From: a virus
Taxonomy: Duplodnaviria > Heunggongvirae > Uroviricota > Caudoviricetes
IMG/VR virus record: IMGVR_UViG_2721755811_000005
DNA length: 64,000 bases
Strand: one strand, 5' to 3'
The notes beneath the pieces were generated by a model. That model saw nothing but the letters and a program-made list of their open reading frames with translations. It made no database searches and was not told the origin of the DNA. Positions 1 to 64,000 of the stretch are shown here, piece by piece. The position numbers and the translations under genes were made by a program. Within the stretch, counting starts at the first letter, position 1. Every line of letters begins with the position of its first letter.

Positions 1-129
1 CGGGCTGTAAGCAAAGTGACGGGTTACCGACCCGCAAGGCCTTCACCCTTTGCGATATCCAATCAATGCAGGTGGAGCGCAGGATGCGCACGGGGTAGTG
101 GCCCCTATCCACCTGCACCTATTTCAGAG

Positions 130-159
130 CCCAGCCTTCGAGCTGGGCTTTTTCGTTTC
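130..159 (+). terminator. Intrinsic terminator T3 of the late-region terminator cluster: GCCCAGC / GCTGGGC stem followed by TTTTTCGTTT.
   Basis: 7-bp perfect stem, 6-nt loop, T-run; same element at 42433..42462. Confidence 0.6.
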
Positions 160-204
160 CGCCGCAAGGCAAGCCAACACGCAGCTAGGCCCGTACAGCC
201 GAAC

Positions 205-230
205 GGCGGATGTCCGCTCATCCATCCGCC
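205..230 (+). promoter_or_regulatory. 8-bp perfect hairpin GGCGGATG-N10-CATCCGCC immediately upstream of the Rha gene.
   Basis: Inverted repeat read directly; no clean T-run, so the role is unknown (RNA structure or protein site). Confidence 0.4.
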
Positions 231-269
231 CCGCTGCGCTCCTTTTTCCAGGTGAGTGGAGTGGATCAG

Positions 270-800
270 ATGAGTGAAATTGATCTTGATGAGGCCAGCC
301 TGCGTGACCTGGTAATGGTCAATGACGGCCAGGTCGTAACGACATCGCTGAAGGTGGCCGAACGCTTCGGAAAGCGGCACGACAACGTCCTTCGGGCTAT
401 CGACAACTTGGATTGCTCGGCTGGTTTCCGTCTCCTCAATTTTGAGGAGACGGTCATGTGGCGGGAAAATCCGAGCGGCGGAGAACCGATCAAGAGTCGA
501 AGCTTCGACATGACCAAGGACGGCTTCATGTTCCTTGTGATGGGCTTTAGGGGTAAAGCCGCAGCTGCCTGGAAAGAAGCTTTCATCCATGCCTTCAACT
601 GGATGGCCGAGCAGTTGTTCAAACGCTCAATGGACTTCAACACCATGCGCAACGAGCTGATGGCGGAGTACCGACAGGAGCGAGGGATTGCCAGCCTGGC
701 CGGCAAGACCCTGCGTCGATGGCAGATCAGGGCACCGGTCATCGAACAGAAGATCATCGAGATCGAGCGCGAAGGGCAGTTGCAGCTGTTTCACGCCTGA
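270..800 (+). CDS. Phage regulatory protein, Rha family.
   Basis: N-terminal VTTSLKVAERFGKRHDNVLRAIDNL motif typical of Rha; ATG with GGAG-type RBS upstream; the ORF-track ORF 210..800 was trimmed to the internal ATG. Confidence 0.75.
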   Translation: MSEIDLDEASLRDLVMVNDGQVVTTSLKVAERFGKRHDNVLRAIDNLDCSAGFRLLNFEETVMWRENPSGGEPIKSRSFDMTKDGFMFLVMGFRGKAAAAWKEAFIHAFNWMAEQLFKRSMDFNTMRNELMAEYRQERGIASLAGKTLRRWQIRAPVIEQKIIEIEREGQLQLFHA

Positions 801-883
801 TCTGCCCGGAACCCACCCGACGAACGAAAGCCCGCCATTGAGCGGGCTTCGTCGTTTTAGAACCCCTGCGAGGGGCAGAGACT

Positions 884-1216
884 ATGAAAATGCCAGAACG
901 CCCTGAGACCTGGGCTGCGCTGCTTGCGTGGCTGTCTGCGCACTATCCACAGTTGTACGCCGCCGGCCTGTCCTTTGTGGTCGCGCTGACCCGGGTGATC
1001 TACGGCGGTGGAACGCGGCGCCAGGCGCTGCTCGAGGCAACGCTCTGCACCCTGATCACCTTGGGCCTGATTCCTGTCCTTGAGTGGTTTGGCCTTCCAC
1101 AGAACATGGCTACCGCTGCTGGGGTGTTCACCGGCTTCCTAGGGGTGAAGAAGATCGCCGAGTTCGCTGATCGGATCGCCGACTGGAAGTTTCCGCGCCG
1201 GGGGGCTGGCGAATGA
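884..1216 (+). CDS. S: Class I holin, lambda S-like, with MKM dual-start (antiholin/holin) motif.
   Basis: Starts MKMPE... like lambda S107/S105; three predicted TM helices; 110 aa; immediately upstream of the endolysin with overlapping stop/start. Confidence 0.85.
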   Translation: MKMPERPETWAALLAWLSAHYPQLYAAGLSFVVALTRVIYGGGTRRQALLEATLCTLITLGLIPVLEWFGLPQNMATAAGVFTGFLGVKKIAEFADRIADWKFPRRGAGE

Positions 1217-1830
1217 AGATCACCGCCGATCAACTCGACCGCGCTACCGGATGCGGTGCTGCTACCGCAACGACCTGGCTGGAGCACCTCAACGGTGCCA
1301 TGGCTCGGTTCGAGATCAACACGCCCGAGCGTGTGGCGATGTTCCTGGCTCAGGTCGGGCACGAAAGCCAGAGCCTCAAGCGCCTGGTCGAGAACCTGAA
1401 CTACTCCGCCGAGGGGCTGCTCAAGACCTGGCCGACGCGTTTTACGCCGGCCGAGGCGAAGCAATACGCCCGCAAGCCAGAGCGCATCGCGAACCGCGTC
1501 TATGCCAACAGGATGGGCAATGGGTCGCCGGATACGGGCGATGGGTATCGATACCGTGGTCGTGGCCTGATCATGATCACCGGCCACGACAACTACGCCG
1601 AAGCCGCCCGCGCCCTGGCGCTGCCACTGGTGGCGCAACCGGAGTTGCTTGAGCAACGGACCTGGGCTGCCATCGCGTCGGCATGGTGGTGGAAGTCGAG
1701 GGGTTTAAACGAACTGGCCGATCAGGGTCGCTTCGAGCGGATCACCCTCAAGATCAACAGTGGCTACAACGGCGCAGACGACCGTGCGGCTCGCCTCGAA
1801 TGGGCGCGTGCTGCGCTCAAGGGGGAATGA
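1213..1830 (+). CDS. Endolysin, glycoside hydrolase family 19 (chitinase-like lysozyme).
   Basis: FLAQVGHESQ ... YRGRGLIMITG motifs characteristic of GH19 phage endolysins. Confidence 0.85.
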   Translation: MKITADQLDRATGCGAATATTWLEHLNGAMARFEINTPERVAMFLAQVGHESQSLKRLVENLNYSAEGLLKTWPTRFTPAEAKQYARKPERIANRVYANRMGNGSPDTGDGYRYRGRGLIMITGHDNYAEAARALALPLVAQPELLEQRTWAAIASAWWWKSRGLNELADQGRFERITLKINSGYNGADDRAARLEWARAALKGE

Positions 1831-2069
1831 TGCTCGGGTTCACGACGAAAGACGAAGCTCGACAGCTCGGCGTCTCGCACCATGGCAGCTATTACGGCAT
1901 TCCGATGTGGCTGGGGGATGTCGATAGCGATTGCCCGCTGGCGTTCGCCAAGTGGGCGCCGCTTGAACTTGTCGTCTCCCTGTTCTCGGTCATCGAGGGC
2001 ATCGTCAACTCGATGCTCGATCAAGAGCCGACGTTCATGTTCAAGGTTGGTCGGAGGATCGATCCGTGA
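1827..2069 (+). CDS. Hypothetical small protein between endolysin and Rz.
   Basis: ATG overlaps the endolysin stop (ATGA); 80 aa; operon packing. Confidence 0.5.
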   Translation: MMLGFTTKDEARQLGVSHHGSYYGIPMWLGDVDSDCPLAFAKWAPLELVVSLFSVIEGIVNSMLDQEPTFMFKVGRRIDP

Positions 2070-2536
2070 CCTGGCGGCCATGGTTGGTGGTCGCCCTGGT
2101 AGCCGCGCTGGTGTTCTGGCGCCTCGATCACGTTACTGCTCAGCGTGATGACCTGAAGGCCGCCGTCGAGCAATCCGCTGAGACGATCACCGCCATGGCC
2201 CAGCAGGCCCAGCGCGACACCCAGGCGCAGGTCCAGACCGATGCCCTGGCCCGAACCTACCAAGCAGCACTACAGGCCTCCCATGAAGAAAACCAATTGC
2301 GCCGCGATGCTATCGGCACTGGTGCTCGCGTCGTGTACGTCAAAGCCCGCTGCCCCGCAGACGGAATGCACCCGGCTCCCGGAGCCTCCGGCAGCGCTGA
2401 TGCAGGAAGAGCCGTCCTTGCTGCCGCTGATGGACAAGTTGTTTCTGATCTCCGAGCCGGAGTCGAGCGACGCGAACTGATGATTGAGGCGCTGCGTAAG
2501 CACATCGCCGGCCTGCCGAGGTATTGCAGAAGATGA
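2066..2536 (+). CDS. Rz: Rz-like i-spanin.
   Basis: N-terminal TM helix (WLVVALVAALVFW) followed by a coiled-coil; GTG start overlapping the previous stop; embedded Rz1 in the +1 frame. Confidence 0.75.
   Translation: MTWRPWLVVALVAALVFWRLDHVTAQRDDLKAAVEQSAETITAMAQQAQRDTQAQVQTDALARTYQAALQASHEENQLRRDAIGTGARVVYVKARCPADGMHPAPGASGSADAGRAVLAAADGQVVSDLRAGVERRELMIEALRKHIAGLPRYCRR
2283..2480 (+). CDS. Rz1: Rz1-like o-spanin lipoprotein, embedded within Rz in an alternate frame.
   Basis: MKKTNCAAMLSALVLASC has a lipobox (LASC) and a Pro-rich mature part; entirely inside Rz. Confidence 0.7.
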   Translation: MKKTNCAAMLSALVLASCTSKPAAPQTECTRLPEPPAALMQEEPSLLPLMDKLFLISEPESSDAN

Positions 2537-3276
2537 TCAGTATCAAGCCGGAAGGGTTCCGGCAGCAGCTCGCCGACCTGACTGAGCTTGAGCAGAGGCA
2601 GATTCCTTACGCGACAGCCACTGCGCTTACGCGGACCGCGCAAGGCCTGACGGATCGATTGCGCGATGAGATGCGTGTCGTGTTCGACCGCCCGACCCCG
2701 TACACCCTGAACAGCCTGCGCATGGTGCCAGCCAGGAAAGACCGGCTGGAAGCGCGGGTTTGGTTCAAGGACGAAGCGGACGGTGCGCAGCCTGCATCGG
2801 TGTGGATTGCCCCTGAGGTCTACGGTGGCCCGCGTCGGAACAAGCCGGCCGAACTTCAGCTCAGGGCCAAGGGGATACTGCCAGAAGGCAAGTACGTGGT
2901 GCCCGGCGCCGGCGCGGACCTGGATCGCTACGGGAACATCAGGCGCGGCCAGGTCACCAAGGCGTTGAGCGGCATCCGCGGCTTCAGCCAGGCCGGGTAC
3001 AACGCGAACGCGACCGATAGCAGACGGAGCAGGGCGAAGGGTAATGCTCGCCGCTACTTCGTCATGACCCGTAAGGGCCAGCCCATAGGCATTGCTGAGC
3101 GCACAGGCCGAGGCCGGGATGCTGTCTCGGTCATCATGGCCTTCGTGTCTCGCCCTTCGTACCGCCGCCGGCTGAGCTTCTTCGAGATCGCGCAGCAGTA
3201 CGCCGACGAGAACCTGCCGCGCGAGTTCGAGGTGGCGATGCGCGGCGTTGCTGCTCGGTTCGCTGCGAGGCGCTGA
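2524..3276 (+). CDS. Hypothetical protein (250 aa) between the lysis cassette and cos.
   Basis: Long ORF in the phage coding strand and GC frame; no recognisable motif. Confidence 0.55.
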   Translation: MQKMISIKPEGFRQQLADLTELEQRQIPYATATALTRTAQGLTDRLRDEMRVVFDRPTPYTLNSLRMVPARKDRLEARVWFKDEADGAQPASVWIAPEVYGGPRRNKPAELQLRAKGILPEGKYVVPGAGADLDRYGNIRRGQVTKALSGIRGFSQAGYNANATDSRRSRAKGNARRYFVMTRKGQPIGIAERTGRGRDAVSVIMAFVSRPSYRRRLSFFEIAQQYADENLPREFEVAMRGVAARFAARR

Positions 3277-3289
3277 CTGATGCACCAAA

Positions 3290-3405
3290 GTGGTGCGTCG
3301 CGGGTCCTCCCCGGGGTGCCCCCGTCAGAGGGTAATTCGAGCCTCGTTCTCGCTCTATATACGGACATTTTTCACGACTTCCGTTTCCGGTTCCGGTTGG
3401 GTATC
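3290..3405. promoter_or_regulatory. Candidate cos region: GC-rich dyad (CCTCCCCGGGGTGCCCCCG), an AT-rich possible IHF site (CTCTATATACGGACATTTTTCAC), then TTCCGGTT-type repeats (possible TerS R sites).
   Basis: Position immediately upstream of the Nu1-like terS, as in lambda; motifs read directly. Confidence 0.4.
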
Positions 3406-3407
3406 GC

Positions 3408-3935
3408 ATGGCAACTCAGATCGAAGTGGCGAAGCACCTCGATCTCAGTGATCGCCAGGTGCGCAATCTCATCGCAGACGGTGTGCTGCCTGGCTCCAAG
3501 GGCAGGGGCGGGTTCGACGTGGATGCATGCCGGCTGGCCTATATCCGCTATCTGCGAGGACTCGGAAACGCTCAGGTCAAACCGGAAACGGCCCCAGACT
3601 CTGGCGACATAGACCCGCTGATCGAATACCGGCTCACTCAAGAGCGCCTGCGGCTTACTGCGGCCCAGTCCGAGGCTCAGGAGCTAAAGAACGAAGTAAC
3701 CAAGAAGCGGCTGATACCTGCTGAATTCATCACCTTCGCTTTCGCAAAATTCATTCCGGCCGCCGGATCGATATTCGATACGGTGGTCATGACGCTGCGG
3801 CGCCGTCACCCCGATCTCACTCCGGGGCAACTCGACTCGATTAGCCGAGAGCTGACAAAGGCGCGCAACACTATCGCCCAGGCGGCAGATCGCCTACCGG
3901 AGTGGCATGACGAGTTTATCGACAGTGCAGATTGA
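3408..3935 (+). CDS. terS: Terminase small subunit, Nu1-like.
   Basis: N-terminal HTH (TQIEVAKHLDLSDRQVRNLIADG), about 175 aa, immediately upstream of the gpA-like large terminase. Confidence 0.7.
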   Translation: MATQIEVAKHLDLSDRQVRNLIADGVLPGSKGRGGFDVDACRLAYIRYLRGLGNAQVKPETAPDSGDIDPLIEYRLTQERLRLTAAQSEAQELKNEVTKKRLIPAEFITFAFAKFIPAAGSIFDTVVMTLRRRHPDLTPGQLDSISRELTKARNTIAQAADRLPEWHDEFIDSAD

Positions 3936-5862
3936 GGCCTGCCAGGCTGCTATGTCAGCCGGCTTACTGTCTCTGCGCCGAGACGCGCCTCAGACTCCTG
4001 TGGCATGGGCTGACGATAATTTTTACCTGTCCAGCGAATCTTCCTACCAAGAAGGTCGCTGGGAGACGCTTCCCTACCAGGTTGCGATGCTCAACGCCAT
4101 GGGCAACGACGAGATTCGAATCGTCAACGTGATCAAGTCCGCCCGTGTCGGCTACTCCAAGATGCTGCTGGCGGCCTCGGCTTACCAGATTGAGCACAAG
4201 CGTCGGCATATCGCGTTCTTCGTGCCAGATGATGGTAGCGCCGACCTGTTCATGAAGTCCGAGATCGAAACCATGATCCGGGACGTTGGAGCCGTCCGCG
4301 CGCTGGCGCCTTGGTGCGGCAAGAAGAGCCGGGACAACACGCTCGACATCAAGAAATTCAGCCATGGCAAGCAGTTGTGGTGCCGCGGCGGTAAGGCAGC
4401 GAAGAACTATCGAGCTATTTCTGCTGACACTGTCATCTATGACGAATTGGCAGCCTTTGATCACGACATCGATAAGGAGGGGTCTCCGCTCGTCCTGGGT
4501 GACAAGCGGATTGAAGGCTCTACTTTTCCGAAATCGATCAGGGGCAGCACGCCTAAGCTGCGAGGTCCAATCGATCGAGGCGGATGCCAGATTGAGGGTG
4601 CTGTCCAGAAATCGCCACACTTGCTGCGCTATCACATTCCTTGCCCTCACTGTGGCGCAGAGCAGTATTTGAAGTGGGGCGGCAAGGATTGCGCCTATGG
4701 CATCAAGTGGGACCCTGAACAGCCGGAAGATGCATGGTACGTGTGTGAGGCTACCGGTTGCCTGATCCGTTACTCAGAGGCGCTTGAGGCGCAGTACAAG
4801 GCGCGCTGGATTTGCGAAAAGACTGGAATCTGGACCCGGGATGGTTTCGACTTTTTCGATGTGGAGGGGGCGCCGATTCCTACCCCAGAGTCCATCAGCT
4901 TCCACATTTGGACAGCCTATAGCTTCTTCGTGACCTGGGGTCGGATTGCACAGGACTTCCTTCAGGCGAAGGGTAGTCGCAGCGACCTGAAGACCTTCGT
5001 CAACACAACCCTTGGCGAGACATGGGAGGAAGACCAGGGCGAGCGCGTCGAGTGGGACGTGCTGCTCGGGCGCCGCGAGGTCTGGCAAGGCGAGATACCG
5101 GCCCAGGCTGTGATCCTCACTGGCGGCGGCGACACGCAGGATGATCGCTACGAGGGGAGAGTCTGGGCATGGGGGCCAAACGAAGAGTGCTGGCTGGTTT
5201 ATCGCTTCGTGCTGATGGGTGATCCAGGTGGTGAAGAGCTGCGCCGCAAGCGCGATCTGGAACTGCACCGCCAATTCACTCGGAGCGACGGCCTCGTGAT
5301 GAAAGTGGAGCGCTGGTGTTGGGATGCTGGCGGCCACTACATCGATCAAGTCTGCGACGACAGCAAGAAGAACGGATTGCTTTGGATGATCCCCATCATC
5401 GGCGCGCCGGTTTACGGGAAGCCCATCGCCAGCTTCCCCACGAAACGCAACAAGCGAGGCGTGTACCTGACAACTGTCGGTACGGACAACGCCAAAGAGC
5501 TGTTCTACAGCCGTCTACGACTGCCCTTAGATGTGTCGAAGTCCCAGGCAGGCATTACCCAGCCCCAAGTAATCCATTTGCCGGCCAACGACCTTGTTTG
5601 CGACGAAATGGAGGTCAGGCAACTGACGTCCGAAAGCAAGGTGCTCAAGGTCGTCAAGGGTGTGCAGCAGTATCGCTGGGACAATCAAGGGCGCCGCAAC
5701 GAAGCGCTGGACTGTTTCGTGTACGCCCTGGCGGCTCTGCGAATCAGCCAGCAACGTTTCGGCCTGGACCTGGAGCGGTTGGCCGCGGCAGGAGTTGAGG
5801 CGCTGTCGCCCACTACGGATGAGCGCCCGCGGGTGCAGTCCTCTTATTGGAAGAAAGCGTGA
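3907..5862 (+). CDS. terL: Terminase large subunit, lambda gpA family.
   Basis: 651 aa; gpA-like features including the HIPCPHCGAEQYLKWG Zn-ribbon-like motif; overlaps the terS 3' end. Confidence 0.85.
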   Translation: MTSLSTVQIEACQAAMSAGLLSLRRDAPQTPVAWADDNFYLSSESSYQEGRWETLPYQVAMLNAMGNDEIRIVNVIKSARVGYSKMLLAASAYQIEHKRRHIAFFVPDDGSADLFMKSEIETMIRDVGAVRALAPWCGKKSRDNTLDIKKFSHGKQLWCRGGKAAKNYRAISADTVIYDELAAFDHDIDKEGSPLVLGDKRIEGSTFPKSIRGSTPKLRGPIDRGGCQIEGAVQKSPHLLRYHIPCPHCGAEQYLKWGGKDCAYGIKWDPEQPEDAWYVCEATGCLIRYSEALEAQYKARWICEKTGIWTRDGFDFFDVEGAPIPTPESISFHIWTAYSFFVTWGRIAQDFLQAKGSRSDLKTFVNTTLGETWEEDQGERVEWDVLLGRREVWQGEIPAQAVILTGGGDTQDDRYEGRVWAWGPNEECWLVYRFVLMGDPGGEELRRKRDLELHRQFTRSDGLVMKVERWCWDAGGHYIDQVCDDSKKNGLLWMIPIIGAPVYGKPIASFPTKRNKRGVYLTTVGTDNAKELFYSRLRLPLDVSKSQAGITQPQVIHLPANDLVCDEMEVRQLTSESKVLKVVKGVQQYRWDNQGRRNEALDCFVYALAALRISQQRFGLDLERLAAAGVEALSPTTDERPRVQSSYWKKA

Positions 5863-6065
5863 TGACCTACACCCTGGAACAATACCGAGCCCTGAAAGGG
5901 GCGGTGGCGGAGGGGGCGCTGTCGGTTCGTTATGCGGATCGCAGCGTCACCTACCGGTCGGTCGAAGAGATGCTGCGCATCCTCCGGTTGATGGAGGATG
6001 AACTGGGGCTTTCTGCGAACAACGACGGCGGACGCCGCTACACCTCTTTTTCCAAAGGCTACTGA
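5862..6065 (+). CDS. gpW-like head completion / head-tail joining protein.
   Basis: 67 aa; MTYTLEQYRALKGAV... resembles lambda W; ATG overlaps the terL stop; lambda gene order A-W-B. Confidence 0.65.
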   Translation: MTYTLEQYRALKGAVAEGALSVRYADRSVTYRSVEEMLRILRLMEDELGLSANNDGGRRYTSFSKGY

Positions 6066-6066
6066 C

Positions 6067-7593
6067 ATGAGCGTGTTCGAGACTTGGTTTCCCGGCCTGG
6101 CCGCGAGACGCGCCGAACAGCGCCTGAAGAAAATTCGCGCGGAGCTTTCGGCAGGTCTGCTGACTCGACGTTTCGAGGGAGCCGCGGGAGGTCGGCGCAA
6201 TGAAGGTTGGCGCTCGGCGGGGACCGATGCCAATGCCGAGAACGCCCCGGCGCTTGAGCGCCTGCGCAATCGTGCGCGGGATCTGCGCCGAAACAACCCT
6301 TACGCCGAGCGGGCGGTGGCAGGCATTGCCGACAACGTGGTGGGTTCGGGCGTGGTGCCCCGACCCATGGCGCGCAGTGACCGAGCCAACAACAAGCTGG
6401 GCGTACTATGGAGGGCATGGGCCGAGACGTTGGCCTGCGACGCCGATGGATTGGAGAACTTTTATGGCCTGCAGCACAAGGTCATGGAGGCCATTGTCGA
6501 GGCTGGCGAATGCCTGGTCCGACGGCGGAAGCGCTTCAGTAGCGATGGCTTACCCGTGCCGATGCAACTGCAAGTGCTGGAAGCGGATTTTCTCGATGAA
6601 GCGCGCAGTGGCAAGAATGGCAAGAACGAAATCATCCAGGGGGTGGAGTTCGATCCGGTGGGGCGGCGTGTCGCCTATTGGCTGTTCGACGAGCACCCCG
6701 GGAGTGCGCTGGCAATGCGCTCGTTGGAGTCGAGGCGCATTCCCGCCGAGGACGTGATTCACGTTTTTCTGTCCAAGCGCCCGGGGCAGGCGCGCGGCTA
6801 CAGCTGGCTGGCGCCGGTGATGCAGCGCATGCGCAGCTTCGACGAGATGGAGGACGCGATCATGGAGCAGGCGAAGATCGCGGCGTGCTTCGCGGCCTTC
6901 GTCACCAAGGATGAGTCGATCGCGGGGCTCGAACGAAAGAGGCCGCCGCTGATCGAGCGGATGGAGCCAGGGCTGATCCAGGAGTTGGGGACTGGCGAGA
7001 GCGTGAGCTTCGCGGCACCGCCGGTTTTCAACGGCTACTCCGCCTATTCGTGGCAGGCCCTGCATGCGATTTCCGTGGGGCTTGGAGTGCCGTACGAACT
7101 GCTGGCCGGCGACCTGAAGGGCGTCAACTTCTCCAGTGGCCGGATGGGCTGGCTGCATTTCGCCCGGCGGGTGGATGTATGGCAGTGGCGGATGCTGATT
7201 CCGCAACTCTGCGAGCCGGTCTGGAAGTGGTTCATGGAGGCGCAAGCATTGCTGCCTGGCGGCATCCTGGAAGACGCCTCGTCTGAATGGGTACCGCCGC
7301 GCCGGGACATGGTGGATCCGAGTGCCGAGGTTAGCGTGATCAAGGATCGCCTGCGCCTTGGCCTGATCACGCCAGACGATGCGCTGCGCGAGATGGGCTA
7401 CACCGACCCGGACGATGTGCTGACCCGTTATGCCGCCCACCTGTCGAAGGTGGATGAACTCGGGCTGGTTTTCGACTACGACGCGCGCAAGGTCTCCAAC
7501 GGGGGCCAGGCGCAAGCCAAACCGCAGGGGAGCAATTCCCAGCAAGCACCTGAAGAGACTTCAAAAGATGACGACAATGACCCAGACGCATGA
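6067..7593 (+). CDS. Portal protein, lambda gpB family.
   Basis: About 508 aa; position after W; conserved portal-like regions (NNPYAERAVAGIADNVVGSG...). Confidence 0.8.
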   Translation: MSVFETWFPGLAARRAEQRLKKIRAELSAGLLTRRFEGAAGGRRNEGWRSAGTDANAENAPALERLRNRARDLRRNNPYAERAVAGIADNVVGSGVVPRPMARSDRANNKLGVLWRAWAETLACDADGLENFYGLQHKVMEAIVEAGECLVRRRKRFSSDGLPVPMQLQVLEADFLDEARSGKNGKNEIIQGVEFDPVGRRVAYWLFDEHPGSALAMRSLESRRIPAEDVIHVFLSKRPGQARGYSWLAPVMQRMRSFDEMEDAIMEQAKIAACFAAFVTKDESIAGLERKRPPLIERMEPGLIQELGTGESVSFAAPPVFNGYSAYSWQALHAISVGLGVPYELLAGDLKGVNFSSGRMGWLHFARRVDVWQWRMLIPQLCEPVWKWFMEAQALLPGGILEDASSEWVPPRRDMVDPSAEVSVIKDRLRLGLITPDDALREMGYTDPDDVLTRYAAHLSKVDELGLVFDYDARKVSNGGQAQAKPQGSNSQQAPEETSKDDDNDPDA

Positions 7594-9556
7594 GACGCCG
7601 ATGCTGAGCCTGCGCGCCGCGGTGCGGCCGGGCTCCGTCGATATCGAGAACCGAACCGCTGAACTGACCTGGACTACCGGGGCGAAGGGGCGGCGCTGGT
7701 CCTGGGATATCGGCGCGTACATGGAAGAACTGGAGGTGACGCCCGAGGCGGTTCGGTTGGACCGACTGAACAACGGCGCGCCGTTCCTGAACACCCACAG
7801 TGCCTGGGAGTTGGGTGACGTGGTTGGCGTCGTCGAGCGCGCCTGGTTGGAAGGGGGGGCGGGGCACGCGCTGGTCCGTTTCAGCAAGCGCGAGGATGTC
7901 GAGGCGATCTTCCAGGACGTGCGCGACGGCATCCTGCGCAATATCAGCGTGGGCTATTCCGTCCATCGCTACGAGTTGATCGAGGCCCCTGACGACAAGC
8001 TTCCGACCTACAGGGCGGTGGATTGGGAGCCGATGGAGCTCTCCCTTGTACCGATTGGATTCGACGATGGGGCGAAGGTGCGAAGCGCCAAGACTCCTGC
8101 CGACTACCAGGGCCAACGTTTCACCACCCTTTTCGAGACCCGGGAGGCCGAGACGCCGACCGAACAACCGGCCGCCGTGGCCAACCCAAGAGAGGAAAAT
8201 GCAATGACCGAAGAAGAGAAACGCGCGGCCGAGGAGTCGATTCGCCGTGAAGCCGCCGAGGCTGAGCGCAAGCGCTGCCTGAGCATCCGCCAGATGGCGC
8301 GTAAGGTGGGGCTGGACGAGGAGGTGGCGGAGGACTTGATCTCGCGCGGCGTGACCCTGGAGCAGGCCAGCGCGGAACTGATCGACAAGCTGGCCGAGCG
8401 GCAGCAGTCCGAGCAGCCGGAAAGTCGTAGCGCGCACGCCGGCGTGACCAGCGACATCGACCTGTCGGTCGTTGCCGCCAAGCGCGAGGCGATGCAAAAC
8501 GCCCTGCTGCATCGTTGCAACCCCAAGGTGAAGCTGGAGGAGGCCGCCCGCGAGTTTCGCGGCATGCGCTTGATCGACATGGCCCGCGAGTCCGTGGAAC
8601 TGGTTGGGGGGAAGGTCCGCGGACTGACCCCGCAGGAAGTGGCTCGCGCCGCCCTGGGCTGTGACCGCCAGGCGTTCCGCGCGGCGGGCATGCACACCAC
8701 CAGCGATTTCCCGCTGCTGCTGGGTGGCACCGTGAACCGCACCCTGCGTGAGGCCTACGCGCTGGCGCCGCAGACGTGGCGCCCGCTCGGCCGCCAGACC
8801 ACCGTCCCGGACTTCCGCGAGGTCACCCGAGTGGCGCTGGGCGATATCGCCGCGCTGGAGAAGGTCAACGAGCACGGCGAGTACAAGTACGGCTCACTGG
8901 GCGAAGAAGGTGCGCCGATCAAGGTAGCCAAGTTCGGCAAGATTATCGCGATCACCTGGGAGGCGATCGTCAATGATGATCTCTCGGCGCTGACGCGTAT
9001 TCCGCAGGCGCTGGGCGCGGCGGCCGGCCAGACCGAATCGAACCTGGTGTGGGATCTGCTGCTGGGTAATCCGAAGTTCGTCGATGGAGAGGACCTGTTC
9101 TCGGATGCGCACGGCAACGTCGCCGCCAGCGGCGGGCCGATCAATACCGCCACACTGGCGGCCGCTCGTGCCGCGATGCGCAAGCAGAAGTCCAAGGCCG
9201 GGCATTTCCTCAACCTGGCGCCGGAGTTCCTGGTGGTGGGGCCGGACAAGGAACTGGAGGCCTTCCAGTTCACCAGTTCCAACTACGTGCCGGCGAAGAA
9301 CGCCGACATCAACGACAGCCGCAACGCCTCTCTGACGGTGATCGTCGATGCGCGCATCACGGGTAACCAGTGGTACCTGTACGCCGCGCCGGGCGTCGTT
9401 GACACCTTTGAGTATGCCTACCTGGAAGGCGAGCAGGGCGTCTTCACCGAGACCCGCGAGGGGTTCGAGGTGGACGGCATGGAGATCAAGGCGCGGCTGG
9501 TCTTCGGCGCGGCCTGGATCGACTACCGCGGGGCCTACAAGAACGCCGGTAACTGA
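7568..9556 (+). CDS. Prohead protease - scaffold (delta-like) - major capsid protein fusion.
   Basis: N-terminus resembles HK97-family prohead protease, the middle is a charged coiled-coil (EEEKRAAEESIRREAAEAERKR...), and the C-terminal ~300 aa is capsid-like; one uninterrupted 662-aa ORF. Confidence 0.6.
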   Translation: MTTMTQTHETPMLSLRAAVRPGSVDIENRTAELTWTTGAKGRRWSWDIGAYMEELEVTPEAVRLDRLNNGAPFLNTHSAWELGDVVGVVERAWLEGGAGHALVRFSKREDVEAIFQDVRDGILRNISVGYSVHRYELIEAPDDKLPTYRAVDWEPMELSLVPIGFDDGAKVRSAKTPADYQGQRFTTLFETREAETPTEQPAAVANPREENAMTEEEKRAAEESIRREAAEAERKRCLSIRQMARKVGLDEEVAEDLISRGVTLEQASAELIDKLAERQQSEQPESRSAHAGVTSDIDLSVVAAKREAMQNALLHRCNPKVKLEEAAREFRGMRLIDMARESVELVGGKVRGLTPQEVARAALGCDRQAFRAAGMHTTSDFPLLLGGTVNRTLREAYALAPQTWRPLGRQTTVPDFREVTRVALGDIAALEKVNEHGEYKYGSLGEEGAPIKVAKFGKIIAITWEAIVNDDLSALTRIPQALGAAAGQTESNLVWDLLLGNPKFVDGEDLFSDAHGNVAASGGPINTATLAAARAAMRKQKSKAGHFLNLAPEFLVVGPDKELEAFQFTSSNYVPAKNADINDSRNASLTVIVDARITGNQWYLYAAPGVVDTFEYAYLEGEQGVFTETREGFEVDGMEIKARLVFGAAWIDYRGAYKNAGN

Positions 9557-9627
9557 TCGGCAGAGTCAAGCTGAAGGGCGCCACGGGGCGCCCTTTGTGT
9601 TTCTACGTACTCCTTGCGAGGTAAATC

Positions 9628-9990
9628 ATGAAGACCTTCATCCAACATGGCGACATGCTCACCGTCCCCGCCCCCTCTGGTGGAGCAGTATCGGGCAAAC
9701 TGTACAAGGTCGGCGCCATCCTCGGCGTGGCCGCAACCACCGTCACCGATGGGCAGCCCGTCGAGTTGAAAACGACCGGCGTGTTTGAGCTGCCTAAGGT
9801 GGCCGCCCAAGCGTGGGGCGTGGGTGATCCGCTGTACCTGGACGCAGCCAGTGGCGATCTGACCAATGCGCCTGGCGCGGGCCTGGTCCTGGTGGGGCTG
9901 GCTACAGAGGCGGCAGCAAATCCCTCCGCGGTTGGCCGCTGCCGGCTCAATGGCGTTTCGGCTCCAGCTGCCGAGGGAGCGGGAGGCTAG
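9628..9990 (+). CDS. Small head-associated protein (DUF2190-like, possible decoration protein).
   Basis: 120 aa, Gly/Ala-rich beta-type sequence directly after the capsid gene; strong RBS (GCGAGGTAAATCATG). Confidence 0.5.
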   Translation: MKTFIQHGDMLTVPAPSGGAVSGKLYKVGAILGVAATTVTDGQPVELKTTGVFELPKVAAQAWGVGDPLYLDAASGDLTNAPGAGLVLVGLATEAAANPSAVGRCRLNGVSAPAAEGAGG

Positions 9991-9994
9991 CCCC

Positions 9995-10315
9995 ATGGGC
10001 TGGGCCAACTGGCGGGATCGCCTACATCAGACGGTAATGAAGACTTTCGCCGATGGGCGGGCGACTCACCAGAGCGCCTCTGGCGCGCCCCCGTCCTGCG
10101 GCTTCGAGGTCATCATTGATCACAACCTGATGATGGCGGGTCCGGAGGGCATGTTTCAGACAAACAAGATCGGGATCAGTTGGCGCAAGATCGATCTGTC
10201 CGGCGCGAGTCGGGGTGACGTGTTCATCGTGGGTGGTCAGCGCTTCATGGTTGAAGAGATGGTTGCGGACGATGGGCACATCCTGACCGCCGCCTGCAGG
10301 AAGGACCTATGCTGA
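9995..10315 (+). CDS. Head-tail connector / adaptor protein.
   Basis: 106 aa; GGAGG RBS; synteny after the capsid genes; start trimmed to ATG 9995 after the upstream stop at 9990. Confidence 0.5.
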   Translation: MGWANWRDRLHQTVMKTFADGRATHQSASGAPPSCGFEVIIDHNLMMAGPEGMFQTNKIGISWRKIDLSGASRGDVFIVGGQRFMVEEMVADDGHILTAACRKDLC

Positions 10316-10782
10316 AACCCAACGTCTTGACCGTGGGGCGACGAGCGTTGCTCGCGCGCCTGCAAACGATCACGCCGGCCAACGGCTACCGCACGGATGC
10401 AGGTACCCGTGTGCTCTCCGGCTGGTTCAACGAACTGATCAAGGAGTGCAGGCAAGGATTCCCGCTGATCGTCGTTCAGCCGGCCAAGGAGCAGCCGCCC
10501 GAGCATCTCGACGCCGGCGTTCGCTTCCATCGCGGCTTCGACGTGGTAGGCGCGGTGCAAGGCGGGCATGACCACTATGAAGAGGCCCTGGAGGATCTGC
10601 AGCTCGATCTTCTAGCGTGCCTGATGCCTGCCCCCAAGGGGCAGTTCCTGCGCTGGCTGCCCCGAGAGCGTGGCATTACCGGGCTGACGTTGGGGGCGCC
10701 TGAGCCGTACCCGCCGGGTGATGGAGTGGCCGCTGCCGTGATTCGAATCCCTGTCTATCTGAAAACCATCATCGAGGGGTAA
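10309..10782 (+). CDS. Head-tail joining / tail completion protein (putative).
   Basis: 157 aa; overlapping start; synteny. Confidence 0.45.
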   Translation: MLKPNVLTVGRRALLARLQTITPANGYRTDAGTRVLSGWFNELIKECRQGFPLIVVQPAKEQPPEHLDAGVRFHRGFDVVGAVQGGHDHYEEALEDLQLDLLACLMPAPKGQFLRWLPRERGITGLTLGAPEPYPPGDGVAAAVIRIPVYLKTIIEG

Positions 10783-10785
10783 CCC

Positions 10786-10980
10786 ATGAAGAGCGATCCC
10801 CAGGTGCCGGCCACGGTCGACGCCGCGCCTCCGGCCGCGCTGAACAAAGCCGTCGAGGTCACCCTGGCAAAGGTGCATTGGCACCAGGGCGAGGAGAAGG
10901 CGGCCGGCGAAAAGATCAACGTCAGCCCTGACCAGGTTGAATTCCTGCGCCGCGAAGGCGTGATCAAGAAGGAGGCCTGA
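10786..10980 (+). CDS. Small hypothetical virion-assembly protein.
   Basis: 64 aa, tightly packed between neighbours. Confidence 0.4.
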   Translation: MKSDPQVPATVDAAPPAALNKAVEVTLAKVHWHQGEEKAAGEKINVSPDQVEFLRREGVIKKEA

Positions 10981-10981
10981 T

Positions 10982-11734
10982 ATGGCTATCGAGAAAGAGA
11001 CGTATGTGATCGGCGGACCCTTCAAGATCCGCGAGTCTGGCGCCACCGCACCCTTCCAGTTCGCTGGCCTGGTGTCCACTATCCAGCAGACCATCGAGAC
11101 CAACGAGATCACTCTGCCGGATACCACCACCCCGCAGGGTGGTGAGTACGATGCCGTTTCGCGCATCACTTCGGTCGGGTTGTCGATCAACTTCCGCGAA
11201 CTCAAGACCAGCATTCTGGCTGCCTTAGTGTGGGGGGACGCCACCAACGTTCCTTCTGCCACCCATACCGATGAAGCGCACACCGCCGTTCCGGGAGGCA
11301 CGATCGCGCTCGACTTCATGCCGCTGGAGATCACCAGCGTGAAGAGCGATGACGGCACTACGACCTACGAAGAGTTCGACGACTGGAACATGACCGGCGC
11401 CGGCATCGAAATCGTTGAAGGGGGTGCGATCTCTGCGGCCACGCCGATCAAGGTGACTTACAAGTCCGCCACCGTCGATGTGATCGAGGCGCTGACCAAC
11501 AGCGGCAAGACGTTCGAATTCCTCTTCGAGGGCGAGAACGCCGCTGGTACTCAGCGTCGCATCCAGGCGCGCTATTTCCGGTGCCGCCTGAACCCGTCGA
11601 GCCAGCAGGATTGGATCAACACCGAAGACTTCCTGGCTGCCGAGGCCACTGCCAAGGTGCTGATGGACCCGACCAAGGTCGGCGCTGGAAAGTCGAAGTA
11701 CTTCAACATCAAGAAGGAGCTGGCGACGGTGTGA
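10982..11734 (+). CDS. Major tail (tube) protein.
   Basis: 250 aa, Thr/Gly-rich beta-type protein located before the chaperone and tape-measure genes. Confidence 0.65.
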   Translation: MAIEKETYVIGGPFKIRESGATAPFQFAGLVSTIQQTIETNEITLPDTTTPQGGEYDAVSRITSVGLSINFRELKTSILAALVWGDATNVPSATHTDEAHTAVPGGTIALDFMPLEITSVKSDDGTTTYEEFDDWNMTGAGIEIVEGGAISAATPIKVTYKSATVDVIEALTNSGKTFEFLFEGENAAGTQRRIQARYFRCRLNPSSQQDWINTEDFLAAEATAKVLMDPTKVGAGKSKYFNIKKELATV

Positions 11735-11815
11735 CGCCGTTCATGCCCGGCAGGGACGCCGGATGTGGGCTCGCCCGCGTGGTGCTACAGTGGCGCCATT
11801 TAGGGAGGGGTTGAA

Positions 11816-12337
11816 ATGTACTCTAGGTCGCGCGGATTTTCCCTTATCGAGTTGATGGTAGTGGTCGTACTCTTGGCCGTTTTGGCATTCATGGCCGTTC
11901 CGAGCTTCAAGGCTATGCAGGAGGGGAACAACCATCTAGCCGGCAAAGAAGTTTTTCTCCAGCACCTGGAATTTGCCAGGTCCTATGCGCTGTCAAAAAA
12001 GACAACTGTCGAAGTCTGTGCAGAAAGTGGAGGGTGGACTGACGGATATATCGTCCGCACAGATTCTGGTAAGACTGTTTTGCTTAAGGAAAATAAGTAT
12101 AAAAACATCCATCCAGTTGGAGCGTGGAAAGGCTCTATGGAGTCTGGGTGTGTGCGATTCGTATCCAATGGGAGCGCACCCGCGGTGCCTGCCCCGACGG
12201 GGGAGTACTACGACTCTGGTTTCTTCGGTGGTGAAGAGCTGGACAAGGCTGCTTGGCGGGTGACGTTCAAGCCGTCTGGCTGGAACTGCACTGAGAAAGA
12301 TCCTAAAGACCCTAAGTGCGCCAAGAAACCAACCTGA
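11816..12337 (+). CDS. Type IV pilin-like protein (prepilin with class III signal peptide), in a low-GC moron.
   Basis: Leader MYSRSRG | FSLIELMVVVVLLAVLAF (Gly-1, Phe+1, Glu+5); C-terminal disulfide D-region CTEKDPKDPKC; local GC clearly below the phage average; own RBS GGGAGGGG. Confidence 0.8.
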   Translation: MYSRSRGFSLIELMVVVVLLAVLAFMAVPSFKAMQEGNNHLAGKEVFLQHLEFARSYALSKKTTVEVCAESGGWTDGYIVRTDSGKTVLLKENKYKNIHPVGAWKGSMESGCVRFVSNGSAPAVPAPTGEYYDSGFFGGEELDKAAWRVTFKPSGWNCTEKDPKDPKCAKKPT

Positions 12338-12408
12338 TCGCCGGCTTGTGTTCTTGGTAATGGCCTGTTGATGCTAAAGTGTGAAGCGGTTCCAATGGAG
12401 AGTCGCTT

Positions 12409-12936
12409 ATGACACGGATTTTTCCCGTTCTCGCCTTGCTTCTTGCGGTCAGTTCTGCCAGTGGGGCGACGGTCTTTAAGTGCGTCGGCCCTGACGGAAA
12501 AGTCACTTTTACCCAGCAGAATTGCCCTGACAACCAATCGCTGAACGATGTGGTTTCTGCCACCAACCAGCGCCCAAGCGGGTCAGGTGCCTCGGCTGTC
12601 ATGGCCAAGCCCAAGCAGCCATCAGGTCGTACCTATAGAGGTAGTCACCAGGTCGGCAGCGGAGTGATCGTCGTCGGTGGTTCGTCGCCAATCCCTACGT
12701 GTTCCACAGGACTCTCTGAGCGTGACCTTCGCAAGGCCAAGGTCCAGGGCAAGGTCGTTCCTGGAATGTCCAGGGAGGACGTGGAAAGCATCTACGGGAA
12801 GGTGAACCGCAACGGCAGTACCGCCGGCGCGGGTGCTGTCACCTACTGGAATGACAAGTATGTTGACCAGACGACCGTTTCGTTTGATCGTAACGGATGC
12901 GTCCAGGGTTCATACCAATCGGGCAACAAGAACTAG
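12409..12936 (+). CDS. Secreted protein with DUF4124-like N-domain and BamE/SmpA_OmlA-like C-domain (moron).
   Basis: Signal peptide (ALLLAVSSASG), VFKCVGPDGKVTFTQQNCP motif, GMSREDVESIYG... BamE-like region; low GC. Confidence 0.6.
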   Translation: MTRIFPVLALLLAVSSASGATVFKCVGPDGKVTFTQQNCPDNQSLNDVVSATNQRPSGSGASAVMAKPKQPSGRTYRGSHQVGSGVIVVGGSSPIPTCSTGLSERDLRKAKVQGKVVPGMSREDVESIYGKVNRNGSTAGAGAVTYWNDKYVDQTTVSFDRNGCVQGSYQSGNKN

Positions 12937-12957
12937 CCGATATAACGCTTTTTAAAC

Positions 12958-12990
12958 AGCCCCGCCATTCGGCGGGGTTTGTGCTTTCTG
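12958..12990 (+). terminator. Intrinsic terminator after the moron pair (CCCCGCC ATTC GGCGGGG + TTTGTGCTTT).
   Basis: 7-bp GC stem followed by a T-rich tract. Confidence 0.6.
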
Positions 12991-13000
12991 GAGGGTTGAA

Positions 13001-13303
13001 ATGTCCAGCTTTACTGCAAGTAGAGTTGTAGATATTGATGGCGTTGAGTTGACCGTGCGGGAACTTAGCGTTGCGGATGTTCGAAAGCTAATGCAAGAGG
13101 TCAGTGACCAGGATCTCGTCAGTAATGCTCTCTTCGAAGATATCAGGCTATCCGATCTGTGCCTGATGACGTCGGTTACGAAGAGCCAAATTAACGATCT
13201 CCGGCCTAGCCAACTCGCGAAGTTGCGGGATGCATGTAAAGAGGTGAACCCGCATTTTTTCGGAATGCTGGGCCGTCTCTCGAAACTCCCCGACAAGCCA
13301 TAA
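13001..13303 (+). CDS. Tail assembly chaperone (gpG-like), with downstream -1 frameshift extension (GT-like) ending at 13404.
   Basis: 100 aa immediately before the tape measure; canonical slippery T_TTT_TTC at 13255..13261; the -1 frame stays open for 47 codons to TGA 13402..13404, 2 nt before the TMP ATG. Confidence 0.6.
   Translation: MSSFTASRVVDIDGVELTVRELSVADVRKLMQEVSDQDLVSNALFEDIRLSDLCLMTSVTKSQINDLRPSQLAKLRDACKEVNPHFFGMLGRLSKLPDKP
13255..13261 (+). promoter_or_regulatory. -1 programmed ribosomal frameshift slippery heptamer T_TTT_TTC.
   Basis: In the 0 frame (CAT TTT TTC) of the chaperone gene, 45 nt before its stop. Confidence 0.55.
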
Positions 13304-13405
13304 GGAGTTTGGAGCGCGCCATTTGCGTTCTGGTGAGGCTTGGGCATCACCACGTCCTTGAATATCCCTGGTCGCTGTTCTTGACCGCGCTGAAGGCTGA
13401 ATGAA

Positions 13406-15889
13406 ATGGCTGACGTAAAGATCCGGCTGACCGCTGACCTCGATGATGCGCTGCGCGAGGTGTCAGGCTTCCGCAAGGAATATGCCGAACTGGTCAGGCA
13501 GGTCGCGCAACCTCTCAAGCGTTTAAACGATTTCACTGCTCTCGAAAGCACCCTCGAGGACACGCAACGCCAGGCGCGCTCGGCGCGCGAGCAGATCCGC
13601 ACGCTCGGCAACGAGCTGGCATCGACGATCAGGCCAAGCCGCGAATTGCAGCAGGCTTACCGGGACTCCATTTCGGACTTGCGAAGCCTGGAGCGGGCAG
13701 AGACCATCCAGATAGCCAAGCTCGGAGCGATGCGCCGGGAGTTGAAGCAGGCCGGGCTGGATACGAGAAGCCTGACAGCCGAACGGCAGCGGCTCCAGCG
13801 TGAGCTGGATCGAAACCTCCAGGCGGGCCGTAATGATGCGGCCACCACCAGCCTCCGGCAGCAGGCCGCAGCGATCAAGCAGAGCGCGATAGAGCAGCGC
13901 CGCTTCAACTTGGAGCAAGCGCGTAGCACCCTGGGAGTCGCCAGGGTGCGCGAACTGCAGGCTGCTATCGGGCAGTTGAACCAGCAATATCGCTTGCTTC
14001 GGTCGAGCGGAACGCTGTCCACAAGGGAACTTGCCGTTGCGCAGCGGGCGCTCAAAAAGCAGATCGCGGAGACCAAGAGCGAACTCAACTCGCTTGGTGC
14101 CGGCTCGCGGCTGTCGAGCATCGGCTCTCTACGCGGGAGCGGTCCAGCGCTGGCGGTTGCGGGTCTCGCAGCCGCAGTAGGTGCTGCAACGGCGAAGCTA
14201 GCGAACGGCGCCGATACTGTTGGCCGGCTCGATTCCCGGCTTCGCCTGGCGACCCGCTCGCAGGAAGAGTTCAACACTGCGCAGATCGAACTCGACCGTA
14301 TCGCGGATGATGTTCAGGGCGACGTCGGCGACCTCATCGGCCTTTATTCGCGGTTGCAGCGCCCGCTTCGGGATGCGGGCATGGATCAGCGCGCCGCCCT
14401 CGAAACCGTAGAGGCGGTATCCCTTGGCCTGAAAATCGGTGGAGCCTCTGCCGAGGAGTCGGCGTCGGTCATTACCCAGTTCTCCCAGGCTATTGCCAGT
14501 GGCGTCCTGCGGGGCGAAGAGTTCAATACCGTTCTGGAGTCCTCGGATCGCATTGCTGGCGCCCTGGCGGACTCCTTCGGAGTGACTGTCGGCCGGCTTC
14601 GCGAGATGGCTGCCGCCGGTGAACTGACCTCGGAGCAGATCGTTATCGCGCTGCGGAAGGAGTTGCCGAAGCTCCGCGAGGAGATGGCGTCGTTTGCCCC
14701 GGAGATTGGTGCAGGGCTGAACCGGATATTTTCCGAAACCCAGAAATATTGGGGGCGTCGCGCGAAGGAAACAGGCATCGTCGACTGGGTTGCGAACCAG
14801 TTGAACGATGTTGCCAAGGGGATCAACACGGCGAATACGCTGGTGAAAAAGGGCGAGGGCAGCCTCACGGCCACCCTAGCCGCCGAGAAGGCGCGTCAAG
14901 AGCAGATCGTGAAGCGCCAGAACGATGCCCTGAAGCGGGCTCGGGAACAGAACGTCGCCGATCTCCAGTCTGAGGTTGTTCGGACCAAGGCCCTCCTTGA
15001 ACAGTCCACCAAGAACCTCAACGACGCGCTATCGCGCCAGGCAGATGTCCGTAAGGAGTTTGCCGACCTGGTGAAGGGTATCCAGGCGACGCCCGCCTCC
15101 GGAACGCAGACCTTCGGTGATGCCACTGCGGCCCAGGCATCGGCTCGCAACGCGCTGACCGCCGGCAACAACCAAAAGGCGATAGAGGAGGCGCGCCGCG
15201 CGCTGCAGATCCTTCAGCAACTGAAGGATGCTGGCGCGAACAGCTACGGCTTCGAAGGCGTGGCCAAGGAGGTGGAGCGCATCGCCAACAAGGCCGCAGA
15301 GGTCGAGGTTGGTAATGCCAAGGCTGCGGATGACGTCAACCGCCTGAACCTGGCCGACCTTGAGGAGCGCATCAAGGCTGTGCAAAACGTCGAGGTGTCG
15401 TTCGGGATGGACTTCGAAAGCGCGGAGACCTTGAAGCAACAGGTCGCCGACATCGCCGCCGGCCTGGCTGAGCAACTCGTGATACCTATCACGCTGGTTC
15501 CGCCTCCGGAGATGGGCTTGCCTGGCGTGCCCAGCATCACCCCCAAGATACCCGGGTTTGCCACTGGTACGCAGAGCGCTCCCCCTGGTATGGCGTGGGT
15601 TGGGGAGCGTGGGCCGGAGTTGATGATGATGCGCGGAGGAGAGCGCATCTTCAACGCGGTGCAGTCGCTGCAGATGTCGCAGAGGTATCAACGAACTCTC
15701 CCCGAGATACCCGAGATTCCGACTGCGGCGCTTCAGCAGGCGAATCCGCCGGCAGCCATGCAAAACCTGGGATCGCTGACCCTCAACCTGGGTGGAGACG
15801 ATGCCGGTTTCACCGTTTTCGGGACACACGACACGCTCCGAGATATACGCAAGGCCGCCTCGAAGTTCGGGCGGACGCGCCCAAAATGA
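13406..15889 (+). CDS. Tail tape measure protein.
   Basis: 827 aa, N-terminal long coiled-coil, conserved TMP core (GEEFNTVLESSDRIAGALADSFGVTVGRLREMAAAGELTSEQI). Confidence 0.9.
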   Translation: MADVKIRLTADLDDALREVSGFRKEYAELVRQVAQPLKRLNDFTALESTLEDTQRQARSAREQIRTLGNELASTIRPSRELQQAYRDSISDLRSLERAETIQIAKLGAMRRELKQAGLDTRSLTAERQRLQRELDRNLQAGRNDAATTSLRQQAAAIKQSAIEQRRFNLEQARSTLGVARVRELQAAIGQLNQQYRLLRSSGTLSTRELAVAQRALKKQIAETKSELNSLGAGSRLSSIGSLRGSGPALAVAGLAAAVGAATAKLANGADTVGRLDSRLRLATRSQEEFNTAQIELDRIADDVQGDVGDLIGLYSRLQRPLRDAGMDQRAALETVEAVSLGLKIGGASAEESASVITQFSQAIASGVLRGEEFNTVLESSDRIAGALADSFGVTVGRLREMAAAGELTSEQIVIALRKELPKLREEMASFAPEIGAGLNRIFSETQKYWGRRAKETGIVDWVANQLNDVAKGINTANTLVKKGEGSLTATLAAEKARQEQIVKRQNDALKRAREQNVADLQSEVVRTKALLEQSTKNLNDALSRQADVRKEFADLVKGIQATPASGTQTFGDATAAQASARNALTAGNNQKAIEEARRALQILQQLKDAGANSYGFEGVAKEVERIANKAAEVEVGNAKAADDVNRLNLADLEERIKAVQNVEVSFGMDFESAETLKQQVADIAAGLAEQLVIPITLVPPPEMGLPGVPSITPKIPGFATGTQSAPPGMAWVGERGPELMMMRGGERIFNAVQSLQMSQRYQRTLPEIPEIPTAALQQANPPAAMQNLGSLTLNLGGDDAGFTVFGTHDTLRDIRKAASKFGRTRPK

Positions 15890-15892
15890 CCA

Positions 15893-15916
15893 AGCCCGCC
15901 TCGCGCGGGCTTTTTT
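15893..15916 (+). terminator. Intrinsic terminator directly after the TMP (GCCCGC CTCG GCGGGC + TTTTTT).
   Basis: Perfect 6-bp GC stem followed by T6. Confidence 0.6.
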
Positions 15917-15928
15917 ATGGAGTTGGGA

Positions 15929-16450
15929 ATGATCATTCCGAACGTGATGCTTGGGGGCGTACCGATCGTGATACACGGCGGCGCCCCGCAGTGTCAGTAC
16001 CAGGCTGTAGATGGCGGCGTCGAGCGGTTGAGGCTCAGCGGAGGTGCGGCAGTACAGATGACGCACTGGCGCAAGACGGCAATCACCATCAGCGGTTCAG
16101 GATGGATCGGCACGGGGATGCTTGGACTCGACTTCGACAACCCGTTGGAGCTGAGATGCAATGCGTCGCTTGGCATTTCCGGCCGTACTGCCGCCGACCG
16201 AGTATTCACAATCCCTGGAGAAGTTCGCCCCGATGCCAGTCCGTGGGGGCTGGCGCTGGTCAGCCGTGAGTGGGTCAGAACGGACGTGTCGTCCGCCGGC
16301 CAGGTGGTAACCGTGTCGGAGATCCCAGGCGCGCAACTCTACCGCGTCGAGTGGTGGCCGCTGTTCCACGTCTTCGCGTCCATCCCTCCTGAGGCGCTTG
16401 ATTCTTCGAACAACAGCCGGACCTGGCAAATTGTCGCTGAGGAAATCTGA
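15929..16450 (+). CDS. Tail protein (distal tail / minor tail, putative).
   Basis: 173 aa; GGAG RBS 6 nt upstream of ATG 15929; first gene after the TMP. Confidence 0.5.
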   Translation: MIIPNVMLGGVPIVIHGGAPQCQYQAVDGGVERLRLSGGAAVQMTHWRKTAITISGSGWIGTGMLGLDFDNPLELRCNASLGISGRTAADRVFTIPGEVRPDASPWGLALVSREWVRTDVSSAGQVVTVSEIPGAQLYRVEWWPLFHVFASIPPEALDSSNNSRTWQIVAEEI

Positions 16451-18147
16451 TGCTCAACGGTGGACCGCTCAATAGCGCTGCGCTGAACTCGGCCGCTCAA
16501 TCCGTTGTGCCTGGTCCTGAGCCGATCATCCCAGGCTACGCATTCACATGGCGAGCAATCGTGCGTGTTGGCGATGATGACGTTACACCGCTCCTGACCG
16601 GGGAGATCGAGGTCGATCGTGAAGAGGGGGCGGCTGGCGTCGCGTCCTTTTCGATCTATCTCGGCGACGGCCCTGTTGTCCCTACAGACTGGATCGGCCG
16701 AACCGTAACCATCGACTACGCAACGGAGACCGCCGGGGAGCTGAGTCAGGGTCGGCGGTTTACGGGAAGGGTTACTCAGCCAGCCTGGAATCCTGTTCGG
16801 CGCGTCCTTGACGTCAGTTGCACGGACCAGTTGCAGCAGCGTGTAGAGGCCATGGAGATTGCGGCCGTCGACGCTCTGGCCGGCGGCGCCTGGTCCGCAG
16901 ATGTGTTCGAGCCGGTCGATGGACGCTCGCGGTGGGACTACGCCCAGGAGCGTTTGACCAGCGTAACCGGGAGCTTGGACTGTTCGCCATATGGTGCTCT
17001 CCGCGTCACGTCATGGCTTTCGGTGGCTCCTGCCTTCGAGTTCGGCCAAGGCTCTACGGTATACGGATCGCTAGCGGTCGAGTTGGCCGACCTGAGTTCG
17101 CAGACGAATAGGGTCGAGATCGAGTGCGACTACCGATTCAGCCGGCTCTGGCAGTTGAACGCATCGTATGGATGGCAGCACCCCGGGACGGGTAACGCTG
17201 TTGGCGAGGCAGGGTTTTGCAACTGGCGCGGCGATGACACCGAGTTACCGGATGTCGAGATGATCACCTCGGCGACCGAGAGCAGCGGCCAGACGTTGTT
17301 CTATGCGACCTGGTATCCACTGCCGCCCACGGGCGTCTACTGCAATCCGCCGGCGGCATGGGTCAACAACTTCACCGAGCTGCTGCTCGGCGGAAATTGG
17401 ATTGCTGGCCGGCGATGGGTGCAGTCCGTCACAGAGCGCTACCGGCTGGTCATGGAGGTTCAGCCGAGCGTGGCGGCGACCGGCCCGATTGTCGGTCGGC
17501 AGCGTGCCTCGTTCGAGATCGAGTCGGACAGGGCCGAGCGCTGGGAAAGCGAGCCGATCACGGGCGGCAGCACCGGCCACGACGACGAGAAGGATGGCAA
17601 CCGGCGCTTGTCCGCACTGAACTGCTTGTTGGCCCAGGGCGCCACGACGCTCATTGCTGCGCACCGCGGCACGACCGTGACCTGGGATGTGCCGACGTCG
17701 ATGATCCTGCCGATCGATCTTGTGCATACGCTCCGCCTCGATGATCAGGGGGCGCGCGCGGTGGGCAAGTGTCGACGCATTGTCGACCGGCTCGACCTCG
17801 CATCCGGAAGCGCCCTGACCACGATCTCTATCGCGGTGATGCGAGGCGGTGGCGGCGCAGCAGACCCCCTTGTTCCTCCTGCTGGCTCGTCCGATCCCGT
17901 CAGCCCACCGTCGGGCGGGGGACAGCTCTCGACGCAGCTTGGAGGCCGCAACGGCAGCCCCCCATATGACGATGATGCGGACGGATTCTGCGGGAACTGG
18001 AGCAACCGCGATCCTGGCGCCGAGTTGTTCCCGCGCCGCTTTTCGTTGACCGCAAACGACATTCCGGAGACCTACCGGGACGAGCATGCGCCGGAGATCG
18101 CGGCCACCTACCGGGTAGCTGTACCTGATGACGTACTGGAGATGTAG
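16450..18147 (+). CDS. Tail tip / baseplate-type structural protein (putative).
   Basis: 565 aa, overlapping start (ATGA), in the tail module. Confidence 0.5.
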   Translation: MLNGGPLNSAALNSAAQSVVPGPEPIIPGYAFTWRAIVRVGDDDVTPLLTGEIEVDREEGAAGVASFSIYLGDGPVVPTDWIGRTVTIDYATETAGELSQGRRFTGRVTQPAWNPVRRVLDVSCTDQLQQRVEAMEIAAVDALAGGAWSADVFEPVDGRSRWDYAQERLTSVTGSLDCSPYGALRVTSWLSVAPAFEFGQGSTVYGSLAVELADLSSQTNRVEIECDYRFSRLWQLNASYGWQHPGTGNAVGEAGFCNWRGDDTELPDVEMITSATESSGQTLFYATWYPLPPTGVYCNPPAAWVNNFTELLLGGNWIAGRRWVQSVTERYRLVMEVQPSVAATGPIVGRQRASFEIESDRAERWESEPITGGSTGHDDEKDGNRRLSALNCLLAQGATTLIAAHRGTTVTWDVPTSMILPIDLVHTLRLDDQGARAVGKCRRIVDRLDLASGSALTTISIAVMRGGGGAADPLVPPAGSSDPVSPPSGGGQLSTQLGGRNGSPPYDDDADGFCGNWSNRDPGAELFPRRFSLTANDIPETYRDEHAPEIAATYRVAVPDDVLEM

Positions 18148-18149
18148 CG

Positions 18150-18560
18150 ATGGCGAGAGCCTGGATCAACAACTGGAAGACGACGCTGAGCGCCGGCCTT
18201 TCGCCTGGCGAGTTAAGCCTGACGGTGCCGGATGCTGCCGCCGCGCTGCTGCCGCTCTCTGGCGGTAACTGGGTGCTGTTGACGCTGGCGGATGCTGCCG
18301 GCGCTCAGCATGAGATCGTGAAAGCAACCGCCCGCGCCGGTGGGGTGGTGACGATCGAGCGCGCCCAGGAAGCCACCGCCGACGGCAACTGGCCGGCGGG
18401 GTCGGCGATCTATGCAGCCGTCACGGCCGGCGATCTCATGGCACTGCAAGCGCGAATCGCGGCCCTGGAGGGCGGCACTCCCGAAGGAGCCCTGGTCGAT
18501 GCGAGCGGTTCGGTTCTCGTCGATGGCGCCGGAAACAACCTGATCATGGAGAACAACTGA
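18150..18560 (+). CDS. Tail-associated hypothetical protein.
   Basis: 136 aa, packed in the tail operon. Confidence 0.45.
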   Translation: MARAWINNWKTTLSAGLSPGELSLTVPDAAAALLPLSGGNWVLLTLADAAGAQHEIVKATARAGGVVTIERAQEATADGNWPAGSAIYAAVTAGDLMALQARIAALEGGTPEGALVDASGSVLVDGAGNNLIMENN

Positions 18561-19105
18561 TGGCAACTATTACGCACGTCCTGTCCGGCGCTGGGGAGCC
18601 GCTCGATCCGCCTCCAAGCATCGGTGCTCACTACGTGAACACGAACAACGGCGCGCTATACCTTGCGAAGGGCATCTCGAGCGGTGCCGATTGGGTGAAG
18701 CTGGGTAGTGGCGGTGGCAGCGTTCCGAGCGAGGTGCTGCATGTCAACACCGACGGCCAGTTCCTTCTCGAGCCTCAACACTCATTTGTTGAGGCCCGTC
18801 TGTTCGCAATTCCCGAGCTCGGCACTGCCGCAATTGGAATCGATCCCAGCACATCCCGACAGTTCGACCTGAATATCAGGACCGCGGGTCCGAGCGGGCA
18901 GCAACTGCAGATCAGAGTTACGTCCGGTGAATTGCCCGGAGGGCTGTCGATCGTTGGCACAACCAGGCAGTGGGCTGTTCAGGAGTCGTATGGATTCTTG
19001 ATCAATGCAAATGACCTCAACGGCGAAGTGTGGGCGCGCGTCTATTTCGATGCTGACGAACTCACTCTGTCGATGCTCGTGTTCAGCGATGTGCCGAACG
19101 CGTAG
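18560..19105 (+). CDS. Tail-associated hypothetical protein.
   Basis: 181 aa, ATGA overlap with the upstream gene. Confidence 0.45.
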   Translation: MATITHVLSGAGEPLDPPPSIGAHYVNTNNGALYLAKGISSGADWVKLGSGGGSVPSEVLHVNTDGQFLLEPQHSFVEARLFAIPELGTAAIGIDPSTSRQFDLNIRTAGPSGQQLQIRVTSGELPGGLSIVGTTRQWAVQESYGFLINANDLNGEVWARVYFDADELTLSMLVFSDVPNA

Positions 19106-19115
19106 GAGATAGCGC

Positions 19116-19538
19116 ATGGCTCTATCAGACGAGCGCCGCGGCATCGGCGCGAGGAACGAAGCGATCCGCCGCGCCGGCGGCCAACGGGTTGAAGCGGAGC
19201 GCCGCGGTGACCAAGGCCTGACGGCGGCGCTCAACCGGCTGATCGAGCCGGAGCGCCAGGCGCGGTCGCTGCGGAAAATCGATCCTCGCGGCGCCCTGGA
19301 TGTAAAGCGCGGGCGGGCGGACTACAACCCCGCAGGCAAGCAGATCGGCGGGGGTGGCGGTATTGCGAGCCCCCTGATCGAGGAAGATGCTGGCCAGCGC
19401 GAATACTACGAACTGCAGACAATCCCCACCAGCGATGGCCTGGCCTGGCTCCGGTATCGCAGCGTGAAGAAGATCGTCATGACCGACGCGTCAGGCGCAG
19501 AAGTTGTGATGGAGTACGCGAACGATGTTTCCCAATAG
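19116..19538 (+). CDS. Tail-associated hypothetical protein.
   Basis: 140 aa. Confidence 0.4.
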   Translation: MALSDERRGIGARNEAIRRAGGQRVEAERRGDQGLTAALNRLIEPERQARSLRKIDPRGALDVKRGRADYNPAGKQIGGGGGIASPLIEEDAGQREYYELQTIPTSDGLAWLRYRSVKKIVMTDASGAEVVMEYANDVSQ

Positions 19539-21024
19539 CCCGCTCGATGAAGCTCCGCAGGTATGGGGGTGGCCATGGCACGGCCTAATACGACAGCCAA
19601 TCAACGCCGTTGATTCGACCTTGACGTTACCAAGCGGGCGAACGATGAAGATGCCGGCGGTCAGGACAGCAAATGATACTGCGCTCTGGAGTGTAGGTAT
19701 GCCTCTCCCGAACGTCGAAACCGATGACCCTGACGAGCGCTGGCTCAACCGAGCGATCATGCGCGGAACCGGACTAGCCGAGGCATACGGAGGGGTATCA
19801 CTCCAGCCGGCATTCATCCGTGGGTACACCGTCCGTTGCGGCGTTGAGGTTGCGTTCAATTCATTTCTCGGAACAGCATCCGCAATCTGCTCTATTCGGG
19901 ATGGTGTAACAGGATTCATTGGGCAGATCACAAGCAACACCATCGCGCCTTCTGCGATGGGTATCCCCGTCCAGCCAGCAGGTATGTCTTTTCAAGTCCT
20001 AGATGTAAATCACGACGGAACGCGCCGAGTGTTCCGCGTCGACTATCAAGAAACTGTTGACGGAACGGTGATTGCTGGCGGCATGGTGGAGGTGCGCATT
20101 AGCGCAAGCGGAGCGTCCGGATTCCAAGCTGAGTTGGTTGTCGTGGCTACATGGAGCCAGGTTCAGTTTGCAACGTTGTCCAGCAGTAAGCCGGACGTTG
20201 ACCCGAATACTCATACGCGGTTCTGGTGGGACAGTGCGAGCGGCTCCTACGTTTCAGGAACAAGCGATCCCCCTGGAATACCGGTCGATACACGCGTACT
20301 CCAGGGAGGCTGGACTGCTAGCCTGCAAGCTGAAGCGATTGCCACGGCTTGGTACGGAATGTCCGGTGGCTTGGAATTCGTGCGGATAGGGGTCGATCTG
20401 GTCTCCGCTATACAGCGCGCCGCAAGTGCTGCAGGTGATCACGTTGCGTTCAGTCAGACCGACGATATGACAGTTGTATATACACTGCGGTCGGAGGCAG
20501 GGGAGGCGACCGTAACTCTCCACAATACCGTTGTGCAGTCGGGGTCAATTTTCGGGACTGGCGGTCCTGGGACTGCGCTCATCACCGATAGCATTGATGG
20601 GCAGACTGTTAGCACTGGCTCGCAGAGCGTGACTTTGAGTGATCAGTACATATACACGCCAGATGTGGGCGACACATATGCACGCGGTTTGAACTGGAAC
20701 TCTCGCATCCAGCTATTTTCTCAAGGGCTGGATGGGCACCTGTCGTCGTTCGGTGTGCAGTACGCATGGCCTGTCCAGAGGTACTCGAACAAGCTGCTAG
20801 GTATCGTTGCAGTCCGGCATAGCGTAGTAGGCACGCCTGATGAGCGATATCGATTTGCAGGCGCGGCATTCACTCCTCATGGAGTGCACGGCACTAGTCA
20901 GAGCGACGTGGATGTTGGTGGATTCTCTGCCGTCCAGCTTGAAGCGTGGGGTAAGGGCTCCTACAACCCTCTAACCGGCGACGCTATACGCAACGACCCG
21001 AACGCCTTCTATTCCTACGTTTGA
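19525..21024 (+). CDS. Putative receptor-binding / tail fibre-like protein (low-GC module).
   Basis: 499 aa, Ser/Thr/Gly-rich beta-type sequence, GC distinctly lower than flanking tail genes. Confidence 0.45.
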   Translation: MFPNSPLDEAPQVWGWPWHGLIRQPINAVDSTLTLPSGRTMKMPAVRTANDTALWSVGMPLPNVETDDPDERWLNRAIMRGTGLAEAYGGVSLQPAFIRGYTVRCGVEVAFNSFLGTASAICSIRDGVTGFIGQITSNTIAPSAMGIPVQPAGMSFQVLDVNHDGTRRVFRVDYQETVDGTVIAGGMVEVRISASGASGFQAELVVVATWSQVQFATLSSSKPDVDPNTHTRFWWDSASGSYVSGTSDPPGIPVDTRVLQGGWTASLQAEAIATAWYGMSGGLEFVRIGVDLVSAIQRAASAAGDHVAFSQTDDMTVVYTLRSEAGEATVTLHNTVVQSGSIFGTGGPGTALITDSIDGQTVSTGSQSVTLSDQYIYTPDVGDTYARGLNWNSRIQLFSQGLDGHLSSFGVQYAWPVQRYSNKLLGIVAVRHSVVGTPDERYRFAGAAFTPHGVHGTSQSDVDVGGFSAVQLEAWGKGSYNPLTGDAIRNDPNAFYSYV

Positions 21025-21046
21025 TTCCCTCCAAAGGAGAAGCCGC

Positions 21047-21634
21047 ATGACGCCGGCCTGTGTACCCCTGCGCATTGAAAAAGGGGCGACGTTCCGCGAC
21101 ACGATGCGGATCATGCAACCGAGCCTTGTCTACCGGCCGATCACCCAGATCGCGCCGACTGCTCCCGTCCGGCTGACCGTCCCGGGGCACGGATTGCCCG
21201 GCACGTGGCTGGCCTGGATAGATGGCGTCCAGGGCATGCCCGAGCTGAACCGCGCGCGCCTCCGGCAGTTGCCTCATAGGGTCGCCGCTATCGACGACAA
21301 CACCGTCGAGATCAACCTGCTTTCAGCCGTTGGGCTGGCGCCTGTTGGCGGGCAACTGATCTACCAGCCACCTGTTGACCTGGCTGGCGCCGAGGTACGG
21401 ATGCAGATCCGCGATGCGCCAGATGGGACGGTGCTGATGACGCTGGCGCTCGGCTCCGGCCTTGAGATCGCTGGCGCCGGAACGATCTCGCGCGAGATAT
21501 CGGCCTCCGATACCGCGGCGTTGGCATGGGCGTCGGCGGTCTACGACGTGGACGTGACCTACCCGGATGGTACGGTCCATCGCTACTACAGCGGGCCGAT
21601 CACTGTGAGCCGTGGGGGAGGGTGCGATGGATGA
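21047..21634 (+). CDS. Tail-associated hypothetical protein.
   Basis: 195 aa; GGAG RBS (AAAGGAGAAGCCGCATG). Confidence 0.45.
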   Translation: MTPACVPLRIEKGATFRDTMRIMQPSLVYRPITQIAPTAPVRLTVPGHGLPGTWLAWIDGVQGMPELNRARLRQLPHRVAAIDDNTVEINLLSAVGLAPVGGQLIYQPPVDLAGAEVRMQIRDAPDGTVLMTLALGSGLEIAGAGTISREISASDTAALAWASAVYDVDVTYPDGTVHRYYSGPITVSRGGGCDG

Positions 21635-21818
21635 CGCCGCCGAGCCCTGGGCGCTGGCGATCGAGGTCGATTGCGAGCCGCTTGTGCTCAGCGAGATGCA
21701 GGAATACGCGGTCACAGTGACGCCGCCGGCAGATGTGCTTGTGGTTGTTGTGGGTGACCAAGGGCCTCCCGGGAGGGATGGCGTAGACGGTGCCCAATGG
21801 GGCGCGACTGACTGGTGA
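21627..21818 (+). CDS. Small ORF with collagen-like Gly-X-Y triplets (GDQGPPGRDGVDGAQ).
   Basis: 63 aa; five consecutive G-X-Y repeats; overlaps the neighbouring genes. Confidence 0.3.
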   Translation: MDDAAEPWALAIEVDCEPLVLSEMQEYAVTVTPPADVLVVVVGDQGPPGRDGVDGAQWGATDW

Positions 21819-21822
21819 TGAA

Positions 21823-22383
21823 ATGGCCCAGATCCGATTTTTCAAAGTGGCGACCCTGCCGGGTACGCTGGAACCCGACTCGTTCTACTTCGTCGAGAAC
21901 GGCAGCTACTCGGAGTCCTACCTGACAAACAACGCGGGAGTGGCGCGCTCGATCGGCAACAGCGCGATGATCAACGCGCTGATCAACGAGGCGCTGGCCA
22001 GCCTGCCCGGCACAGGCGCGCCGATCCTGTTCGTTGCGGATATCGCCGCGCGCGACGCTCTGGAGCCTGAGGGCGCAATCTTCGTCCTGGTTCAGGATGC
22101 GAGCGCGGACCCGACAGTCGAATCGGGCGCTGCGCTGTACGCATGGAACCCTGCGACCAGCGCCTGGCTGAAGGTTGCCGAGTATGAGTCGATGGACGTC
22201 GAGCTCAACTGGGACGCGATCAACGGGCGCCCGACGTCGACGCCGGCGCAGATCGACACTGCCGTTTCCCAGGCGCACACGCACGCGAACAAGTCGACGC
22301 TGGACAAGTTTGGTGAGGAGTCGGGCCTGGTGCGCTTCAACGGCCAGCCGATCCCGGCTGAGTGGAATGGGACGGCCTGGTAA
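21823..22383 (+). CDS. Tail fibre-associated protein, paralogous N-domain family (copy A).
   Basis: N-terminus IRFFKVATLPGTLEPDSFYFVENG...TNNAGV parallels the next gene's N-terminus. Confidence 0.45.
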   Translation: MAQIRFFKVATLPGTLEPDSFYFVENGSYSESYLTNNAGVARSIGNSAMINALINEALASLPGTGAPILFVADIAARDALEPEGAIFVLVQDASADPTVESGAALYAWNPATSAWLKVAEYESMDVELNWDAINGRPTSTPAQIDTAVSQAHTHANKSTLDKFGEESGLVRFNGQPIPAEWNGTAW

Positions 22384-22664
22384 TGGCTGTGCTCCAGACC
22401 CACAAGGTCGTCGCGCAGTTGCCTGCGGTGCTGGAGCCGAACGCGATCTACTTCGTCCGGCGCAGCACCGGATACGACCAGTTCGTGACCAACGGCGCGG
22501 GCGTCGTGGTGGCATACCCGATGAACGTCCGCATCCCCGCGGCTGTTCCTGGGTATCTCGCCGACGGCTCTATGTTGCGGCTCGCCATGAACCCAGACGG
22601 CCAATTGCCGGCGTACACCGCCGCCGGCGCTCAACTCAACATCCAGGTGCTGTTCAATGGCTGA
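22383..22664 (+). CDS. Tail fibre-associated protein, paralogous N-domain family (copy B).
   Basis: N-terminus LQTHKVVAQLPAVLEPNAIYFVRRS...TNGAGV; the start shares the A of the upstream TAA. Confidence 0.45.
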   Translation: MAVLQTHKVVAQLPAVLEPNAIYFVRRSTGYDQFVTNGAGVVVAYPMNVRIPAAVPGYLADGSMLRLAMNPDGQLPAYTAAGAQLNIQVLFNG

Positions 22665-23259
22665 TATACGCCCGACGAAACTCCAGGCCGACGGCAACGG
22701 CTACGGCAGTCTCCGCGAGTTCGCCGACGGCGACACGGTGCCGGTAGCACTCGGCGGAACAGGAGCTGCAACCGCCGCTGGTGCGCGCACGTCCCTTGGG
22801 CTTGGGAGTGCTGCAGTTAGACCTGCCCTGGGTTCAACTGGGGCTTTGTACTCGCGAGACAGCATTCTCGGCGCAGTCTCTCAGGCGAGCGGCATACCGT
22901 CTGGTGCGATTATTGAGCGCGGGAGTAACGCGAACGGGGAGTATGTGCGGTTCGCGGATGGGACGCAGATTTGTTGGACGAACACTCTCACATTCACCGC
23001 TGGGGTCTCATCAGTCGGTGCGAACTGGTCGTATCCGGCGAGCTTTAGTTCCTCGTACCCCATCGCTGGGGCTGTCTCCGCTTCTGGTGCTGGTGGAGAC
23101 TATGACTCTGGCGTGTCGGCGAGAAACCAGGGAGCGACCTACTTCAATCCATCCGCGGGTACGGCTGGGGTGGGGTTCTTCTGCATATCGTCGGCATCAT
23201 TCACGTCAGGCGCTCAGACTAGGAATAACAGGGTCGTCGCCATCGGGAGGTGGTTCTGA
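22657..23259 (+). CDS. Tail fibre protein (putative).
   Basis: VPVALGGTGAATAAGARTSLGLGSAAV motif common near phage tail-fibre N-termini; Gly/Ser-rich. Confidence 0.5.
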   Translation: MADIRPTKLQADGNGYGSLREFADGDTVPVALGGTGAATAAGARTSLGLGSAAVRPALGSTGALYSRDSILGAVSQASGIPSGAIIERGSNANGEYVRFADGTQICWTNTLTFTAGVSSVGANWSYPASFSSSYPIAGAVSASGAGGDYDSGVSARNQGATYFNPSAGTAGVGFFCISSASFTSGAQTRNNRVVAIGRWF

Positions 23260-23561
23260 TGATCATCAAGTTGTCACCGTACGCACCACTGCCAGGCAGC
23301 GACGAGCGCCTGTCGCTGAGCAGGGCTGGCGATGTGCTCGCCGTGAACGGCCAGGTGTTCGACTTCACACCGCTCCCGGACGGTGGTGAACTGCCGGCCG
23401 AGGCTATCGGGTCGGAGTGGTTCGCTGGTCCTGCACTGCGACGTGCCGGCCGGCTGGAGCTGATCCTGCGGTTCCCGCTGGCCGCTGATGCCAGTGCCGC
23501 TGCTCGCTTCCCCGAACCGTTGCTGATCGAGGCCGACGGCCCGGTGGAGTTACCGCGATGA
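23259..23561 (+). CDS. Putative tail fibre assembly protein / chaperone.
   Basis: 100 aa directly downstream of the fibre gene (ATGA overlap). Confidence 0.35.
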   Translation: MIIKLSPYAPLPGSDERLSLSRAGDVLAVNGQVFDFTPLPDGGELPAEAIGSEWFAGPALRRAGRLELILRFPLAADASAAARFPEPLLIEADGPVELPR

Positions 23562-23797
23562 TCGACTGGAGCAAGTTAAAGACCGCTGAACAGCAGGCGC
23601 AAGAACGCTGGCAGGCTGAGTGCGATGCCGCCGCCGCAGCGCGGGCGAATGCCTACCGTCTAGAGAGTGACCCGCTCAAGACCGAGGCCGAGTTCGACGC
23701 TATCAAGGCCGGCGTGGAACCGGACTACAGCGCCTGGGTCGCCAAGGTCGAGGAGATCAAGGCCCGCTTACCGTTGCCTGGTCCACTACCCGAATAG
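23558..23797 (+). CDS. Small hypothetical protein (end of the late operon).
   Basis: 79 aa, ATGA overlap. Confidence 0.4.
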   Translation: MIDWSKLKTAEQQAQERWQAECDAAAAARANAYRLESDPLKTEAEFDAIKAGVEPDYSAWVAKVEEIKARLPLPGPLPE

Positions 23798-23869
23798 GTA
23801 GTTGTGACGAGGTTCGCGTTTTTGCCACGTTCCGACAGTCTGATATGCGGAGTAGATAGGGATGTTGGT

Positions 23870-24094
23870 ATGGACGAGATGTTGCGGCGTAGGCTCCGGG
23901 CGGAGTTACTGGAGGTGGGGTTCCTCAACCAGTGTTGCCTTGACCTGATGGAAAGCATGGAGGCTGAGTTCAGCCTCACTGATGACCAGCGCGAGTGCAT
24001 CGAGCAGCTCAGCCGATTTCTGCAGGAAGGGATCGGCAAGCTGACATCCCTGTCCGAGCGCGTGGCGGCCGGTGATATCGTCGTGCTCTGTTGA
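23870..24094 (+). CDS. Small hypothetical protein (low-GC).
   Basis: 74 aa from ATG 23870; low GC; weak support. Confidence 0.3.
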   Translation: MDEMLRRRLRAELLEVGFLNQCCLDLMESMEAEFSLTDDQRECIEQLSRFLQEGIGKLTSLSERVAAGDIVVLC

Positions 24095-24224
24095 GAGCTT
24101 GTGGTTCCTCTAGATAATCAAAGTCATAACTGAATGATGAGGTGTGGCGGGAAGAGGAAATAAAACTCTAAACCGCCACACGCTGATAGCTCAGCCCAAT
24201 CGACCTCAAAGGGAATGTACTATT

Positions 24225-24560
24225 TTAGAAGGTGTCATTTACTTTTCTTCCTATGATTTGGATCTGCAGTTGAGGCTGCCCTGTAACGGTACCTATAAGA
24301 TCAAGGTGCCCCGCCTCGAAGTCTATCTTTCCGTCTACATCCAACTCGAAGTTATCGATGTTGACCACGGTTCGGTTTCCATCTCTCCACTTATCAACAT
24401 GGAGCTTTCCGGTAAAGGGTCCTGTCTTCTGTGGGGCGGCTCCACGATAGAGATAGTGATCATCTCCGCCGTTGATGCTTCCGTTCTTTATTACAACCAA
24501 TCCTTGTCCTGAGTCTTGAAGGTTGGACTTGAATTGAACGTGGAAAATTCCTTGGTTCAT
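24225..24560 (-). CDS. GrlR-like small beta-barrel protein (reverse-strand moron next to attP).
   Basis: MNQGIFHVQFKSNLQDSGQGLVVIKNGSINGGD...YRG pattern resembles the GrlR family; GC about 45%. Confidence 0.4.
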   Translation of the reverse strand: MNQGIFHVQFKSNLQDSGQGLVVIKNGSINGGDDHYLYRGAAPQKTGPFTGKLHVDKWRDGNRTVVNIDNFELDVDGKIDFEAGHLDLIGTVTGQPQLQIQIIGRKVNDTF

Positions 24561-24731
24561 TGCTTCCTACCTCTAGATTGATGATAGAAATTGAATGATA
24601 GCCTAATGATGGCGTATGGGGAGGTGTAAAGGCGCAGAGCTAGGGTTGTAAAATCTGGAGAGATCAATGGCTGGTGGACAATGTCCACTGCTTGCTCCTG
24701 CGCACGCTAGGCACCGTTGACCTTAGTGTGG

Positions 24732-24750
24732 TTACGCCAAATTTACGCCA
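24732..24750 (+). promoter_or_regulatory. attP arm-type repeats: 2x TTACGCCA (direct, tandem).
   Basis: TTACGCCAAATTTACGCCA; the same 8-mer recurs at 24939..24957 and inverted at 24917..24924. Confidence 0.5.
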
Positions 24751-24761
24751 CCAGAAACGAC

Positions 24762-24794
24762 AAAGCCCGCAAAATCAATGATTTGCGGGCTTTT
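24762..24794. terminator. Bidirectional intrinsic terminator (AAAGCCCGCAAA ... TTTGCGGGCTTTT).
   Basis: Perfect inverted repeat flanked by A-run and T-run. Confidence 0.55.
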
Positions 24795-24916
24795 GTTGGT
24801 GCCTCGGGAGGGCACCTAGGCTAGCTCAGTAGGATCCGGAAACTTCCGGCGTTTTCCTGTAATAGCCTGATTTACTGGAGTTTTACTTTTCTGCGTCCCG
24901 GCAACCTCCCGCAGCT

Positions 24917-24957
24917 TGGCGTAATCTCCTGCTACCCTTTACGCCAAATTTACGCCA
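24917..24957 (+). promoter_or_regulatory. attP arm-type repeats: inverted TGGCGTAA followed by 2x TTACGCCA just upstream of int.
   Basis: Sequence motifs read directly. Confidence 0.5.
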
Positions 24958-24967
24958 AACGGGGCAT

Positions 24968-33413: not shown

Positions 33414-34262
33414 TCATTTTGCTAAGCGAAGCCCTCGCTTTCTTCTAACGGTTGACCACCAAAACACCCAGCCGAGGACCCTGATTTGCTGTGCCTGCTC
33501 TGGTGTCAGGAACTCGTCTGGGTACTCCTCATCATTCTCGCTACGGATTCGCAACCCTCCGCCTGGAAGGCGATAGAGGAATTTCACTCGAAGCATACCG
33601 TCGTGGTCAAAGGCATATATCTCACCATCTTCGATATGCGTAGCACCCCGGTCAATACCGATAGTGGCGCCGTCCATGATCAAGCGCTCCATGCTCCTAC
33701 CTCGGAGGGTCGCACACGCAGCGTTCTTCTCGTCAACCCCTGCCTCGCGAAGCGTTGACCTAGCAAAGCGTAAGAGCCTTCCGGGAACCTCAACAACCTC
33801 CGTAGCTCCGGTTCCTCCAGCCAACTCGACCTCCTTGTACAGCGGAATGGCTACCTCATCTGGACCAAGCGGCGTGGAGTCATCCCAAGGGGACATGCAT
33901 CCGATCAATTCCGCATTGGGCTCCACAGCTTTCAGTGCTGCAGGGCCTTGGTCGGTCAATCCGTTTGCAATCCTGGTCATTTCTTCCAGTTCTGCAGCAA
34001 GGCGAGGGCTGACCTCGGCAGGAGAAAAGCTCAGCGCCTGCGAGAACTTCAGCAACGCATCGAGATTCAAGGCCAGCTTGCCGGACATGTACTGGTTGAC
34101 GGTGCTTTGTGCGGATGCCCACCCGCAAGCCTCCCCAACGCTTTCCTGGGTGATGGCTTGCCCTCGCGCCGAAGCTTCTGCCTTCCGCTTGAGGTAAATC
34201 GCCTTGAGTCGGGCGCACTCAAGAGCTTCGTTGGGGGCTAGGGGTCTTCGTTGTCTGCTCAT
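33414..34262 (-). CDS. cI: CI-like repressor with C-terminal S24 (LexA-type) autopeptidase domain.
   Basis: N-terminal XRE-type HTH (QESVGEACGWASAQSTVNQYMSG); C-terminal LexA-like (Ser in RGRSMERLI, Lys in RVKFL); divergent from cro. Confidence 0.8.
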   Translation of the reverse strand: MSRQRRPLAPNEALECARLKAIYLKRKAEASARGQAITQESVGEACGWASAQSTVNQYMSGKLALNLDALLKFSQALSFSPAEVSPRLAAELEEMTRIANGLTDQGPAALKAVEPNAELIGCMSPWDDSTPLGPDEVAIPLYKEVELAGGTGATEVVEVPGRLLRFARSTLREAGVDEKNAACATLRGRSMERLIMDGATIGIDRGATHIEDGEIYAFDHDGMLRVKFLYRLPGGGLRIRSENDEEYPDEFLTPEQAQQIRVLGWVFWWSTVRRKRGLRLAK

Positions 34263-34294
34263 GCCAAAACTGTATTAGCTCTACTTAATTGTTT

Positions 34295-34314
34295 CAAACA
34301 GCCTGGCTTTTATT
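34295..34314. promoter_or_regulatory. Operator O1 (CAAACAGCCTGGCTTTTATT) in the cI-cro intergenic region.
   Basis: Shares the AGCC-N-GGCT dyad core with O2/O3. Confidence 0.5.
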
Positions 34315-34316
34315 GG

Positions 34317-34345
34317 TTGCTGGAAAAAACAAGCCAGGCTAATAT
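34317..34345 (+). promoter_or_regulatory. Predicted PR promoter (TTGCTG -N17- TAATAT) overlapped by operator O2 (34326..34345, AACAAGCCAGGCTAATAT).
   Basis: Sigma70-like -35/-10 with 17-nt spacer, about 30 nt upstream of the cro ATG. Confidence 0.55.
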
Positions 34346-34374
34346 CTTCGGGAAACACCTCATGGACCAGCCAG

Positions 34375-34710
34375 ATGAAAGACGTCCCGTTGAGCGAGTT
34401 CTTGGGCGCCAAAACCTTTCGCGCCAAGCAGAAGGAAGTGGCCGGAGCTCTTGGCATAACCCAAAGCGCTGTATCTCAAATGGCGAGATCTGGCCGAAGA
34501 GTCTTCGTGCGCGTGATCGACGGTCAGGTCGTCGGAGCCTTCGAGATAAAGGCTGTTCCCTCGAACAGTCGAATCTCGCTACCCGCTTCGTGCTGCGAAG
34601 CTTGGACCGCAGGATCCGCCGACCTTGAGCCCATTCTGCCGTCCGATTCCCACATCCGGCAGTGCGCTGATACCGCTGTTCAGGCATCCAGTACCGAGGT
34701 GGCTCCGTGA
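34375..34710 (+). CDS. cro: Cro-like repressor.
   Basis: LGITQSAVSQMARSGRRVFVRVIDGQVV resembles the Cro/YdaS family; first gene rightward of the operators. Confidence 0.65.
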   Translation: MKDVPLSEFLGAKTFRAKQKEVAGALGITQSAVSQMARSGRRVFVRVIDGQVVGAFEIKAVPSNSRISLPASCCEAWTAGSADLEPILPSDSHIRQCADTAVQASSTEVAP

Positions 34711-35122
34711 TTTCCCGTCAAAAGCCCGTTTGGCCCCTTCCCGTGAGTGCAGTTTCACGGGCGAAATCTGGGGACCTGGCCGATGTGAGCGGCCCGACAA
34801 GACGTCGGGACCATGGTGTTCATCGGAAGGGCCTCTTGAGGGCCTTCGTTTACCAAGCCACTTGGGATATTTCTAAAAGGGTGCAGGCGACCTGCATCGC
34901 CTCGTCAATGAAATCAGGAGCTTGCACTTTGGAAAAGTCTGATACGCGCGTTCGCGCCCCTTCATCAAAGCCGCCCTGACCTGGGTTGCGCTTTTCAAAA
35001 TGTGTGGAGGATAGGGACTCCCTGTCTCCAGACAGCAAAAAGCCCCGCTTTCGCGAGGCCTTTAGTCGGTAGTCGTTGGCGCGACTGCCTAGGTACTTCT
35101 TTGTCTCGAGGGAGACATCAAC

Positions 35123-35434
35123 ATGCAACTCAAAAATATCAAAACGTCAAGCCAGGCGCAACAGCTAGCGACCACTGAGGAGGTTGGATTTCTCCTGACC
35201 CCCAGCGGGCTCTGTGCGCTCCAGGTCTGCGAGGGGATTCCCATCGTAGAGGTAATGCAACGTTACGAGGAGTCGCTCAACGCTCTCTGCGTTTTGCTCA
35301 GGCGCTTGGCCAGGGACGTCGTTCACCCTATGAACGACTCCGAAGCAGAAGCTATCGCGCTGCTCACTGAGGTGGTGGCGGCTATGCACAGTAGCTGCGT
35401 GCGCGGCCTTGATGCTGCGGGAGGTGCTGCATGA
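35123..35434 (+). CDS. Small early protein, tandem paralog family member 1.
   Basis: 103 aa; C-terminal pattern similar to the next three ORFs. Confidence 0.5.
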   Translation: MQLKNIKTSSQAQQLATTEEVGFLLTPSGLCALQVCEGIPIVEVMQRYEESLNALCVLLRRLARDVVHPMNDSEAEAIALLTEVVAAMHSSCVRGLDAAGGAA

Positions 35435-35718
35435 ACGCGCTTCTGAGAGCTCGCCCTATTGACCCGGAGAACAGCTTCTTCAAGGTCAACCCTGGACTTT
35501 CCAAGCGGGAAGCCTTGGACGAGGCCAGTGTCATTCTGGCCGGGCTCAGCGACATCCTCATCTCCCTCGTCGAGGGTAGCCCCATGGATGGCAATGGCTA
35601 CCACGCGCTGGCGTACCTGAGTGATGCAGCAAAGGCGCTAGTGGATGCCGCCATACCTCTGCCCGCGGAGGAGGCGGAAATCGCCGCTGCGCTCAATGCA
35701 AAGGAGCGCCGCCAATGA
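35431..35718 (+). CDS. Small early protein, tandem paralog family member 2.
   Basis: ALDEASVILAGLSDILISLVEGSP ... ALAYLSDAAKALVDAAI aligns with member 4. Confidence 0.5.
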   Translation: MNALLRARPIDPENSFFKVNPGLSKREALDEASVILAGLSDILISLVEGSPMDGNGYHALAYLSDAAKALVDAAIPLPAEEAEIAAALNAKERRQ

Positions 35719-36023
35719 ACCTCTCGACGCTGCTCAGCAATCAGTGTTCCCCGGTCCCAGACGAAGTTCTGACCGATAAGCAGATCCGATCCATTGCGTT
35801 TGAGCGCGATACGGCTCGCCATGCCGCTCAGAACATGGCGCTCGGTGTTGCCGCAGTCGGGAAACTGCTGGCGCTTACCAGTGCTGAAGGCGAGATCGGC
35901 CAGGAAACCGCCGAGCGTCTTGGCTGGTTCTTGGAGGAGGTTGGCGGGGTGATCTTCCAACTGGTGGAGTTCGACCAGGTCTGCACGAATCGCATCAACC
36001 GGCAGAAGGAGGCTCAGCAATGA
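35715..36023 (+). CDS. Small early protein, tandem paralog family member 3.
   Basis: 102 aa, ATGA overlap. Confidence 0.5.
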   Translation: MNLSTLLSNQCSPVPDEVLTDKQIRSIAFERDTARHAAQNMALGVAAVGKLLALTSAEGEIGQETAERLGWFLEEVGGVIFQLVEFDQVCTNRINRQKEAQQ

Positions 36024-36295
36024 GGGCCACATTGGGTATCAGCTTCCGGGAGACTGCGCCGGTTGATCTTTCGAAGGGAGATCACAAGACGAATGTCCTG
36101 TGCGTTAAGGATGACATCGATGCCGACCTCGCGCTGGACAGCGCCACCGATCTTCTGGACGCGGTGATTGGTGGGCTTCAGGAAATCGTTAGCGAGCCGA
36201 GCGTTTCTTCCCAGGTTTCGCTGATGCTTCACGCGGTCGAGACCGCGCAGGCCTTGGTCCGTGCCGCCTTGGAGGGTGGGGAGGTGCCGGCATGA
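36020..36295 (+). CDS. Small early protein, tandem paralog family member 4.
   Basis: LALDSATDLLDAVIGGLQEIVSEPS ... LMLHAVETAQALVRAAL. Confidence 0.5.
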   Translation: MRATLGISFRETAPVDLSKGDHKTNVLCVKDDIDADLALDSATDLLDAVIGGLQEIVSEPSVSSQVSLMLHAVETAQALVRAALEGGEVPA

Positions 36296-36783
36296 GCTCT
36301 GTGTCTGATGCAAAACGCCCTCGTCGTGGCAAGAAGCTGCAGGGAATCTGCCTCCACCCACGCGCCAAGGAAGCTTGGCGGCGATTGCCCTTCGTAGGCA
36401 AGGACCATGGTCGCTACTCAATGTGGGATGTCCCTCTGACCGGTAGTTACCTCACCGGCCTCGAGGCAGGCAAGAGTATCGCGCATATCTACCTGAAGTA
36501 TGTCCGGGATGTGGACGACTGGATGGCCGCCGAGGTGCTCAGGAGCATGGTCCGCGATCTGATCACCAAAGCCCCTTCGGACGAGCAAGAGGAAACTGTC
36601 AAACGCGGCCAGTTCGCGGGGTTCATGGGCGAGATATTCAACTGGCTCAGGGTGTCCGCCCAGTTTGCCGGAAGCAGTCTAGACCGAGTGGAAGACCAGG
36701 ACCTGGTAGATCGGGTGAACCACTACCTGGATGCAGGCGTAGCCGATGCAATAGATGCGGCTATTACGAGGGCTTCGACATGA
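36292..36783 (+). CDS. Hypothetical early protein.
   Basis: 163 aa. Confidence 0.5.
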   Translation: MSSVSDAKRPRRGKKLQGICLHPRAKEAWRRLPFVGKDHGRYSMWDVPLTGSYLTGLEAGKSIAHIYLKYVRDVDDWMAAEVLRSMVRDLITKAPSDEQEETVKRGQFAGFMGEIFNWLRVSAQFAGSSLDRVEDQDLVDRVNHYLDAGVADAIDAAITRAST

Positions 36784-37544
36784 CTGGCCTGACCACCATC
36801 GGCGGCCAGGCCGCCACCATGACCAGTATCGATCTGCGGGACATCATCAACGAGGCGCGGGCCGCTGCGAATGAACCCCGCGTCAGGAATGACCAGTTCA
36901 TCGCCCGGGTGCAGGATGAGCTCGGCGATGAACTTGGGGTATGCAAAAAAATTGCACACCCCCAGAGCGGCGTTTTGATGGAGTGTTACGAGCTCACTTT
37001 GGACCAATGCATGCTCGTCGGCATGCGGGAGTCCAAGGGGGTGCGCCGCAGTGTTCTGGAGAGGCTGAAGGCTCTGCGTGCGCCGATGACCCAGGCTGAG
37101 CAGATGCTGGCTCATGCGCAGATTCAGGTGCAACTCGAGCGCCGACAGCAGCAGATCGAGCAACAGCAGGCCCAGCACCAGGTCGCTATTGAGCGCGTCG
37201 AGCAGCGGGTCGAGGACCTGTCCGAATCCCGCGTTTGGGACCACTGCCCGCAGAACTGCATGCCGATCACCCGCATCCGTGAGGTGATCAATGACCGTTA
37301 TGGCCTGTCGGCCACCGTGGTGGACGCAGTGGTTCGGCAGATGCCTATCAGCCCGAAGCCCTGGGGCATGGTCCGCAACGGCCACGAGAACGCCCAGGGC
37401 AGCCAGTACGCGGTCTGGGCGACCAGCGATATCACTGCGGTCTTCAAGCGCTTCGTCAGCGAGTGCGAGCGGGTTACCGAGACCCAAGCTACCCATCCCT
37501 ATTTCCCGGGCCGGTTCCGGCTGGCCCCGAAGGTGAAGTCATGA
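36780..37544 (+). CDS. Hypothetical early protein (possible DNA-binding / anti-repressor-like N-domain plus Gln-rich coiled-coil).
   Basis: 254 aa; QQQIEQQQAQHQ coiled-coil segment. Confidence 0.45.
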   Translation: MTGLTTIGGQAATMTSIDLRDIINEARAAANEPRVRNDQFIARVQDELGDELGVCKKIAHPQSGVLMECYELTLDQCMLVGMRESKGVRRSVLERLKALRAPMTQAEQMLAHAQIQVQLERRQQQIEQQQAQHQVAIERVEQRVEDLSESRVWDHCPQNCMPITRIREVINDRYGLSATVVDAVVRQMPISPKPWGMVRNGHENAQGSQYAVWATSDITAVFKRFVSECERVTETQATHPYFPGRFRLAPKVKS

Positions 37545-37897
37545 GCAAGAAAAGCAAGCGCAATACCACCGAGCAGATGACTCCTGAGTTTCTAGCCGCT
37601 GGCCGCCTCTACACCAGCATGTGCAAGGCCGGCCTGTCGCATACCCCGGAAGCCGCAGCAGTGTTTCGGCACATGTACGACGCAGCCCCGGAGTCGTTCC
37701 GCCAGGAAATGCACGACATGGCTGTGCAGATGGGGCTGATGCCTGCCGTTCCGGATGGCTATACCGACGACGGAGAGCCCGTTTACGAACTGGAAGGGAT
37801 GGCCAAGCGGCTGGGCATTGATCCCGAAGAGGCGAAGCGCAAAGCCGAAGAGCTGGGCCTCAAGCCGAACACCCTCAAAGTCCATAGGGTGAACTGA
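37541..37897 (+). CDS. Hypothetical early protein.
   Basis: 118 aa from MSKKSKRN; ATGA overlap. Confidence 0.5.
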   Translation: MSKKSKRNTTEQMTPEFLAAGRLYTSMCKAGLSHTPEAAAVFRHMYDAAPESFRQEMHDMAVQMGLMPAVPDGYTDDGEPVYELEGMAKRLGIDPEEAKRKAEELGLKPNTLKVHRVN

Positions 37898-37900
37898 GCC

Positions 37901-38035
37901 ATGACCAACACCATCCAGATTCACCGCCACGCCCTGCCTATCGTTGAGTTCCGCAGCAGGCGCAACCTGACCACCCACCTCAAGCGCAAGATGCGGACCT
38001 TGGTGCAGCGCCTGGAGAGGGAGGGCTTGGCATGA
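37901..38035 (+). CDS. Small ORF (44 aa), basic, not in the >=60-aa ORF track.
   Basis: ATG 37901 four nt after the upstream stop; its TGA overlaps the next gene's ATG (ATGA). Confidence 0.3.
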   Translation: MTNTIQIHRHALPIVEFRSRRNLTTHLKRKMRTLVQRLEREGLA

Positions 38036-38346
38036 GCAAGGTCGCCCACCAGTCCGATCCCGTGATGCTCAACGAGCAGTCCTTCGAGCAGTTCGGCAGC
38101 GACCAGGTTGCCTACAAGATCTGGTGCTCAATCGACACTGCCTTCGAGCTGCTGGGCCAGTTCGATCCCCCTGTAGTAGCCGAGGTTGCCCTAAACATCG
38201 CCGATATCCAGTTCGAGATCATCAAGGCGCGCTTCGCCCTGATGGTGCTGGTGAAGCGGTTGTGTGGCTGGCGCCCGGAAGATATCGATGAAGTATTGGC
38301 TGAGCGGCTGATGGAGAAGTTGTTCAGCAGTTCGGAGGAGAAGTAA
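38032..38346 (+). CDS. Hypothetical early protein.
   Basis: 104 aa; GGAGAGGGAGGG RBS. Confidence 0.5.
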   Translation: MSKVAHQSDPVMLNEQSFEQFGSDQVAYKIWCSIDTAFELLGQFDPPVVAEVALNIADIQFEIIKARFALMVLVKRLCGWRPEDIDEVLAERLMEKLFSSSEEK

Positions 38347-39404
38347 TGGCTCGCGCCCGCAACATCAAACCCTCGTTCTTCAAGAACGAGGATCTGGCCG
38401 ACCTGGATCCATTCGACCGCCTGCTGTTCATCGGTCTGTGGTGTCTGGCTGATCGGGAGGGGCGGCTGGAATACCGGCCGCGCCGGATCAAGATCGAACT
38501 GTTCCCCGGGGATAACTATGACGTGGAGATCGGCCTGGCCAATCTCTTGGACAAGGGATTCATCGAGCGCTACGAGGTTGCTGGTTTCTCGGTGATCTCT
38601 CTGCCGAACTTCACTCGTCACCAGTCTCCGCATAGCACCGAGAAGGACAGCGAGCTACCTGACTGCAACGGTTATCTAACTGTGAATGAGCGTGCGCGTG
38701 GGAAGGTTATTCCAGGTAAGCAACGGTTAGTGCATGCGGAAACTGGTGCATGTGTGGATATAAATAACAGTGCTTTAACAGTTAAAACACCAGAGCAGTC
38801 GCAGTCTGCACCTGTGGATGCATCAACCAATAACGCCCTGAATCCTGATTCTCTGAATCCTGATTACCTGAATCCTGAAGAAGATCAAGAGACTCTTGTC
38901 GACTCTGACGAATCGACGACAGCGAGCGACGACCTTGCCGGCGGGGAAAAACCTCCCACCGAGGAGCGATCCGAGTACAGCGAGGATTTCAACCGCTTCT
39001 GGTCGGAGTACCCTCGCCGGCATCGGTCCGGCGCGAAGAAGCCGGCGTGGAGAGCGTGGAAGGCCAGGCTGCGTGCTGGCGCCACGGTCGAAGAGTTGAT
39101 CCAGGCAGCGAAGAACTATCACGCCGAGATGGCCGGCAAGGGCAACGTCGGGACGGAGTTCGTCAAGCTGCCGGAGACGTTCATTGGCCCGAACGATCAC
39201 TGGCGGGAGTACGTTGGTGAGCTAGGCGCTCCCCGGGGGCCTTCCGGCCCTGGCGGCAAGCGCTACCCGTTCATCCCACCCCGGGGCTACCAGCTTGAGG
39301 ATCACGAGTTCTGGCATCCGCAGATGACGGACACGGTGCTGTCCACTCGGACCCATGACTTCAGCACCCTTGAGCGTTTTCCGGACGGGGAGGGCGCATG
39401 CTGA
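38346..39404 (+). CDS. Replication initiator (lambda O-like / replisome organiser) with internal origin.
   Basis: Basic N-domain (NIKPSFFKNEDLADLDPFDRLLFIGLW); acidic low-complexity linker containing DNA iterons; C-terminal FNRFWSEYPRR...KKPAWRAW motif. Confidence 0.55.
   Translation: MARARNIKPSFFKNEDLADLDPFDRLLFIGLWCLADREGRLEYRPRRIKIELFPGDNYDVEIGLANLLDKGFIERYEVAGFSVISLPNFTRHQSPHSTEKDSELPDCNGYLTVNERARGKVIPGKQRLVHAETGACVDINNSALTVKTPEQSQSAPVDASTNNALNPDSLNPDYLNPEEDQETLVDSDESTTASDDLAGGEKPPTEERSEYSEDFNRFWSEYPRRHRSGAKKPAWRAWKARLRAGATVEELIQAAKNYHAEMAGKGNVGTEFVKLPETFIGPNDHWREYVGELGAPRGPSGPGGKRYPFIPPRGYQLEDHEFWHPQMTDTVLSTRTHDFSTLERFPDGEGAC
38740..38880. promoter_or_regulatory. Candidate origin of replication inside the O-like gene: AT-rich tract followed by 3 iterons CTGAATCCTGAT at 15-bp period (38838, 38853, 38868).
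   Basis: Direct repeats and local AT-richness read in sequence; analogous to ori-lambda lying inside O. Confidence 0.45.
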
Positions 39405-41209
39405 CCCCATCGGAGATTTCCAAGCGCCTGGCTGATCGTGCCGCCGACGTTGCACGGCATTTGCTGCCTGGCGGCAAGCGGGAGGGCGCCGAGTGGCGCG
39501 CTGGCGATGCATCGGGCGAGAAGGGCAAGAGCCTGGGCGTACACCTCGTCGGCGAGAAGGCTGGCGTGTGGTGTGACTTCGCCACTGGGGAGTCTGGCGA
39601 CCTGCTGGATCTCTGGCGAGTGGCGCGCAACTGCGACATGGCGACGGCGCTGAGCGAGGCCAGGGGCTACCTCGGCGTGCAGGAGCCCAAGCTCACGCGG
39701 CCGGTCGAGAACCGGAAGTCATACCAGCGGCCAGACAAGCCAAGGTGCTCGACGCCGAAGGTGGACTCGGTGGTGATGGCGTACCTGAAGGGCCGTGGAC
39801 TGACCGAGGAGACCATCAAGGCGTTCAAGATCGCCGAGGACGGCCAGAGCATCGTGTTTCCGTACCTGCGCAACGGGTCGCTGATCCACTGGAAGAAACT
39901 CGGCGTGGAGCGCCCCGGTGGCAAGAAGAAAATCACCACGTCGTCGGACACCGAGCCTTGCCTGTTCGGCTGGCAGGCCATCCCGGACGGTATCCGGGAA
40001 GTGACGATCACCGAGGGCGAGATCGACGCGATGACCGCCTGGCAGTACGGGCGCCCGGCACTCTCGGTGCCCTTCGGTGGCGGCAAGGACGGCAAGCAAC
40101 GCTGGATCGAGTACGAGTTCGACAACCTGCAGCGCTTCGACGTGATCTACCTGTGCCTCGACGATGACGAACCCGGCCACCAGGCGACCGAGGAGATCGT
40201 TCGGCGCCTTGGGCGTGATCGGTGCCGCCTGGTGAAACTGGGCTGTAAGGATTTCAACGAGGCCCTCGACGCCCTGTACTACAGCGCCGACGACATCGCG
40301 GAGTGCTACGCCAAGGCGAAGAACTTCGACCCGGAGCGGCTGAAGTCGGTCAGTTCCTACTCTGAGGAGGTCAAGGCCGAGTTCTACGACCAGAACCCCG
40401 AAACCACGGGCATGGAGCTGCCCTGGAGCGCCTACGCCAACAAGATCCGCTTCCGGCCTTCGGAGCTCACCATCTGGACCGGCTGGAGTGGACACGGCAA
40501 ATCCCAGCTCCTGAACTACCTCGCGTTCCACGGCATGAACCGCAAGGGCAGCCACGACCGGTTCTGCATCGCCTCGATGGAGATGCCTGCCAAGCGGACC
40601 TTGCAGCGAATGGTCCGGCAGGCCTCCGGCATGTCTTGTCCTTCGAGGGGCTACATCGACGCGATCCTCGACGGGCTCGACGGCAAGCTGTGGATCTACG
40701 ACCAGTTGGGCACCGCGAAGACGGGCGAAATGCTTGAAGACTTCCGGTATGCCGCGCGCCGGTACGGAGTGAACCACTTCATCGTCGACAGCCTGGCGAA
40801 GCTTGGGATGGCTGAGGACGACTACAACGGCCAGAAGCAGGCCATGGAGGCGCTGGTGGGGTTTGCTCACGAGATGAACGTCCACGTCCACCTGGTTGCC
40901 CACCCGCGGAAGGCTGACGACGAGGGTAAACCCCCGGGCAAGCTCGACGTTCGCGGCGGCGCCATCCTCACAGACCTGGCCGACAACGTGTGCACGGTCT
41001 GGCGGAACAAGCGCAAGGAGATGGCCAAGGGAGACGACTACAAGGACCAGAGCGACGTGCGCCTGATCATCAGCAAGCAGCGCCTTACCGGCGATGAAGG
41101 AATCTTGGACCTGTGGTTCGACAAGGCATCCAACCAGTATTTCAGTGCGAGCACTCACAAGGCCCGGAACTGGGTTCACTACGAGGGCGCGCGGGAGCAA
41201 GCAGCATGA
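39398..41209 (+). CDS. Bifunctional DNA primase (TOPRIM) / DnaB-like replicative helicase.
   Basis: 603 aa; C-terminal Walker A GWSGHGKSQL and DnaB-like motifs; N-terminal primase-like region. Confidence 0.75.
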   Translation: MLTPSEISKRLADRAADVARHLLPGGKREGAEWRAGDASGEKGKSLGVHLVGEKAGVWCDFATGESGDLLDLWRVARNCDMATALSEARGYLGVQEPKLTRPVENRKSYQRPDKPRCSTPKVDSVVMAYLKGRGLTEETIKAFKIAEDGQSIVFPYLRNGSLIHWKKLGVERPGGKKKITTSSDTEPCLFGWQAIPDGIREVTITEGEIDAMTAWQYGRPALSVPFGGGKDGKQRWIEYEFDNLQRFDVIYLCLDDDEPGHQATEEIVRRLGRDRCRLVKLGCKDFNEALDALYYSADDIAECYAKAKNFDPERLKSVSSYSEEVKAEFYDQNPETTGMELPWSAYANKIRFRPSELTIWTGWSGHGKSQLLNYLAFHGMNRKGSHDRFCIASMEMPAKRTLQRMVRQASGMSCPSRGYIDAILDGLDGKLWIYDQLGTAKTGEMLEDFRYAARRYGVNHFIVDSLAKLGMAEDDYNGQKQAMEALVGFAHEMNVHVHLVAHPRKADDEGKPPGKLDVRGGAILTDLADNVCTVWRNKRKEMAKGDDYKDQSDVRLIISKQRLTGDEGILDLWFDKASNQYFSASTHKARNWVHYEGAREQAA

Positions 41210-41490
41210 GCAACGTACAACCGATCGCACCTCGAAAGGCCATGACCAGGCTGGAGCGGGAGTTTCTCAAGGTGGCCGGCCAGGAGCTGGCGCAGGTCAA
41301 GGTGGGCGGTGCTGCTGCCATGGCTGCGCTGTTGGTCATGATCGCCAACTGGCACGGTGATCGCGGCGCGCTGGGATTTCACGACTATGGCCGGCTCTGG
41401 CTGCAGGACGGAAATGCGAAGGGCGCCGCTGCGGAAATGCTGCTGCGTGATCTGTTCGGCCTGAACGGCAATCCGAAGGGGGCCGCATGA
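41206..41490 (+). CDS. Hypothetical protein.
   Basis: 94 aa, ATGA overlap with the helicase stop. Confidence 0.45.
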   Translation: MSNVQPIAPRKAMTRLEREFLKVAGQELAQVKVGGAAAMAALLVMIANWHGDRGALGFHDYGRLWLQDGNAKGAAAEMLLRDLFGLNGNPKGAA

Positions 41491-42044
41491 CTGGGATCTA
41501 CCGTGATGTGATGCCGGCGATCGTTCGTGTCCTAGCAGCCGATGCCATCGACAACACCGCCAGGATGAACTGGAACAGGCTGATTGATCGAAAGGTCGAC
41601 GGCGGCTTTCGGGCGCTGCTTTCTGCTCAAGATCAGTTCGAGTTCGATTGCATTCTGCACGCCCTGCTGCACCGGGAGCTTTCGCCGGGCGAGTGGGACG
41701 TGCTGCATGCTCGCTACTCGACGCACTTTGATCGGCGTGGGCAGGCCATCGAGCGACTGGCGAGCAGGGTGCATTCGCCTGCGCCTTCTCGGTTTCTGGA
41801 GCGTGCTGTAGCGACCTGGGCTATCCCGATGATGAAGGGCAAGGACGGAAAGCGATCAACCGCTATCCCGATGCTCCCCAAGAAGTGGTACGACATGAAC
41901 AACTGGGATGAGGACGCGCGACCGGACTCAACTCGAAACCGCTGGCGCAGGGATATTCGGAAACAGCTTGATCGTTTCGAGGAAGAGGCGTTGGTGCATG
42001 TAACCGAGATCCTTGACCGCGAGAAGTTGCTCGATGCGGCTTGA
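41487..42044 (+). CDS. Hypothetical protein in the Q (late antiterminator) position.
   Basis: 185 aa; last early gene, directly upstream of the terminator cluster preceding the late genes; no Zn-finger, so functional assignment is positional only. Confidence 0.3.
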   Translation: MTGIYRDVMPAIVRVLAADAIDNTARMNWNRLIDRKVDGGFRALLSAQDQFEFDCILHALLHRELSPGEWDVLHARYSTHFDRRGQAIERLASRVHSPAPSRFLERAVATWAIPMMKGKDGKRSTAIPMLPKKWYDMNNWDEDARPDSTRNRWRRDIRKQLDRFEEEALVHVTEILDREKLLDAA

Positions 42045-42116
42045 CGAATGTGATCGACTGAGCGTAACGTAACCACATCTGTTGATACGTGCGCGCTAAG
42101 CTAGATCGACTCCGAA

Positions 42117-42142
42117 ACCCGGCCCTGGTGCCGGGTTTTTTA
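42117..42142 (+). terminator. Intrinsic terminator T1 (ACCCGGC CCTGGT GCCGGGT + TTTTTTA).
   Basis: 7-bp stem followed by T6. Confidence 0.7.
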
Positions 42143-42227
42143 TTGCGCCGCCGGGTTTTGCGCGGCATCATCAGTCCCCCGTCTAACTCGATGCTTTCCT
42201 TCCTTGGCTTTCAGCGAGATGGACGGG

Positions 42228-42262
42228 AAGCCCGGTTGCCCCCGCTCCGGGCTTTTTCATTT
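42228..42262 (+). terminator. Intrinsic terminator T2 (AAGCCCGG -11 nt- CCGGGCTT + TTTTCATTT).
   Basis: 8-bp stem followed by a T-run. Confidence 0.6.
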
Positions 42263-42432
42263 GAAGGTCGAAACTCGGTAGACGGCAGTCTCGCCTGCCA
42301 CATCGGGCTGTAAGCAAAGTGACGGGTTACCGACCCGCAAGGCCTTCACCCTTTGCGATATCCAATCAATGCAGGTGGAGCGCAGGATGCGCACGGGGTA
42401 GTGGCCCCTATCCACCTGCACCTATTTCAGAG

Positions 42433-42462
42433 CCCAGCCTTCGAGCTGGGCTTTTTCGTTTC
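42433..42462 (+). terminator. Intrinsic terminator T3 (duplicate of 130..159).
   Basis: GCCCAGC / GCTGGGC + TTTTTCGTTT. Confidence 0.6.
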
Positions 42463-42572
42463 CGCCGCAAGGCAAGCCAACACGCAGCTAGGCCCGTACA
42501 GCCGAACGGCGGATGTCCGCTCATCCATCCGCCCCGCTGCGCTCCTTTTTCCAGGTGAGTGGAGTGGATCAG

Positions 42573-43103
42573 ATGAGTGAAATTGATCTTGATGAGGCCA
42601 GCCTGCGTGACCTGGTAATGGTCAATGACGGCCAGGTCGTAACGACATCGCTGAAGGTGGCCGAACGCTTCGGAAAGCGGCACGACAACGTCCTTCGGGC
42701 TATCGACAACTTGGATTGCTCGGCTGGTTTCCGTCTCCTCAATTTTGAGGAGACGGTCATGTGGCGGGAAAATCCGAGCGGCGGAGAACCGATCAAGAGT
42801 CGAAGCTTCGACATGACCAAGGACGGCTTCATGTTCCTTGTGATGGGCTTTAGGGGTAAAGCCGCAGCTGCCTGGAAAGAAGCTTTCATCCATGCCTTCA
42901 ACTGGATGGCCGAGCAGTTGTTCAAACGCTCAATGGACTTCAACACCATGCGCAACGAGCTGATGGCGGAGTACCGACAGGAGCGAGGGATTGCCAGCCT
43001 GGCCGGCAAGACCCTGCGTCGATGGCAGATCAGGGCACCGGTCATCGAACAGAAGATCATCGAGATCGAGCGCGAAGGGCAGTTGCAGCTGTTTCACGCC
43101 TGA
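42573..43103 (+). CDS. Rha family regulatory protein (copy 2).
   Basis: Exact duplicate of 270..800 (+42303). Confidence 0.75.
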   Translation: MSEIDLDEASLRDLVMVNDGQVVTTSLKVAERFGKRHDNVLRAIDNLDCSAGFRLLNFEETVMWRENPSGGEPIKSRSFDMTKDGFMFLVMGFRGKAAAAWKEAFIHAFNWMAEQLFKRSMDFNTMRNELMAEYRQERGIASLAGKTLRRWQIRAPVIEQKIIEIEREGQLQLFHA

Positions 43104-43186
43104 TCTGCCCGGAACCCACCCGACGAACGAAAGCCCGCCATTGAGCGGGCTTCGTCGTTTTAGAACCCCTGCGAGGGGCAGAGACT

Positions 43187-43519
43187 ATGAAAATGCCAGA
43201 ACGCCCTGAGACCTGGGCTGCGCTGCTTGCGTGGCTGTCTGCGCACTATCCACAGTTGTACGCCGCCGGCCTGTCCTTTGTGGTCGCGCTGACCCGGGTG
43301 ATCTACGGCGGTGGAACGCGGCGCCAGGCGCTGCTCGAGGCAACGCTCTGCACCCTGATCACCTTGGGCCTGATTCCTGTCCTTGAGTGGTTTGGCCTTC
43401 CACAGAACATGGCTACCGCTGCTGGGGTGTTCACCGGCTTCCTAGGGGTGAAGAAGATCGCCGAGTTCGCTGATCGGATCGCCGACTGGAAGTTTCCGCG
43501 CCGGGGGGCTGGCGAATGA
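43187..43519 (+). CDS. S: Lambda S-like holin (copy 2).
   Basis: Duplicate of 884..1216. Confidence 0.85.
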   Translation: MKMPERPETWAALLAWLSAHYPQLYAAGLSFVVALTRVIYGGGTRRQALLEATLCTLITLGLIPVLEWFGLPQNMATAAGVFTGFLGVKKIAEFADRIADWKFPRRGAGE

Positions 43520-44133
43520 AGATCACCGCCGATCAACTCGACCGCGCTACCGGATGCGGTGCTGCTACCGCAACGACCTGGCTGGAGCACCTCAACGGTG
43601 CCATGGCTCGGTTCGAGATCAACACGCCCGAGCGTGTGGCGATGTTCCTGGCTCAGGTCGGGCACGAAAGCCAGAGCCTCAAGCGCCTGGTCGAGAACCT
43701 GAACTACTCCGCCGAGGGGCTGCTCAAGACCTGGCCGACGCGTTTTACGCCGGCCGAGGCGAAGCAATACGCCCGCAAGCCAGAGCGCATCGCGAACCGC
43801 GTCTATGCCAACAGGATGGGCAATGGGTCGCCGGATACGGGCGATGGGTATCGATACCGTGGTCGTGGCCTGATCATGATCACCGGCCACGACAACTACG
43901 CCGAAGCCGCCCGCGCCCTGGCGCTGCCACTGGTGGCGCAACCGGAGTTGCTTGAGCAACGGACCTGGGCTGCCATCGCGTCGGCATGGTGGTGGAAGTC
44001 GAGGGGTTTAAACGAACTGGCCGATCAGGGTCGCTTCGAGCGGATCACCCTCAAGATCAACAGTGGCTACAACGGCGCAGACGACCGTGCGGCTCGCCTC
44101 GAATGGGCGCGTGCTGCGCTCAAGGGGGAATGA
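43516..44133 (+). CDS. GH19 endolysin (copy 2).
   Basis: Duplicate of 1213..1830. Confidence 0.85.
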   Translation: MKITADQLDRATGCGAATATTWLEHLNGAMARFEINTPERVAMFLAQVGHESQSLKRLVENLNYSAEGLLKTWPTRFTPAEAKQYARKPERIANRVYANRMGNGSPDTGDGYRYRGRGLIMITGHDNYAEAARALALPLVAQPELLEQRTWAAIASAWWWKSRGLNELADQGRFERITLKINSGYNGADDRAARLEWARAALKGE

Positions 44134-44372
44134 TGCTCGGGTTCACGACGAAAGACGAAGCTCGACAGCTCGGCGTCTCGCACCATGGCAGCTATTACGG
44201 CATTCCGATGTGGCTGGGGGATGTCGATAGCGATTGCCCGCTGGCGTTCGCCAAGTGGGCGCCGCTTGAACTTGTCGTCTCCCTGTTCTCGGTCATCGAG
44301 GGCATCGTCAACTCGATGCTCGATCAAGAGCCGACGTTCATGTTCAAGGTTGGTCGGAGGATCGATCCGTGA
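44130..44372 (+). CDS. Hypothetical small protein (copy 2).
   Basis: Duplicate of 1827..2069. Confidence 0.5.
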   Translation: MMLGFTTKDEARQLGVSHHGSYYGIPMWLGDVDSDCPLAFAKWAPLELVVSLFSVIEGIVNSMLDQEPTFMFKVGRRIDP

Positions 44373-44839
44373 CCTGGCGGCCATGGTTGGTGGTCGCCCT
44401 GGTAGCCGCGCTGGTGTTCTGGCGCCTCGATCACGTTACTGCTCAGCGTGATGACCTGAAGGCCGCCGTCGAGCAATCCGCTGAGACGATCACCGCCATG
44501 GCCCAGCAGGCCCAGCGCGACACCCAGGCGCAGGTCCAGACCGATGCCCTGGCCCGAACCTACCAAGCAGCACTACAGGCCTCCCATGAAGAAAACCAAT
44601 TGCGCCGCGATGCTATCGGCACTGGTGCTCGCGTCGTGTACGTCAAAGCCCGCTGCCCCGCAGACGGAATGCACCCGGCTCCCGGAGCCTCCGGCAGCGC
44701 TGATGCAGGAAGAGCCGTCCTTGCTGCCGCTGATGGACAAGTTGTTTCTGATCTCCGAGCCGGAGTCGAGCGACGCGAACTGATGATTGAGGCGCTGCGT
44801 AAGCACATCGCCGGCCTGCCGAGGTATTGCAGAAGATGA
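44369..44839 (+). CDS. Rz: Rz i-spanin (copy 2).
   Basis: Duplicate of 2066..2536. Confidence 0.75.
   Translation: MTWRPWLVVALVAALVFWRLDHVTAQRDDLKAAVEQSAETITAMAQQAQRDTQAQVQTDALARTYQAALQASHEENQLRRDAIGTGARVVYVKARCPADGMHPAPGASGSADAGRAVLAAADGQVVSDLRAGVERRELMIEALRKHIAGLPRYCRR
44586..44783 (+). CDS. Rz1: Rz1 o-spanin lipoprotein (copy 2).
   Basis: Duplicate of 2283..2480. Confidence 0.7.
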   Translation: MKKTNCAAMLSALVLASCTSKPAAPQTECTRLPEPPAALMQEEPSLLPLMDKLFLISEPESSDAN

Positions 44840-45579
44840 TCAGTATCAAGCCGGAAGGGTTCCGGCAGCAGCTCGCCGACCTGACTGAGCTTGAGCAGAG
44901 GCAGATTCCTTACGCGACAGCCACTGCGCTTACGCGGACCGCGCAAGGCCTGACGGATCGATTGCGCGATGAGATGCGTGTCGTGTTCGACCGCCCGACC
45001 CCGTACACCCTGAACAGCCTGCGCATGGTGCCAGCCAGGAAAGACCGGCTGGAAGCGCGGGTTTGGTTCAAGGACGAAGCGGACGGTGCGCAGCCTGCAT
45101 CGGTGTGGATTGCCCCTGAGGTCTACGGTGGCCCGCGTCGGAACAAGCCGGCCGAACTTCAGCTCAGGGCCAAGGGGATACTGCCAGAAGGCAAGTACGT
45201 GGTGCCCGGCGCCGGCGCGGACCTGGATCGCTACGGGAACATCAGGCGCGGCCAGGTCACCAAGGCGTTGAGCGGCATCCGCGGCTTCAGCCAGGCCGGG
45301 TACAACGCGAACGCGACCGATAGCAGACGGAGCAGGGCGAAGGGTAATGCTCGCCGCTACTTCGTCATGACCCGTAAGGGCCAGCCCATAGGCATTGCTG
45401 AGCGCACAGGCCGAGGCCGGGATGCTGTCTCGGTCATCATGGCCTTCGTGTCTCGCCCTTCGTACCGCCGCCGGCTGAGCTTCTTCGAGATCGCGCAGCA
45501 GTACGCCGACGAGAACCTGCCGCGCGAGTTCGAGGTGGCGATGCGCGGCGTTGCTGCTCGGTTCGCTGCGAGGCGCTGA
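44827..45579 (+). CDS. Hypothetical protein (copy 2).
   Basis: Duplicate of 2524..3276. Confidence 0.55.
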   Translation: MQKMISIKPEGFRQQLADLTELEQRQIPYATATALTRTAQGLTDRLRDEMRVVFDRPTPYTLNSLRMVPARKDRLEARVWFKDEADGAQPASVWIAPEVYGGPRRNKPAELQLRAKGILPEGKYVVPGAGADLDRYGNIRRGQVTKALSGIRGFSQAGYNANATDSRRSRAKGNARRYFVMTRKGQPIGIAERTGRGRDAVSVIMAFVSRPSYRRRLSFFEIAQQYADENLPREFEVAMRGVAARFAARR

Positions 45580-45592
45580 CTGATGCACCAAA

Positions 45593-45708
45593 GTGGTGCG
45601 TCGCGGGTCCTCCCCGGGGTGCCCCCGTCAGAGGGTAATTCGAGCCTCGTTCTCGCTCTATATACGGACATTTTTCACGACTTCCGTTTCCGGTTCCGGT
45701 TGGGTATC
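45593..45708. promoter_or_regulatory. Candidate cos region (copy 2).
   Basis: Duplicate of 3290..3405. Confidence 0.4.
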
Positions 45709-45710
45709 GC

Positions 45711-46238
45711 ATGGCAACTCAGATCGAAGTGGCGAAGCACCTCGATCTCAGTGATCGCCAGGTGCGCAATCTCATCGCAGACGGTGTGCTGCCTGGCTCC
45801 AAGGGCAGGGGCGGGTTCGACGTGGATGCATGCCGGCTGGCCTATATCCGCTATCTGCGAGGACTCGGAAACGCTCAGGTCAAACCGGAAACGGCCCCAG
45901 ACTCTGGCGACATAGACCCGCTGATCGAATACCGGCTCACTCAAGAGCGCCTGCGGCTTACTGCGGCCCAGTCCGAGGCTCAGGAGCTAAAGAACGAAGT
46001 AACCAAGAAGCGGCTGATACCTGCTGAATTCATCACCTTCGCTTTCGCAAAATTCATTCCGGCCGCCGGATCGATATTCGATACGGTGGTCATGACGCTG
46101 CGGCGCCGTCACCCCGATCTCACTCCGGGGCAACTCGACTCGATTAGCCGAGAGCTGACAAAGGCGCGCAACACTATCGCCCAGGCGGCAGATCGCCTAC
46201 CGGAGTGGCATGACGAGTTTATCGACAGTGCAGATTGA
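45711..46238 (+). CDS. terS: Terminase small subunit (copy 2).
   Basis: Duplicate of 3408..3935. Confidence 0.7.
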   Translation: MATQIEVAKHLDLSDRQVRNLIADGVLPGSKGRGGFDVDACRLAYIRYLRGLGNAQVKPETAPDSGDIDPLIEYRLTQERLRLTAAQSEAQELKNEVTKKRLIPAEFITFAFAKFIPAAGSIFDTVVMTLRRRHPDLTPGQLDSISRELTKARNTIAQAADRLPEWHDEFIDSAD

Positions 46239-48165
46239 GGCCTGCCAGGCTGCTATGTCAGCCGGCTTACTGTCTCTGCGCCGAGACGCGCCTCAGACTC
46301 CTGTGGCATGGGCTGACGATAATTTTTACCTGTCCAGCGAATCTTCCTACCAAGAAGGTCGCTGGGAGACGCTTCCCTACCAGGTTGCGATGCTCAACGC
46401 CATGGGCAACGACGAGATTCGAATCGTCAACGTGATCAAGTCCGCCCGTGTCGGCTACTCCAAGATGCTGCTGGCGGCCTCGGCTTACCAGATTGAGCAC
46501 AAGCGTCGGCATATCGCGTTCTTCGTGCCAGATGATGGTAGCGCCGACCTGTTCATGAAGTCCGAGATCGAAACCATGATCCGGGACGTTGGAGCCGTCC
46601 GCGCGCTGGCGCCTTGGTGCGGCAAGAAGAGCCGGGACAACACGCTCGACATCAAGAAATTCAGCCATGGCAAGCAGTTGTGGTGCCGCGGCGGTAAGGC
46701 AGCGAAGAACTATCGAGCTATTTCTGCTGACACTGTCATCTATGACGAATTGGCAGCCTTTGATCACGACATCGATAAGGAGGGGTCTCCGCTCGTCCTG
46801 GGTGACAAGCGGATTGAAGGCTCTACTTTTCCGAAATCGATCAGGGGCAGCACGCCTAAGCTGCGAGGTCCAATCGATCGAGGCGGATGCCAGATTGAGG
46901 GTGCTGTCCAGAAATCGCCACACTTGCTGCGCTATCACATTCCTTGCCCTCACTGTGGCGCAGAGCAGTATTTGAAGTGGGGCGGCAAGGATTGCGCCTA
47001 TGGCATCAAGTGGGACCCTGAACAGCCGGAAGATGCATGGTACGTGTGTGAGGCTACCGGTTGCCTGATCCGTTACTCAGAGGCGCTTGAGGCGCAGTAC
47101 AAGGCGCGCTGGATTTGCGAAAAGACTGGAATCTGGACCCGGGATGGTTTCGACTTTTTCGATGTGGAGGGGGCGCCGATTCCTACCCCAGAGTCCATCA
47201 GCTTCCACATTTGGACAGCCTATAGCTTCTTCGTGACCTGGGGTCGGATTGCACAGGACTTCCTTCAGGCGAAGGGTAGTCGCAGCGACCTGAAGACCTT
47301 CGTCAACACAACCCTTGGCGAGACATGGGAGGAAGACCAGGGCGAGCGCGTCGAGTGGGACGTGCTGCTCGGGCGCCGCGAGGTCTGGCAAGGCGAGATA
47401 CCGGCCCAGGCTGTGATCCTCACTGGCGGCGGCGACACGCAGGATGATCGCTACGAGGGGAGAGTCTGGGCATGGGGGCCAAACGAAGAGTGCTGGCTGG
47501 TTTATCGCTTCGTGCTGATGGGTGATCCAGGTGGTGAAGAGCTGCGCCGCAAGCGCGATCTGGAACTGCACCGCCAATTCACTCGGAGCGACGGCCTCGT
47601 GATGAAAGTGGAGCGCTGGTGTTGGGATGCTGGCGGCCACTACATCGATCAAGTCTGCGACGACAGCAAGAAGAACGGATTGCTTTGGATGATCCCCATC
47701 ATCGGCGCGCCGGTTTACGGGAAGCCCATCGCCAGCTTCCCCACGAAACGCAACAAGCGAGGCGTGTACCTGACAACTGTCGGTACGGACAACGCCAAAG
47801 AGCTGTTCTACAGCCGTCTACGACTGCCCTTAGATGTGTCGAAGTCCCAGGCAGGCATTACCCAGCCCCAAGTAATCCATTTGCCGGCCAACGACCTTGT
47901 TTGCGACGAAATGGAGGTCAGGCAACTGACGTCCGAAAGCAAGGTGCTCAAGGTCGTCAAGGGTGTGCAGCAGTATCGCTGGGACAATCAAGGGCGCCGC
48001 AACGAAGCGCTGGACTGTTTCGTGTACGCCCTGGCGGCTCTGCGAATCAGCCAGCAACGTTTCGGCCTGGACCTGGAGCGGTTGGCCGCGGCAGGAGTTG
48101 AGGCGCTGTCGCCCACTACGGATGAGCGCCCGCGGGTGCAGTCCTCTTATTGGAAGAAAGCGTGA
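46210..48165 (+). CDS. terL: Terminase large subunit gpA family (copy 2).
   Basis: Duplicate of 3907..5862. Confidence 0.85.
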   Translation: MTSLSTVQIEACQAAMSAGLLSLRRDAPQTPVAWADDNFYLSSESSYQEGRWETLPYQVAMLNAMGNDEIRIVNVIKSARVGYSKMLLAASAYQIEHKRRHIAFFVPDDGSADLFMKSEIETMIRDVGAVRALAPWCGKKSRDNTLDIKKFSHGKQLWCRGGKAAKNYRAISADTVIYDELAAFDHDIDKEGSPLVLGDKRIEGSTFPKSIRGSTPKLRGPIDRGGCQIEGAVQKSPHLLRYHIPCPHCGAEQYLKWGGKDCAYGIKWDPEQPEDAWYVCEATGCLIRYSEALEAQYKARWICEKTGIWTRDGFDFFDVEGAPIPTPESISFHIWTAYSFFVTWGRIAQDFLQAKGSRSDLKTFVNTTLGETWEEDQGERVEWDVLLGRREVWQGEIPAQAVILTGGGDTQDDRYEGRVWAWGPNEECWLVYRFVLMGDPGGEELRRKRDLELHRQFTRSDGLVMKVERWCWDAGGHYIDQVCDDSKKNGLLWMIPIIGAPVYGKPIASFPTKRNKRGVYLTTVGTDNAKELFYSRLRLPLDVSKSQAGITQPQVIHLPANDLVCDEMEVRQLTSESKVLKVVKGVQQYRWDNQGRRNEALDCFVYALAALRISQQRFGLDLERLAAAGVEALSPTTDERPRVQSSYWKKA

Positions 48166-48368
48166 TGACCTACACCCTGGAACAATACCGAGCCCTGAAA
48201 GGGGCGGTGGCGGAGGGGGCGCTGTCGGTTCGTTATGCGGATCGCAGCGTCACCTACCGGTCGGTCGAAGAGATGCTGCGCATCCTCCGGTTGATGGAGG
48301 ATGAACTGGGGCTTTCTGCGAACAACGACGGCGGACGCCGCTACACCTCTTTTTCCAAAGGCTACTGA
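48165..48368 (+). CDS. gpW-like protein (copy 2).
   Basis: Duplicate of 5862..6065. Confidence 0.65.
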   Translation: MTYTLEQYRALKGAVAEGALSVRYADRSVTYRSVEEMLRILRLMEDELGLSANNDGGRRYTSFSKGY

Positions 48369-48369
48369 C

Positions 48370-49896
48370 ATGAGCGTGTTCGAGACTTGGTTTCCCGGCC
48401 TGGCCGCGAGACGCGCCGAACAGCGCCTGAAGAAAATTCGCGCGGAGCTTTCGGCAGGTCTGCTGACTCGACGTTTCGAGGGAGCCGCGGGAGGTCGGCG
48501 CAATGAAGGTTGGCGCTCGGCGGGGACCGATGCCAATGCCGAGAACGCCCCGGCGCTTGAGCGCCTGCGCAATCGTGCGCGGGATCTGCGCCGAAACAAC
48601 CCTTACGCCGAGCGGGCGGTGGCAGGCATTGCCGACAACGTGGTGGGTTCGGGCGTGGTGCCCCGACCCATGGCGCGCAGTGACCGAGCCAACAACAAGC
48701 TGGGCGTACTATGGAGGGCATGGGCCGAGACGTTGGCCTGCGACGCCGATGGATTGGAGAACTTTTATGGCCTGCAGCACAAGGTCATGGAGGCCATTGT
48801 CGAGGCTGGCGAATGCCTGGTCCGACGGCGGAAGCGCTTCAGTAGCGATGGCTTACCCGTGCCGATGCAACTGCAAGTGCTGGAAGCGGATTTTCTCGAT
48901 GAAGCGCGCAGTGGCAAGAATGGCAAGAACGAAATCATCCAGGGGGTGGAGTTCGATCCGGTGGGGCGGCGTGTCGCCTATTGGCTGTTCGACGAGCACC
49001 CCGGGAGTGCGCTGGCAATGCGCTCGTTGGAGTCGAGGCGCATTCCCGCCGAGGACGTGATTCACGTTTTTCTGTCCAAGCGCCCGGGGCAGGCGCGCGG
49101 CTACAGCTGGCTGGCGCCGGTGATGCAGCGCATGCGCAGCTTCGACGAGATGGAGGACGCGATCATGGAGCAGGCGAAGATCGCGGCGTGCTTCGCGGCC
49201 TTCGTCACCAAGGATGAGTCGATCGCGGGGCTCGAACGAAAGAGGCCGCCGCTGATCGAGCGGATGGAGCCAGGGCTGATCCAGGAGTTGGGGACTGGCG
49301 AGAGCGTGAGCTTCGCGGCACCGCCGGTTTTCAACGGCTACTCCGCCTATTCGTGGCAGGCCCTGCATGCGATTTCCGTGGGGCTTGGAGTGCCGTACGA
49401 ACTGCTGGCCGGCGACCTGAAGGGCGTCAACTTCTCCAGTGGCCGGATGGGCTGGCTGCATTTCGCCCGGCGGGTGGATGTATGGCAGTGGCGGATGCTG
49501 ATTCCGCAACTCTGCGAGCCGGTCTGGAAGTGGTTCATGGAGGCGCAAGCATTGCTGCCTGGCGGCATCCTGGAAGACGCCTCGTCTGAATGGGTACCGC
49601 CGCGCCGGGACATGGTGGATCCGAGTGCCGAGGTTAGCGTGATCAAGGATCGCCTGCGCCTTGGCCTGATCACGCCAGACGATGCGCTGCGCGAGATGGG
49701 CTACACCGACCCGGACGATGTGCTGACCCGTTATGCCGCCCACCTGTCGAAGGTGGATGAACTCGGGCTGGTTTTCGACTACGACGCGCGCAAGGTCTCC
49801 AACGGGGGCCAGGCGCAAGCCAAACCGCAGGGGAGCAATTCCCAGCAAGCACCTGAAGAGACTTCAAAAGATGACGACAATGACCCAGACGCATGA
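48370..49896 (+). CDS. Portal protein (copy 2).
   Basis: Duplicate of 6067..7593. Confidence 0.8.
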   Translation: MSVFETWFPGLAARRAEQRLKKIRAELSAGLLTRRFEGAAGGRRNEGWRSAGTDANAENAPALERLRNRARDLRRNNPYAERAVAGIADNVVGSGVVPRPMARSDRANNKLGVLWRAWAETLACDADGLENFYGLQHKVMEAIVEAGECLVRRRKRFSSDGLPVPMQLQVLEADFLDEARSGKNGKNEIIQGVEFDPVGRRVAYWLFDEHPGSALAMRSLESRRIPAEDVIHVFLSKRPGQARGYSWLAPVMQRMRSFDEMEDAIMEQAKIAACFAAFVTKDESIAGLERKRPPLIERMEPGLIQELGTGESVSFAAPPVFNGYSAYSWQALHAISVGLGVPYELLAGDLKGVNFSSGRMGWLHFARRVDVWQWRMLIPQLCEPVWKWFMEAQALLPGGILEDASSEWVPPRRDMVDPSAEVSVIKDRLRLGLITPDDALREMGYTDPDDVLTRYAAHLSKVDELGLVFDYDARKVSNGGQAQAKPQGSNSQQAPEETSKDDDNDPDA

Positions 49897-51859
49897 GACG
49901 CCGATGCTGAGCCTGCGCGCCGCGGTGCGGCCGGGCTCCGTCGATATCGAGAACCGAACCGCTGAACTGACCTGGACTACCGGGGCGAAGGGGCGGCGCT
50001 GGTCCTGGGATATCGGCGCGTACATGGAAGAACTGGAGGTGACGCCCGAGGCGGTTCGGTTGGACCGACTGAACAACGGCGCGCCGTTCCTGAACACCCA
50101 CAGTGCCTGGGAGTTGGGTGACGTGGTTGGCGTCGTCGAGCGCGCCTGGTTGGAAGGGGGGGCGGGGCACGCGCTGGTCCGTTTCAGCAAGCGCGAGGAT
50201 GTCGAGGCGATCTTCCAGGACGTGCGCGACGGCATCCTGCGCAATATCAGCGTGGGCTATTCCGTCCATCGCTACGAGTTGATCGAGGCCCCTGACGACA
50301 AGCTTCCGACCTACAGGGCGGTGGATTGGGAGCCGATGGAGCTCTCCCTTGTACCGATTGGATTCGACGATGGGGCGAAGGTGCGAAGCGCCAAGACTCC
50401 TGCCGACTACCAGGGCCAACGTTTCACCACCCTTTTCGAGACCCGGGAGGCCGAGACGCCGACCGAACAACCGGCCGCCGTGGCCAACCCAAGAGAGGAA
50501 AATGCAATGACCGAAGAAGAGAAACGCGCGGCCGAGGAGTCGATTCGCCGTGAAGCCGCCGAGGCTGAGCGCAAGCGCTGCCTGAGCATCCGCCAGATGG
50601 CGCGTAAGGTGGGGCTGGACGAGGAGGTGGCGGAGGACTTGATCTCGCGCGGCGTGACCCTGGAGCAGGCCAGCGCGGAACTGATCGACAAGCTGGCCGA
50701 GCGGCAGCAGTCCGAGCAGCCGGAAAGTCGTAGCGCGCACGCCGGCGTGACCAGCGACATCGACCTGTCGGTCGTTGCCGCCAAGCGCGAGGCGATGCAA
50801 AACGCCCTGCTGCATCGTTGCAACCCCAAGGTGAAGCTGGAGGAGGCCGCCCGCGAGTTTCGCGGCATGCGCTTGATCGACATGGCCCGCGAGTCCGTGG
50901 AACTGGTTGGGGGGAAGGTCCGCGGACTGACCCCGCAGGAAGTGGCTCGCGCCGCCCTGGGCTGTGACCGCCAGGCGTTCCGCGCGGCGGGCATGCACAC
51001 CACCAGCGATTTCCCGCTGCTGCTGGGTGGCACCGTGAACCGCACCCTGCGTGAGGCCTACGCGCTGGCGCCGCAGACGTGGCGCCCGCTCGGCCGCCAG
51101 ACCACCGTCCCGGACTTCCGCGAGGTCACCCGAGTGGCGCTGGGCGATATCGCCGCGCTGGAGAAGGTCAACGAGCACGGCGAGTACAAGTACGGCTCAC
51201 TGGGCGAAGAAGGTGCGCCGATCAAGGTAGCCAAGTTCGGCAAGATTATCGCGATCACCTGGGAGGCGATCGTCAATGATGATCTCTCGGCGCTGACGCG
51301 TATTCCGCAGGCGCTGGGCGCGGCGGCCGGCCAGACCGAATCGAACCTGGTGTGGGATCTGCTGCTGGGTAATCCGAAGTTCGTCGATGGAGAGGACCTG
51401 TTCTCGGATGCGCACGGCAACGTCGCCGCCAGCGGCGGGCCGATCAATACCGCCACACTGGCGGCCGCTCGTGCCGCGATGCGCAAGCAGAAGTCCAAGG
51501 CCGGGCATTTCCTCAACCTGGCGCCGGAGTTCCTGGTGGTGGGGCCGGACAAGGAACTGGAGGCCTTCCAGTTCACCAGTTCCAACTACGTGCCGGCGAA
51601 GAACGCCGACATCAACGACAGCCGCAACGCCTCTCTGACGGTGATCGTCGATGCGCGCATCACGGGTAACCAGTGGTACCTGTACGCCGCGCCGGGCGTC
51701 GTTGACACCTTTGAGTATGCCTACCTGGAAGGCGAGCAGGGCGTCTTCACCGAGACCCGCGAGGGGTTCGAGGTGGACGGCATGGAGATCAAGGCGCGGC
51801 TGGTCTTCGGCGCGGCCTGGATCGACTACCGCGGGGCCTACAAGAACGCCGGTAACTGA
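49871..51859 (+). CDS. Prohead protease-scaffold-major capsid fusion (copy 2).
   Basis: Duplicate of 7568..9556. Confidence 0.6.
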   Translation: MTTMTQTHETPMLSLRAAVRPGSVDIENRTAELTWTTGAKGRRWSWDIGAYMEELEVTPEAVRLDRLNNGAPFLNTHSAWELGDVVGVVERAWLEGGAGHALVRFSKREDVEAIFQDVRDGILRNISVGYSVHRYELIEAPDDKLPTYRAVDWEPMELSLVPIGFDDGAKVRSAKTPADYQGQRFTTLFETREAETPTEQPAAVANPREENAMTEEEKRAAEESIRREAAEAERKRCLSIRQMARKVGLDEEVAEDLISRGVTLEQASAELIDKLAERQQSEQPESRSAHAGVTSDIDLSVVAAKREAMQNALLHRCNPKVKLEEAAREFRGMRLIDMARESVELVGGKVRGLTPQEVARAALGCDRQAFRAAGMHTTSDFPLLLGGTVNRTLREAYALAPQTWRPLGRQTTVPDFREVTRVALGDIAALEKVNEHGEYKYGSLGEEGAPIKVAKFGKIIAITWEAIVNDDLSALTRIPQALGAAAGQTESNLVWDLLLGNPKFVDGEDLFSDAHGNVAASGGPINTATLAAARAAMRKQKSKAGHFLNLAPEFLVVGPDKELEAFQFTSSNYVPAKNADINDSRNASLTVIVDARITGNQWYLYAAPGVVDTFEYAYLEGEQGVFTETREGFEVDGMEIKARLVFGAAWIDYRGAYKNAGN

Positions 51860-51930
51860 TCGGCAGAGTCAAGCTGAAGGGCGCCACGGGGCGCCCTTTG
51901 TGTTTCTACGTACTCCTTGCGAGGTAAATC

Positions 51931-52293
51931 ATGAAGACCTTCATCCAACATGGCGACATGCTCACCGTCCCCGCCCCCTCTGGTGGAGCAGTATCGGGCA
52001 AACTGTACAAGGTCGGCGCCATCCTCGGCGTGGCCGCAACCACCGTCACCGATGGGCAGCCCGTCGAGTTGAAAACGACCGGCGTGTTTGAGCTGCCTAA
52101 GGTGGCCGCCCAAGCGTGGGGCGTGGGTGATCCGCTGTACCTGGACGCAGCCAGTGGCGATCTGACCAATGCGCCTGGCGCGGGCCTGGTCCTGGTGGGG
52201 CTGGCTACAGAGGCGGCAGCAAATCCCTCCGCGGTTGGCCGCTGCCGGCTCAATGGCGTTTCGGCTCCAGCTGCCGAGGGAGCGGGAGGCTAG
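51931..52293 (+). CDS. Head-associated small protein (copy 2).
   Basis: Duplicate of 9628..9990. Confidence 0.5.
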   Translation: MKTFIQHGDMLTVPAPSGGAVSGKLYKVGAILGVAATTVTDGQPVELKTTGVFELPKVAAQAWGVGDPLYLDAASGDLTNAPGAGLVLVGLATEAAANPSAVGRCRLNGVSAPAAEGAGG

Positions 52294-52297
52294 CCCC

Positions 52298-52618
52298 ATG
52301 GGCTGGGCCAACTGGCGGGATCGCCTACATCAGACGGTAATGAAGACTTTCGCCGATGGGCGGGCGACTCACCAGAGCGCCTCTGGCGCGCCCCCGTCCT
52401 GCGGCTTCGAGGTCATCATTGATCACAACCTGATGATGGCGGGTCCGGAGGGCATGTTTCAGACAAACAAGATCGGGATCAGTTGGCGCAAGATCGATCT
52501 GTCCGGCGCGAGTCGGGGTGACGTGTTCATCGTGGGTGGTCAGCGCTTCATGGTTGAAGAGATGGTTGCGGACGATGGGCACATCCTGACCGCCGCCTGC
52601 AGGAAGGACCTATGCTGA
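52298..52618 (+). CDS. Head-tail connector (copy 2).
   Basis: Duplicate of 9995..10315. Confidence 0.5.
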   Translation: MGWANWRDRLHQTVMKTFADGRATHQSASGAPPSCGFEVIIDHNLMMAGPEGMFQTNKIGISWRKIDLSGASRGDVFIVGGQRFMVEEMVADDGHILTAACRKDLC

Positions 52619-53085
52619 AACCCAACGTCTTGACCGTGGGGCGACGAGCGTTGCTCGCGCGCCTGCAAACGATCACGCCGGCCAACGGCTACCGCACGGA
52701 TGCAGGTACCCGTGTGCTCTCCGGCTGGTTCAACGAACTGATCAAGGAGTGCAGGCAAGGATTCCCGCTGATCGTCGTTCAGCCGGCCAAGGAGCAGCCG
52801 CCCGAGCATCTCGACGCCGGCGTTCGCTTCCATCGCGGCTTCGACGTGGTAGGCGCGGTGCAAGGCGGGCATGACCACTATGAAGAGGCCCTGGAGGATC
52901 TGCAGCTCGATCTTCTAGCGTGCCTGATGCCTGCCCCCAAGGGGCAGTTCCTGCGCTGGCTGCCCCGAGAGCGTGGCATTACCGGGCTGACGTTGGGGGC
53001 GCCTGAGCCGTACCCGCCGGGTGATGGAGTGGCCGCTGCCGTGATTCGAATCCCTGTCTATCTGAAAACCATCATCGAGGGGTAA
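52612..53085 (+). CDS. Head-tail joining / tail completion protein (copy 2).
   Basis: Duplicate of 10309..10782. Confidence 0.45.
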   Translation: MLKPNVLTVGRRALLARLQTITPANGYRTDAGTRVLSGWFNELIKECRQGFPLIVVQPAKEQPPEHLDAGVRFHRGFDVVGAVQGGHDHYEEALEDLQLDLLACLMPAPKGQFLRWLPRERGITGLTLGAPEPYPPGDGVAAAVIRIPVYLKTIIEG

Positions 53086-53088
53086 CCC

Positions 53089-53283
53089 ATGAAGAGCGAT
53101 CCCCAGGTGCCGGCCACGGTCGACGCCGCGCCTCCGGCCGCGCTGAACAAAGCCGTCGAGGTCACCCTGGCAAAGGTGCATTGGCACCAGGGCGAGGAGA
53201 AGGCGGCCGGCGAAAAGATCAACGTCAGCCCTGACCAGGTTGAATTCCTGCGCCGCGAAGGCGTGATCAAGAAGGAGGCCTGA
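53089..53283 (+). CDS. Small hypothetical protein (copy 2).
   Basis: Duplicate of 10786..10980. Confidence 0.4.
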   Translation: MKSDPQVPATVDAAPPAALNKAVEVTLAKVHWHQGEEKAAGEKINVSPDQVEFLRREGVIKKEA

Positions 53284-53284
53284 T

Positions 53285-54037
53285 ATGGCTATCGAGAAAG
53301 AGACGTATGTGATCGGCGGACCCTTCAAGATCCGCGAGTCTGGCGCCACCGCACCCTTCCAGTTCGCTGGCCTGGTGTCCACTATCCAGCAGACCATCGA
53401 GACCAACGAGATCACTCTGCCGGATACCACCACCCCGCAGGGTGGTGAGTACGATGCCGTTTCGCGCATCACTTCGGTCGGGTTGTCGATCAACTTCCGC
53501 GAACTCAAGACCAGCATTCTGGCTGCCTTAGTGTGGGGGGACGCCACCAACGTTCCTTCTGCCACCCATACCGATGAAGCGCACACCGCCGTTCCGGGAG
53601 GCACGATCGCGCTCGACTTCATGCCGCTGGAGATCACCAGCGTGAAGAGCGATGACGGCACTACGACCTACGAAGAGTTCGACGACTGGAACATGACCGG
53701 CGCCGGCATCGAAATCGTTGAAGGGGGTGCGATCTCTGCGGCCACGCCGATCAAGGTGACTTACAAGTCCGCCACCGTCGATGTGATCGAGGCGCTGACC
53801 AACAGCGGCAAGACGTTCGAATTCCTCTTCGAGGGCGAGAACGCCGCTGGTACTCAGCGTCGCATCCAGGCGCGCTATTTCCGGTGCCGCCTGAACCCGT
53901 CGAGCCAGCAGGATTGGATCAACACCGAAGACTTCCTGGCTGCCGAGGCCACTGCCAAGGTGCTGATGGACCCGACCAAGGTCGGCGCTGGAAAGTCGAA
54001 GTACTTCAACATCAAGAAGGAGCTGGCGACGGTGTGA
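53285..54037 (+). CDS. Major tail protein (copy 2).
   Basis: Duplicate of 10982..11734. Confidence 0.65.
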   Translation: MAIEKETYVIGGPFKIRESGATAPFQFAGLVSTIQQTIETNEITLPDTTTPQGGEYDAVSRITSVGLSINFRELKTSILAALVWGDATNVPSATHTDEAHTAVPGGTIALDFMPLEITSVKSDDGTTTYEEFDDWNMTGAGIEIVEGGAISAATPIKVTYKSATVDVIEALTNSGKTFEFLFEGENAAGTQRRIQARYFRCRLNPSSQQDWINTEDFLAAEATAKVLMDPTKVGAGKSKYFNIKKELATV

Positions 54038-54118
54038 CGCCGTTCATGCCCGGCAGGGACGCCGGATGTGGGCTCGCCCGCGTGGTGCTACAGTGGCGCC
54101 ATTTAGGGAGGGGTTGAA

Positions 54119-54640
54119 ATGTACTCTAGGTCGCGCGGATTTTCCCTTATCGAGTTGATGGTAGTGGTCGTACTCTTGGCCGTTTTGGCATTCATGGCCG
54201 TTCCGAGCTTCAAGGCTATGCAGGAGGGGAACAACCATCTAGCCGGCAAAGAAGTTTTTCTCCAGCACCTGGAATTTGCCAGGTCCTATGCGCTGTCAAA
54301 AAAGACAACTGTCGAAGTCTGTGCAGAAAGTGGAGGGTGGACTGACGGATATATCGTCCGCACAGATTCTGGTAAGACTGTTTTGCTTAAGGAAAATAAG
54401 TATAAAAACATCCATCCAGTTGGAGCGTGGAAAGGCTCTATGGAGTCTGGGTGTGTGCGATTCGTATCCAATGGGAGCGCACCCGCGGTGCCTGCCCCGA
54501 CGGGGGAGTACTACGACTCTGGTTTCTTCGGTGGTGAAGAGCTGGACAAGGCTGCTTGGCGGGTGACGTTCAAGCCGTCTGGCTGGAACTGCACTGAGAA
54601 AGATCCTAAAGACCCTAAGTGCGCCAAGAAACCAACCTGA
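54119..54640 (+). CDS. Type IV pilin-like moron protein (copy 2).
   Basis: Duplicate of 11816..12337. Confidence 0.8.
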   Translation: MYSRSRGFSLIELMVVVVLLAVLAFMAVPSFKAMQEGNNHLAGKEVFLQHLEFARSYALSKKTTVEVCAESGGWTDGYIVRTDSGKTVLLKENKYKNIHPVGAWKGSMESGCVRFVSNGSAPAVPAPTGEYYDSGFFGGEELDKAAWRVTFKPSGWNCTEKDPKDPKCAKKPT

Positions 54641-54711
54641 TCGCCGGCTTGTGTTCTTGGTAATGGCCTGTTGATGCTAAAGTGTGAAGCGGTTCCAATG
54701 GAGAGTCGCTT

Positions 54712-55239
54712 ATGACACGGATTTTTCCCGTTCTCGCCTTGCTTCTTGCGGTCAGTTCTGCCAGTGGGGCGACGGTCTTTAAGTGCGTCGGCCCTGACGG
54801 AAAAGTCACTTTTACCCAGCAGAATTGCCCTGACAACCAATCGCTGAACGATGTGGTTTCTGCCACCAACCAGCGCCCAAGCGGGTCAGGTGCCTCGGCT
54901 GTCATGGCCAAGCCCAAGCAGCCATCAGGTCGTACCTATAGAGGTAGTCACCAGGTCGGCAGCGGAGTGATCGTCGTCGGTGGTTCGTCGCCAATCCCTA
55001 CGTGTTCCACAGGACTCTCTGAGCGTGACCTTCGCAAGGCCAAGGTCCAGGGCAAGGTCGTTCCTGGAATGTCCAGGGAGGACGTGGAAAGCATCTACGG
55101 GAAGGTGAACCGCAACGGCAGTACCGCCGGCGCGGGTGCTGTCACCTACTGGAATGACAAGTATGTTGACCAGACGACCGTTTCGTTTGATCGTAACGGA
55201 TGCGTCCAGGGTTCATACCAATCGGGCAACAAGAACTAG
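54712..55239 (+). CDS. Secreted DUF4124/BamE-like protein (copy 2).
   Basis: Duplicate of 12409..12936. Confidence 0.6.
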   Translation: MTRIFPVLALLLAVSSASGATVFKCVGPDGKVTFTQQNCPDNQSLNDVVSATNQRPSGSGASAVMAKPKQPSGRTYRGSHQVGSGVIVVGGSSPIPTCSTGLSERDLRKAKVQGKVVPGMSREDVESIYGKVNRNGSTAGAGAVTYWNDKYVDQTTVSFDRNGCVQGSYQSGNKN

Positions 55240-55303
55240 CCGATATAACGCTTTTTAAACAGCCCCGCCATTCGGCGGGGTTTGTGCTTTCTGGAGGGTT
55301 GAA

Positions 55304-55606
55304 ATGTCCAGCTTTACTGCAAGTAGAGTTGTAGATATTGATGGCGTTGAGTTGACCGTGCGGGAACTTAGCGTTGCGGATGTTCGAAAGCTAATGCAAG
55401 AGGTCAGTGACCAGGATCTCGTCAGTAATGCTCTCTTCGAAGATATCAGGCTATCCGATCTGTGCCTGATGACGTCGGTTACGAAGAGCCAAATTAACGA
55501 TCTCCGGCCTAGCCAACTCGCGAAGTTGCGGGATGCATGTAAAGAGGTGAACCCGCATTTTTTCGGAATGCTGGGCCGTCTCTCGAAACTCCCCGACAAG
55601 CCATAA
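55304..55606 (+). CDS. Tail assembly chaperone with -1 PRF site at 55558..55564 (copy 2).
   Basis: Duplicate of 13001..13303. Confidence 0.6.
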   Translation: MSSFTASRVVDIDGVELTVRELSVADVRKLMQEVSDQDLVSNALFEDIRLSDLCLMTSVTKSQINDLRPSQLAKLRDACKEVNPHFFGMLGRLSKLPDKP

Positions 55607-55708
55607 GGAGTTTGGAGCGCGCCATTTGCGTTCTGGTGAGGCTTGGGCATCACCACGTCCTTGAATATCCCTGGTCGCTGTTCTTGACCGCGCTGAAGGC
55701 TGAATGAA

Positions 55709-58192
55709 ATGGCTGACGTAAAGATCCGGCTGACCGCTGACCTCGATGATGCGCTGCGCGAGGTGTCAGGCTTCCGCAAGGAATATGCCGAACTGGTCAG
55801 GCAGGTCGCGCAACCTCTCAAGCGTTTAAACGATTTCACTGCTCTCGAAAGCACCCTCGAGGACACGCAACGCCAGGCGCGCTCGGCGCGCGAGCAGATC
55901 CGCACGCTCGGCAACGAGCTGGCATCGACGATCAGGCCAAGCCGCGAATTGCAGCAGGCTTACCGGGACTCCATTTCGGACTTGCGAAGCCTGGAGCGGG
56001 CAGAGACCATCCAGATAGCCAAGCTCGGAGCGATGCGCCGGGAGTTGAAGCAGGCCGGGCTGGATACGAGAAGCCTGACAGCCGAACGGCAGCGGCTCCA
56101 GCGTGAGCTGGATCGAAACCTCCAGGCGGGCCGTAATGATGCGGCCACCACCAGCCTCCGGCAGCAGGCCGCAGCGATCAAGCAGAGCGCGATAGAGCAG
56201 CGCCGCTTCAACTTGGAGCAAGCGCGTAGCACCCTGGGAGTCGCCAGGGTGCGCGAACTGCAGGCTGCTATCGGGCAGTTGAACCAGCAATATCGCTTGC
56301 TTCGGTCGAGCGGAACGCTGTCCACAAGGGAACTTGCCGTTGCGCAGCGGGCGCTCAAAAAGCAGATCGCGGAGACCAAGAGCGAACTCAACTCGCTTGG
56401 TGCCGGCTCGCGGCTGTCGAGCATCGGCTCTCTACGCGGGAGCGGTCCAGCGCTGGCGGTTGCGGGTCTCGCAGCCGCAGTAGGTGCTGCAACGGCGAAG
56501 CTAGCGAACGGCGCCGATACTGTTGGCCGGCTCGATTCCCGGCTTCGCCTGGCGACCCGCTCGCAGGAAGAGTTCAACACTGCGCAGATCGAACTCGACC
56601 GTATCGCGGATGATGTTCAGGGCGACGTCGGCGACCTCATCGGCCTTTATTCGCGGTTGCAGCGCCCGCTTCGGGATGCGGGCATGGATCAGCGCGCCGC
56701 CCTCGAAACCGTAGAGGCGGTATCCCTTGGCCTGAAAATCGGTGGAGCCTCTGCCGAGGAGTCGGCGTCGGTCATTACCCAGTTCTCCCAGGCTATTGCC
56801 AGTGGCGTCCTGCGGGGCGAAGAGTTCAATACCGTTCTGGAGTCCTCGGATCGCATTGCTGGCGCCCTGGCGGACTCCTTCGGAGTGACTGTCGGCCGGC
56901 TTCGCGAGATGGCTGCCGCCGGTGAACTGACCTCGGAGCAGATCGTTATCGCGCTGCGGAAGGAGTTGCCGAAGCTCCGCGAGGAGATGGCGTCGTTTGC
57001 CCCGGAGATTGGTGCAGGGCTGAACCGGATATTTTCCGAAACCCAGAAATATTGGGGGCGTCGCGCGAAGGAAACAGGCATCGTCGACTGGGTTGCGAAC
57101 CAGTTGAACGATGTTGCCAAGGGGATCAACACGGCGAATACGCTGGTGAAAAAGGGCGAGGGCAGCCTCACGGCCACCCTAGCCGCCGAGAAGGCGCGTC
57201 AAGAGCAGATCGTGAAGCGCCAGAACGATGCCCTGAAGCGGGCTCGGGAACAGAACGTCGCCGATCTCCAGTCTGAGGTTGTTCGGACCAAGGCCCTCCT
57301 TGAACAGTCCACCAAGAACCTCAACGACGCGCTATCGCGCCAGGCAGATGTCCGTAAGGAGTTTGCCGACCTGGTGAAGGGTATCCAGGCGACGCCCGCC
57401 TCCGGAACGCAGACCTTCGGTGATGCCACTGCGGCCCAGGCATCGGCTCGCAACGCGCTGACCGCCGGCAACAACCAAAAGGCGATAGAGGAGGCGCGCC
57501 GCGCGCTGCAGATCCTTCAGCAACTGAAGGATGCTGGCGCGAACAGCTACGGCTTCGAAGGCGTGGCCAAGGAGGTGGAGCGCATCGCCAACAAGGCCGC
57601 AGAGGTCGAGGTTGGTAATGCCAAGGCTGCGGATGACGTCAACCGCCTGAACCTGGCCGACCTTGAGGAGCGCATCAAGGCTGTGCAAAACGTCGAGGTG
57701 TCGTTCGGGATGGACTTCGAAAGCGCGGAGACCTTGAAGCAACAGGTCGCCGACATCGCCGCCGGCCTGGCTGAGCAACTCGTGATACCTATCACGCTGG
57801 TTCCGCCTCCGGAGATGGGCTTGCCTGGCGTGCCCAGCATCACCCCCAAGATACCCGGGTTTGCCACTGGTACGCAGAGCGCTCCCCCTGGTATGGCGTG
57901 GGTTGGGGAGCGTGGGCCGGAGTTGATGATGATGCGCGGAGGAGAGCGCATCTTCAACGCGGTGCAGTCGCTGCAGATGTCGCAGAGGTATCAACGAACT
58001 CTCCCCGAGATACCCGAGATTCCGACTGCGGCGCTTCAGCAGGCGAATCCGCCGGCAGCCATGCAAAACCTGGGATCGCTGACCCTCAACCTGGGTGGAG
58101 ACGATGCCGGTTTCACCGTTTTCGGGACACACGACACGCTCCGAGATATACGCAAGGCCGCCTCGAAGTTCGGGCGGACGCGCCCAAAATGA
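55709..58192 (+). CDS. Tape measure protein (copy 2).
   Basis: Duplicate of 13406..15889. Confidence 0.9.
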   Translation: MADVKIRLTADLDDALREVSGFRKEYAELVRQVAQPLKRLNDFTALESTLEDTQRQARSAREQIRTLGNELASTIRPSRELQQAYRDSISDLRSLERAETIQIAKLGAMRRELKQAGLDTRSLTAERQRLQRELDRNLQAGRNDAATTSLRQQAAAIKQSAIEQRRFNLEQARSTLGVARVRELQAAIGQLNQQYRLLRSSGTLSTRELAVAQRALKKQIAETKSELNSLGAGSRLSSIGSLRGSGPALAVAGLAAAVGAATAKLANGADTVGRLDSRLRLATRSQEEFNTAQIELDRIADDVQGDVGDLIGLYSRLQRPLRDAGMDQRAALETVEAVSLGLKIGGASAEESASVITQFSQAIASGVLRGEEFNTVLESSDRIAGALADSFGVTVGRLREMAAAGELTSEQIVIALRKELPKLREEMASFAPEIGAGLNRIFSETQKYWGRRAKETGIVDWVANQLNDVAKGINTANTLVKKGEGSLTATLAAEKARQEQIVKRQNDALKRAREQNVADLQSEVVRTKALLEQSTKNLNDALSRQADVRKEFADLVKGIQATPASGTQTFGDATAAQASARNALTAGNNQKAIEEARRALQILQQLKDAGANSYGFEGVAKEVERIANKAAEVEVGNAKAADDVNRLNLADLEERIKAVQNVEVSFGMDFESAETLKQQVADIAAGLAEQLVIPITLVPPPEMGLPGVPSITPKIPGFATGTQSAPPGMAWVGERGPELMMMRGGERIFNAVQSLQMSQRYQRTLPEIPEIPTAALQQANPPAAMQNLGSLTLNLGGDDAGFTVFGTHDTLRDIRKAASKFGRTRPK

Positions 58193-58231
58193 CCAAGCCC
58201 GCCTCGCGCGGGCTTTTTTATGGAGTTGGGA

Positions 58232-58753
58232 ATGATCATTCCGAACGTGATGCTTGGGGGCGTACCGATCGTGATACACGGCGGCGCCCCGCAGTGTCAG
58301 TACCAGGCTGTAGATGGCGGCGTCGAGCGGTTGAGGCTCAGCGGAGGTGCGGCAGTACAGATGACGCACTGGCGCAAGACGGCAATCACCATCAGCGGTT
58401 CAGGATGGATCGGCACGGGGATGCTTGGACTCGACTTCGACAACCCGTTGGAGCTGAGATGCAATGCGTCGCTTGGCATTTCCGGCCGTACTGCCGCCGA
58501 CCGAGTATTCACAATCCCTGGAGAAGTTCGCCCCGATGCCAGTCCGTGGGGGCTGGCGCTGGTCAGCCGTGAGTGGGTCAGAACGGACGTGTCGTCCGCC
58601 GGCCAGGTGGTAACCGTGTCGGAGATCCCAGGCGCGCAACTCTACCGCGTCGAGTGGTGGCCGCTGTTCCACGTCTTCGCGTCCATCCCTCCTGAGGCGC
58701 TTGATTCTTCGAACAACAGCCGGACCTGGCAAATTGTCGCTGAGGAAATCTGA
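58232..58753 (+). CDS. Tail protein (copy 2).
   Basis: Duplicate of 15929..16450. Confidence 0.5.
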   Translation: MIIPNVMLGGVPIVIHGGAPQCQYQAVDGGVERLRLSGGAAVQMTHWRKTAITISGSGWIGTGMLGLDFDNPLELRCNASLGISGRTAADRVFTIPGEVRPDASPWGLALVSREWVRTDVSSAGQVVTVSEIPGAQLYRVEWWPLFHVFASIPPEALDSSNNSRTWQIVAEEI

Positions 58754-60450
58754 TGCTCAACGGTGGACCGCTCAATAGCGCTGCGCTGAACTCGGCCGCT
58801 CAATCCGTTGTGCCTGGTCCTGAGCCGATCATCCCAGGCTACGCATTCACATGGCGAGCAATCGTGCGTGTTGGCGATGATGACGTTACACCGCTCCTGA
58901 CCGGGGAGATCGAGGTCGATCGTGAAGAGGGGGCGGCTGGCGTCGCGTCCTTTTCGATCTATCTCGGCGACGGCCCTGTTGTCCCTACAGACTGGATCGG
59001 CCGAACCGTAACCATCGACTACGCAACGGAGACCGCCGGGGAGCTGAGTCAGGGTCGGCGGTTTACGGGAAGGGTTACTCAGCCAGCCTGGAATCCTGTT
59101 CGGCGCGTCCTTGACGTCAGTTGCACGGACCAGTTGCAGCAGCGTGTAGAGGCCATGGAGATTGCGGCCGTCGACGCTCTGGCCGGCGGCGCCTGGTCCG
59201 CAGATGTGTTCGAGCCGGTCGATGGACGCTCGCGGTGGGACTACGCCCAGGAGCGTTTGACCAGCGTAACCGGGAGCTTGGACTGTTCGCCATATGGTGC
59301 TCTCCGCGTCACGTCATGGCTTTCGGTGGCTCCTGCCTTCGAGTTCGGCCAAGGCTCTACGGTATACGGATCGCTAGCGGTCGAGTTGGCCGACCTGAGT
59401 TCGCAGACGAATAGGGTCGAGATCGAGTGCGACTACCGATTCAGCCGGCTCTGGCAGTTGAACGCATCGTATGGATGGCAGCACCCCGGGACGGGTAACG
59501 CTGTTGGCGAGGCAGGGTTTTGCAACTGGCGCGGCGATGACACCGAGTTACCGGATGTCGAGATGATCACCTCGGCGACCGAGAGCAGCGGCCAGACGTT
59601 GTTCTATGCGACCTGGTATCCACTGCCGCCCACGGGCGTCTACTGCAATCCGCCGGCGGCATGGGTCAACAACTTCACCGAGCTGCTGCTCGGCGGAAAT
59701 TGGATTGCTGGCCGGCGATGGGTGCAGTCCGTCACAGAGCGCTACCGGCTGGTCATGGAGGTTCAGCCGAGCGTGGCGGCGACCGGCCCGATTGTCGGTC
59801 GGCAGCGTGCCTCGTTCGAGATCGAGTCGGACAGGGCCGAGCGCTGGGAAAGCGAGCCGATCACGGGCGGCAGCACCGGCCACGACGACGAGAAGGATGG
59901 CAACCGGCGCTTGTCCGCACTGAACTGCTTGTTGGCCCAGGGCGCCACGACGCTCATTGCTGCGCACCGCGGCACGACCGTGACCTGGGATGTGCCGACG
60001 TCGATGATCCTGCCGATCGATCTTGTGCATACGCTCCGCCTCGATGATCAGGGGGCGCGCGCGGTGGGCAAGTGTCGACGCATTGTCGACCGGCTCGACC
60101 TCGCATCCGGAAGCGCCCTGACCACGATCTCTATCGCGGTGATGCGAGGCGGTGGCGGCGCAGCAGACCCCCTTGTTCCTCCTGCTGGCTCGTCCGATCC
60201 CGTCAGCCCACCGTCGGGCGGGGGACAGCTCTCGACGCAGCTTGGAGGCCGCAACGGCAGCCCCCCATATGACGATGATGCGGACGGATTCTGCGGGAAC
60301 TGGAGCAACCGCGATCCTGGCGCCGAGTTGTTCCCGCGCCGCTTTTCGTTGACCGCAAACGACATTCCGGAGACCTACCGGGACGAGCATGCGCCGGAGA
60401 TCGCGGCCACCTACCGGGTAGCTGTACCTGATGACGTACTGGAGATGTAG
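58753..60450 (+). CDS. Tail tip / baseplate-type protein (copy 2).
   Basis: Duplicate of 16450..18147. Confidence 0.5.
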   Translation: MLNGGPLNSAALNSAAQSVVPGPEPIIPGYAFTWRAIVRVGDDDVTPLLTGEIEVDREEGAAGVASFSIYLGDGPVVPTDWIGRTVTIDYATETAGELSQGRRFTGRVTQPAWNPVRRVLDVSCTDQLQQRVEAMEIAAVDALAGGAWSADVFEPVDGRSRWDYAQERLTSVTGSLDCSPYGALRVTSWLSVAPAFEFGQGSTVYGSLAVELADLSSQTNRVEIECDYRFSRLWQLNASYGWQHPGTGNAVGEAGFCNWRGDDTELPDVEMITSATESSGQTLFYATWYPLPPTGVYCNPPAAWVNNFTELLLGGNWIAGRRWVQSVTERYRLVMEVQPSVAATGPIVGRQRASFEIESDRAERWESEPITGGSTGHDDEKDGNRRLSALNCLLAQGATTLIAAHRGTTVTWDVPTSMILPIDLVHTLRLDDQGARAVGKCRRIVDRLDLASGSALTTISIAVMRGGGGAADPLVPPAGSSDPVSPPSGGGQLSTQLGGRNGSPPYDDDADGFCGNWSNRDPGAELFPRRFSLTANDIPETYRDEHAPEIAATYRVAVPDDVLEM

Positions 60451-60452
60451 CG

Positions 60453-60863
60453 ATGGCGAGAGCCTGGATCAACAACTGGAAGACGACGCTGAGCGCCGGC
60501 CTTTCGCCTGGCGAGTTAAGCCTGACGGTGCCGGATGCTGCCGCCGCGCTGCTGCCGCTCTCTGGCGGTAACTGGGTGCTGTTGACGCTGGCGGATGCTG
60601 CCGGCGCTCAGCATGAGATCGTGAAAGCAACCGCCCGCGCCGGTGGGGTGGTGACGATCGAGCGCGCCCAGGAAGCCACCGCCGACGGCAACTGGCCGGC
60701 GGGGTCGGCGATCTATGCAGCCGTCACGGCCGGCGATCTCATGGCACTGCAAGCGCGAATCGCGGCCCTGGAGGGCGGCACTCCCGAAGGAGCCCTGGTC
60801 GATGCGAGCGGTTCGGTTCTCGTCGATGGCGCCGGAAACAACCTGATCATGGAGAACAACTGA
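60453..60863 (+). CDS. Tail-associated hypothetical protein (copy 2).
   Basis: Duplicate of 18150..18560. Confidence 0.45.
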   Translation: MARAWINNWKTTLSAGLSPGELSLTVPDAAAALLPLSGGNWVLLTLADAAGAQHEIVKATARAGGVVTIERAQEATADGNWPAGSAIYAAVTAGDLMALQARIAALEGGTPEGALVDASGSVLVDGAGNNLIMENN

Positions 60864-61408
60864 TGGCAACTATTACGCACGTCCTGTCCGGCGCTGGGGA
60901 GCCGCTCGATCCGCCTCCAAGCATCGGTGCTCACTACGTGAACACGAACAACGGCGCGCTATACCTTGCGAAGGGCATCTCGAGCGGTGCCGATTGGGTG
61001 AAGCTGGGTAGTGGCGGTGGCAGCGTTCCGAGCGAGGTGCTGCATGTCAACACCGACGGCCAGTTCCTTCTCGAGCCTCAACACTCATTTGTTGAGGCCC
61101 GTCTGTTCGCAATTCCCGAGCTCGGCACTGCCGCAATTGGAATCGATCCCAGCACATCCCGACAGTTCGACCTGAATATCAGGACCGCGGGTCCGAGCGG
61201 GCAGCAACTGCAGATCAGAGTTACGTCCGGTGAATTGCCCGGAGGGCTGTCGATCGTTGGCACAACCAGGCAGTGGGCTGTTCAGGAGTCGTATGGATTC
61301 TTGATCAATGCAAATGACCTCAACGGCGAAGTGTGGGCGCGCGTCTATTTCGATGCTGACGAACTCACTCTGTCGATGCTCGTGTTCAGCGATGTGCCGA
61401 ACGCGTAG
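60863..61408 (+). CDS. Tail-associated hypothetical protein (copy 2).
   Basis: Duplicate of 18560..19105. Confidence 0.45.
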   Translation: MATITHVLSGAGEPLDPPPSIGAHYVNTNNGALYLAKGISSGADWVKLGSGGGSVPSEVLHVNTDGQFLLEPQHSFVEARLFAIPELGTAAIGIDPSTSRQFDLNIRTAGPSGQQLQIRVTSGELPGGLSIVGTTRQWAVQESYGFLINANDLNGEVWARVYFDADELTLSMLVFSDVPNA

Positions 61409-61418
61409 GAGATAGCGC

Positions 61419-61841
61419 ATGGCTCTATCAGACGAGCGCCGCGGCATCGGCGCGAGGAACGAAGCGATCCGCCGCGCCGGCGGCCAACGGGTTGAAGCGG
61501 AGCGCCGCGGTGACCAAGGCCTGACGGCGGCGCTCAACCGGCTGATCGAGCCGGAGCGCCAGGCGCGGTCGCTGCGGAAAATCGATCCTCGCGGCGCCCT
61601 GGATGTAAAGCGCGGGCGGGCGGACTACAACCCCGCAGGCAAGCAGATCGGCGGGGGTGGCGGTATTGCGAGCCCCCTGATCGAGGAAGATGCTGGCCAG
61701 CGCGAATACTACGAACTGCAGACAATCCCCACCAGCGATGGCCTGGCCTGGCTCCGGTATCGCAGCGTGAAGAAGATCGTCATGACCGACGCGTCAGGCG
61801 CAGAAGTTGTGATGGAGTACGCGAACGATGTTTCCCAATAG
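61419..61841 (+). CDS. Tail-associated hypothetical protein (copy 2).
   Basis: Duplicate of 19116..19538. Confidence 0.4.
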   Translation: MALSDERRGIGARNEAIRRAGGQRVEAERRGDQGLTAALNRLIEPERQARSLRKIDPRGALDVKRGRADYNPAGKQIGGGGGIASPLIEEDAGQREYYELQTIPTSDGLAWLRYRSVKKIVMTDASGAEVVMEYANDVSQ

Positions 61842-63327
61842 CCCGCTCGATGAAGCTCCGCAGGTATGGGGGTGGCCATGGCACGGCCTAATACGACAGC
61901 CAATCAACGCCGTTGATTCGACCTTGACGTTACCAAGCGGGCGAACGATGAAGATGCCGGCGGTCAGGACAGCAAATGATACTGCGCTCTGGAGTGTAGG
62001 TATGCCTCTCCCGAACGTCGAAACCGATGACCCTGACGAGCGCTGGCTCAACCGAGCGATCATGCGCGGAACCGGACTAGCCGAGGCATACGGAGGGGTA
62101 TCACTCCAGCCGGCATTCATCCGTGGGTACACCGTCCGTTGCGGCGTTGAGGTTGCGTTCAATTCATTTCTCGGAACAGCATCCGCAATCTGCTCTATTC
62201 GGGATGGTGTAACAGGATTCATTGGGCAGATCACAAGCAACACCATCGCGCCTTCTGCGATGGGTATCCCCGTCCAGCCAGCAGGTATGTCTTTTCAAGT
62301 CCTAGATGTAAATCACGACGGAACGCGCCGAGTGTTCCGCGTCGACTATCAAGAAACTGTTGACGGAACGGTGATTGCTGGCGGCATGGTGGAGGTGCGC
62401 ATTAGCGCAAGCGGAGCGTCCGGATTCCAAGCTGAGTTGGTTGTCGTGGCTACATGGAGCCAGGTTCAGTTTGCAACGTTGTCCAGCAGTAAGCCGGACG
62501 TTGACCCGAATACTCATACGCGGTTCTGGTGGGACAGTGCGAGCGGCTCCTACGTTTCAGGAACAAGCGATCCCCCTGGAATACCGGTCGATACACGCGT
62601 ACTCCAGGGAGGCTGGACTGCTAGCCTGCAAGCTGAAGCGATTGCCACGGCTTGGTACGGAATGTCCGGTGGCTTGGAATTCGTGCGGATAGGGGTCGAT
62701 CTGGTCTCCGCTATACAGCGCGCCGCAAGTGCTGCAGGTGATCACGTTGCGTTCAGTCAGACCGACGATATGACAGTTGTATATACACTGCGGTCGGAGG
62801 CAGGGGAGGCGACCGTAACTCTCCACAATACCGTTGTGCAGTCGGGGTCAATTTTCGGGACTGGCGGTCCTGGGACTGCGCTCATCACCGATAGCATTGA
62901 TGGGCAGACTGTTAGCACTGGCTCGCAGAGCGTGACTTTGAGTGATCAGTACATATACACGCCAGATGTGGGCGACACATATGCACGCGGTTTGAACTGG
63001 AACTCTCGCATCCAGCTATTTTCTCAAGGGCTGGATGGGCACCTGTCGTCGTTCGGTGTGCAGTACGCATGGCCTGTCCAGAGGTACTCGAACAAGCTGC
63101 TAGGTATCGTTGCAGTCCGGCATAGCGTAGTAGGCACGCCTGATGAGCGATATCGATTTGCAGGCGCGGCATTCACTCCTCATGGAGTGCACGGCACTAG
63201 TCAGAGCGACGTGGATGTTGGTGGATTCTCTGCCGTCCAGCTTGAAGCGTGGGGTAAGGGCTCCTACAACCCTCTAACCGGCGACGCTATACGCAACGAC
63301 CCGAACGCCTTCTATTCCTACGTTTGA
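61828..63327 (+). CDS. Putative receptor-binding / fibre-like protein (copy 2).
   Basis: Duplicate of 19525..21024. Confidence 0.45.
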   Translation: MFPNSPLDEAPQVWGWPWHGLIRQPINAVDSTLTLPSGRTMKMPAVRTANDTALWSVGMPLPNVETDDPDERWLNRAIMRGTGLAEAYGGVSLQPAFIRGYTVRCGVEVAFNSFLGTASAICSIRDGVTGFIGQITSNTIAPSAMGIPVQPAGMSFQVLDVNHDGTRRVFRVDYQETVDGTVIAGGMVEVRISASGASGFQAELVVVATWSQVQFATLSSSKPDVDPNTHTRFWWDSASGSYVSGTSDPPGIPVDTRVLQGGWTASLQAEAIATAWYGMSGGLEFVRIGVDLVSAIQRAASAAGDHVAFSQTDDMTVVYTLRSEAGEATVTLHNTVVQSGSIFGTGGPGTALITDSIDGQTVSTGSQSVTLSDQYIYTPDVGDTYARGLNWNSRIQLFSQGLDGHLSSFGVQYAWPVQRYSNKLLGIVAVRHSVVGTPDERYRFAGAAFTPHGVHGTSQSDVDVGGFSAVQLEAWGKGSYNPLTGDAIRNDPNAFYSYV

Positions 63328-63349
63328 TTCCCTCCAAAGGAGAAGCCGC

Positions 63350-64000: not shown

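Follow-up and report, generated by a model that had tools for sequence, protein, structure and literature searches.

What does a gene for a type IV pilin-like protein do in the middle of the tail gene cluster of a temperate Pseudomonas phage? The stretch of DNA analysed here (the window, 64,000 nt) runs once round a 42,303-bp genome and on into a second turn: each position i matches position i+42303 across 21,697 nt without a single mismatch. Positions 1-21697 and 42304-64000 are thus the same DNA, and features of the first 21.7 kb are seen twice with no biological duplication. The genome is complete and mosaic. It belongs to a temperate F10-like siphophage of Pseudomonas aeruginosa, whose relatives include LPPA33, MD8, Solano, F10, JBD68, LES phi2/phi3, PAN70 and the CF/BR series. 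The features relevant to the question are the following.

10982..11734, + strand: tail tube (major tail) protein (NF052337 tail_tube_6XGR, 5e-30; phrog_807, 2.3e-77)
11735..11815, + strand: intergenic region with a conserved, putative promoter region and the RBS GGGAGGGG (from conservation and the prediction of the P-FimU authors)
11816..12337, + strand: p-fimU of the CAAD group, very probably encoding a FimU mimic, 173 aa (ORF call, Pfam, primers, model)
11816-11836, + strand: p-fimU leader, codons 1-7, with predicted cleavage after Gly7
12409..12936, + strand: second moron gene, encoding a predicted secreted DUF4124 protein of 175 aa (Pfam, PHROGs)
12958..12989, + strand: intrinsic-terminator-like hairpin with a T-rich tail, just 5' of the chaperone RBS (scan)
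13001..13303, + strand: tail assembly chaperone (Phage_TAC_7 at 4.7e-5, just below the cut-off; phrog_7608; MD8 annotation)
13406..15889, + strand: tape measure protein (Pfam TMP_3, 4.4e-47)
16450..18147, + strand: CFP, the central fibre protein of an F10-like tail tip (aa identity with JBD68 gp15 97.9%; named in PMC12952977)
19525..21024, + strand: PTP4, tail-tip protein of the JBD68 type (97% aa identity to JBD68 gp19)
54119..54640, + strand: p-fimU seen a second time through the wrap (exact repeat at +42303, where both cloning primers match again)

The pilin-like gene thus lies where the original prediction placed it, between the major tail gene and the genes for the chaperone and the tape measure protein. 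Its reading frame starts with ATG, encodes 173 aa and has the sequence quoted in that prediction. It also has the RBS of its own that had been claimed for it, the Shine-Dalgarno sequence GGGAGGGG at 11803-11810, 5 nt 5' of the start. The protein begins with MYSRSRG followed by FSLIELMVVVVLLAVLAFMAVP. The leader is short and basic, with Gly as its last residue, and is followed by Phe+1, Glu+5 and a hydrophobic helix. This corresponds to a class III prepilin signal, MYSRSRG/FSLIE (G-1/F+1/E+5), which had been noticed from the motif and which profile searches now uphold. Pfam N_methyl (PF07963) scores 33.4 bits against a cut-off of 21.2, TIGR02532 scores 27.9 bits against 16.3, and Pfam GspH (PF12019) scores 30.9 bits against 21 over residues 47-124. 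Together with a PHROGs match to phrog_11596, a family without known function, at 8e-78, and a 90%-identity cluster of 108 member sequences from P. aeruginosa, the Pfam scores indicate that p-fimU is a real gene and no chance ORF. Cleavage after Gly7 by the host peptidase PilD is predicted from the motif; PilD is not mentioned in the accessible text of PMC12952977. Near the C terminus, CTEKDPKDPKC forms the arrangement C158-x9-C168, and C168 is conserved in at least 90% of 117 GspH/FimT-family sequences. Of the disulfide-bonded region proposed there, the motif and the conserved cysteine stand, and a C158-C168 bond may be expected from them. In residues 162-173, the stretch that holds C168, the model stays below a confidence of 50.

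Which kind of pilin this is can be judged from an alignment of P-FimU with 117 relatives, which served both for a sequence profile and for an AF2 model. A single-sequence search of the PDB retrieves only the N-terminal helix that is common to pilins, major pilins being matched over residues ~3-59. The profile, which was needed to reach FimU among PDB sequences, has as its best match 4ipu (PAO1 FimU), with E 2.7e-12 and across the whole globular domain. The model (mean pLDDT 72.5) consists of a helix at 10-61 followed by five to six strands. Confidence is high in the helix and first strands (pLDDT 83-96 over residues 11-70) and low in the loops 104-109 and 125-133 and in the last 12 residues; an earlier run with a 9-sequence alignment reached a pLDDT of 49.4 and was left out of the fold search. 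Foldseek against the PDB puts the FimU 4IPU chains on top (E 2.6e-4, TMt 0.71, rmsd 3.3 A), then the type II secretion (T2SS) protein EpsH of V. cholerae (2QV8, E 7e-3) and, further down, FimT (E 0.29) and PAK pilin 1OQW (E 0.54). No significant match to the model is found among viral predicted structures (BFVD). The HMM and structure search that had been suggested as a check, once run, thus favours the pilin assignment, with N_methyl and GspH above their thresholds and FimU best by profile and by fold. As judged from sequence and model, the protein belongs with the minor pilins of the GspH/FimT family, and among them to the FimU type. "Type IV pilin-like", as it was called, holds in the sense of such a minor pilin and not of a PilA-like major pilin. 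The latter was considered, as MD8 gp11 is annotated "PAK pilin-like", and rejected because the resemblance is limited to the N-terminal helix; the PilA family NF041775 gives 30 bits against 400.

The name of the Pfam domain, GspH, raises the alternative that the protein mimics a GspH/XcpU-type pseudopilin on the T2SS pseudopilus and changes secretion rather than phage adsorption. GspH is also the best NCBIfam match (TIGR01708), and EpsH the second-best fold. However, TIGR01708, with 34.6 bits, remains below its cut-off of 80 and aligns to residues 5-74 alone, so that a GspH equivalog is rejected; profile and fold alike place FimU first; and the published CAAD protein reportedly restores twitching and infection by pilus-dependent phages to a fimU deletion mutant (PMC12952977). 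We consider this alternative very improbable, and the T2SS pseudopilus, named in the original prediction as a possible target, is dropped, as nothing else points to it.

The FimU-type minor pilin has in fact been described. P-FimU was reported by Sztanko et al. in March 2024 (bioRxiv 10.1101/2024.03.29.587342) and in Cell Rep in January 2026 (PMC12952977); what is attributed here to either source refers to the accessible portions of its text. These two publications supersede the idea of an undescribed factor. F10-like phages encode P-FimU between the tube and chaperone genes, and the proteins fall into five sequence groups, with tested representatives named CAAD, BWH and NSYG (PMC12952977). 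The primers published for cloning CAAD p-fimU match the ends of the present ORF exactly (forward 11810-11834, reverse 12317-12337). Both match twice in the window, as the genome wraps; tandem prophages, considered as a cause of the double matches, are rejected in view of the exact 42,303 bp wrap. At the protein level, identity is 99-100% to MD8 gp11, Solano and LPPA33 (aligned residues 1-160), 77% to P0002, whose termini MGSK... and ...ACAVKPS are those of BWH, and 35-37% to the P-FimU of JBD68 and F10. Since identity between the CAAD, BWH and NSYG groups is 45-76% (PMC12952977), the value for P0002 agrees with the published range and fits a comparison of CAAD with BWH. On this sequence comparison, ORF 11816-12337 is a P-FimU of the CAAD group. 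From its primer sites and at the level of the group, it is apparently equivalent to the tested CAAD construct.

What P-FimU does has been established in published experiments. The p-fimU of JBD68 is transcribed in lysogens, prophage p-fimU transcription being close to the host fimU level, and JBD68 replication is unaffected by p-fimU deletion (PMC12952977). In a strain deleted for fimU, all P-FimUs rescue twitching, CAAD included, as well as susceptibility to DMS3 and D3112; the number of pili is unchanged, and P-FimU interacts with the same pilins as FimU (PMC12952977). JBD68 P-FimU is found at pilus tips, to which JBD68 virions also bind, and adsorption of F10-like phages, which are tip binders, is blocked by P-FimU (PMC12952977). 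The tail protein PTP4 sets which P-FimU blocks which phage, and swapping PTP4 alters sensitivity (PMC12952977). CAAD, assayed from a high-copy plasmid rather than from a prophage, is the only P-FimU that blocks LES2; F10 and LES3 are not blocked by it (PMC12952977).

Taken together, the gene very probably encodes a P-FimU of the CAAD group, a phage-made FimU mimic that acts by receptor replacement. In the lysogen, transcription of p-fimU would start at a conserved promoter of its own and would not depend on the surrounding late tail operon. The prepilin would enter the inner membrane, where its 7-residue leader is presumably cut after Gly7 by host PilD. The mature protein would join the minor-pilin priming complex (FimU-PilVWXE), replacing some of the host FimU, and would thereby come to lie at the pilus tip. 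Such a pilus should still work for twitching and for shaft-binding phages, while F10-like siphophages, which attach to the tip through PTP4, would no longer adsorb. This would amount to superinfection exclusion by receptor replacement, with the excluded phages set by the P-FimU allele and the PTP4 allele. The gene, its signal motif, the family, the FimU-like fold, the anatomy of the cassette and the CAAD match at both ends come from the present analysis; entry into the complex and tip location, the preserved function of the pilus, the adsorption block and its PTP4 dependence come from the cited work. We infer that the present copy is expressed from the prophage, because the 81 nt upstream of it are almost identical to those of JBD68. 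That a prophage pilin moron enters the pilus and excludes superinfecting phages, as originally proposed, is now established for the P-FimU family and apparently, given the primer matches, for this allele (PMC12952977).

The same proposal had left room for a protein that poisons the pilus or alters twitching. In its strong form, a dominant-negative pilin would block assembly or retraction and exclude all pilus-dependent phages, like Zip, Aqs1 and Tip. Overexpression of FimU alone reportedly disrupts pilus assembly (PMC12952977), and P-FimU, compared with FimU, carries additional loops and is extended at its C terminus. Yet cells that express P-FimU keep their number of pili, still twitch and are still infected by DMS3 and D3112, whereas Zip shuts out every pilus-dependent phage (PMC12952977). 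A poison pilin is accordingly highly unlikely, and the suggestion of a poisoned pilus or of altered twitching is not sustained.

The place of p-fimU in the genome allows one further reading, in which the protein is a component of the virion or of tail assembly. After all, the neighbours of the gene on either side are those for the tail tube and the chaperone, and all three share a strand. The deletion of p-fimU from JBD68 without effect on replication (PMC12952977) speaks against this, as do the class III signal, the upstream region with its author-predicted promoter, the organization as a cassette with its own terminator, and the presence in sister phages of unrelated cargo, or of the DUF4124 gene alone, in the same interval. 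A role in the virion or in tail assembly is scarcely credible.

The intergenic region 11735-11815 hardly differs between the window, MD8, Solano, F10 and JBD68, even though the proteins encoded downstream are only 35-37% identical. A simple scan of 11400-13500 for a sigma-70 consensus promoter gives no match, so the case for a promoter rests on this conservation and on the authors' data, namely promoters predicted upstream of p-fimU and prophage transcription shown for JBD68 (PMC12952977; preprint). At the other end, a terminator directly after p-fimU had been claimed. A terminator scan of 12338-12408 is empty, and this 71-nt spacer folds no better than shuffled sequences (z +0.81). The sole terminator-like match is the hairpin at 12958-12979 (9 pairs, 7 GC), which lies 3' of the second moron gene, 12409-12936, so that the terminator is not p-fimU's own in this genome. 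The two genes appear from this arrangement to be co-transcribed, and the second could modify the P-FimU phenotype here. In JBD68 and F10, the gene directly before a homologous hairpin is p-fimU; in CF55b it is the DUF4124 gene. In all cargo variants, CCCCGC...GCGGGG with a T tract stands immediately 5' of the chaperone RBS (also in L004, 3496-3516). By sequence comparison, a conserved stretch with the promoter region, the RBS and the first ~15 codons comes first; it is followed by variable cargo, then by a conserved terminator and finally by the chaperone RBS. The conserved upstream region and the conserved hairpin thus appear to bound a cassette of promoter, cargo and terminator that is exchangeable within the late tail operon.

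Base composition and distribution also bear on how the cargo came to be there. GC is 0.517 in p-fimU, 0.60 in the tail tube gene, 0.627 in the tape measure gene and 0.498 in the chaperone gene. The claim that p-fimU has a lower GC than both of its flanks therefore holds towards the tube gene (0.517 vs 0.60) and fails towards the chaperone gene (0.498). The latter has the lowest GC of the region, below either moron gene. As the chaperone gene shares the low GC, the low-GC tract at 11800-13400 reaches past the cargo and is not peculiar to the insert. The split between tail tube and chaperone genes had further been taken as the mark of a recent insertion. The interval is filled with cargo in 33 of the 33 phage records that span it, and carries cargo also in more distant Pseudomonas phages, which argues against a recent event. 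Some F10-like P. aeruginosa prophages (L018 and L019) hold other cargo between tube and chaperone genes, a Bro-N domain protein plus a divergent and shorter DUF4124 variant (150 aa, 47% identity; coordinates 4807-5640 and 6001-6453).

The second gene of the cassette, 12409-12936, leads beyond what has been published. Its product matches Pfam DUF4124 (2.3e-8) and, in its C-terminal part, weakly BamE (0.02, below the cut-off). It belongs to phrog_9068 (2.5e-102, function unknown), and its N-terminal hydrophobic segment, read by eye, is a putative signal peptide. Neither the scan nor folding reveals a terminator between p-fimU and this gene. A search of PDB sequences with the DUF4124 profile gives no match, PADLOC has no model for this protein or for P-FimU, and a literature search for DUF4124 in phages returns nothing relevant. 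The terms DUF4124 and BamE are absent from the accessible texts of the P-FimU paper and preprint.

The gene occurs in 30 phage records and, at 93% identity, is the sole cargo between tube and chaperone genes in CF/BR phages. When phage records with an F10-like central fibre are cross-tabulated against P-FimU and DUF4124 matches, with duplicates removed so as to count distinct P. aeruginosa phages, about 25 carry the DUF4124 gene only, 8 carry P-FimU only and 3 (plus this window) carry both. Neither is found in two, BR201a and CF60a, the record of the latter ending at the start of the tube gene. In phages with an F10-like tail tip, the DUF4124 gene is thus commoner as cargo than P-FimU, and almost all of them have one, the other or both. 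In MD8, an IS element with two transposase ORFs (L001, 4418-5643) lies between p-fimU and the DUF4124 gene; if the two are normally co-transcribed, this insertion would uncouple them.

Both genes also alternate at a second site, between the antiterminator Q and the holin gene. A BWH-type p-fimU occupies it in four prophages (L007-L010, 6001-6576) whose head and packaging genes are unrelated at the nucleotide level to those of this phage. HicAB accompanies Q at this p-fimU site in L007, L009 and L010. In phage D14E, the same site (L011, 17770-18306) holds a DUF4124 gene, 77% identical, most of which lacks annotation in the record. The tail tip of D14E is F10-like (CFP 82%, PTP2 92%, PTP5 96%); head and tube are not shared with the present phage. 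The notion that BWH-type p-fimU at the Q-holin site is confined to prophages that are not F10-like is countered by D14E, which is the closest isolated phage. The accessible text of the preprint mentions "atypical positions" of p-fimU and not the alternation with the DUF4124 gene (bioRxiv 10.1101/2024.03.29.587342). More remote homologues are found at 60% identity in the tube-chaperone interval of other Pseudomonas phages with unrelated head modules, and at 43-46% on the chromosome of non-aeruginosa Pseudomonas.

The linkage of the DUF4124 gene to the tail-tip module suggests a related role in exclusion, or at least a role at the cell envelope, the evidence being circumstantial. More specifically, the product might act beside P-FimU as a second factor that excludes phages at the receptor, or might assist P-FimU, in either case in connection with the tail module that binds the pilus tip; this is a tentative reading that we do not think the likelier one. 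The DUF4124/BamE-like co-cargo is nonetheless the one lead in this genome that is worth an experiment.

If PTP4 determines which phages a given P-FimU excludes, the allele carried by the phage itself becomes of interest. The PTP4 of the window is of the JBD68 type and ~62% identical to that of the LES2/MD8/LPPA33 type. Its N-terminal 40 aa are invariant in 5 of 5 sequences, which favours the start at 19525. The same invariant residues suggest that the annotation of JBD68 gp19 is 40 codons too short. MD8 and LES2 have PTP4 proteins that agree at 99% identity, and LPPA33 has one of the same LES2 type (loci L021, L022 and L023); MD8 and LPPA33 also carry a CAAD-type P-FimU. Given that CAAD is reported to block LES2, this pairing in MD8 and LPPA33 may be read as "exclude my own kind". 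The present genome, in contrast to these two, combines a CAAD P-FimU with a JBD68-type PTP4, and the P-FimU and PTP4 alleles, as compared by sequence, do reassort. Whether this phage excludes itself would depend on CAAD blocking a JBD68-type PTP4, on which the accessible text of PMC12952977 makes no statement.

In comparison with the published CAAD system, then, nothing essential differs. Phage type, tube-chaperone position, conserved upstream region and primer-matched ends are all the same, and relative to the published P-FimU groups, the FimU-like predicted fold has fewer loops here than in the JBD68 group. The FimU-mimic mechanism, apparently with this very allele, was published in 2024-2026 and is real, not new. 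The accessible published text leaves out the downstream DUF4124/BamE-like gene carried in this genome. Beyond that text, the window contributes the conserved cassette, the DUF4124/BamE-like co-cargo and the pairing of CAAD with a JBD68-type PTP4. The genome hence adds another natural carrier of CAAD, a case of allele reassortment, the anatomy of the cassette and a pointer to the DUF4124/BamE-like gene.

Bacterial FimU (PAO1, 4IPU/4IPV) has in common with P-FimU the class III signal, the long N-terminal helix, the GspH-type beta-sheet domain and C-terminal cysteines. The structural alignment shows, however, only 17-19% identity, and P-FimU differs by its extra loop(s), its lysine-rich C-terminal extension, its lower GC and its being phage-borne. 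The phage protein is interchangeable with FimU for twitching, but reportedly does not support adsorption of F10-like phages (PMC12952977). GspH/EpsH/XcpU of the T2SS and FimT, a DNA-binding minor pilin, share PF12019 and the general fold with P-FimU; they belong to different machines, P-FimU stays below the GspH cut-off, and the fold of FimT matches less well.

With P-FimU, a prophage has for the first time been reported to swap a component of a host surface receptor for a working, phage-resistant copy. This accounts for part of the arms race between phages at the pilus tip and bears on the choice of therapy phages against P. aeruginosa. Zip (JBD26 gp61, via PilZ), Aqs1 (DMS3) and Tip (D3112) are likewise prophage-encoded and stop adsorption of pilus-dependent phages. 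Aqs1 and Tip both target PilB. All three are small cytoplasmic inhibitors that turn pilus function off and thus block all pilus phages, whereas P-FimU is a structural substitute that leaves the pilus working and blocks only the tip-binding F10-like phages.
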